Shown one piece after another: positions 1-32,058 of a stretch of 32,058 bases of DNA. Both the position numbers and the translations under genes were made by a program. This DNA comes from Candidatus Heimdallarchaeota archaeon (GTDB lineage: Archaea; Asgardarchaeota; Heimdallarchaeia; Heimdallarchaeales; Heimdallarchaeaceae): positions 1 to 32,058 of the forward strand of contig JABCTC010000038.1 of the NCBI GenBank assembly GCA_018238545.1, written 5' to 3'. Each line of letters starts with the position of its first letter. Within the stretch, counting starts at the first letter, position 1. Under the pieces are notes generated by a model, which worked only from the letters and a program-made list of their open reading frames with translations, searched no databases and was not told the origin of the DNA.

Positions 1-274
1 AGGAATGAAGTGAGTGTGCATTTACTCCGACAACATTCCTGCCATTGCGCATCGTGCTGTATGGTTCAAACTTTATTAACTGAGGGACAAGTGTTCAAAC
101 ACTTGCGAACCATAAATATAGCGAGTTTTCGCCAAGCACTACCCATATATCAGCACTTTCCTATATAAACTCGTAGAAAAATGGAAGAAAATTGGAGAAG
201 TATTAACCATCACCACCTCAACATGCAATGAGGGACAACTCAGAGACTTCTGGCAAGATTGAATAAGATTTTAA
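1..274 (+). mobile_element. Possible decayed transposase 3' end / IS remnant
   Basis: + frame 2 reads GMK*VCIYSDNIPAIAHRAVWFKLY*...RVFAKHYPYISTFLYKLVEKWKKIGEVL...FWQD* with internal stops, loosely like DDE transposase C-termini. The adjacent secreted-protein gene ends abruptly here. Weak evidence. Confidence 0.2.
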
Positions 275-616
275 TCAGCTGTTGCTAACGGTGCTATTTG
301 ATGCTAGATTTTCATAGACAAAAATCACAATTCCGCCAGTATAAGATTCAAGTAAACTTATCTCAACCAAAGTTGGAGCATAATCGAGAATTATAATATT
401 ATCAAAATTATCGATTGGAGCACTCCCAATAATACTTCTTTCAACAATAACAAATGAAGGATCTAAGGTTATTCTATCCATCAAATAGTCAGGTATATCC
501 TCTCCAACAACTAGCACATCAAAACTATCCTGAGCTAGGGTCTGTGATGAAAGTACTGTGAGTGAGATAAATGCAAGTAAACAACTAAAAGTGACAATAG
601 CAAGCTTTCTCTTCAT
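275..616 (-). CDS. Secreted/surface hypothetical protein, possibly 3'-truncated
   Basis: Sec-type signal peptide (MKRK, hydrophobic core, TLA|QD). The mature part looks like the start of an alpha/beta domain (DVLVVG, NIIILD, GGIVIF) and stops after about 85 aa. Confidence 0.6.
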   Translation of the reverse strand: MKRKLAIVTFSCLLAFISLTVLSSQTLAQDSFDVLVVGEDIPDYLMDRITLDPSFVIVERSIIGSAPIDNFDNIIILDYAPTLVEISLLESYTGGIVIFVYENLASNSTVSNS

Positions 617-728
617 AAAAACACCTATGGTGCATAAGATTACTGACTAGTATATATGATTTATTGAGAATAAATATCAGTTAAGCATGAAGAATCTCTG
701 ATAAAACAACATATTCCTTTGTTTTAAG

Positions 729-1139
729 TCAGCTTATCAGGTAATTTACTACGTAACCTTCAGCTTCAAGGAAGTCCTTAAAGAAAATTAAACTGGCATT
801 TCTTAAGAAAACAACCGTTGGAGCATCTAACGAAGTAATTAACAGATCGTTAAATCTACGAATAAAGAACATGAATATTTGATAAAAAGCAGCCATTCTT
901 TCATCAACATGAATAAACCTGAAATCATTAATAGGTCGAACATATTCTTTCTCCCAATCCCTACAAGCTGCCTTCATTAATGACTTTATTACAGTTTCGC
1001 TGAGATTTGGCATTGCTGTATGTATACAATCTTGAAGCTTTTCTAGGATTTCAATCTGTCCTTTATTGAGCATTATCTTTCTCGAGCTAATAAGAGCTGA
1101 ATTAAGTTTTCCTTGATCAAGCTCAAATGTAACACTCAT
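729..1139 (-). CDS. Hypothetical protein, probably alpha-helical
   Basis: 136-aa ATG ORF filling the space with no competing ORF; no recognisable motif. Confidence 0.65.
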   Translation of the reverse strand: MSVTFELDQGKLNSALISSRKIMLNKGQIEILEKLQDCIHTAMPNLSETVIKSLMKAACRDWEKEYVRPINDFRFIHVDERMAAFYQIFMFFIRRFNDLLITSLDAPTVVFLRNASLIFFKDFLEAEGYVVNYLIS

Positions 1140-1270
1140 TATTATTTAAGCCCTCAATGTTATCTATAAACTTTTGCTCGATATTGAGACAAAACACAGT
1201 ATACACTGTCCTTTAAACGCATCTAGAAACATAGCTTGAGATGTTAAATGAAAAGAACATTAGTAAAATG

Positions 1271-1276
1271 TTATAA
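1271..1276 (+). promoter_or_regulatory. Putative TATA box (TTATAA) for the gene at 1301
   Basis: TTATAA preceded by a purine-rich stretch, 25-30 nt upstream of the ATG, consistent with a leaderless archaeal transcript. Confidence 0.45.
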
Positions 1277-1300
1277 GTCAATTATTTGATACTGTAAATC

Positions 1301-1852
1301 ATGTCTGTACATTTTGAGAAACCTGGTGATCACACAGAAGAAGTACTTAATTTAGTGCAAAAGAAGGTAGATGAGCAAAAAATCTCACAAGTCATAGTTG
1401 CAACAACCAAAGGTGACACTGCTCTAAAAGCTGTTGCTTCCCTAAAGAATTGCAAGATTGTAATTGTTACACATCAAGCGGGTTTTAAGGAACCAGGAGG
1501 AATGGAGATTGAAGAAGGTATTATCAAAGATATTGAAGCTAAAGGTATAAAGGTTGTAACAGCTACACATGCTCTTGCTGGTGTTGAACGAGCTGTAAGA
1601 AAGAAGCTAGGTACTTGGATGACTGTTGAAATCATGGCTCAAACGCTCAAAATATTTGGGCAAGGAACAAAAGTATGCGCAGAGATTGTAGCAATGGCTG
1701 CTGATGCTGGGGCAATTTCTCTAGATAATGTCATTGCTGTAGGAGGAACAGGTAGAAGTGCTGACACGGCTTGGATTATCAAACCAGTTCATACACATAA
1801 TTTCTTTGATATGAAACTTATAGAGTTAATATGCAAACCTAAAAACAGCTAA
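1301..1852 (+). CDS. Pyruvate kinase C-terminal (alpha/beta) domain-like conserved protein (MTH1675-like)
   Basis: Motifs HFEKPG, IVATTKGDTA, VTHQAGF, THALAGVER, FGQGTKVCAEIVAMAADAG and AVGGTGRSADTA are typical of this family. Confidence 0.8.
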   Translation: MSVHFEKPGDHTEEVLNLVQKKVDEQKISQVIVATTKGDTALKAVASLKNCKIVIVTHQAGFKEPGGMEIEEGIIKDIEAKGIKVVTATHALAGVERAVRKKLGTWMTVEIMAQTLKIFGQGTKVCAEIVAMAADAGAISLDNVIAVGGTGRSADTAWIIKPVHTHNFFDMKLIELICKPKNS

Positions 1853-1862
1853 GTGTGATAAA

Positions 1863-2570
1863 ATGATTTTTGATCCAACACAACTTAATTGGGTATTTGT
1901 TGTTGTGTCACTCATCGTCGTTTTTCTTACTCTGGGTTCTGTTTATCTATTTGCGTATCTTAATTATGAACGATGGCAAGTTAGAAAACTAAGCCACATG
2001 ATATTGCACACAGTTCTAGCATTTTTTCCTTATTTCGTAGACAATTTATTCGACATTATAATTACCTTAAGCATAACATTAGTTTTACTTCTTGTACTCT
2101 CTATAATACCTCAAATCCAATTTATTCCAAAAATTATTGAAAAATGTACAAGGGAAGGGGATAGCAATATGCAAATGGTCATAAATTCTACTTTGACTAG
2201 TATAGCTGTCTTGCTAATTTACGTGCTTAATTTAGATAGACCATATGTATTTACAGCAGCTTTCCTATCGGTAAGTTTGGGCGATGGTCTTGGTGAAATG
2301 ATAGGGAGACCATATGGAAAGATAAAATATCGCATCTTCGAAGAACGCTCCTTAGAAGGATCTATTGCAGTGTTTGTTGGAACAGCTGTTAGTATTTTTG
2401 TAGCTTTAGCCGTTAACAAGATGCTTGCAGTAGATATATGGTGGAAGATAATTGTAATTGCTCTACTAGGTACAATTGTTGAAGCATGTAACTACAGATT
2501 CTTAGATAATGTTACAGTACCTGCAATTGTAGCACTAATGATGTACGTGCTATTTGAGCTACTATTGTGA
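1863..2570 (+). CDS. Phytol/dolichol/farnesol kinase family membrane protein (SEC59/DGK1/VTE5, CTP-dependent)
   Basis: Multiple TM helices with RKLSH, GDGLGEMIG, RSLEGS, VEA and DNVTVP motifs. Confidence 0.85.
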   Translation: MIFDPTQLNWVFVVVSLIVVFLTLGSVYLFAYLNYERWQVRKLSHMILHTVLAFFPYFVDNLFDIIITLSITLVLLLVLSIIPQIQFIPKIIEKCTREGDSNMQMVINSTLTSIAVLLIYVLNLDRPYVFTAAFLSVSLGDGLGEMIGRPYGKIKYRIFEERSLEGSIAVFVGTAVSIFVALAVNKMLAVDIWWKIIVIALLGTIVEACNYRFLDNVTVPAIVALMMYVLFELLL

Positions 2571-2617
2571 CCAATATTTTATAACAAAGAGTTTTATTTG
2601 AATGCTGTGGATACACT

Positions 2618-3320
2618 ATGATATTTGACCATACTCATGTTGATTGGATAATTGTAGTTGTATTCGTCCCTGTTTACTATTTCTCATTTTGGTTACCCTT
2701 TATACTAAAACGATTAAAGCTTCCTATCTGGCTTACAAGAAAAAGCGGTCACATTGCGATAAATGTATCCACAGCACTTCTCTCCTTCTGGATGACAAAC
2801 CTTTTTGATTTTGTTGTAACATTCTTCACATTACTAGCTATAATTATAATTACTTCATATATTCCTCAAATAAAAATGATGACTAGAGTCTATGAAGGAA
2901 ATTTGAGGGAGGAGGAAAAATCACTATTCTTCACCATAAGCACTGTTCTATCCATCGTAACATTGTGGGCAGTAATGTTTGTTTTTCATGATTCAAAATA
3001 CGCTATTATGTCTGCGTTTCTGGCCCTTGCTATAGGAGATGGTGCAGGAGAGATGATTGGAAAACCCTTGGGTAAAATCAAATATAAGATATTTGTAGAG
3101 AAAAGTCTTGAAGGTTCAATTGCAGTATTTGTTGGTATTTCATTTAGTATTGCGATATCTTTTGCAGTTTATGATCTTATGACCCCTCTCAAATATATGG
3201 AAAATTTTTGTTGTTGCAATAATTGGTACTGTAGCTGAAGCTTTAACTTATGCGGGGATAGATAATTCAACTGTTCCATTATCAGTAGCAGCTTCGTTAT
3301 ATCTCTTTATGCTAATTTGA
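2618..3320 (+). pseudogene. Second SEC59/DGK1/VTE5-family kinase paralog, frameshifted near 3183-3195 (pseudogene or assembly error)
   Basis: RKSGH, GDGAGEMIG and KSLEGS in the ORF frame. The homologous C-terminus IWKIFVVAIIGTVAEALTYAGIDNSTVPLSVAASLYLFMLI* continues in the +1 frame to TGA at 3318-3320. Removing one base gives 233 aa versus 235 aa for the paralog. Confidence 0.85.
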
Positions 3321-3881
3321 TTTCTTTTCAGCGGATAGAAGATATGTCCCTTTTGTTAATCTCTTCCAGTTAACCGAGAAACCTATTTCTTGACATTGAT
3401 CTGTCAATTCTTGGGGAGAGAAAAAAACACTTCCAAAACGCAATATTTTTTCGAAAATAAACAAAAAGATATTACCGATATATTTCCTATCATAATCTCG
3501 TATAATCAATTTACCATTTTCTTTCAGAACCAAATGGCTCTCTTGAAGAGTTTCTTTCTGTTTACGAATATGGTGGAGAACATCGTTAACGAATATCTGC
3601 TTGATAGTGTTTTCACGAAATGGCATGGAATCACCTGTACCTTGAACTAAGAGCAGATTGCGTGACTTATTTTGAGCTTGTTTTATCATCTCAAAAGAAC
3701 GATCAAGCACGAGACATTCATTGACATAGTTTAAAAATAAAGTTGCTACTCTGCCAGTTCCTCCCCCTAAATCCACGAGTAACTCCTCCTCAGAGTATGT
3801 GAAATCGTCTATAATCTTCTCTAAATCGAACCCTCTTATGATATGGTCGTATCGTCCTGCTATTCGTGAAAAGAGATCCAT
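3312..3881 (-). CDS. Class I SAM-dependent methyltransferase (UbiE/MenG-like)
   Basis: FSRIAGRYD N-terminus, LVDLGGGTG motif I, LDRSFEMI, MPF, LHH and LKENGKLII. Confidence 0.85.
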   Translation of the reverse strand: MDLFSRIAGRYDHIIRGFDLEKIIDDFTYSEEELLVDLGGGTGRVATLFLNYVNECLVLDRSFEMIKQAQNKSRNLLLVQGTGDSMPFRENTIKQIFVNDVLHHIRKQKETLQESHLVLKENGKLIIRDYDRKYIGNIFLFIFEKILRFGSVFFSPQELTDQCQEIGFSVNWKRLTKGTYLLSAEKKSN

Positions 3882-3931
3882 TAGAAGAAAAGAAAAACGC
3901 TATTTTAAAAAGAATAGGAAAAGACGAAAAA

Positions 3932-4918
3932 TCATTCACAAGCTTCTTCGTCCATTGTTGGCCAAGCTTCTTCCTTGTACCAGTAAGGTTTACGAATCCT
4001 ACCAAATGCATTGTGGGCTGCTATTGCTCCTTGTGCAACTGCAATAACTATTAACTGGTATTGTGTTGCAATATCACCTATAGCAAAAATTCCTTCGATG
4101 TTGGTTCGCATTTCTTTATCAACTTTGATGTATTTACCTTCAGTTTTGAGACCAATGTTTTCAAAGATTTCTAAGTTTGTAGACATACCTACAGCTAAAA
4201 TACATTTATCGATTTCTACTTCTCTTTTCATGTGTGTATTAACATCTTGCAAAATTGCTTTCTCTAAGAGTTTATCTCCTTTAAGTTCAGCAATTTGGTG
4301 TTCGTAAATAATTTCTGCCAAATTGTCATCAACAATTTGTTTAACTTTTGTTTCTGCTGCTCTGAAACTATCTCTTCTGTGGACAAGATAGATTTTCTTG
4401 GCAATATCAGCTATCATATGCACAGCATCGATAGCGGTATCCCCACCACCAACAACTAAAACATTTGCACCCTTGAAACGGTCAGGGTCAGTAACAAAGT
4501 TATAAACACCTTTGTCCTTAATCTTGAACTTTCTTTCACCAGTTATTCCTAATTCTGCTGGTTTGGATCCTGTTGCAATAACTATACTCCTGAAATTATA
4601 TCGACCTTCATTTGTTATAATAGTAAGTATATCATCTTTTTTTTCAACATGAATAGCTCTCTCATTCTTAACTTCAGCTTGCACTTCACGAGCTTGTATA
4701 ATAAACTCATCAATCAATCTTTTACTTAGGATACTTGGGGTTCCAGGATAGTTTTCCAGAATTTTACGACCATAGAGGGTGGTTACAATACCACCAAGAC
4801 GTCCGCCTTCGAAAACTGTAACTTTGAGACCCTTGTAGGCAGCAATGATAGCGGAGCCTAACCCACCAACACCACCACCGATTATTCCTAAGTCACCATA
4901 ATAAACATCATCTGACAT
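3932..4918 (-). CDS. Thioredoxin-reductase-fold flavoprotein lacking CxxC; probable ferredoxin-NADP+ reductase (YumC type)
   Basis: GGGVGG FAD motif, IATG, VVGGGDTAID, HRRDSFRA (NADPH-type) and TNIEGIFAIGD. The CxxC position reads GVYNFVTDPDRF. Confidence 0.8.
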   Translation of the reverse strand: MSDDVYYGDLGIIGGGVGGLGSAIIAAYKGLKVTVFEGGRLGGIVTTLYGRKILENYPGTPSILSKRLIDEFIIQAREVQAEVKNERAIHVEKKDDILTIITNEGRYNFRSIVIATGSKPAELGITGERKFKIKDKGVYNFVTDPDRFKGANVLVVGGGDTAIDAVHMIADIAKKIYLVHRRDSFRAAETKVKQIVDDNLAEIIYEHQIAELKGDKLLEKAILQDVNTHMKREVEIDKCILAVGMSTNLEIFENIGLKTEGKYIKVDKEMRTNIEGIFAIGDIATQYQLIVIAVAQGAIAAHNAFGRIRKPYWYKEEAWPTMDEEACE

Positions 4919-4977
4919 ATTAACCAGAAAACATAACTCACTAATATTTGTTTTGCATACGGCATTAGTTCAAAAAG

Positions 4978-6324
4978 TTAGCTTAAAGACTTCACAACAT
5001 AGTCTTTTGCAATCACCAAGGCTTTACAATCATCCGAATTATAAGATATAGCTCTTTCCAAAGATTTTCGGTCATTCCGTAGATACCAATTGTCAAAGAG
5101 GATGATACTTGTTGCACCATCTGTAAGAGGCTCATTCCATTTAAATCCTAACCAATTTGCAACATCTTTTAACGTGTAAGTATAAATTGGGAGAATGATT
5201 TTTTCCTTGAAAATATCAAATAGATCTAGTGAATGATTCTGAATTTTGTGTACTGGGTTTCTAGGGAGATTGTATTTATCTACAAGATTTGTAAAATATT
5301 GAGGTTCGGCTGCTGACCAGTGATAAAGTTTATAGTCATCTCCTAGGTTTGAAATAAAATCTAAAAATGCTACAATCATTTCTTTTTCTTCTTCAGGAGA
5401 ATTAGCTAAAAACGATTTATATTCAACTTCATCATTTTTTCTAATCACACAACCTATTATCCAAACAAAATCATGATGAGATGAGCCTTCAACATCCACA
5501 AACAACTCTATTTGGGATGTAGGAAAAGACATTTTTTTTCTGATTATGGCTTTTTTGTCCATTAAAGATTTAGCCTGTAATTGAAAATATTCTAGATCTT
5601 TTGAAAGGAGATCCTCGTCTTTCAAAGTAGAAAGATCAGCTGTTGCTAGCGAAGGTATATCAGTAATATCATGGGAAAACAAGACTTTCTTAACTCTCTT
5701 TCCAATTCCACTTACCAAAGTTAAATCAAGAGTGTCAGCTGCAAGGTTTCGACAATGGTATCTCCATTCACATACCCTGCACCCCCTAGTATAATTTGGA
5801 GATATTGATTGTTCTCCAGATTTGAGCTTATAGATTAATGGAAGATCAGAAATCAACTCAGAAAGATAATTTTCAACATCATATTCAGTATCACCGTTTT
5901 TTGACCGTATAATGAAATAATTGACAGGATTATCATAAAATTCAGATAAAATATAAGTTGCAAAAGTACCTTCCATCATCAAAGGTTTTCTTGCACGAGC
6001 ATTGTTTCGAAAGAATGTTGGGACATAGATTGAAAAATCAGAAGAGTTAATGTTGGTTTGCTCTAACTTGTCAACTTTTGAAGCATAACTTCTGTTCCCA
6101 ATCCAACTTTGATTAATGACACGTTTCGCATTATCTATTGCTATGCTAGTACCCTTAATTCTGCTTGCAATTTGTTTAAATGTTAATTCTTTACTCTGAC
6201 TATCACGCTTGCGTGTCTTCAAAATAGGGTGCACACTCATTTCATCCTCAGGACCATGATAGCTTAGATAGAGTAGCATAGAACATTTGTAGAACAAGCG
6301 GATGTCATAGTGAGTAATAAGCAT
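4978..6324 (-). CDS. TM0106-family RecB-like putative nuclease (Cas4-like domain + HhH + RNase H-like DEDD domain)
   Basis: FYKC...CRVCEWRYHC cysteines, LTLVSGIG helix-hairpin-helix, FVDVEG, YHW, YTLKDVA...LGFKW and YNSDDC. Confidence 0.85.
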   Translation of the reverse strand: MLITHYDIRLFYKCSMLLYLSYHGPEDEMSVHPILKTRKRDSQSKELTFKQIASRIKGTSIAIDNAKRVINQSWIGNRSYASKVDKLEQTNINSSDFSIYVPTFFRNNARARKPLMMEGTFATYILSEFYDNPVNYFIIRSKNGDTEYDVENYLSELISDLPLIYKLKSGEQSISPNYTRGCRVCEWRYHCRNLAADTLDLTLVSGIGKRVKKVLFSHDITDIPSLATADLSTLKDEDLLSKDLEYFQLQAKSLMDKKAIIRKKMSFPTSQIELFVDVEGSSHHDFVWIIGCVIRKNDEVEYKSFLANSPEEEKEMIVAFLDFISNLGDDYKLYHWSAAEPQYFTNLVDKYNLPRNPVHKIQNHSLDLFDIFKEKIILPIYTYTLKDVANWLGFKWNEPLTDGATSIILFDNWYLRNDRKSLERAISYNSDDCKALVIAKDYVVKSLS

Positions 6325-6376
6325 TGTAGAAGGAAAAAAGTTAGCAATCTTAAAAGATTTGCAAATAAGAGAAAAA

Positions 6377-7765
6377 TCAAAGGTTCTTCATCATCTTATC
6401 AATACCAGGTTCAACTCCTTGTAGAACCATATAACCTCTAGGTCCTTCTCTAGTTGTAATCTCTCCTGCAATATTTGTGAGCATTATAGCTCTTACTTCA
6501 TCTACATTTCTAGTATGGCCTAAAGCCCAACTCAGTTTTGTGTAAGCTGCTGACGGTAACATGTTTTCACCTTCTATGACGCCTCGTGCTAGCATATCTC
6601 TCCCAGTCTCATAAACTCTCAATTGGGCGAAACCGAACAGAGGTTCTACAACCATAATAACAGGAATTTCTTCTTCCTTACACCTTTCTAAAGCAGGATA
6701 GATATCTGTTCCAACATGTCCTAAACCAGTTCCTATCATTACTACACCATGATAACCAAGATCAACCATAGATTCTAACATATCAGGATTCATTCCGGGA
6801 TAGAAATACAGCATCCCCACTCGAGAATCTGTCTTTGTATCTAGATAGAAATCTTCTTTTGGCCTTCGAGGAGAAATATCATCTTTGAACCATGTAACTC
6901 CAGAATCATCAATCTTACCAAGAGGGATATCTGATAAGGTTCTAAAAGTATCACGTCTAGCGGAATGCATTTTTCTGCATCTGGTAGCTCGATGGATTAG
7001 ATTGTAACTGTCACTGGGAGTACCGTGCATAGCGATTACTACCTCACCAAAGTTTTCATAACCAGAAAGTTGAGCAGCATACAATATGTTTCTAGGTCCA
7101 TCAGAAGAGGGACGATCAGAGCTTCTTTGACTACCAACTAACACAACGGGGACAGGTAAGTTGCGTAGGAAAAATGATAAAGCACATCCTGTCACGCACA
7201 TAGTGTCTGTTCCATGACCTATTATGATCCCATCTGCACCAGATTCTATCTCTTTAGCTATAGCTTCAGCTGTTTTAACCCAATACTCTGGTCGAAAATT
7301 TTCACTCAGTATTTGATAAAGTGTTTTTGGGGTCAGATTTACAGTTGAAATTAGTTCAGGAACTGCAGAAAATAGTTCATCTGGAGTAAAAGCTGGAAGG
7401 ACAGCGCCAGTTCTGTAATCCAATCGCGATGCAACTGTTCCACCAGTGCCCAGAAGAGTTACATTAGGCAAATCCTTCTTAAATTTCACTTCAATATGAG
7501 GTAGTTCATAATTTCCTTTATGAAATCCTATTTCCTTAATGGTTGCTTCTTCATCAATTAAGACACCCAAATTGTAACCTGTATCAACTTTCAATGTAAC
7601 ATAATCATCATCAGTATGTTGACTCCGAGGTAGTAGTAATCCTTCATATTCCGCATCACCTTTCTTAATGACAACTTTACTCCAGGTTCTGATTTTATCT
7701 TTAATCAATCTTTCACGCAATGCTCCTCTGTAACCTTCAGGTTCGCCATTACCATTATTACTCAT
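6377..7765 (-). CDS. gatD: Glutamyl-tRNA(Gln) amidotransferase subunit D
   Basis: Asparaginase motifs GTGGTVASRLDYRTGAV, HGTDTM, VGSQRSSDRPSSD and RKMHSARRDTF; N-terminal GYNLGV domain; adjacent to gatE. Start placed at 7765 because AGGAGG (7775-7780) lies 9 nt upstream; 7774 is the alternative. Confidence 0.95.
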   Translation of the reverse strand: MSNNGNGEPEGYRGALRERLIKDKIRTWSKVVIKKGDAEYEGLLLPRSQHTDDDYVTLKVDTGYNLGVLIDEEATIKEIGFHKGNYELPHIEVKFKKDLPNVTLLGTGGTVASRLDYRTGAVLPAFTPDELFSAVPELISTVNLTPKTLYQILSENFRPEYWVKTAEAIAKEIESGADGIIIGHGTDTMCVTGCALSFFLRNLPVPVVLVGSQRSSDRPSSDGPRNILYAAQLSGYENFGEVVIAMHGTPSDSYNLIHRATRCRKMHSARRDTFRTLSDIPLGKIDDSGVTWFKDDISPRRPKEDFYLDTKTDSRVGMLYFYPGMNPDMLESMVDLGYHGVVMIGTGLGHVGTDIYPALERCKEEEIPVIMVVEPLFGFAQLRVYETGRDMLARGVIEGENMLPSAAYTKLSWALGHTRNVDEVRAIMLTNIAGEITTREGPRGYMVLQGVEPGIDKMMKNL

Positions 7766-7766
7766 C

Positions 7767-9713
7767 TTAACCATCCTCCTTTACAAAAATCATTTGTCTA
7801 ATTTTCTCAGCCAACATTTTACCTTCAAAATGGTAACTAAGTTCCTTTAGAACTTCTCCTGTAATCTTGCTTAGAATCAAATTTTGATATTCTTCAAACT
7901 CTTGAATTTTGTTTAGATCATATTTGTCAATCTTTGATTGGATTATCATTTCTACTTTCTCATCAGAAATTTCAGGCAAGTCAAATTTTTCCTTAATCTC
8001 CTCTTCTGTAGACTGAGGATTTTCAATTAGATAATTCAGAACTAACTCAACTTGCTCTTTGAAAATAATTTTTTTAGATAAAACACTTGCAAGTTTATCA
8101 ATCATTTCAGTTGTTAGAAGGAGATCCTTTCTCCTGGTAGCTCTAGGTAGGATGATAAGAAGTTTATAAGAGAGATTGCCATCCAACTGCAATTGTTCAG
8201 TATATTCGATGAATTTTGCTAGTTTTTCATCTCTAATTAATAAGTCGACATGGTTGTGATTAAAACCATACTTCTCATGTAATTCATCAAAAACTTCCCA
8301 TGGTTTCTTACCAATATTTTTCGTCAATTCTTTAATTCTATCTAAGGAAATAACAATGGGTGGGGTATCTGTATCAGGATAAATACGGTCTTTTCCATGA
8401 ATCACTCTCAAGAACTCTGAGTTACCATTGGGCAGAAATCTTCTAGTCTCTTGAGGTACACCGTCAATTGCCATCTTTACACGCTCAACTATCTTCTTCA
8501 TTGCGTGCAGAGCTCGTTTTTCTGGTCCTTCAACTACAATGAAGGCATCGTTTTCCTTTGGATTAAGAACCTTACAAATCTTGGAATACAGATCGTGATT
8601 TATTTTCACATCACTGGGATAATCGGAATTTGCTCTTAACGCACCATCTTCAATTTCATCACTATGGAATTGATTCTTTCTAGGGATGCCAGTTATCAGC
8701 ATACTTTTTTCGAATATCTCAAGACCAAAATCCTTGTTGGGTTGCACCTCAATTCCAAAAAGACCCTTCATTTTTGGAAAAATCGTTGCATAAACCTTCT
8801 CATTAGTATCAAATAATTGTGAGATATCAACATAAGTGTGTTCAAAATCCTCCTTCTTTATACCACGTTGTAACATCGTATTTTTTATTTCTATGAGCGC
8901 ATGTTGTCTTACTACTTCATGACGACACATTATATCAAACTTTTCTAAATCTTGAACTCCCTTAAGTTCTACTCGATCGCCTCCAGCGATGCTTATGTTA
9001 ACGTCTTGTCTAGCAGCACCACTCCCTCTTCTACCAATCTTACTTATTCTTAACACACGACCAATTTGCTTGGCAGTTTCTAGAAGTTCTTCAGGATTAT
9101 CCACATCCATATATTCTGTAATGATTTCTGTTAATGGAACCCCTAATCGATCTAAGTTGTAATAGACAGTTCTATTGGAAGTATCTTCCCAATTCACCCG
9201 TCTTGCAGCATCTTCCTCAATATGAACGTTGGTAATTCGAACTTTCTTACCGTTAACTGGAACCCATCCATCTCTTGCACAAATGAAAGTTCTTTGGAAA
9301 CCTGTTGTAATAGATCCATCGAGATATTGTTTTCTGTTAACAACTATTTCCTCAGCAAAAGCTGTACAATCAAAATAAGCCGCAAGAATAAAACCCTTTT
9401 CCATCATTTCCAAATCTGGAAAGAAAGGAGGTGTTTCATCCATATCATAGGTACATGTGTTTCTTTCATTAGCAAGATAAATGACCTTGTAGCCTTTCTC
9501 AAATTCCACAAGCATGCCAGGATCAAAATCTCCCATCTCACCTAACACAGGACGAAAATAGCGATAGAAACTATAATCCATATTTTCAGGGTTTTCTTCA
9601 AGAATAGGGGGGCAATTACAAAACAGTTTTCTTTTGGATTTCAACTGGTGATGAACTTCGAGTCCAGCATGGAATCCTAATTCTTTGAAATCGAGATTGT
9701 AAGGGTCTAACAT
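7767..9713 (-). CDS. gatE: Glutamyl-tRNA(Gln) amidotransferase subunit E
   Basis: GLEVHHQL, KLFCNCP, RKQYLDGSITTGFQRT, IEEDAAR, LDRLGVPLTEI, RQDVNISI, RVELKGVQ, GVPQETR and RIYPDTDTPPI. Confidence 0.95.
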   Translation of the reverse strand: MLDPYNLDFKELGFHAGLEVHHQLKSKRKLFCNCPPILEENPENMDYSFYRYFRPVLGEMGDFDPGMLVEFEKGYKVIYLANERNTCTYDMDETPPFFPDLEMMEKGFILAAYFDCTAFAEEIVVNRKQYLDGSITTGFQRTFICARDGWVPVNGKKVRITNVHIEEDAARRVNWEDTSNRTVYYNLDRLGVPLTEIITEYMDVDNPEELLETAKQIGRVLRISKIGRRGSGAARQDVNISIAGGDRVELKGVQDLEKFDIMCRHEVVRQHALIEIKNTMLQRGIKKEDFEHTYVDISQLFDTNEKVYATIFPKMKGLFGIEVQPNKDFGLEIFEKSMLITGIPRKNQFHSDEIEDGALRANSDYPSDVKINHDLYSKICKVLNPKENDAFIVVEGPEKRALHAMKKIVERVKMAIDGVPQETRRFLPNGNSEFLRVIHGKDRIYPDTDTPPIVISLDRIKELTKNIGKKPWEVFDELHEKYGFNHNHVDLLIRDEKLAKFIEYTEQLQLDGNLSYKLLIILPRATRRKDLLLTTEMIDKLASVLSKKIIFKEQVELVLNYLIENPQSTEEEIKEKFDLPEISDEKVEMIIQSKIDKYDLNKIQEFEEYQNLILSKITGEVLKELSYHFEGKMLAEKIRQMIFVKEDG

Positions 9714-9933
9714 TTGAACTGAATTAACGAAGTTAATGCGGTTTTAAATTTTCTTCAATGTAACATATTTTGATGTAAATAGTTTTAGATAAAATATTTA
9801 TTAATTAGATATCATCAAACAGGTGTTAAAGAAGATGCTAAAAGTGTTTCATGTAATTTAAGCGAAACAAAGTATCATCCGAATTATCAAAATAATTATA
9901 AGGAATAAGAATCAGAGTAATTTAGATACAACG

Positions 9934-10464
9934 ATGTCAACCTACAAGTATACCTTCAAGATTCTATTGCTCGGAGATGGAGCTGTCGGAAAAACAAGTT
10001 TAGTTCAGAGATTTATACACAATAAATTCCAAACTGGTTATCTTATGACAATAGGAATGGAACCATATTCAAGATTTGAAACTATCAAGGACACAAGAAT
10101 ATGCCTCCAACTTTGGGATATTGCTGGACAAGATCGTTTTGCGTCAATGAGACAAATCTTTTTCAAAGGCAGTTTGGGAGCACTTGTAACATACGATATT
10201 ACTCGACGACAATCATTTGAAAATCTTAAAACATGGATAAATGAAGCTCAAAATGAAAGCCCTCGCATTATGCTTATGCTTGTAGGAAATAAAAACGACC
10301 TAGATGATCTTCGTGACGTATCAACTGAAGAAGGTAAGAAATTTGCCGAAGAATCTGGTTGTATTGGTTTCATTGAAACTAGTGCTAAAAATGGCGTCAA
10401 TGTCGCTGAGGCTTTCTTAGCAATGGGAGAAGAAATCCTAACTAGTGTTGAAACTCAAGATTAA
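9934..10464 (+). CDS. Rab-like small GTPase
   Basis: G1 GDGAVGKT, G2 TIG, G3 WDIAGQ, G4 NKND, G5 ETSAK; RabF-like LQLW, RFASM, FFKGS and TYDIT; no C-terminal prenylation cysteine. Confidence 0.92.
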   Translation: MSTYKYTFKILLLGDGAVGKTSLVQRFIHNKFQTGYLMTIGMEPYSRFETIKDTRICLQLWDIAGQDRFASMRQIFFKGSLGALVTYDITRRQSFENLKTWINEAQNESPRIMLMLVGNKNDLDDLRDVSTEEGKKFAEESGCIGFIETSAKNGVNVAEAFLAMGEEILTSVETQD

Positions 10465-10985
10465 TCCCAATACATCTCGTCTTTGTTTTCTGTAAAAACA
10501 GTTTGTTCATTAGAGATGGATGGATCTACTGCAGCAAGCTGTTTTCTGATTCTTCTAGAGCTGATTATTATCCCTTTCTCATCGTAAACAAAGGGTACAA
10601 CTAAGATAATTAACTGGTCAAGTTTATTCATGGTTCTCAGTTTATTGATATCGACGGCTGTGGGATATGTTTCTTCTGTTACAATTATCCCTTCAGCATC
10701 GGGAGAGGAAAGTGCAAAACCATATCTATCATCAATAGCTATTATCTCAAATTTTTTACAGCCTCTCAGTATAAGATATTCGCGTAAAGTCTCCTTTCTT
10801 GCTTCAAAAGGCTGCATTAAATGGACATGTTTGTCACTTCGACGCAAACGTTTGGCAAAACCCTCTGTTGTGATTCCAACTCTTACAAAATGACCAAAAC
10901 TAACAGCTGCTTCCAACAAAGCCTTGTGCCCTTGATGAAGATGATCAAAAGTTCCTCCCAAAATTACTTCATCAACCCATGGCAT
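10461..10985 (-). CDS. coaD: Phosphopantetheine adenylyltransferase (archaeal/eukaryotic type)
   Basis: GGTFDHLHQGHKALL, IDDRYG, IIVTEET, INKLR and ISSRRIR. Confidence 0.88.
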   Translation of the reverse strand: MPWVDEVILGGTFDHLHQGHKALLEAAVSFGHFVRVGITTEGFAKRLRRSDKHVHLMQPFEARKETLREYLILRGCKKFEIIAIDDRYGFALSSPDAEGIIVTEETYPTAVDINKLRTMNKLDQLIILVVPFVYDEKGIIISSRRIRKQLAAVDPSISNEQTVFTENKDEMYWD

Positions 10986-11069
10986 AGTTTAAAACCTCAT
11001 TAACTAATAATATAAGTTCTCGCTTTGCTTTAAATCTTCCTTAAAGTCTAAAAGAAAATGATAAAAAGA

Positions 11070-11157
11070 TGGTGCCGCGAGCCGGAATTGAACCGGCGCC
11101 TAGGGAATTTTGCTGAAATATCCACAATCCCCAACGCTACCATTACGCCATCGCAGC
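11070..11157 (-). tRNA. tRNA-His(GUG) with a 14-nt intron at 37/38 (11108-11121) and encoded CCA
   Basis: Reverse complement folds as: acceptor GCTGCGA/TCGCGGC, D arm GCGT-AATGGTA-GCGT, anticodon arm GGGGA-TT-GTG-G[ATATTTCAGCAAAA]T-TCCCT, T arm GCCGG-TTCAATT-CCGGC, then A-CCA. Mature length is 74 nt. Confidence 0.93.
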
Positions 11158-11257
11158 AATATAATACCTTCATTCTGCCACTCTTTTTTAAAAATTGTTG
11201 TTGGATACTAATCAATCTAATGGGTACGTTTTTATTTATTGCTTTTTTTCTTTCCTC

Positions 11258-11737
11258 ATGAGCACTGGAAAGATTATTGTGCAATTACATAACTTCAGCA
11301 GTATCAATCTTTGTCGAGAATTTGCTAAAATTTCTTTAGGTTTAGGAGCAAGAGATATAATTTTCACTAAAGCTGGTGGAACTGGTGCCACCACAGGTGT
11401 TCCCATTGCACAAAAGTTGGCACATGCAAAGAAAGCTAATGTTCTGTATCTTCAAGAAATCGAAGATGCCATTGAGCTTATCTCACCAGATGAAGTTTAT
11501 CTTTTCATAAAACGACCTTTCTCAAAAGAAACTTATAACCCCACTAACATCGTTGAAAGTTATAAGGAAGGTAAAACCATTCTACTCATCTTTGGTGGGG
11601 CCGATCCTGGAATAACAAAAAGAGAGTTAGAATTAGGGGTTCCAGTTTATTTCAACAAGACTAACGAGTTAGGCTGTTTAGGAGAAGTTACTTTGGCACT
11701 TTATTTATTAAGAAATCTAATTGAAGATGAAGATTAA
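11258..11737 (+). CDS. DUF2122-like protein (SPOUT-fold putative RNA methyltransferase; often labelled 'RecB-family nuclease')
   Basis: VQLHNFSS, FTKAGG...GVPIAQKLA, IEDAIEL, IFGGADPGITKRELELG and terminal knot-like ELGCLG motifs. ATG at 11258 is preferred over TTG at 11195. Confidence 0.7.
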   Translation: MSTGKIIVQLHNFSSINLCREFAKISLGLGARDIIFTKAGGTGATTGVPIAQKLAHAKKANVLYLQEIEDAIELISPDEVYLFIKRPFSKETYNPTNIVESYKEGKTILLIFGGADPGITKRELELGVPVYFNKTNELGCLGEVTLALYLLRNLIEDED

Positions 11738-12270
11738 ATTACATCTTCTTCTTGAATGATTAATCTTACTAGATTTTTGAATGCTAGTTCCGCATTAGTT
11801 CCGTTTTTAGCAGAGGTAAAAAGAAATTCTGCATTTGTGTGATCTTCAACTATTTCTTTCATGTCATCTTCTGTTACTTGAAGTTCTGGTATATCACATT
11901 TGTTTGCTAAGAAAATAATGGGTTTCACCCCTACAACTTCAATAAATGACTCAACCCAAGATTTGAGATTTTCATAAGTAGTCATATTTGTTGCATCACA
12001 GACCGCAAGTGCACCTTTACTCCCAAAATAATACTTACTTCTAACTTTTTTGAACACTTCTTGACCCCCTACATCCCAAATTGCTAATGTTACTAAATAA
12101 TTAAGATATTCTACATCCTTCTTCATGATTGTTGTTCCTAGAGTAATTTGATAGGAAGGATCAAACATATTTGTAACAAAACGCCTAACTAATGATGTTT
12201 TACCTACTCTTCCATCACCAATAAGTACTATTTTACTTGTAGAATGTATTTTCTTAGACACCAATATCAC
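11734..12270 (-). CDS. Rab-like small GTPase
   Basis: GDGRVGKT, TLG, WDVGGQ, YYFGS, NKCD and TSAK; GTG start uncertain; no prenylation motif. Confidence 0.9.
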   Translation of the reverse strand: MILVSKKIHSTSKIVLIGDGRVGKTSLVRRFVTNMFDPSYQITLGTTIMKKDVEYLNYLVTLAIWDVGGQEVFKKVRSKYYFGSKGALAVCDATNMTTYENLKSWVESFIEVVGVKPIIFLANKCDIPELQVTEDDMKEIVEDHTNAEFLFTSAKNGTNAELAFKNLVRLIIQEEDVI

Positions 12271-12322
12271 TTATGTAAATATGTTTGTCAATCTGATATT
12301 TATGTATAGTTATAATTTTCAT

Positions 12323-13177
12323 TTATTTTTCGTAATAAAAAGCAACAGCACCATATCCTACCACACTGCTTTTGTCTCCAGATGTATCGCCTGAAGTAGC
12401 GTACCTTAGCAGCCTAGCGTTTTTTCTTCCCATTCTTCTAGCTGCTTCAATAGTACCAGCTATTGGTCCATAACCGCACATTGAAACGTTTAATCGTAAT
12501 CTAATATCATACATCTCCTTTGAATCCATTTTTTCAATAGCTTCTAGTATCAAATTGTCCTTCTTAGTAGCTGTATCATGAGATTCAAAATGAGTAAAAT
12601 CGCTACTCGCTATAACAAGAACGTTTTTTCCATGGCTCACTTTTGCTATAATTTCACCTAGCGTCATACTTGCATCATAACCTTGATTGAGCATAGCAAT
12701 AGGTACGAAATTAAACTGTTTATCGAAGATATATTGTAAGAAAGGGAGTTGAACCTCTATCGAATGTTCTCGTGCATGAGATTCATCACTTTTTTGTATC
12801 AAGCTTGAAGAATTTACTAGTTCCTCAAGTAGTTCATGGTTAACTTCAACTTCACCTAAGGGAGTTTTCCATGACTGAACCTTATTTGGTACACCGATAT
12901 CAACACCTAATCCAGTATGATTTGGTCCGAGGATAATTACAGTACTAGGGAGAGGATATTTACTGAGTTCCAAATAACTCCAAGCTGCAATGGGACCGCT
13001 ATACATGTACCCAGCATGTGGAACCAGAAGGTAAGGAAATGGATCAGTTGCAACTTGGTCCTTATTTGGGAGTTGTTGAGGACCTAAAGAGCTTGTGAAA
13101 CTATTTTCAATTGATTGTAGGAGATGGTCTGGATTACTAGGATAAAATGAACCAGCATATTGAGCGTTCCTTATCAT
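12323..13177 (-). CDS. MEMO1-family protein (AmmeMemoRadiSam system protein B)
   Basis: AGSFYP, PHAGYMYSG, GPNHTG, WKTPLG, EHSIEVQLPFLQ, ASSDFTH, MCGYGP, YATSGD and VVGY. Confidence 0.92.
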   Translation of the reverse strand: MIRNAQYAGSFYPSNPDHLLQSIENSFTSSLGPQQLPNKDQVATDPFPYLLVPHAGYMYSGPIAAWSYLELSKYPLPSTVIILGPNHTGLGVDIGVPNKVQSWKTPLGEVEVNHELLEELVNSSSLIQKSDESHAREHSIEVQLPFLQYIFDKQFNFVPIAMLNQGYDASMTLGEIIAKVSHGKNVLVIASSDFTHFESHDTATKKDNLILEAIEKMDSKEMYDIRLRLNVSMCGYGPIAGTIEAARRMGRKNARLLRYATSGDTSGDKSSVVGYGAVAFYYEK

Positions 13178-13228
13178 ATGTTGACAAATGAATTAGGAAA
13201 TAAAAAGTATGCCCCCTTAACCACTAAT

Positions 13229-15574
13229 CTATGGTATAATATGAAAGTCTAGTTGCATGTTATTCATAAGTGATACAATTTTCTTACCTTCTTCAGAACT
13301 TAGAGGAATACTGTTAATCTGGCGTATTCTAATTTCGTCTTTTCCTTCATCCTTTATCTTTTTGAAATAATCTTGTATGGTACTGAAGATAAACATCAGA
13401 TTGTGGTCATCATTAAACTCAGGTAAAATTTCGATGTTGTTTATGTATTCAACTTTCTGTTGTTTCTTGAAATGAAGAGCAGCGATAGGTTCTTCATTTC
13501 TTAGAATTAGTTCTGCGAAGTCTGTGGGCATAGATCGGAGGAAGAAAGATCTTAGTTTGAAACGTTTAAGTAGATATTCTTTGTATAATAGTATTAATGG
13601 ATCATTTCTTGGTAAATATACAAAAACCGTTCCACTTTTATCGGTTGGTTCTTCACTTTTCTGATAAACATAAGCTGTTATAGACTCCTCTATAACCTTT
13701 GTTGTAAACTGTACATCACTCTCTTCTTCAAGAAATCTTCCAGTTCGAACGTTCTTTGAAGCAATTAGCTCCTTAAGATATACTTCCAATTGAGTGTTAG
13801 AAAGACCAGTTAGGTTAGCTAATTGTCTAATCGAGAGTGGTAAGTTAGAGGACAATATCCTATAAATAATTTCTAACCATGCATCTCTTTGAGAATCAAC
13901 AGATTTTGGTTTTGAAGTACTCAAGAATTTAGAAACAGATAACCATATTACCTGGTTTGAGATATTTTTGGTTTGAATAACTTTACATGTAGTTTCTAGA
14001 CGGTGCAAAATAGACATTAGCACCCTATCAGATAGATTCAACAGACTTTTCAGTTGTTTGAAAGTTACTTTTTCCTTTTGTTTAATGGTGTTAAGAGCTC
14101 TTTCTTCTAGTACTCCTACGTTTCTTGTAGGACGAAGTTTTGCATAAAAAGGATAATCCTCAGAATTAATTAATCCTCTAGGAAAACTACTATACTTTCC
14201 TCGAACTATTTTTCTGTCAATTTGCAGCTCATTCAGAATGTTTTCTTTTCCTGTAGAGATACGGATCAGTAGTGATTCATACGATAGAGGTATGCCAATA
14301 AAGGATAAGCTTCTAAGTAAATCTGCTTTTGTAACAATCTGTTTGTGTTTAGTAAGGAATTGGTTATCAATAAGTAAAGGAAAGACATCTTGAATTGAAA
14401 TAGATTCTTTACTTCCTTCAGGTTTGGTCAATTTTGAACGATGATAAGTTAATCCTGAAGTTCTTTGAACATAACCACGCTGTTTTAGTGCTTCAACAAA
14501 GGTACGAGACTGATTTTCTAGCAGTTCAGATTGCATTTTTGGAAAAACAAGGATTTTTCCTTTATTCTCTGAGAATTCTTGGATTTTGTTTTGGATTTTA
14601 TCTTCTAGAGGGATGAATGCTGAATTTTTGACGAGATTAATCACGTGCAAATTATCACCAATTACTTTGTAATCAAAGGTACAGACAGGTTTACCCGAAA
14701 CAAACACAATTTCCTTTTGAATGTCTTGAAGTACTGTAAAATCAGCTGAAGACCAATAAACTGAATATGGATCTGTGGTCGGAAGAATCTCAAATTGATA
14801 TGATTTTTCCTTTTTTTCTTTTTCAGAGAACTCTTCCAAAAACTCTAGTTCGTCTGTGGCTAGAAAGCCTTCATAACTGGAATTTTCAATGAAATGTCCC
14901 CTAACTATCTTTTTACTCTCATATAGTTCAATAATACTTGTACTCACTCTACTTCCAGATAAATTAAGAATGCGCATAATCTGTGGTACAGTTATTGGAC
15001 CAAAACTCTTTATGATTTTGTAGATTAGTTCTTTGATGGCAGATGATTGGCTTCTGGATTCCTTAGTAAGTAGCAAGTCAGAACTGTAAATAGTCCAACG
15101 AGTACCATCGTAAAACATGAACACTTGAAAATTTAATCTTAGTTCAGAAAGTATATCCATTACTTCTTCTTTCTTTAATTTGAACTGTTCGATAATTCTT
15201 TGTCTTGTAGATGAACCATGTTCTCTGATGAATTCCAATACATTTTTTGTTTGTGGTTTCTTATAATCTATTTCCTCTGATAGATTGCTGTAATAGAGTA
15301 TTTCAAGATTTTCTCTTCCAACATATGCTAGTTTTCCAGAGATAAAAGGTGCCTGTATGAGATGTTTGTTTTTTATTAAAGAAGGAATTAAGGTGTGAGA
15401 AAAAGTTCGCATCCTAGCAAATAATGATTCGGGATCTTGAAACAGAACAATATTATTCAATATTGATATCGCATGACCGTAATTGACACCCTTGAATTCA
15501 GTGGATAAATTCTGTTTCTCAGATAGGTAAAGAGATAGTTCTTCAAGGTTTAATGAGATGTGTGACACAGACAT
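13229..15574 (-). CDS. Protein made of two tandem AlkZ/YcaQ(HTH_42)-like winged-helix modules; putative Lhr partner
   Basis: Two roughly 390-aa units, each with SLxxR, winged-helix signatures (HGSSTRQRI, FGPITVPQI, LPLSIRQL), I/VRG/TG(H/R)F, LPxxDP (LPTTDP, LPRNDP) and a beta-rich tail; similar to the Lhr C-terminal repeats. Confidence 0.7.
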   Translation of the reverse strand: MSVSHISLNLEELSLYLSEKQNLSTEFKGVNYGHAISILNNIVLFQDPESLFARMRTFSHTLIPSLIKNKHLIQAPFISGKLAYVGRENLEILYYSNLSEEIDYKKPQTKNVLEFIREHGSSTRQRIIEQFKLKKEEVMDILSELRLNFQVFMFYDGTRWTIYSSDLLLTKESRSQSSAIKELIYKIIKSFGPITVPQIMRILNLSGSRVSTSIIELYESKKIVRGHFIENSSYEGFLATDELEFLEEFSEKEKKEKSYQFEILPTTDPYSVYWSSADFTVLQDIQKEIVFVSGKPVCTFDYKVIGDNLHVINLVKNSAFIPLEDKIQNKIQEFSENKGKILVFPKMQSELLENQSRTFVEALKQRGYVQRTSGLTYHRSKLTKPEGSKESISIQDVFPLLIDNQFLTKHKQIVTKADLLRSLSFIGIPLSYESLLIRISTGKENILNELQIDRKIVRGKYSSFPRGLINSEDYPFYAKLRPTRNVGVLEERALNTIKQKEKVTFKQLKSLLNLSDRVLMSILHRLETTCKVIQTKNISNQVIWLSVSKFLSTSKPKSVDSQRDAWLEIIYRILSSNLPLSIRQLANLTGLSNTQLEVYLKELIASKNVRTGRFLEEESDVQFTTKVIEESITAYVYQKSEEPTDKSGTVFVYLPRNDPLILLYKEYLLKRFKLRSFFLRSMPTDFAELILRNEEPIAALHFKKQQKVEYINNIEILPEFNDDHNLMFIFSTIQDYFKKIKDEGKDEIRIRQINSIPLSSEEGKKIVSLMNNMQLDFHIIP

Positions 15575-18500
15575 TTATTTCACCAAAATATTTGTATTAA
15601 TGCCGTTTACTTTTTTAATGGTAACTAACGGAGCATTACCACTATGTGCTGGGGAAATGGTTTCTAAAGCATTGATAATATAGTTAAAAGACCCCTCAGT
15701 ATGAACCCATGGAGCTATATTTAGATTCTTAACAATAAGCTGCTTCTCATCATGGGACTCAATTTTGCATTGGGCGGCTAATTCCTGGTTTAGCAGAATT
15801 AAATAGTTATCTCCGGAGATATCGAACCTTTCAGGTAAGTCATTTCTTAGCAAAGAATGAGCTACATCTGTTGGATGAATAACATAGAATCGTTTTCTAT
15901 CTTTTTCCGAGGAATAATCCCTCGAAGCTTCAAACTGTTTCTCGAGCATAATTAAATCGTCATAATTCTCTAAAGTAATATAGTAAAAACTCAAATTATC
16001 CTCTATAAACCTTCCACCGAATATTTCTTCCTCTTCAACTAAAGTGGATAATATTTCTTTGATTTTTATCTTTGTTAAAATAACAGGGATAAATGCGTGT
16101 TCAACTATCTGGTTCTCAGAGGACATCCCTAAGCTGTAAACTATATCTCTTACATACCTTCTTTTAATGACTGTTAAGTCATCATCAAATTCTGGGATAA
16201 ATTTTGAAATATCCCAATATTCTTGAGGGTGATATGTAGTACTAATTGACTTTACTCCAACAAGCATATTTGTTTCTAATAGGCGTAAGGAGGATTTCAG
16301 CGCTGTTCCAGCTCCTGTCCACTTATGGGATAAATCTTGAATATTAGAAGTTCCTTTTGTTATAAGTTTCAAGAGTTCCTCATGTTCTGTTTTGAGTTTT
16401 CTTCTTTTCCTCAAACCACTTTTTCTGTAGCGAGCAAATATTAAAGAGTATAATTTGTCACCTTGACAAAGAATCTTCTTTTCCTCTAATAATTTGTTAA
16501 CTAAAAAGGCAATTATTGCGTTCATTGTTTCAGGAAATCTTGTGATAATCGCTTCAAAACTTAACACTCCAAAATGGTTTATTAAGGATAATAAACTGGT
16601 TTCATTTAATGCTGGAGAATCTTTTCTTAACCAGATTTTATCCATAACATATTTAGATATAATATTTTTTGGAAAAATTCGGGTTACTGTATCTCCACCA
16701 ACCAAAGTATCTTGAATCAAAGTAAAGCCTGTTTTAATCAAGGAATCTTTGATGAATTTATTCGCTGTTGATAGAACTGATTTTCCATTTATATCTTCTA
16801 TTTGTAAACTGAGCACACGATGAATCTTTCGCGTATAAGAGACAAGTTCTGAGGCTATTTTTTGAAGCAGAAGGAAATTGTAAGCAACTATGTCATCGAG
16901 TTGCAAATTATAGATCTGTAGATACTTTCCACGATGAAGCTTATACTCAACTGAACCAACAACCTCACCATCCAGAAGTATAGGATCTATTTTCCCTTCT
17001 CCATAAACATCCCGAATATGAAGTCTTAAACCTAATTTTGTAAATGGATCAGAACGTGGAAGGATAAGTGTTTTCTCATCTTCATGTAGTGAGAGGTTGA
17101 TGAAATCTGCTTTTAGTTTAGAGATAGTTTCAAAACGCTTAGAAGTCAAATAATAATTGGTTTCTCTTGTTGTGAGCTTCTTTTCGATTATTTTCTTTTG
17201 TTTAATTAAATCACGAATATGTTTCTCAACATCACTATATTTGAATCCAGAGATGTGAGTAAGCTCTATCAATGATACTGGACCTAACGACTCAATTAGT
17301 TTATTCAAAATGAATTGGATACTTTTGTCATAATCAGGTAATTTATCCAATGTGAAATATCTGGAAGAAATATCATAAACATTCGGTATAAATTGCTTTG
17401 GTAGAAATGAATCAATAGCAATAGACTTTCTCACAAGATGAAGTGTTTTGTCAAGAATCATAATACTTTCCTGTACGATGTCCTCATCAAGATCAATATA
17501 TTCAACCAACTCTCTTCTTGTTAATGGTCCATACTTTTGAAGTGTATTGAGAACTTTCTCCTCAACTTTAGATAATTCGAACGTTTCTCTGTATGCAACA
17601 TAATAATAGGGGAAATACGCTCTACTCACATATGATAATCGATTATGACTAAATCTTCCTTGAATGATTTCATTTTTTTCCACAAGTTCTCTTACCCAAT
17701 CAATATCATAATCTTTAATTCTAAACGCCAAGGAACTCAAATCTGCAATAGAACCAAAGTCATCTAATAGATACAATATACTTTCTTTTCCAATAAGAGC
17801 CTGTTTAAAATAAGTATCAACAGTGAAATAATAGTGAATGAAATTTAGTTCTTCTGAAGTTAATAATAGTGAACCTTGTTTTCGATTACTCAAATTCCTT
17901 AGTAATTCTCTATCTTCAAGTCTGATATATTGAGGTTCTAGTGTAGCGGCAATAATTTGCCCTTTCAGAATCCTATTCTTTTGCTCTAATTCCATAAGAG
18001 TTCTTGATATTTTCTCTTGGTCTAGAAGAAGGTATTCAACTATATCACTTGTAGATGAGGGACCGTTAATTTTTAGATAATTTAAAACAATTTTCTCCAA
18101 ACAAACTTCAGGATCTAGTTTTCGGGCTTTAATTCTAAACGATTCTGGAACAAAATCTTCTATTGAAATATAATTCCAAGTTGTTTTTCCTTTGTATGTC
18201 TCGAAGTCTATCCGAGTTATTAGCATTGCTCGCTCGAGTTTTTCAAGATTTAACTTAATTTCCTGTTCTTGAAGATCAAGTTCCTCCGTGATTTTCAATA
18301 GCGAAATTGGATATTTTTCTTTTATTAAATCAAGAATTTTTTTATCTTTTTCTGAAAGATCAATTGATTTTAAGTAAATGTTCCAATAGATGGGAAAATC
18401 CTCTAAAGGTATAGTTCTCTGCTCTGTTTGCGAGATGTGAATCTCCATGAACTCTTTATTGTTATGGAGAGCAAAAACCCACAATTTAATTTGCTTGGGA

Positions 18501-21301
18501 TCAGAAATACAGCGGTGATATATACTAGGAGGTTTTTTATCTATTGTTCTTATTGGAGAAATTGCTTTGATAGCATGTCTCAGCTGTTTAAGAGAAGAGA
18601 TAGGGAGTTCTTCATTTCTGTAACTACGATTGTTAAAGATGCTATCTACTAATTCCTTCCTAAAAAGTATCTCTTTTGTGCCTTCCTTTCCAAAAACCTT
18701 GGACAGAACCTGTTGGTGTAATTCTCTAAGTAAAGCACTTCTATCAGAAATCTTAACGATATCAGCGACACCTAACAAAACGATGCCATGTGCAAAAGGG
18801 CTAGGAATATCTGTTAAAGGAGCTATTTTGTATGTATATTCTCCTTTTTCAAGCTTCTTAATAACGTTGTAAGAATTTTCTAGATCCATGTAATCCCGCA
18901 AGATTTCTCGATATGTTTCTTTAATGACACAGAAAGAATCTTGTGTTTTCAGAGTTGGGAACAACCTTCGTGCATACATGGTTTGCCTAGAAACAGGAAT
19001 GTATTTGTTACCGCTCCTTCTTAAGATCATAAAAGCTCTATTTGCAACATGTCTAAATCGTGTTTGGAAAAGTTCAGTGTTTATGATAGCTTGTTTGACA
19101 AGATTTTCCAAATCGTCTGAAGAAATCAAGGTTGGAATATTTGAGGTATCATAGATTTTGCCAGTTGGTAGTATCAACAAGAAACCGTTATCATTTACAG
19201 CTGAAGCTACATCAGCATCAAGTTCTTTGCCAATGGAAAAAGCAAATGCTCGTGCAAGAGCATCATTAACCCTCCTTCCGAAGTAAGCATGAAAAACTAT
19301 GGTCATTCTTCCTTGAGGGTCTAAAAATGACTCTATTAGTAGAGATTTTTCGTTTGGAATAATATTCAAGAAGAGTTGCTGTTCCTTCACATAATCAACA
19401 ATCGTTTTTGCAATTATCTCATCAACTTTAAATGAGGCTTGAATCCATTCCATTGTTTCTTTGGTTTTCTCTTTCTGAATTCTCTGAGCAACAACATCAA
19501 TAAATCTGCCAATTTGTTGAGATAATTCAAATGATCTAGGTAGTTCTTCTCCAACCCAGTTAGGTATAGTTGGTCTTCTTCCGAATGACTCGGAAACTAC
19601 GACACGTGATCCAACTGTTCGTTTGAACTGGTAAGAATGACTTCCTAATACAAAAACATCTCCAGGAGTAAGTCTTTCAACAAACTTTTCTGAAAGAACA
19701 CCTATTCGAGTCCTATAAGTTTCAAGTTCAACCCTGTAATTTGAATTTTCAGGAATTGTACCGAGATTAGTGTAGAATATTAACCGAGAATTTCTTTTCT
19801 TTCCAAACGCTTTTTCTTTATGATCATACCAAATTTTTCGGTAAACTTTCTGCTCTTCAATATCTAGATTATAGCCACCCAAATACTCTAACACATTAAT
19901 ATAATCAACGAAACTAAGCGTTCTGTAATTATATGAACGTTTAATCATCGTGTAAGCTTCATCTACATTCCATCTTTTTGTTATTGACATCCCAACTATA
20001 AACTGAGCAAGAACATCAAGACAGTTTTGAGGAATCTGAACTTTGTCCAACACATGGCTATAAGCACTTTTGGTCAGCACTGCACATTCTATAGCATCAT
20101 CTCTACCAGTTACAAGGAGTCTTCCGCGTGCAATTCTATCAAGAGCATGACCACTACGACCTACTCGTTGAAGATACTTTGCAACTGTTTTAGGAGATCC
20201 TATCTGTGAGACTAACTCAACGCTACCTATATCTATCCCCAGTTCTAAAGAAGTTGAAGTTACAGCTGCAAGTAATTCATTATTTTTCAACCTATCTTCA
20301 ACATCTAACCTGATTTCTCTCGATAAACTAGAATGGTGAACAGCTATAAGAGGTGCATATTCATCTCCAAGAAACTCTTTGAGTTTGAAAGCAACACTTT
20401 CAGCTCCTTTTCTCGTGTTTGTGAAAATAATTGATGTTTCATGGTCTAAAGTAAGATCAGCTAGAACGGAGTATATCCCTTCTTGAACCATAACATAGGG
20501 AGTATGAAGTAGATCTTTCACCGGGCTTATTACTTCAAGATCCATTTTTCTTTGTGGGGGAAGATTAGCTATGTAGCAATCGTTCTCTACACCATTATCA
20601 TCTCTTCCAACAAGAAAACGAGCTATTTCTTCAATAGGTGCTTGTGTTGCAGATAATCCAATCTTAGTAAACTTTTTCTCAACAAGTTGAGTCTGAAGAT
20701 ATTCTAAACATAAAGATAAGAAAACACCTCTCTTGTTTGAACTAACTTCGTGAATTTCATCTAGTATAACCCAACGTACACTTTTCAGATGTTGGGAGAA
20801 CTTTGGAGAAGTTAAAATTAACCCTAAGCTCTCAGGAGTTGTAATTAATATATGAGGAGGAGTCTTCAACATCTTCACACGCTGAGATTGAGGAGTATCT
20901 CCTGTCCTAACATCAACTCTTATTTTAGGCACAACAATATTGTTTGCAGCTGCAAGATCTTGAATTCCTTGTAAAGGTTCTTCCAAATTTTTTCTTATGT
21001 CATTCCCTAAAGCTTTGAGAGGGGAAATATATAGGACATATATCTGATCCTTCAGTTTCCCTTTGGTAGACTCGATGTAAAGCTCGTTAATTGCAGCAAG
21101 AAAAGCAGCAAAGGTTTTTCCTGAACCAGTTGAGCTGAAAATGAGTGTGTTCTTCTGTTCGTGTATAAGTGGAATAGAATACAATTGTGGAGGTGTAAAT
21201 CCTGCAGGGAATCTAGAGGTAAACCAATCTTTTATTTCCTCAGCTAGAAAAGAGAAAATGGAATCAGCTGTAGATGGGTTATCTAGATAATGCAGAGTCA
21301 T
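15575..21301 (-). CDS. lhr: Large Lhr-family SF2 helicase with a ~1040-aa C-terminal extension of HTH_42/AlkZ-like repeats
   Basis: TGSGKT, YISPLKAL, RTGDT, TTPESL, DEIH, GLSAT, FTNTR, HHSSL, SLELGIDIG, QRVGRSGH and the Lhr-specific LDVLAQ, GTIP, PNWVGE, GRRVNDAL and PSPFA motifs. The core ends near aa 870. Confidence 0.93.
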   Translation of the reverse strand: MTLHYLDNPSTADSIFSFLAEEIKDWFTSRFPAGFTPPQLYSIPLIHEQKNTLIFSSTGSGKTFAAFLAAINELYIESTKGKLKDQIYVLYISPLKALGNDIRKNLEEPLQGIQDLAAANNIVVPKIRVDVRTGDTPQSQRVKMLKTPPHILITTPESLGLILTSPKFSQHLKSVRWVILDEIHEVSSNKRGVFLSLCLEYLQTQLVEKKFTKIGLSATQAPIEEIARFLVGRDDNGVENDCYIANLPPQRKMDLEVISPVKDLLHTPYVMVQEGIYSVLADLTLDHETSIIFTNTRKGAESVAFKLKEFLGDEYAPLIAVHHSSLSREIRLDVEDRLKNNELLAAVTSTSLELGIDIGSVELVSQIGSPKTVAKYLQRVGRSGHALDRIARGRLLVTGRDDAIECAVLTKSAYSHVLDKVQIPQNCLDVLAQFIVGMSITKRWNVDEAYTMIKRSYNYRTLSFVDYINVLEYLGGYNLDIEEQKVYRKIWYDHKEKAFGKKRNSRLIFYTNLGTIPENSNYRVELETYRTRIGVLSEKFVERLTPGDVFVLGSHSYQFKRTVGSRVVVSESFGRRPTIPNWVGEELPRSFELSQQIGRFIDVVAQRIQKEKTKETMEWIQASFKVDEIIAKTIVDYVKEQQLFLNIIPNEKSLLIESFLDPQGRMTIVFHAYFGRRVNDALARAFAFSIGKELDADVASAVNDNGFLLILPTGKIYDTSNIPTLISSDDLENLVKQAIINTELFQTRFRHVANRAFMILRRSGNKYIPVSRQTMYARRLFPTLKTQDSFCVIKETYREILRDYMDLENSYNVIKKLEKGEYTYKIAPLTDIPSPFAHGIVLLGVADIVKISDRSALLRELHQQVLSKVFGKEGTKEILFRKELVDSIFNNRSYRNEELPISSLKQLRHAIKAISPIRTIDKKPPSIYHRCISDPKQIKLWVFALHNNKEFMEIHISQTEQRTIPLEDFPIYWNIYLKSIDLSEKDKKILDLIKEKYPISLLKITEELDLQEQEIKLNLEKLERAMLITRIDFETYKGKTTWNYISIEDFVPESFRIKARKLDPEVCLEKIVLNYLKINGPSSTSDIVEYLLLDQEKISRTLMELEQKNRILKGQIIAATLEPQYIRLEDRELLRNLSNRKQGSLLLTSEELNFIHYYFTVDTYFKQALIGKESILYLLDDFGSIADLSSLAFRIKDYDIDWVRELVEKNEIIQGRFSHNRLSYVSRAYFPYYYVAYRETFELSKVEEKVLNTLQKYGPLTRRELVEYIDLDEDIVQESIMILDKTLHLVRKSIAIDSFLPKQFIPNVYDISSRYFTLDKLPDYDKSIQFILNKLIESLGPVSLIELTHISGFKYSDVEKHIRDLIKQKKIIEKKLTTRETNYYLTSKRFETISKLKADFINLSLHEDEKTLILPRSDPFTKLGLRLHIRDVYGEGKIDPILLDGEVVGSVEYKLHRGKYLQIYNLQLDDIVAYNFLLLQKIASELVSYTRKIHRVLSLQIEDINGKSVLSTANKFIKDSLIKTGFTLIQDTLVGGDTVTRIFPKNIISKYVMDKIWLRKDSPALNETSLLSLINHFGVLSFEAIITRFPETMNAIIAFLVNKLLEEKKILCQGDKLYSLIFARYRKSGLRKRRKLKTEHEELLKLITKGTSNIQDLSHKWTGAGTALKSSLRLLETNMLVGVKSISTTYHPQEYWDISKFIPEFDDDLTVIKRRYVRDIVYSLGMSSENQIVEHAFIPVILTKIKIKEILSTLVEEEEIFGGRFIEDNLSFYYITLENYDDLIMLEKQFEASRDYSSEKDRKRFYVIHPTDVAHSLLRNDLPERFDISGDNYLILLNQELAAQCKIESHDEKQLIVKNLNIAPWVHTEGSFNYIINALETISPAHSGNAPLVTIKKVNGINTNILVK

Positions 21302-21328
21302 CTGATGATATCAAGAATACTTTTTCAC

Positions 21329-21334
21329 TATAAA
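21329..21334 (-). promoter_or_regulatory. Putative TATA box (TTTATA) for lhr
   Basis: TTTATA on the minus strand about 28-33 nt upstream of the lhr ATG. Confidence 0.4.
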
Positions 21335-21380
21335 TATATCATTATCATAAAGTAAACTTACGATAGTTAGAACAAGAACA

Positions 21381-21887
21381 TCATTGTGGTTCCAAGGACA
21401 TCTCTGAACTTCTTTTCTTCCCCCATTCCATAACGAAAGCTGATTCGCCATCTCTGTAATACTCTTTGAATTCTTTTTTGATATAGAAACCTAGCTTCCT
21501 ATACATTTCAATTGCTGCAACATTTGATACTCTAACTTCTAGATATATTGTTTCAACTTCATGGTCAATCAGCTTTTTCAAACCATATTTCATTATTTTA
21601 ATGCCTAAACCTTTGCGTCTATATTTAGGTATAATAGCTATTGATATGACATGACCTTTTGCAGACTGTACTCCAAGAAAAGATGTAAATGGACGTTCGA
21701 TTCGTGATAGAACATAGCCTACTATTTCTCCCTTCAGTTCTCCTATAACACAAGCATAACCAAAATCACTTAAAATGCGATAAAAGAAATCAAAAGAATA
21801 GTTTTCAGGAAGACAAACCTTGTTTATTTTCATGATTTCATTTATGTCACTTAATTCTGCTTGTCTAATAGTATAGCTAAGTTCCAT
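21381..21887 (-). CDS. N-alpha-acetyltransferase, Ard1/Naa10/RimI family
   Basis: LPENY, VGYV, GHVISIAI, YRRKGLG, LEVRVSN..AI..Y and YYRDGESA. Confidence 0.9.
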   Translation of the reverse strand: MELSYTIRQAELSDINEIMKINKVCLPENYSFDFFYRILSDFGYACVIGELKGEIVGYVLSRIERPFTSFLGVQSAKGHVISIAIIPKYRRKGLGIKIMKYGLKKLIDHEVETIYLEVRVSNVAAIEMYRKLGFYIKKEFKEYYRDGESAFVMEWGKKRSSEMSLEPQ

Positions 21888-22004
21888 TGTCGAGCCTCTA
21901 ATATTGAAGATATTAACTCTTTTTTCAATTTTTTGTTAAGGAGATAGAATTTGACGAACTTAAATATATTCTTAAAGCTTCATTTAGGAAATTTATTGCC
22001 TTAA

Positions 22005-23291
22005 ATGACTACACCTAGTGACTCTACTGATAGTGACATGATGCCGGATGAAATAATTGATAGGTTTATGTACCATCCATCGCTTTTACATCGCTGGTTA
22101 GAGCAATTAGGGATTAATTATACAATTGATCTGCTTTCTACTTTACGAAAACCTAACGATTCAATGTGGGTACAAGTAAATAAAAGCAAAATAGATTTTG
22201 ATTCTTTGCTAGACATTTTTGAAGATATGGAATTCAAAGCCAATAAACACCCATTGTTTGATGATTTTATTCAAGTTAAAATTGGTTCAAATGAATTTGA
22301 TAGTACTGAAAAAGTTCTACCAATGATTAAAGTTGATAGAGAATCAACAACAAGCATAGCACTAGGTAAAGATGTTAATTCAACAAATGTTACCGAAGTA
22401 AATCAGTTTTTTGCAGGTGATACTGTAAGAATTATAGATTTTATTGGAAATATAATTGCTGTTGGTATTGCAGAAATTCATAGTACAGAAGTTAAAGACA
22501 AAACTGTCAGAGTAGCAGCGAAAAACATCAAATCACTAGGTGTTACTCCCCAACTAACGGAATTGATGGTATATCGAAGAGGGTATTTTAACATCCTCAC
22601 TCCAACTCAAGCATTTAGTGTAAAATCAACCCATTTGAAAGCTGAAGATAATATATTAGTTATGACAGGAGATAAAGGGGATGTAGCTAGTTATATTGCT
22701 GAATTAACTAACAATAATTGCCCCATCACTGTCATTGTTAATAACAAGCTTCAACTAAAAGCAACAAGAAGACAAGTTGAAAGAACAAAGAGTAAAGCAA
22801 TAAGAATCATAAGACGTCCATTTTTAAAATACTTAAACGATCATCAAGAAATAAAATATAGTGTTGTATTTCTAGAACCACAGAATTCCAGAACTGCTAT
22901 TATGCCCACATTCTCATCTAATTTAGGAGTCACAAAGCTAGACACATTTGCTACAGCTCAAAAGGAAGTAATCACCAATTTATATCGTTGTCTCTACGAT
23001 TCCGCAACTATCACTTACTTCACTCATTCGGTTGATATAAGTGAAAATGAAGGGGTATACAATCATGCTTTGAGTAAGGCATACTACGAAGATCACAAAT
23101 TTACTGAAGAAATCAGACTGTTACAAAAGAAAAAGAAAGTGTCTTACAGAGAACTCCCAGAAGAAACCTATTTAGACTATACTTTCGAGCATAAAAATTC
23201 CTCTATTTATATTGACCCCGTGAAAATAAATAACTCTGGTGGGTATATAGCCAAGTTCAAGTTTGGAAAAATAGACAAGAATAATGATTGA
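22005..23291 (+). CDS. NSUN6/RsmB-like PUA-domain RNA m5C methyltransferase homolog, apparently catalytically degenerate
   Basis: N-terminal VQVN region, PUA domain (IKVD...IALGKDV...FFAGDTV...IAVGIA), and a MTase skeleton in which LEPQNS replaces DAPCS and YFTHSV...ENEGV replaces YSTCS...ENE. Confidence 0.75.
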   Translation: MTTPSDSTDSDMMPDEIIDRFMYHPSLLHRWLEQLGINYTIDLLSTLRKPNDSMWVQVNKSKIDFDSLLDIFEDMEFKANKHPLFDDFIQVKIGSNEFDSTEKVLPMIKVDRESTTSIALGKDVNSTNVTEVNQFFAGDTVRIIDFIGNIIAVGIAEIHSTEVKDKTVRVAAKNIKSLGVTPQLTELMVYRRGYFNILTPTQAFSVKSTHLKAEDNILVMTGDKGDVASYIAELTNNNCPITVIVNNKLQLKATRRQVERTKSKAIRIIRRPFLKYLNDHQEIKYSVVFLEPQNSRTAIMPTFSSNLGVTKLDTFATAQKEVITNLYRCLYDSATITYFTHSVDISENEGVYNHALSKAYYEDHKFTEEIRLLQKKKKVSYRELPEETYLDYTFEHKNSSIYIDPVKINNSGGYIAKFKFGKIDKNND

Positions 23292-23293
23292 TT

Positions 23294-23863
23294 CTATCCC
23301 ATCATATGGGAATCAAGTTCATTAACTAACCAGATAAAAGCTTCTTTGATACCTTTGCCATGCAATATACTGGTGTCAAAAACAGCAAAAGTTCTATCTT
23401 TTAAATCAAGATGCAAACCCAACATCTGAATAAGTAGAGGAGCTTCCACAGCGCCAGGAAGATCTTGTTTATTTGCCATGATTAAAGTAGGAACATTTTC
23501 CATGTAAGGATTATTAAAAACATGAGTCTTAAGAACATCACGTGCTTCAGGAAGACGCTCAATATCAGCAGCATCAATAACAAAGATAACTGCAGAACAG
23601 CCGGGATAGTGGGCCTCCCACAGGAATCTAAAGTGACTTTGTCCAGCCACATCTATGGCAGTTATTGTCCATCCTTCGAACTCGAATGATTCAATATTTT
23701 GTCCTATTGTTGGTGTAAGATTTTCAGCGAATTTCCCAAACCTCATAAATCTTGTCAAAGTAGTTTTTCCAGCAGCATCTAAACCCAAAATCAGGATTTT
23801 TGCCTTTTGTTCTCTCTTAAGCTTTGTTCTTAACCAAGAGGAAAATGATCCAAACATACTCAT
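23294..23863 (-). CDS. Arf/Sar1-like small GTPase with an N-terminal amphipathic helix
   Basis: ILILGLDAAGKTT, PTIGQNIE, DVAGQ..FRFLW, IFVIDAAD.ERL.EAR, ANKQDLPGA and GKGIKEAFIWL. Confidence 0.92.
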   Translation of the reverse strand: MSMFGSFSSWLRTKLKREQKAKILILGLDAAGKTTLTRFMRFGKFAENLTPTIGQNIESFEFEGWTITAIDVAGQSHFRFLWEAHYPGCSAVIFVIDAADIERLPEARDVLKTHVFNNPYMENVPTLIMANKQDLPGAVEAPLLIQMLGLHLDLKDRTFAVFDTSILHGKGIKEAFIWLVNELDSHMMG

Positions 23864-24379
23864 TATCTGACAATCCGTGTTGTTATCTTACTTTTAGGGG
23901 ACATTTTATAAGTGTTTTTTTTGTTTTATTACTATCTGATTCATCTGCTCTATTTTCTTATTAAAGTTTTTCCAGATATGCAACGGCGTTTTAGATATTA
24001 TTTTCACTTATTGGAACAGCTCCACCTAATTTCTGATTTTTATGTCGGTATTAAAAATATTTCTTTATCACTTTGTTTTAAAATTTCCTTTTTTCCTCAC
24101 CTGTTACTCTTTTTTAGCTAATAAACTATGAATTTCTCCCTACAACCAGGATAGTGTAGTTCCCAAGAAACCTGAATGTGAAACACTCAAGGTTTTTCAC
24201 TTTTGGTTTTTATAACTCTTCTGCTTTAATGTCGGCATTATAATTTTTTCTTATCATTTGGCTCTAAAATTTCTTTTCTTCTTTACTCAAGTTGCTCTTT
24301 TTAGCCAATTAACTAAAGATTTTTAAGATGTGTATTTGGAAAAATAGTAGTTGAATTCAACTTGTTTTGGTGAGAAGTA

Positions 24380-24688
24380 GTGACACATGGCTCTGGGGAA
24401 ACTGAAAGTTTAGAAATAGTTAACAAAAAGGTTGTTATCGGTCCTGATCGATTAACAAGATTTGAACGTGCTAGAATCGTAGGGGCAAGAGCTTTACAAT
24501 TAAGTATGGGGGCACCTGTTTTGCTACCTCTTGAAGAATTTGACAATAAATCCCCGTTAATTATTGCCGAAATGGAGTTGCGAGCTAAAGTCTTGCCATT
24601 AAGCATCAGAAGAACCCAACCTAATAGAACTTATCAGATCATAGCATTACAAAGATTGAGAGATATACAAGCTCTAAGAGAGATCTAA
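24380..24688 (+). CDS. rpoK: DNA-directed RNA polymerase subunit K (Rpo6/RPB6/omega)
   Basis: [31 protein letters not shown] and LPLSIRR; GTG start uncertain. Confidence 0.93.
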
Positions 24689-24760
24689 CAAAATTGTATT
24701 AATACTCCCAGAAAGAAACAAATAAAAATACTAACCAAAGCACTAAAGTGAGTGACAAAA

Positions 24761-25063
24761 ATGGTCAAAATTCCTGAAACAATGTTCAAATACTGCACAA
24801 AATGCGGCAAACATGTCAAAATGAAAGTGAAACAAGAGAAATCTGCCAGAAGAGCTGGTGGATTTACTGCGATGGCTAGACGAGAGAAAAGGAAAAGACG
24901 AGGTTACGGGAATAAAGGAAGGTTTAGTAAGCGTCCAGTCACTCAGACCAAAATGGCTTCTAAAACATCTAAAAAGGTTGATTTAAGGTTATCTTGCCCC
25001 GACTGTGGCAAAATATGGGTTCTTTCTTATCCAAGAACCAAAAGAGTAGAAATCGTCAAATAA
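24761..25063 (+). CDS. rpl44e: 50S ribosomal protein L44e (eL42)
   Basis: Basic protein with YCTKCGKH and KKVDLRLSCPDCGK zinc knuckles and GYGN. ATG at 24761 is preferred; GTG at 24752 is the alternative. Confidence 0.9.
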   Translation: MVKIPETMFKYCTKCGKHVKMKVKQEKSARRAGGFTAMARREKRKRRGYGNKGRFSKRPVTQTKMASKTSKKVDLRLSCPDCGKIWVLSYPRTKRVEIVK

Positions 25064-25067
25064 ACGA

Positions 25068-25110
25068 ATTTTTCATTCTTTTCTTACTACTATTTTTCAC
25101 TTTGTTTTTC
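25068..25110 (+). terminator. U-rich archaeal-type terminator after rpl44e
   Basis: Repeated T runs directly after the stop codon. Confidence 0.35.
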
Positions 25111-25126
25111 ATTCCCTACAAAATAT

Positions 25127-25134
25127 TTTATATA
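25127..25134 (+). promoter_or_regulatory. Putative TATA box (TTTATATA) for sucC-sucD
   Basis: Consensus TATA 23-30 nt upstream of the ATG at 25157. Confidence 0.5.
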
Positions 25135-25156
25135 CTTCACAAGTCTGGCTTTCATA

Positions 25157-26299
25157 ATGAGCATGCTTTATGAATTTGAAGGAAAACTATTATTCAAAGA
25201 TAGTAAAATTCCGATCCCTCGCATTAAGATTTATACGGATACCGAAAGTATAAAGCAATTTGCAGAAGAGATTGGTCGCGACACTATGATGGCTAAAGGT
25301 CAAGCGCTAGCCGGAGGTAGAGGAAAAGCAGGATTGATCAAGAAAGTAACAATAGATACTGCCGAGGAATATATCAAGAGCATAATTGGTAGAGAACACA
25401 AAGGAAAACCAGTTGCAGCGGTAATGTTAGAAGAACTAGTTGAAATCACTAAAGAATATTATTTAGCTTTGATGTTAGATAATAAATCAGGTTCATACCT
25501 CATGCTTGCCAGTACTATGGGAGGTATAGACATTGAGGATGTTGCTGACAACCATCCTAGTGAGATACATCGCACATTGCTTCCCATCAACATTGATCCC
25601 CAGACCTATCATTTTATGGAGCTAGGTAAAAAGATGGGCTTCAAAGCTAAAACGTTGACACAATTTGCAAGTATTTGTGTCAAAATGTTCTTGATGGCAA
25701 TAAAACATGATTTAACATTAATAGAAATAAACCCACTTGTTATCACTCCTGATGATAAATTAATTGCAGCTGATTCTAAAGTAGTAATTGATGGAAATTC
25801 TTACTTCAGGCAACCAGCTATAGCAGCATTGCAATCCCAAAGAGATCAACATACTGAATTGGAATACGAAGCTACTCAAGCTGGAATTAGTTACGTCCAA
25901 CTTGATGGCGACATAGGTATTATTGCGGGAGGTGCAGGATTATCAATGACAACTTGTGATTTGTTAGAATTTTATGGTAGTTCTCCTGCAAACTTTCTAG
26001 ATGTTGGCGGTGGCGCTAATGATGAGAAAGTCTACAAAGCTCTTGAGCTTCTATCAAAAATGGATATTAAAGGGATATGTGTGAACTTCTTCGCAGGTAT
26101 CACTAGATGCGATGATGTTGCAAATGGAATAATTAGTGCAAATAAGAAACTAAACATCAATGTTCCTTTGGTTATTAGAATGATTGGAACAAAAGATGTC
26201 GAAGGCATAAAAATCTTAGAAGAAAACGAAATACATGCTTACACTAAAATGGAGCCATCGGTTCAGAAAATTGTTGAGCTTGTTAAAGGAGGAAATTAA
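25157..26299 (+). CDS. sucC: Succinate--CoA ligase (ADP-forming) beta subunit
   Basis: LYEFEGKLLF, GGRGKAG, EYYL, GGIDIE, EINPL, YVQLDGDIG, GAGL, PANFLDVGGGA and GITRCD. Confidence 0.9.
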   Translation: MSMLYEFEGKLLFKDSKIPIPRIKIYTDTESIKQFAEEIGRDTMMAKGQALAGGRGKAGLIKKVTIDTAEEYIKSIIGREHKGKPVAAVMLEELVEITKEYYLALMLDNKSGSYLMLASTMGGIDIEDVADNHPSEIHRTLLPINIDPQTYHFMELGKKMGFKAKTLTQFASICVKMFLMAIKHDLTLIEINPLVITPDDKLIAADSKVVIDGNSYFRQPAIAALQSQRDQHTELEYEATQAGISYVQLDGDIGIIAGGAGLSMTTCDLLEFYGSSPANFLDVGGGANDEKVYKALELLSKMDIKGICVNFFAGITRCDDVANGIISANKKLNINVPLVIRMIGTKDVEGIKILEENEIHAYTKMEPSVQKIVELVKGGN

Positions 26300-26300
26300 G

Positions 26301-27173
26301 ATGGCTGTATTAATAGATAAATCTACTAAAGTAATTGTACAAGGAATGACTGGAAAACAAGGCAGTTTCCATGCAAGATCAATGATCGAATACGGTACAC
26401 AAGTTGTAGCTGGAGTAACACCGGGTAAAGGAGGACAAGAGGTTTTAGGTGTTCCAATATATGATACAATGAAAGAGGCTGTAGACGCAACACAAGCAAC
26501 GGCTTCTGTGGTTTTCATACCAGCCCCCTTTGTTTATTCTGCTGCTCTTGAAGCGATTGATTCAGGTGTTGAACTTCTAACCATTATAACTGAAGGAGTA
26601 CCTGTAAGAGACACAGCAAGAATCAGAAGAAGAGTGTATGAACAGAATATAACCTTAGTTGGTCCAAATTGCCCAGGTATTATAACTCCGGGTGAAGCAA
26701 AAATTGGTATCATTCCAGGTGCTATTTGTACTAAGGGAAATGTTGGAATCGTAAGCCGAAGTGGAACACTTACTTATGAAATCATACAAAATCTCACTTT
26801 GAGTGGCTATGGTCAATCCACATGTATTGGTCTTGGCGGAGATCCAGTTAGAGGTATAGATTTCAAGGAAAGTCTTAGATTATTCGAACAAGACCCTGAA
26901 ACAAAACACATTGTTCTAGTTGGAGAGATAGGTGGAACAGGTGAACAAGAAGCGGCTCAACTTGTAAAAGAAGAAATTTCCAAACCTGTTTATGGGTTCA
27001 TAGCAGGAAATGGCACATGGGTTAAACCAGGAAAGCAAATGGGACACGCTGGAGCAATTGTCCATGGTAAATCAGGAACTGCTCAAGAAAAACTTCGTAT
27101 TCTGAATGAAGCAGGAATCTTAACAGCTCACACACCTAGTGAAATTCCAAATATAATTAAAGAAAATATGTGA
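26301..27173 (+). CDS. sucD: Succinate--CoA ligase alpha subunit
   Basis: VQGMTGKQG, GVTPGKGG, ITEGVP, GPNCPG, SRSGTLTYE, GGDP, GEIGG and the phospho-His motif MGHAGA; GGAGG Shine-Dalgarno at 26288-26292 before the ATG at 26301. Confidence 0.95.
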   Translation: MAVLIDKSTKVIVQGMTGKQGSFHARSMIEYGTQVVAGVTPGKGGQEVLGVPIYDTMKEAVDATQATASVVFIPAPFVYSAALEAIDSGVELLTIITEGVPVRDTARIRRRVYEQNITLVGPNCPGIITPGEAKIGIIPGAICTKGNVGIVSRSGTLTYEIIQNLTLSGYGQSTCIGLGGDPVRGIDFKESLRLFEQDPETKHIVLVGEIGGTGEQEAAQLVKEEISKPVYGFIAGNGTWVKPGKQMGHAGAIVHGKSGTAQEKLRILNEAGILTAHTPSEIPNIIKENM

Positions 27174-27214
27174 TATCATCACATTTCTTTTCTTCTTTTA
27201 TTCTATAGTTTAAT

Positions 27215-28435
27215 TCAGTAGACCAGGGAAGCATTGAATACCCCTTCATATTCACATGGTATATCTGGGCCAAATCTATAATAGATTGTATAAGTTATTT
27301 TGATTGTCAAGAGTAAAGAGCTATTGTACTCATCTACATTGAATACCAACGTGCTCCCTATTTGGAGATCGCCTTCTTTCTGATAGAAAGAATACCAATG
27401 CATATGTCCTATTATTTCTCCAGCTTGGATACCATATATATCAAATGATTTCAATATCGCATCATATGACCCATCATGTTTGAAATGAACTGTCATAGGT
27501 AGGTATACAATTCCTTCACCTGAGAGGTTATAGCGTAATCCTTTAGGATCAACATCGTCGATACCAGTTTCTATCCCAGGGTTTGTGATAATTGCATCAA
27601 AAATAGGAACAGCGATAATTAAGAGGACAATTAGAGAGGTGTAAATTATCAGTTTTATTCTTTTCTTTTTAACAGTAAATAATTCAATAAAACTCTTCTT
27701 TGTTTTTATCCCCCATTCCATCATTTTTTCTTTAAATATTGTTTGAAATGATTTCTTTGGAGGAGGATTTTTATCATCTCCACCATTTTCAATATCGGTG
27801 GATTCTGCTTGTTCTTCAGCTGATTCCGCCTTACTCTCTTTTCCTTCATTATCCTCATCTTCTTTCTTCTTATCGGGAACAAAGATTAGATAAAGAGCAA
27901 CAGCCACTAATGCTCCAATGAGGATATATCTGAAAACAGGTGAATCAGATAACCACAATCTAAGATAACCTACTTTTGGTATTAGTAATACTGTTTTTCC
28001 CACAACATTTTCATAAGGAATTAATGAAGTTGTCGAGTTGAATTGATCTATATCCTGATTGGAATCTTTATTGTCTCCACTTACTCTATAATAATATTGA
28101 CCATTTCCTCCATCAGCTATAACGGTAATATTCACAACACGATGGATAATCAATATTCCTGTACTAAAAGCATTTTCTGATTCATAAACAATTACATCTC
28201 CAAGCTCAATATTTTCTGGAGCAGATTTGTGAATCAGAAACATATCTCCTTGATCATATACGGGACACATTGAGGAATGTGGGCATGGCCCATTTTCAAT
28301 CACAACTAACGAGATACCAAAAATACCTCCAAACATCATTTTAACAAAGAAAAATAAAACCAATGCTAAAACAACCATGGTAACGGTTTCTTTAACGTTT
28401 ATTTTCTTCTTGATTTTAGCTAAAGTAGAAGACAT
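27215..28435 (-). CDS. Signal peptidase I (S26B/Sec11-type) with a long C-terminal extension
   Basis: N-terminal TM, SM.P..GD (catalytic Ser), GDVIVY, IIHRVV (catalytic His), GDN...D, VVGK...IPKVGY, a second TM, then an acidic linker, a third TM and a soluble domain. Confidence 0.85.
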   Translation of the reverse strand: MSSTLAKIKKKINVKETVTMVVLALVLFFFVKMMFGGIFGISLVVIENGPCPHSSMCPVYDQGDMFLIHKSAPENIELGDVIVYESENAFSTGILIIHRVVNITVIADGGNGQYYYRVSGDNKDSNQDIDQFNSTTSLIPYENVVGKTVLLIPKVGYLRLWLSDSPVFRYILIGALVAVALYLIFVPDKKKEDEDNEGKESKAESAEEQAESTDIENGGDDKNPPPKKSFQTIFKEKMMEWGIKTKKSFIELFTVKKKRIKLIIYTSLIVLLIIAVPIFDAIITNPGIETGIDDVDPKGLRYNLSGEGIVYLPMTVHFKHDGSYDAILKSFDIYGIQAGEIIGHMHWYSFYQKEGDLQIGSTLVFNVDEYNSSLLLTIKITYTIYYRFGPDIPCEYEGVFNASLVY

Positions 28436-28549
28436 CGGTTGAAAGTAGAGGAAGATATTCTAAAATATTTCTATTCAAAGTGAGGAGTTGTTTTCGTAAG
28501 ATTTCTCGAAATAATCAAATTTATATGGCATTTTCACACAATATTGTTA

Positions 28550-28861
28550 ATGAAACCTCAATCAAGATTAGCGAAAGTAACAGAAATCAACGTGAAATCT
28601 AAAATCAAAGCTAAAAAAGCAACTATTATCGAAATTAAAGGCATATTGGGTGACACAGGATGGCAATTCGCTGAAGAAAGAGTGTCAATAGATAAAAATA
28701 CCAATGTTCTTTCAATTAGTTTAGGTATTTTTAAAAAACCAGGGATGGCAGGACTGGATGTTATAACTAACTTCGTGAAGGAAATCAATCTGACATTTCC
28801 TCATAAGGGAATTTGGAAAATCCAATGTAATAAACAAGAAATAGATGTCGAAATAAGATAA
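28550..28861 (+). CDS. Small beta-rich (Ig-like) hypothetical protein
   Basis: 103-aa ORF with alternating beta-strand patterns; TTTATAT at 28520-28526 is 24-30 nt upstream of the ATG at 28550. Confidence 0.6.
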   Translation: MKPQSRLAKVTEINVKSKIKAKKATIIEIKGILGDTGWQFAEERVSIDKNTNVLSISLGIFKKPGMAGLDVITNFVKEINLTFPHKGIWKIQCNKQEIDVEIR

Positions 28862-28934
28862 TATTTCCAATAATTTCATGTAGTAGAAACAGTTCATACA
28901 AACGTTTAATAGTTGTAACGATTTTTGCCGGAAT

Positions 28935-29270
28935 ATGGAACGTGATAAACCTCTAATGGAATTATCATTAGATTATCTGAAAAACTTTGGGACACTGACA
29001 CATGATTTGTCACTAATAGAAGGTCCCCCTAAACATGCTATTGAATTTCTTATCATCATCAAAGAACTTCTGGTTGGTGTGTGGATACTTGATTGGAAAA
29101 GAAGTGTTGGGACAGATAAAATCATACACATTGAAAGGATAGTTCAAAGATCTAATTTAAGTGGAGGATTCATTGTTGCTAATAATTTTTCACCTAATGC
29201 AAGAGAATTAGCTCAACAAACAGATACTCTTGAGTTAATAGAAAAAGCTGAGATTCTTTACCATACATGA
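28935..29270 (+). CDS. Stand-alone Mrr-like restriction-endonuclease-fold protein, probably inactive
   Basis: DWKRSVG...GGFIVANNFSPNARELA...LELIE matches the Mrr_cat C-terminal pattern; the D...(Q/E)xK catalytic motif is not recognisable. Confidence 0.6.
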   Translation: MERDKPLMELSLDYLKNFGTLTHDLSLIEGPPKHAIEFLIIIKELLVGVWILDWKRSVGTDKIIHIERIVQRSNLSGGFIVANNFSPNARELAQQTDTLELIEKAEILYHT

Positions 29271-29278
29271 TAAAGCGC

Positions 29279-30004
29279 CTAATTTTGTTTACTCCCGCAA
29301 AGAGGGCAATAATAGGAATCTGAAGGAAGCTCATGTCCACATCTAACACAAAATACTGTTGAGCCATCACCCTTTTGTTGAATTGAGGAAAGAATCTCAA
29401 ATGTACGATGGATTAAATCTATTAATGCGAGAAAAGCATTTACTACATTTTCTTGATACTTCTCTTCTTTGAGTTCTTTATTATTAAGTTCAATTCTAGA
29501 AAAAGCACAAAGATTAGTGGGTACATTTGATATCTTAAGTTGTAATTCTTTGCGCAATTTTGAAGGAAATTTGTCCCGTGAACCAATCATTACAGTATCA
29601 AGAAACTTTTTGTTAAGAAGAAGATCAGGATAGCACGCATCTATAGTTGCATCAGACAGTAACTGATTCATAAATACTTTAGATTCACTTAAAATATCGA
29701 ATTTTGGGGGTTTGGATTTAAAAGTAACAAAATCACTACTTTCGATTTTTGTGTCATCTACCATCCAAATCATATCAGCGATAGTAGTCTTCCCATTTTC
29801 AAATAATCTGACAATTAATCTAGTCGGAAGCACTTCACGGAGACGAAAACCATAGAAAGTGTTTTTTTTATTATTATCATTAAAATACAAAGTTGGATAA
29901 AGAGCACTACCACTAATTGATCCTCCATATATTGAACTGATAGCTCTAAATATGAGATTAGCAGCAGCTTCCATTTGCTTCAAATAGTTAAGGACATACA
30001 TCAA
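29279..30004 (-). CDS. Hypothetical protein with a C-terminal zinc ribbon
   Basis: FCVRCGHELPSDSYYCPLCG at the C-terminus; start uncertain (29974 is possible). Confidence 0.7.
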   Translation of the reverse strand: MMYVLNYLKQMEAAANLIFRAISSIYGGSISGSALYPTLYFNDNNKKNTFYGFRLREVLPTRLIVRLFENGKTTIADMIWMVDDTKIESSDFVTFKSKPPKFDILSESKVFMNQLLSDATIDACYPDLLLNKKFLDTVMIGSRDKFPSKLRKELQLKISNVPTNLCAFSRIELNNKELKEEKYQENVVNAFLALIDLIHRTFEILSSIQQKGDGSTVFCVRCGHELPSDSYYCPLCGSKQN

Positions 30005-30124
30005 TATAAACCATTGCGAATTTGCAAGAAGAAGCTTTTAAGGAAGGACAAAGGTAACCGCAAAAACAATCGCTATATTTTTAAGCAATTTTTGACAAAG
30101 GGAAATACAATACAATCTAATATA

Positions 30125-30559
30125 ATGGTGAATACAAAAATGAAGAAAAGAGCCGTATCTCCAGTAATTGCAACAGTATTGCTTATTGCTCTGGTAACTG
30201 CAGCAGCAGCTATAGTTTTCCTAGTAGTAATACCTATGTTGAATCCTGCACCTACAGCTTTGCTCACAGTAACTCCAAATTCAACTGATGCTGGTAGTGG
30301 TAATAGAGCAATTCAAGTAGATGTTAAAGCATTGAATGGTGCGTTAAATATCACGGGTGTGGATGTAACCGGTGTAACCGGTGTTACATTGTTAGACTCC
30401 CCAACGGGTTCGAGCGTTATCTATAGTATTATAACCCAAGATGGTTCTATGACAATTTACATAGTTGGTGCTTTTTCAGTAGCAACTGAATATAGTATAA
30501 CTATTAGTTTTGAATCTGGCGTAAGTTCTATAGCACAGTCTTTCACACATACAGCATAA
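30125..30559 (+). CDS. Archaeal type IV pilin (class III signal peptide)
   Basis: KKRA|VSPVIATVLLIALVTAAAAIV cleavage motif and hydrophobic helix, then a Ser/Thr-rich beta domain with NxS/T sequons (NST, NIT). Start is 30125 or 30140 rather than the TTG at 29975. Confidence 0.88.
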   Translation: MVNTKMKKRAVSPVIATVLLIALVTAAAAIVFLVVIPMLNPAPTALLTVTPNSTDAGSGNRAIQVDVKALNGALNITGVDVTGVTGVTLLDSPTGSSVIYSIITQDGSMTIYIVGAFSVATEYSITISFESGVSSIAQSFTHTA

Positions 30560-30590
30560 TTGTTCTTTTTCTTTCTTATTTTTTCTTTTA
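30560..30590 (+). terminator. U-rich terminator after the pilin gene
   Basis: Long pyrimidine/T tract directly after the TAA. Confidence 0.4.
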
Positions 30591-30644
30591 AATCATATTC
30601 AAAAAGCACACCTTTATTTATAACAACAATATTTCTCATCAGTA

Positions 30645-31352
30645 ATGTTGAAGAAATTGTCGAAACCAGAAGCATCCAACGAGCTAGAACAAGTTGTATC
30701 TAAGTTATATGGTGAACAAGTTTCAATCCAAGAACTTATAGATTCAACAGCTGCTTCAAAAAAAGCATCTATCTCCCTTTTCCTTGAAAAGGAAGAAGTT
30801 ATAGGTTATTTAATTTGGATGCTAGAAATTGAAGTTGAAGAGGAAACCAAGGAAAAGATCAAAACCTTAGTTGTTGACGAAATTGTAATTCTCCCCGATT
30901 TCCACAAACTTGAAACAGCAAAAGAGCTGATAGGAGATATAGATAATCTATCAACAGATAAAGAATGTTCAATGATAGAGATGACTTTACCTAGTCAATC
31001 TTTCTGGATTATACCTATTTTCATTCAAGAAGGAGAGTATGTTACATCGGCATTAAGAGTAACTAAAGAACTACAAAAAAGAACTGAATTTGTCTCAATT
31101 TATAATAGCGCTAATGATAAAATCAAACCTGAATTTACTGAAGTGATGGTATCTAAGAATGGTTCATATCAACTAGAAATTATTGAAGAACCAACAGATT
31201 ACAGAAAACTTCTGGAACAAGGTTATAATCCTGAAATCATCAGCATGGTTTTTTATATTGAAGATGAAGCCATTGAAGAAAGCATGAAACTAATCAATAG
31301 CATAACAGAATGGCAAGAGTACTCTATTTCACTAGTTAAAATGATTAACTAA
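30645..31352 (+). CDS. Acidic hypothetical protein with a GNAT-like N-terminal fold
   Basis: EEVIGYLIW...LVVDEIVILPDFHKLETAKELI follows the GNAT beta4-alpha3 pattern but lacks the (Q/R)xxGxG motif. Confidence 0.5.
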   Translation: MLKKLSKPEASNELEQVVSKLYGEQVSIQELIDSTAASKKASISLFLEKEEVIGYLIWMLEIEVEEETKEKIKTLVVDEIVILPDFHKLETAKELIGDIDNLSTDKECSMIEMTLPSQSFWIIPIFIQEGEYVTSALRVTKELQKRTEFVSIYNSANDKIKPEFTEVMVSKNGSYQLEIIEEPTDYRKLLEQGYNPEIISMVFYIEDEAIEESMKLINSITEWQEYSISLVKMIN

Positions 31353-31356
31353 ATAT

Positions 31357-32058
31357 TCATTCTTCTTTCAAAAATAAGTTAATCATGTCCCTTGTTTTCT
31401 TAGGGCAATCTGTTATTATTCCATCAACCTTTTTCTTAACAAGTTGCTGAATATCCTTTTGTTTATTTACAGTCCATGGATAAACTTTCTTCCCAAGACT
31501 GTGATAATAATCTACATGAGAAGAAGACAATAAACGGTAATAAGGATTAATTGCAGAAATGAATGGTTGTTTAGCCATTTTTTTTCCTTTTTTTGGAGGA
31601 AACAAGAACAAATAGGCAAGGCCATAATCTAAAGTAGTATCACTGAGTCCAAACATAATATCAGAGAGAAAAGAACTTACAACTATCCGGTTAGTATCTG
31701 CACCGATATTGTTAAGAAAATCATCGAATTGCTTTTTAGTTACAGAGCACTTTATTTCAATATTAAACTTAATTTTAGGAAGAAAGTTCACTAGCACATC
31801 TTCCAATAGTGGTATGTCATCTTTTGAAGGAAGTTTCATATTTTGTATAGCTTCTAATTTTGTTTCTGCTATGACATATTCAAATTCTTCGAACTTAATT
31901 ATTGGATCATGATGAACTATAAAAGCTCCATCACTTGTTAAATGAGTATCTAGTTCTATCATGTCTGCTTTTTGTTGAATAGCTAATTCAAAGGCTTTAA
32001 TTGTGTTCTGATAAGCATCTTGAGAAGCACCTCTATGAGCAATTACTATAGGAGAACT
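31357..32058 (-). CDS. Glycerophosphodiester phosphodiesterase (GlpQ/UgpQ family); 5' end runs off the window
   Basis: The frame stays open to the window edge: SSPIVIAHRGASQDAYQNTIKAF...MIELDTHLTSDG..IVHHD, NIEIK, VSSF, WTVN and VDGIITDCP. Confidence 0.92.
   Translation of the reverse strand, partial: SSPIVIAHRGASQDAYQNTIKAFELAIQQKADMIELDTHLTSDGAFIVHHDPIIKFEEFEYVIAETKLEAIQNMKLPSKDDIPLLEDVLVNFLPKIKFNIEIKCSVTKKQFDDFLNNIGADTNRIVVSSFLSDIMFGLSDTTLDYGLAYLFLFPPKKGKKMAKQPFISAINPYYRLLSSSHVDYYHSLGKKVYPWTVNKQKDIQQLVKKKVDGIITDCPKKTRDMINLFLKEE

What the first reader, a model, noticed from the sequence alone, without database searches (positions are those of the whole stretch)
11070..11158. tRNA-His with eukaryote-like identity: A73 and no encoded G-1
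Seen: the discriminator base (11073) is A and the -1 base (11158) is T on the coding strand. Established: bacterial and most archaeal tRNA-His have C73 paired with G-1. Eukaryotic cytosolic tRNA-His has A73 with G-1 added non-templated by Thg1, and some alphaproteobacteria use A73 without G-1. Inference: this archaeon either has eukaryote-style non-templated G-1 addition or a G-1-independent HisRS, which bears on where the eukaryotic system originated.
Basis: partly seen in the sequence, partly recalled or inferred. Interest (0 to 1): 0.7.

Follow-up and report, generated by a model that had tools for sequence, protein, structure and literature searches.

The report
Asgard histidine tRNA lacking extra G
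This Heimdall-group Asgard archaeon has a single histidine tRNA without the extra 5' G that marks nearly all histidine tRNAs, has no known enzyme to add it, and carries a remodelled histidyl-tRNA synthetase, which points to an undescribed archaeal recognition rule and not to the eukaryotic system.

Summary
Observation confirmed. Window 11070-11157 (-) is an intact tRNA-His(GUG) with a 14-nt intron, A73 (11073), encoded CCA and T at -1 (11158). It is the only His tRNA found in a 92%-complete Heimdallarchaeaceae genome. A73 holds in 26/26 family genomes read; -1 is free (T15, A13, G1, C1 in 30 genomes of this type). Asgard C73 genes have G-1 in 29/29; outside Asgard 184 C73 versus 1 A73. No Thg1/TLP in this genome or in 82 genomes of its class, two of them single-contig. 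In every genome where both were read, one roughly 500-aa HisRS clade went with A73: it has a 55-60-residue helical insert and substitutions at the structurally defined G-1 contacts. Best reading (0.75): G-1-independent charging, as in Caulobacter and Trypanosoma but independently evolved; not tested biochemically. The eukaryote link is weak: this HisRS is rejected as sister to one eukaryotic cytosolic HisRS (AU p 1e-11), Hodarchaeales keep G-1:C73, and A73 occurs with three separate Asgard HisRS clades. No paper found. The scan noted the same state before on Loki-, Hermod- and other genomes.

The parts
11070..11157 (-). tRNA-His(GUG) gene, 88 nt with intron, 74 nt spliced, perfect 7-pair acceptor stem G1-C72, encoded CCA (11072-11070)
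11073..11073 (-). A73 discriminator base
   Evidence: invariant in contigs of four studies; A in 26/26 family genomes
11158..11158 (-). Position -1 = T (no encoded G-1); could pair with A73 in the precursor
   Evidence: free in relatives
11123..11125 (-). GUG anticodon, preceded by U32 U33 and followed by G37
11108..11121 (-). 14-nt intron at the canonical 37/38 site with a bulge-helix-bulge motif; intron-less relatives show the same exon junction
11184..11194 (-). TATA-like T5A6 run 27-37 nt upstream of G1; would give a short 5' leader to be cut by RNase P (inferred, not tested)
   Evidence: sequence; archaeal RNase P RNA present on contig C125

Best explanation
The gene makes the cell's only histidine tRNA. 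The precursor is spliced at the bulge-helix-bulge intron and cut by RNase P at the ordinary +1 site, since there is no G-1:C73 pair to shift the cut. Nothing adds a G afterwards. The mature tRNA has a plain 7-pair acceptor with A73 and is charged by a remodelled HisRS (genome contig C119, locus L002:799-2301, 500 aa) that no longer needs G-1. That enzyme probably leans on the GUG anticodon and on new acceptor-stem contacts from an enlarged insertion domain. SHOWN: gene structure, single copy found, lineage-wide A73 with free -1, no Thg1/TLP found, RNase P RNA present, co-occurrence with one HisRS clade, the residue changes and the insert. INFERRED: the 5' end of the mature tRNA, G-1-independent charging, reliance on the anticodon, any role of the insert.
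For: (1) A73 and non-G at -1 go together: in 30 genomes with this tRNA/HisRS type -1 is T15, A13, G1, C1, close to the background of other tRNAs here (T22, A9, C9 of 40), while 29/29 Asgard C73 genes have G-1. (2) Thg1 (PF04446) absent from G000, 0/46 in the order, 0/82 in the class, including single-contig H. aukensis and its sister genome; control positive; 16/399 in the phylum; Thg1C also negative. (3) HisRS is bimodal in the class: A73 families f1, f3, f4, f7 carry a ~500-aa type, C73 families f5, f6 a ~440-aa type; the long type is one clade, 100/100, and in family f12 it lies beside an A73 tRNA-His. (4) Thermus G-1 contacts (PMC4357726): Arg115 is Thr117 here (T/S/G in 63/63 long-type, R/K in 89/131 nearest short relatives); Arg122 is Lys124 (K 48, R 15, versus R 130/131); the Gly72-Gly73 pocket is Glu75-Lys76 (a Gly in 10/63 versus 116/131), as Caulobacter has Asp-Asp. 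(5) A 55-60-residue all-helical insert (about residues 205-263, pLDDT 82-96) lies in the domain that clamps the acceptor stem. (6) Precedent: Caulobacter, Acanthamoeba, Trypanosoma (PMC3064791, PMC3561963, PMC4338351); the nearest solved structures are trypanosome and Thermoplasma HisRS.
Against: No RNA or enzyme data. Lys124 is still basic, Gln119 and (in this genome) Lys13 are kept, so a 5'-phosphate contact is not excluded. The pocket residues are not diagnostic: some C73/G-1 Asgard enzymes also lack both glycines or the Arg115 equivalent. The genomes are kin, so the long-type/A73 association is one or two events, not many. The anticodon-binding domain shows no obvious new feature. The genome is 92% complete.
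Confidence: 0.75

Rival explanations
1. RNase P cuts one base upstream and leaves the encoded base (U here, paired with A73); HisRS needs only an extra 5'-phosphorylated nucleotide, not G.
For: U-1:A73 pairs in the folded precursor. Aeropyrum pernix HisRS accepts A-1 and C-1 (PMC9976931) and Nanoarchaeum HisRS loses only about 2-fold with A-1 (PMC10100707). A basic residue is kept at the Arg122 position.
Against: -1 is A in 13 of 30 genomes, where it cannot pair with A73, and T is no more frequent than before other tRNAs of this genome (15/30 versus 22/40). The pocket glycines are replaced by large residues.
Confidence: 0.11
2. Eukaryote-style maturation: G-1 is added opposite A73 after RNase P cleavage, by a Thg1 too divergent to detect or by an unrelated enzyme, and HisRS still needs G-1.
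For: The gene-level state (A73, G1-C72, free -1) is the same as in eukaryotic cytosolic tRNA-His. Thg1-family genes exist in 16 Asgard genomes.
Against: No Thg1 or Thg1C match in 82 class genomes, including single-contig ones. The two Thg1-positive genomes whose tRNA was read have G-1:C73 (G273, G306). Archaeal TLPs add U, not G, opposite A73 (PMC3245924). The HisRS is changed at the G-1 contacts and is not of the cytosolic eukaryotic type.
Confidence: 0.08
3. Artefact or spare gene: a base error, or a canonical G-1:C73 gene lying in the unassembled 8% of the genome.
For: The genome is 91.8% complete and tRNA genes are often unassembled.
Against: A73 in 26/26 family genomes and no C73 gene in any of them, including single-contig H. 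aukensis; no variant in contigs of four studies; stems and intron motif intact.
Confidence: 0.02

Closest known systems
G-1-less tRNA-His / HisRS pair of the alphaproteobacterial RCS clade (Caulobacter crescentus; PMC3064791, PMC4357726)
   Same: A73, no encoded G-1, no Thg1, Gly-Gly pocket replaced by larger residues, HisRS with inserts.
   Different: G1-C72 here, not G1-U72; the motif 2 Gln is kept (Gly in Caulobacter); the insert is in the insertion domain, not the anticodon-binding domain; archaeal gene with an intron; a different HisRS subfamily (inferred: Caulobacter HisRS itself was not in my trees).
G-1-independent HisRS of Trypanosoma brucei and Acanthamoeba castellanii (PMC4338351, PMC3561963)
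   Same: No Thg1, Watson-Crick 1-72 pair; trypanosome HisRS is the nearest solved structure and also lacks the Arg115 equivalent.
   Different: Only about 25% identical; trypanosome HisRS keeps Gly-Gly and Arg122, lacks the insert, and its tRNA has U73.
Eukaryotic cytosolic system (A73, non-templated G-1 added by Thg1, G-1-dependent HisRS)
   Same: Gene-level A73, G1-C72 and unencoded G-1.
   Different: No Thg1 found; HisRS has the LRPE / motif-2 Gln type rather than the LRYD type; grouping with a plant cytosolic HisRS is rejected.
Archaeal C73 tRNA-His with encoded G-1, or with templated G-1 addition by a TLP (Methanopyrus, Pyrobaculum, Methanothermobacter; PMC3245924)
   Same: Archaeal tRNA body, 37/38 intron, RNase P present; HisRS related to Thermoplasma and Nanohaloarchaea enzymes.
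   Different: A73 instead of C73 and no TLP, so neither route to G-1 is available.

Membership tests
tRNA-His gene (archaeal, intron-bearing) | Cloverleaf with U33-GUG-R37 loop | tested here: met
   intron-less homologues
tRNA-His gene (archaeal, intron-bearing) | Bulge-helix-bulge intron at 37/38 | tested here: met
   (outer helix short)
Canonical prokaryotic tRNA-His | Encoded G-1 paired with C73 | tested here: not met
   T at -1, A73
Archaeal TLP route | C73 plus a Thg1-like gene | tested here: not met
Eukaryotic cytosolic system | A73 with unencoded G-1 | tested here: met
Eukaryotic cytosolic system | Thg1 gene | tested here: not met
   0/82 genomes of the class; G000 91.8% complete
Eukaryotic cytosolic system | HisRS of the cytosolic eukaryotic clade | tested here: not met
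   human 124 bits versus Thermoplasma 220; AU p 9.8e-12 with one plant cytosolic sequence
Eukaryotic cytosolic system | G-1 present on mature tRNA | not testable with these tools
   needs 5'-end RNA sequencing
Caulobacter-type (RCS clade) pair | A73, no G-1, no Thg1 | tested here: met
   (gene level)
Caulobacter-type (RCS clade) pair | G1-U72 wobble pair | tested here: not met
   G1-C72
Caulobacter-type (RCS clade) pair | Motif 2 Gln118 replaced by Gly | tested here: not met
   Gln119 in 63/63
Caulobacter-type (RCS clade) pair | Gly-Gly G-1 pocket lost | tested here: met
   Glu75-Lys76
G-1-independent tRNA-His/HisRS pairs (functional class) | HisRS charges tRNA-His without G-1, using the anticodon | not testable with these tools
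   needs aminoacylation kinetics; indirect support only

The most novel reading that the evidence does not exclude
The G-1-less, A73 state was ancestral in the Heimdallarchaeia line near the root of eukaryotes (it is found in both the order of this genome and family f7, and the Hodarchaeales HisRS groups with Firmicutes and Woesearchaeota sequences, as a replaced gene might). Eukaryotes would then have inherited A73 from an Asgard ancestor that did without G-1, later taken on a G-1-dependent HisRS and turned a templated TLP into the non-templated Thg1. This would explain why eukaryotes add G opposite A.
Probability: 0.15. Interest if true: 0.85.

Novelty: new variant of a known kind. Interest (0 to 1): 0.58.

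Why it matters
G-1 is taught as a nearly universal histidine identity element, with known exceptions only in one alphaproteobacterial clade and some eukaryotes; reviews state that archaea use C73 and place the switch to A73 in early eukaryotes (PMC3245924). Here whole Asgard families break the rule with their own HisRS subfamily, and A73 appears with three HisRS clades in the phylum, so the identity rule has been rewired repeatedly among the closest relatives of eukaryotes. It is directly testable: the HisRS can be expressed, and Ca. Lokiarchaeum ossiferum (an enrichment culture, own knowledge) also has A73, no encoded G-1 and no Thg1 match. It may also supply a new orthogonal HisRS/tRNA pair.

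Tried and rejected
tRNA-Pro(UGG), the intron-blind ARAGORN call: rejected, it would need G33 and leaves the loop unformed. Second 'His' on C49: a CAT tRNA with two introns. Sequencing runs: no RNA holder listed. Sigma-70 promoter scan: not suited to archaea. Neighbourhood: PPAT-like nucleotidyltransferase, DUF2122, two Rab-like GTPases, Memo, GatDE; no sign that any adds G-1 or belongs with the tRNA; HisRS is on another contig. Loss of Gly-Gly or of Arg115 as a stand-alone marker: rejected, both occur in some C73 enzymes. D-arm likeness to eukaryotic tRNA-His (human sequence from memory): the same arm is in C73 genes such as G162, so it says nothing on A73. P0326, a long unnamed HisRS outside the clade: no DNA available. 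Paper searches with Asgard terms found no report; subscription journals are largely outside the library. The tRNA pattern found only 146 of 399 Asgard genomes (multi-intron genes are missed; 13 rows unlisted), so phylum-wide proportions are not reliable.

Full report
Observation. On the minus strand the gene starts at 11157 (G1) and ends with an encoded CCA at 11072-11070; 11158 is T and 11073 is A. Rfam gives a tRNA at 53.6 bits with a GUG loop and an insertion. Intron-aware ARAGORN calls His(GUG) with a 14-nt intron, which I place at 11121-11108, the canonical 37/38 site; the precursor folds with a bulge-helix-bulge there, and intron-less relatives show the same junction. The Pro(TGG) call is an artefact of ignoring the intron. 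Contigs from four studies cover the gene and list no other letter at 11073 or 11158. No other His tRNA was found in the 3.63-Mb, 91.8%-complete genome.

Organism. The genome's HisRS (L002:799-2301, 500 aa) is 88-95% identical to proteins named Ca. Heimdallarchaeaceae or Heimdallarchaeota, and genome G015 of the same family is Ca. Heimdallarchaeum aukensis. By the names on their HisRS, family f4 is Kariarchaeaceae and f5 is Hodarchaeales (B3_Heim, Hodarchaeum). I could not name f3, f6, f7 and f12 with certainty.

Distribution of the tRNA state. A73 is present in 26 of 26 f1 genomes read, in f3, f4 and f7 of the same class, in f12, and in Loki-type f19 and f21, including Ca. Lokiarchaeum ossiferum. 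C73 is present in f5 (16/16), f6 and at least eight other Asgard families. Where -1 was read, C73 genes have G in 29/29. A73 genes that go with the long HisRS have T15, A13, G1, C1 (one degenerate-looking copy in G085 left out), and the six Loki A73 genes have no G. The other 40 tRNAs of this genome have T22, A9, C9 at -1, so -1 looks unconstrained. Outside Asgard, a sample from the phylum of a Desulfurococcales genome gave 72 His-like matches, all C73, and a sample from a second archaeal phylum gave 112 C73 and one clear A73 (G668); these are hand counts from the tables. A73 is therefore rare in archaea and concentrated in some Asgard lineages.

No adding enzyme. Thg1 (PF04446) is not found in this genome, in 46 genomes of the order or 82 of the class, among them two single-contig Heimdallarchaeum genomes; it is found in 16 of 399 Asgard genomes and in the control. 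The C-terminal family is also negative. The two Thg1-positive genomes whose tRNA I read have G-1:C73. Archaeal TLPs need C73 and add U opposite A73 (PMC3245924). An archaeal RNase P RNA is present, and a TATA-like run 27-37 nt upstream suggests a short leader (inference).

The synthetase. Within the class HisRS is bimodal: A73 families carry a type of about 500 aa (44-99% identical over residues 1-200), C73 families a type of about 440 aa (30-37%). Two genomes of the order, G010 and G043, carry other types; G010 has a U73 gene and no tRNA-His was found in G043. The long type is one clade (100/100) and only a handful of 50%-identity clusters match its profile in one piece. In the Thermus HisRS-tRNA complex Arg115 and Arg122 bind the G-1 phosphate and Gly72-Gly73 of the other subunit make room for G-1; Caulobacter has Asp-Asp there (PMC4357726). 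Here these are Thr117, Lys124 and Glu75-Lys76. Across 63 long-type proteins: T/S/G 63, K 48 / R 15, a glycine in 10; across 131 nearest short relatives: R/K 89, R 130, a glycine in 116. The insertion domain, which clamps the acceptor stem, is 159-164 residues against 102-109 in C73 Asgard enzymes; the extra 55-60 residues are predicted as confident helices. These changes fit loss of G-1 recognition but do not prove it: some C73 enzymes also lack the glycines or the arginine, and Gln119 and a basic residue at 124 are kept.

Mechanism. Most likely (0.75) the tRNA is cut at +1, stays without a -1 base and is charged by a G-1-independent HisRS that relies on the anticodon and new acceptor contacts, as shown for Caulobacter, Acanthamoeba and Trypanosoma (PMC3064791, PMC3561963, PMC4338351). 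The main rival (0.11) is retention of the encoded -1 base, since some archaeal HisRS read the phosphate more than the base and U-1 can pair with A73; the many A-1 genes speak against it. Addition of G by an undetected enzyme (0.08) and an artefact (0.02) are less likely.

Link to eukaryotes. The long HisRS is closest to Thermoplasma and trypanosome structures (220 and 190 bits, human 124) and groups with Nanohaloarchaea and plant-organelle enzymes. A plant cytosolic HisRS falls on the other side of starred branches, and forcing it together with the long type is rejected (p-AU 9.8e-12; only one cytosolic sequence was available and its branch is long). The Hodarchaeales enzyme is the one nearer to human HisRS (219 bits), yet Hodarchaeales have G-1:C73. 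In a tree of 71 Asgard HisRS the A73 label needs three changes in every bootstrap tree; this counts changes on the HisRS tree and cannot tell gains from losses or gene transfers. So the eukaryotic pair is not simply prefigured here. Inheritance of A73 alone stays possible (0.15), since the place of eukaryotes relative to Hodarchaeales is disputed (PMC10307638, PMC12222021; abstracts and titles only).

Novelty and verdict. Four searches of the held literature with Asgard terms found no description; reviews give C73 for archaea. It works like the known G-1-independent pairs but fails the Caulobacter-specific tests (U72, Gly118) and the eukaryotic ones (Thg1, HisRS clade): a new variant of a known kind. 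Earlier notes of this scan reported the same state in Loki- and Hermod-type genomes; the figures above are my own. Interest 0.58.

Noticed in passing
L285 (G010:C30, about 10840-10975, minus strand) and L219:234-1616 (-): The one genome of family f2 in the same order has a tRNA-His with U73 and A at -1, extra introns, and a very divergent HisRS about 6 kb away that lacks the motif 2 Gln and Gly; U73 recalls Trypanosoma brucei.
   Followed up: partly
L300 and L296 (G668:C74:25958-29698): A non-Asgard archaeon has an A73 tRNA-His with C at -1, 2.3 kb from a 515-aa HisRS of yet another type with an acidic G-1 pocket; looks like a linked, possibly transferred G-1-less pair.
   Followed up: partly
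L090:1980-2026, L099:3850-3896, L138: Three small bacterial genomes (two labelled Gammaproteobacteria, one Uhrbacteria) have A73 tRNA-His without G-1 and with C72, and each encodes two HisRS genes.
   Followed up: partly
L263, L264, L265, L266: Within one Loki family (f19) A73 tRNA-His goes with two unrelated HisRS types; in G133 and in Lokiarchaeum ossiferum the HisRS gene is 2 and 10 kb from the tRNA-His gene.
   Followed up: partly
L233, L234: In family f12 a multi-intron A73 tRNA-His that ARAGORN misses lies directly upstream of the long-type HisRS.
   Followed up: yes
genome G000, all tRNA genes: The tRNA genes all appear to encode CCA (one truncated Phe call aside); none of 40 has G at -1 or C73; many carry one or two introns, several at non-canonical sites that mislead ARAGORN.
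   Followed up: no
window 9934-10464 (+) and 11734-12270 (-): Two Rab/Ras-like small GTPases flank the tRNA locus, with a Memo-like gene at 12323-13177 and GatD/GatE at 6377-9713.
   Followed up: no
window 15575-21301 (-): A 1908-aa open frame, not examined.
   Followed up: no
P0443 (1276 aa): An unnamed protein fusing a HisRS domain to a DEAH/HA2 helicase; could be a read-through of neighbouring genes.
   Followed up: no

Follow-up and report, generated by a model that had tools for sequence, protein, structure and literature searches.

A conserved two-gene form of the Lhr helicase with five AlkZ-like units in one order of Heimdallarchaeia

We report a conserved gene pair from Heimdallarchaeia that we interpret as an undescribed two-protein version of the Lhr helicase: a long Lhr whose tail consists of three AlkZ-like units, followed by a separate protein without a motor domain that is made of two more such units. 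No description of such a pair was found in the literature searched, most subscription papers lying outside the search. Our reading as a whole is that the two proteins are translationally coupled and form a heterodimer, a non-catalytic scaffold of AlkZ fold thereby extending a helicase for the repair of crosslinks or stalled forks; in this full form it could go either way, and its parts are graded separately below.

The gene pair

The window, i. e. the whole stretch of 32,058 nucleotides that was analysed (Candidatus Heimdallarchaeota archaeon, assembly GCA_018238545.1, contig JABCTC010000038.1), carries both genes on its minus strand. The lhr ORF (21301-15575) codes for 1908 aa and the partner ORF (15574-13229), which begins at the base directly after the lhr stop, for 781 aa. 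Both ORFs had been described in a sequence-only reading of this DNA, whose unit borders agree with ours (nt 18688, 17890, 16696, 15574 and 14434). The features are the following:

18689..21301, minus strand: Lhr helicase core (aa 1-871) with RecA1, RecA2, winged helix and domain 4; motifs intact
17891..18688, minus strand: unit 1 (Lhr aa 872-1137), a winged-helix unit that lacks the C-terminal alpha/beta domain
16697..17890, minus strand: unit 2 (Lhr aa 1138-1535), a complete unit of AlkZ/YcaQ fold, the best conserved of the tail
15575..16696, minus strand: unit 3 (Lhr aa 1536-1908), AlkZ-like, stopping before the terminal helix and hairpin
15736-15581, minus strand: predicted docking site for the partner on unit 3 (Lhr aa 1856-1907), from the complex model
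15572..15586, minus strand: gene junction, with GGTGA (Shine-Dalgarno-like) in the last lhr codons and then TAA directly followed by ATG
14435..15574, minus strand: unit 4 (partner aa 1-380), a unit of AlkZ fold
14521-14435, minus strand: terminal helix and hairpin of unit 4 (partner aa 352-380), predicted to dock on Lhr unit 3
13229..14434, minus strand: unit 5 (partner aa 381-781), a unit of AlkZ fold

The helicase core is intact, as had been claimed. Residues 9-873 match NF010338 with 1053 bits (cut-off 849), the Pfam matches comprise DEAD, Helicase_C, WH_Lhr and DEAD_assoc, with PF08494 and PF19306 exceeding the cut-off, and all motifs are present (TGSGKT at 58, DEIH at 181, SAT at 217, QRVGRSGH at 378). 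W582 aligns with W620 of E. coli Lhr, the coupling tryptophan. In a quick tree that was calculated without reference rows for aLhr1 and aLhr2, the protein groups with the long Lhrs of the Thermoplasmata type; it ends in an HTH_42-like tail and has no cysteine-rich end. By analogy with the family (PMC8053096), Lhr would be an ATP-driven 3'-to-5' translocase or helicase on single-stranded DNA.

The PADLOC models for DpdJ and BrxHI also match this core, as would be expected of an anti-phage helicase system of either kind. However, these matches are confined to the part shared by all Lhr proteins, and the NCBIfam model for DpdJ (NF041067) scores 38.7, far below its cut-off of 800. Housekeeping genes (GatD/E, MEMO1, small GTPases) surround the pair in conserved order, and the pair is nearly universal in its family. 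We rejected a defence role on these grounds and consider it very unlikely.

The two genes abut in frame (TAA-ATG) in the window and in most of the family Heimdallarchaeaceae (junction table of 36 loci), so that a single protein of about 2690 aa might arise by stop-codon readthrough, or one gene might have been split by a sequencing error. Against this, the gap between the genes varies in the relatives (-22, -8, -4, -1, +1, +4, +43, +55 and +65) and with it the frame, GGTGA stands just before the partner start, and the same stop recurs in many independent assemblies. Readthrough was rejected for these reasons, and a single protein is hardly conceivable. Since the frames vary and GGTGA precedes the partner start, the junction indicates translational coupling of two proteins. 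A scan for bacterial promoters and terminators gave a chance-level result; its models are bacterial and unsuited to archaea.

Five homologous units with a predicted AlkZ-like fold

The five units are related to each other, in agreement with the sequence-only reading. All ten unit pairs were homologous in hhalign comparisons (probability 97.1-99.7%, E 7.5e-11 to 2.6e-25), whereas controls from the helicase core did not exceed a probability of 0.7%. Those short motifs of the earlier proposal that were searched for are all present, in Lhr (SIYHR at 926, SLAFR at 1190, AIITR at 1584, LPRSDP at 1414, HPTDV at 1809) as well as in the partner (SLFAR at 50, SLLIR at 434, LPTTDP at 264, LPRNDP at 654).

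The proposed relationship to AlkZ and YcaQ was difficult to see at the sequence level. Pfam PF06224 (HTH_42) scored 19.3 and 24.7 bits, below its gathering score of 25.9, and hhalign of the units directly against E. coli YcaQ was not significant. Searches of PDB sequences with single proteins and with profiles returned isolated winged-helix matches and neither AlkZ nor 7LHL, hence a comparison of folds was needed. The Lhr tail (mean pLDDT 84.5, pTM 0.71) and the partner (85.0, pTM 0.52) were modelled with AlphaFold2, and in Foldseek the top matches of these models were AlkZ, AlkX/YcaQ and the C-terminal domain (CTD) of M. smegmatis Lhr. Unit 2 superposed on AlkX with a VIA Z of 27.8 (rmsd 3.0, 334 aligned) and on AlkZ with a Z of 23.6, unit 4 on AlkX with a Z of 28.9 (rmsd 3.4, 327 aligned) and unit 5 on AlkZ with a Z of 23.9 (rmsd 4.7, 328 aligned); the next unrelated structures had a Z of at most 11. 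The Foldseek check thus bears out the AlkZ/YcaQ fold for units 2, 4 and 5. Unit 3 appears AlkZ-like solely from profile homology, i. e. its match to unit 2 by hhalign (E 6e-18), and from predicted secondary structure. The C-terminal domains also resemble GNAT folds (Z about 10); an acetyl-CoA motif was not seen by eye.

Units 1 and 2 together superpose on the whole CTD of 7LHL (model residues 9-661 on 893-1503, Z 25.4, rmsd 7.6, 532 aligned), and in this model comparison unit 1 is the equivalent of the N-terminal subdomain of the bacterial Lhr-CTD. Predicted secondary structure shows no beta-rich C-terminal domain in unit 1, which had been noted before; to this we add that unit 3 is likewise shortened.

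The Lhr tail and the partner can be aligned colinearly with 22% identity, which would fit an origin of the partner as a duplicate of units 2 and 3. This origin was not established: in a unit tree (quick search) units 2, 3, 4 and 5 fall into four separate groups, the deep branches between which are poorly supported, and the best profile score of unit 5 is to free single-unit proteins.

The catalytic motifs of the AlkZ family are missing

AlkZ and YcaQ/AlkX require a QxQ or QxD motif (PMC9040887, PMC13303869). No QxQ, HxQ or QxD motif is present in the first winged helix of any of the five units in the window. Among relatives, the expected region carries a [QH]-hydrophobic-[QD] pattern in 0 of 32 rows for each of units 1, 2 and 3, in 3 of 31 for unit 4 and in 2 of 31 for unit 5. 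The loop that bears the catalytic motif in AlkZ and YcaQ is shortened in the units. AlkX has a DNA-binding loop (DBL) in its beta domain (PMC13303869), and opposite the corresponding loop of YcaQ unit 2 shows a gap of 15 residues, in an alignment that is weak (probability 18%, E 0.0013). As the direct comparison with YcaQ was not significant, the motifs were mapped by way of bridging single-unit proteins and through weak alignments.

The missing motifs are no proof of inactivity, since the tail of E. coli Lhr is a uracil glycosylase without QxQ, in which D1536 is needed for excision (PMC10953399). D1536 aligns with T376 of unit 4, at a variable position; the corresponding residue of unit 2 is non-acidic and the segment is missing in unit 3. 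The source genome has a separate YcaQ-like protein of 407 aa with QID; single-unit YcaQ-like genes are patchy among the relatives (23 of 45).

Could one or more units nevertheless be active glycosylases with a new chemistry, the array scanning several lesion types as the helicase moves? The clear AlkZ/AlkX-like fold, the precedent of the E. coli tail and the aspartate of the LPxxDP motif, which is present in units 2, 4 and 5, speak for this. The near absence of the catalytic motif from the alignment rows, the shortened motif loop, the apparent deletion of the DNA-binding loop in unit 2 and the non-conserved equivalent of D1536 speak against it, as does the net charge of about 0 of units 1-4; unit 5 is the sole clearly basic unit (+10). 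We regard this activity as unlikely, and the glycosylase role suggested from the sequence is not borne out. Because the motifs are missing, the loop is shortened, D1536 is not kept and the genome has a separate QID protein, we take the AlkZ-fold modules to be most probably non-catalytic.

Complementary ends and predicted docking

The last elements of unit 2 are a strand, an NG turn, a helix that carries LxxxGF and a hairpin. In unit 3 the alignment with unit 2 stops just past the NG turn. The tail that follows there has only 8-24 residues, and the helix motif LxxxG[FY] occurs in this tail in none of the 35 paired loci. By a looser pattern, a terminal helix with G[FY] is found in unit 4 in 35 of 35 cases and in unit 2 in 33 of 34; unit 4 has no NG turn. 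The same complementary pairing is seen in a distant locus (L099), where Lhr has three units and the partner one, and in the four-unit single-chain Lhrs described below unit 3 retains its own terminal helix.

A complex model calculated for Lhr unit 3 and partner aa 1-628 had an ipSAE of 0.78, compared with 0.00 for the best of three controls. The runs agree in at least 85% of the contacts with a pLDDT of at least 82. Of 80 solved complexes, 58 attain the score mark, and of 110 mismatched pairs 2 do so; with the alignments used here these frequencies are approximate. The best-defined contacts in the model are those of partner residues 355-368 on Lhr residues 1860-1903, i. e. on the strand, helix and NG turn that by alignment flank the missing helix. 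The third winged helix of unit 5 (aa 561-608) also touches Lhr unit 3 in the model. Partner residues 341-390, which contain the donated segment, have a pLDDT of 39-61 in the monomer model. The interface residues are conserved, E1880 in 33, L363 in 30, R366 in 32 and G367 in 32 of the 35 paired loci, which are kin and do not represent independent events.

The model speaks for binding as a prediction, but the single-chain fold known to the program may in part account for it, because the helix sits where the solved single-chain Lhr tails hold their own helix. YcaQ and AlkX themselves stop short of this helix, and hence the heterodimer need not be obligate. Two relatives have a truncated unit 3 and no adjacent partner (G044, a genome of 68% completeness in which the partner was not found, and L102); an unrelated gene stands behind lhr in these. 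On balance the products of lhr and of the partner gene probably form a physical heterodimer. The two-protein complex proposed by the sequence-only reading has thereby gained the support of a complex model, and it stands as a prediction.

Distribution and conservation

To search genomes for the partner, a profile from the alignment was used as the query. It matched in all 29 other genomes of the family, in 1 of 1 and 10 of 12 genomes of the sister families and in 0 of 3 genomes of the fourth family of the order. One of the 10 sister-family matches is to an Lhr tail only; the order total is 40 of 45 as a raw count with the window genome excluded, and 40 of 46 with the window genome included and the tail-only match removed. 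A two-unit partner was found in none of 36 genomes of other Heimdallarchaeia orders and in none of five long-Lhr genomes of other classes. These counts do not support a spread of the pair across Asgard archaea, and the two-unit partner appears to be a feature of one Heimdallarchaeia order rather than of Asgard archaea generally. The system had been put forward as an Asgard one; the host is Asgard, but the range found here is narrower.

The claim that the partner is conserved beside lhr is substantiated. In the 35 loci in which both genes are assembled, two distant metagenomic loci included, the partner lies directly behind lhr at a distance of -22 to +65 bases. The Lhr cores that have a partner form one clade (SH-aLRT 99, quick tree) inside the clade of long Asgard Lhrs, and therefore a single origin of the gene pair is suggested.

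In Thermoplasmata and other archaea, Lhr tails with three units (1660-1950 aa) occur commonly, which PMC8301817 already hints at for the Thermoplasmata type. Among Asgard Lhrs the number of units varies, with two truncated units in some lineages and four in one chain (about 2350 aa) in others. A survey of Asgard archaea and Thermoplasmata had been proposed. In the genomes searched here the two-unit partner was found in one Heimdallarchaeia order, and the single Thermoplasmata-type locus examined (L075), a three-unit Lhr, has no partner behind lhr.

It may be asked whether Lhr could dispense with the partner as a mere accessory, or whether the partner, lacking a motor, regulates Lhr by capping its tail and blocking homo-oligomerisation, the dependence having arisen neutrally after duplication. 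Complementary loss is expected from duplication followed by degeneration, unit number varies among the Asgard lineages, and in L075, L102 and G044 a three-unit Lhr stands without a partner beside it. On the other hand, the partner is intact and of full length in 28 of 29 family genomes, the remaining one being at a contig edge, with an identity of 42-91%, and it has been kept across three families. We give this reading little weight compared with a coupled, functional heterodimer.

Comparison with known Lhr systems

The long-tailed helicase as such is largely known; in the literature searched we found neither the two-unit partner nor the predicted docking by donation of a helix. The bacterial bLhr-HTH proteins (M. 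smegmatis, 1507 aa, PDB 7LHL/5V9X; E. coli, 1538 aa) share the core and its conserved motifs with the protein described here. Their whole CTD is matched by units 1 and 2 (architecture of PMC8053096), and neither side has the QxQ of AlkZ. Compared with bacterial Lhr, the helicase is longer by one unit and a second gene contributes two others, and instead of a homotetramer a heterodimer formed by donation of a helix is predicted. The predicted interface uses the C-terminal domains, whereas the main M. smegmatis interface consists of winged-helix contacts. Unlike in E. coli Lhr, the catalytic D1536 is not conserved.

In archaea, aLhr2 with a long HTH_42 tail has already been reported for Methanomassiliicoccales and Thermoplasmatales, with one added HTH_42 domain and no partner (PMC8301817). 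The archaeal core and an HTH_42-like tail are shared with these proteins, in which units 1 and 2 have positional counterparts. The third units of the three-unit Lhrs of the Thermoplasmata type end differently from ours. Also comparable are the four-unit single-chain Asgard Lhrs (2344-2352 aa; G083-G085 and L071), of which no description was found in the literature searched. Their core groups with the Heimdall proteins in an Asgard clade (SH-aLRT 99), but the array extends past unit 3 within one chain and a separate partner was not found. Hence the array that had been called possibly undescribed is so in part: the partner was not found in the literature, but units 1 and 2 equal a solved bacterial domain and three-unit Lhrs are common.

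With AlkZ, YcaQ and AlkX (HTH_42, PF06224; PDB 5UUJ and 9ZD6) the units share three winged helices and a C-terminal beta domain (Z 23.6-28.9), and their LPxxDP motif corresponds to LSPFDP of YcaQ. They differ by an identity of 11-14%, by the lack of QxQ/QxD and by the DNA-binding loop, which is apparently deleted in the weak alignment. Moreover, AlkZ, YcaQ and AlkX are single-unit enzymes; here the modules stand in tandem.

A possible mechanism

A possible interpretation is that the two genes are translationally coupled and yield a heterodimer, probably of 1:1 stoichiometry. Lhr would track 3' to 5' on single-stranded DNA at forks or R-loops, and its tail together with the partner would provide five AlkZ-fold modules, four of them full and one partial, which lack catalytic motifs and could serve as a scaffold or nucleic acid-binding platform as the bacterial Lhr tail does. 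Docking would occur by fold complementation, the helix (aa 352-366) and hairpin of unit 4 filling the place lost from unit 3, and unit 5 packing beside unit 3. The complex would unite four complete modules, as many as the homotetramer of M. smegmatis contains and requires in crosslink repair, and the role of the complex would be to resolve interstrand crosslinks, R-loops or stalled forks. Base excision would be left to separate enzymes, e.g. the YcaQ-type protein of the same genome.

In M. smegmatis, the Lhr-CTD and the tetramer are required for resistance to mitomycin C and cisplatin, but not for unwinding in vitro (PMC9841417). By this analogy a DNA-repair role of the complex is reasonably likely. 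The parallel between four modules and the bacterial tetramer is one of count alone and suggestive only, because other Asgard Lhrs differ in unit number and the interface predicted here is not the main one of the bacterial protein.

Alternatively, the complex could act mainly on RNA or RNA:DNA hybrids, i. e. in rRNA or transcript processing or in R-loop removal, and not on damaged DNA. Bacterial Lhrs prefer RNA:DNA hybrids (PMC8053096), a role in RNA processing has been proposed for Lhr proteins (PMC8301817), and a gene with RsmB and PUA domains adjoins lhr in the Heimdallarchaeaceae and Asgardarchaeum loci. However, this neighbour was not seen in the sister-family loci, and the genetics of long Lhrs point to crosslink or oxidative damage (PMC9841417, PMC10953399). 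A predominant action on RNA is thus improbable compared with a role in repair.

A separable subunit without a motor and with a defined docking helix would make scaffold and motor testable apart. This bears on the function of the Lhr-CTD and on why the M. smegmatis tetramer serves crosslink repair (PMC8053096, PMC9841417, PMC9040887). The importance is moderate, because the helicase is of a known type, the pair is limited to one order and nothing points to a connection with proteins of eukaryotes. At the same time, the pair would be a clean example, from a lineage that stands near the eukaryotes, of how paralogues turn into a heteromer when each loses what the other keeps. Going one step further, a homo-oligomeric helicase scaffold might have become a heterodimer with one motor, in which a motor-less paralogue completes the fold in trans and rebuilds a tetramer-like assembly of four modules. 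We offer this scenario as a rather doubtful speculation; in it, the fused, 3+1 and 3+2 versions found among Asgard archaea would be its natural stages.

Variation of the Lhr tail and its partner

Among the loci compared with the window (L-numbered), one genus of the sister family carries an lhr with a reduced unit 3. The loss there amounts to some 80-110 residues, approximately the size of a winged helix; both the partner and the docking end are retained. In a further locus, L045, the partner gene lies in two pieces beside a run of N, and this break is probably an assembly artefact.

L039:9161-14173, L040:9483-14471, L043:9180-14054: lhr with reduced unit 3
L045:7186-9407: partner gene in two pieces (529 and 207 aa)
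L099:1286-8119: metallophosphoesterase, 1900-aa three-unit Lhr and 372-aa single-unit partner, consecutive
L077:4396-11454, L079:4246-11283, L071:363-7397: four-unit single-chain Lhr
L082:3190-10731, L083:4141-9579, L080:5102-9328: Asgard Lhr, tail of two truncated units of the unit-1-like type

In L102, which is related to L099, the partner is absent and the end of Lhr is shorter. The single-chain proteins (2344-2352 aa) hold all four AlkZ-like units and come from complete genomes, probably of Atabeyarchaeia. In L071 an HD-domain gene comes after lhr, and a Nre repair gene is close by. The helicase cores encoded at L082 and L083 are split by insertions of about 570 aa, which are probably inteins.

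Unit 2 and free single-unit proteins

The C-terminal domain of unit 2 (window 16697-17090) superposes on GNAT acetyltransferases with a Z of about 10 over 117 residues, a likeness of which we found no mention in the AlkZ or Lhr literature examined. Single units also occur as free proteins, one of them encoded away from the lhr locus in the window's own genome (G000).

G000:C77:39468-40496: separate 407-aa YcaQ-like glycosylase, QID motif intact
L096:4745-5905: single-unit AlkZ-like gene without the QxQ motif

The latter adjoins MbtH, condensation and ABC-transporter genes, and its product falls in the free-protein group closest in similarity to unit 5.

Neighbours of the locus

Window 11195-11737: DUF2122 RecB-family nuclease
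Window 11734-12270: Ras-family small GTPase
Window 22005-23291: RsmB/F-like methyltransferase with PUA domain (weak family scores only)
Window 23294-23863: Arf-family small GTPase

The two GTPases, Asgard eukaryotic-signature proteins, stand on both sides of the locus in conserved order. The RsmB/F-like gene adjoins lhr throughout Heimdallarchaeaceae and sits two genes from it in the Asgardarchaeum loci L072, L101 and L102.
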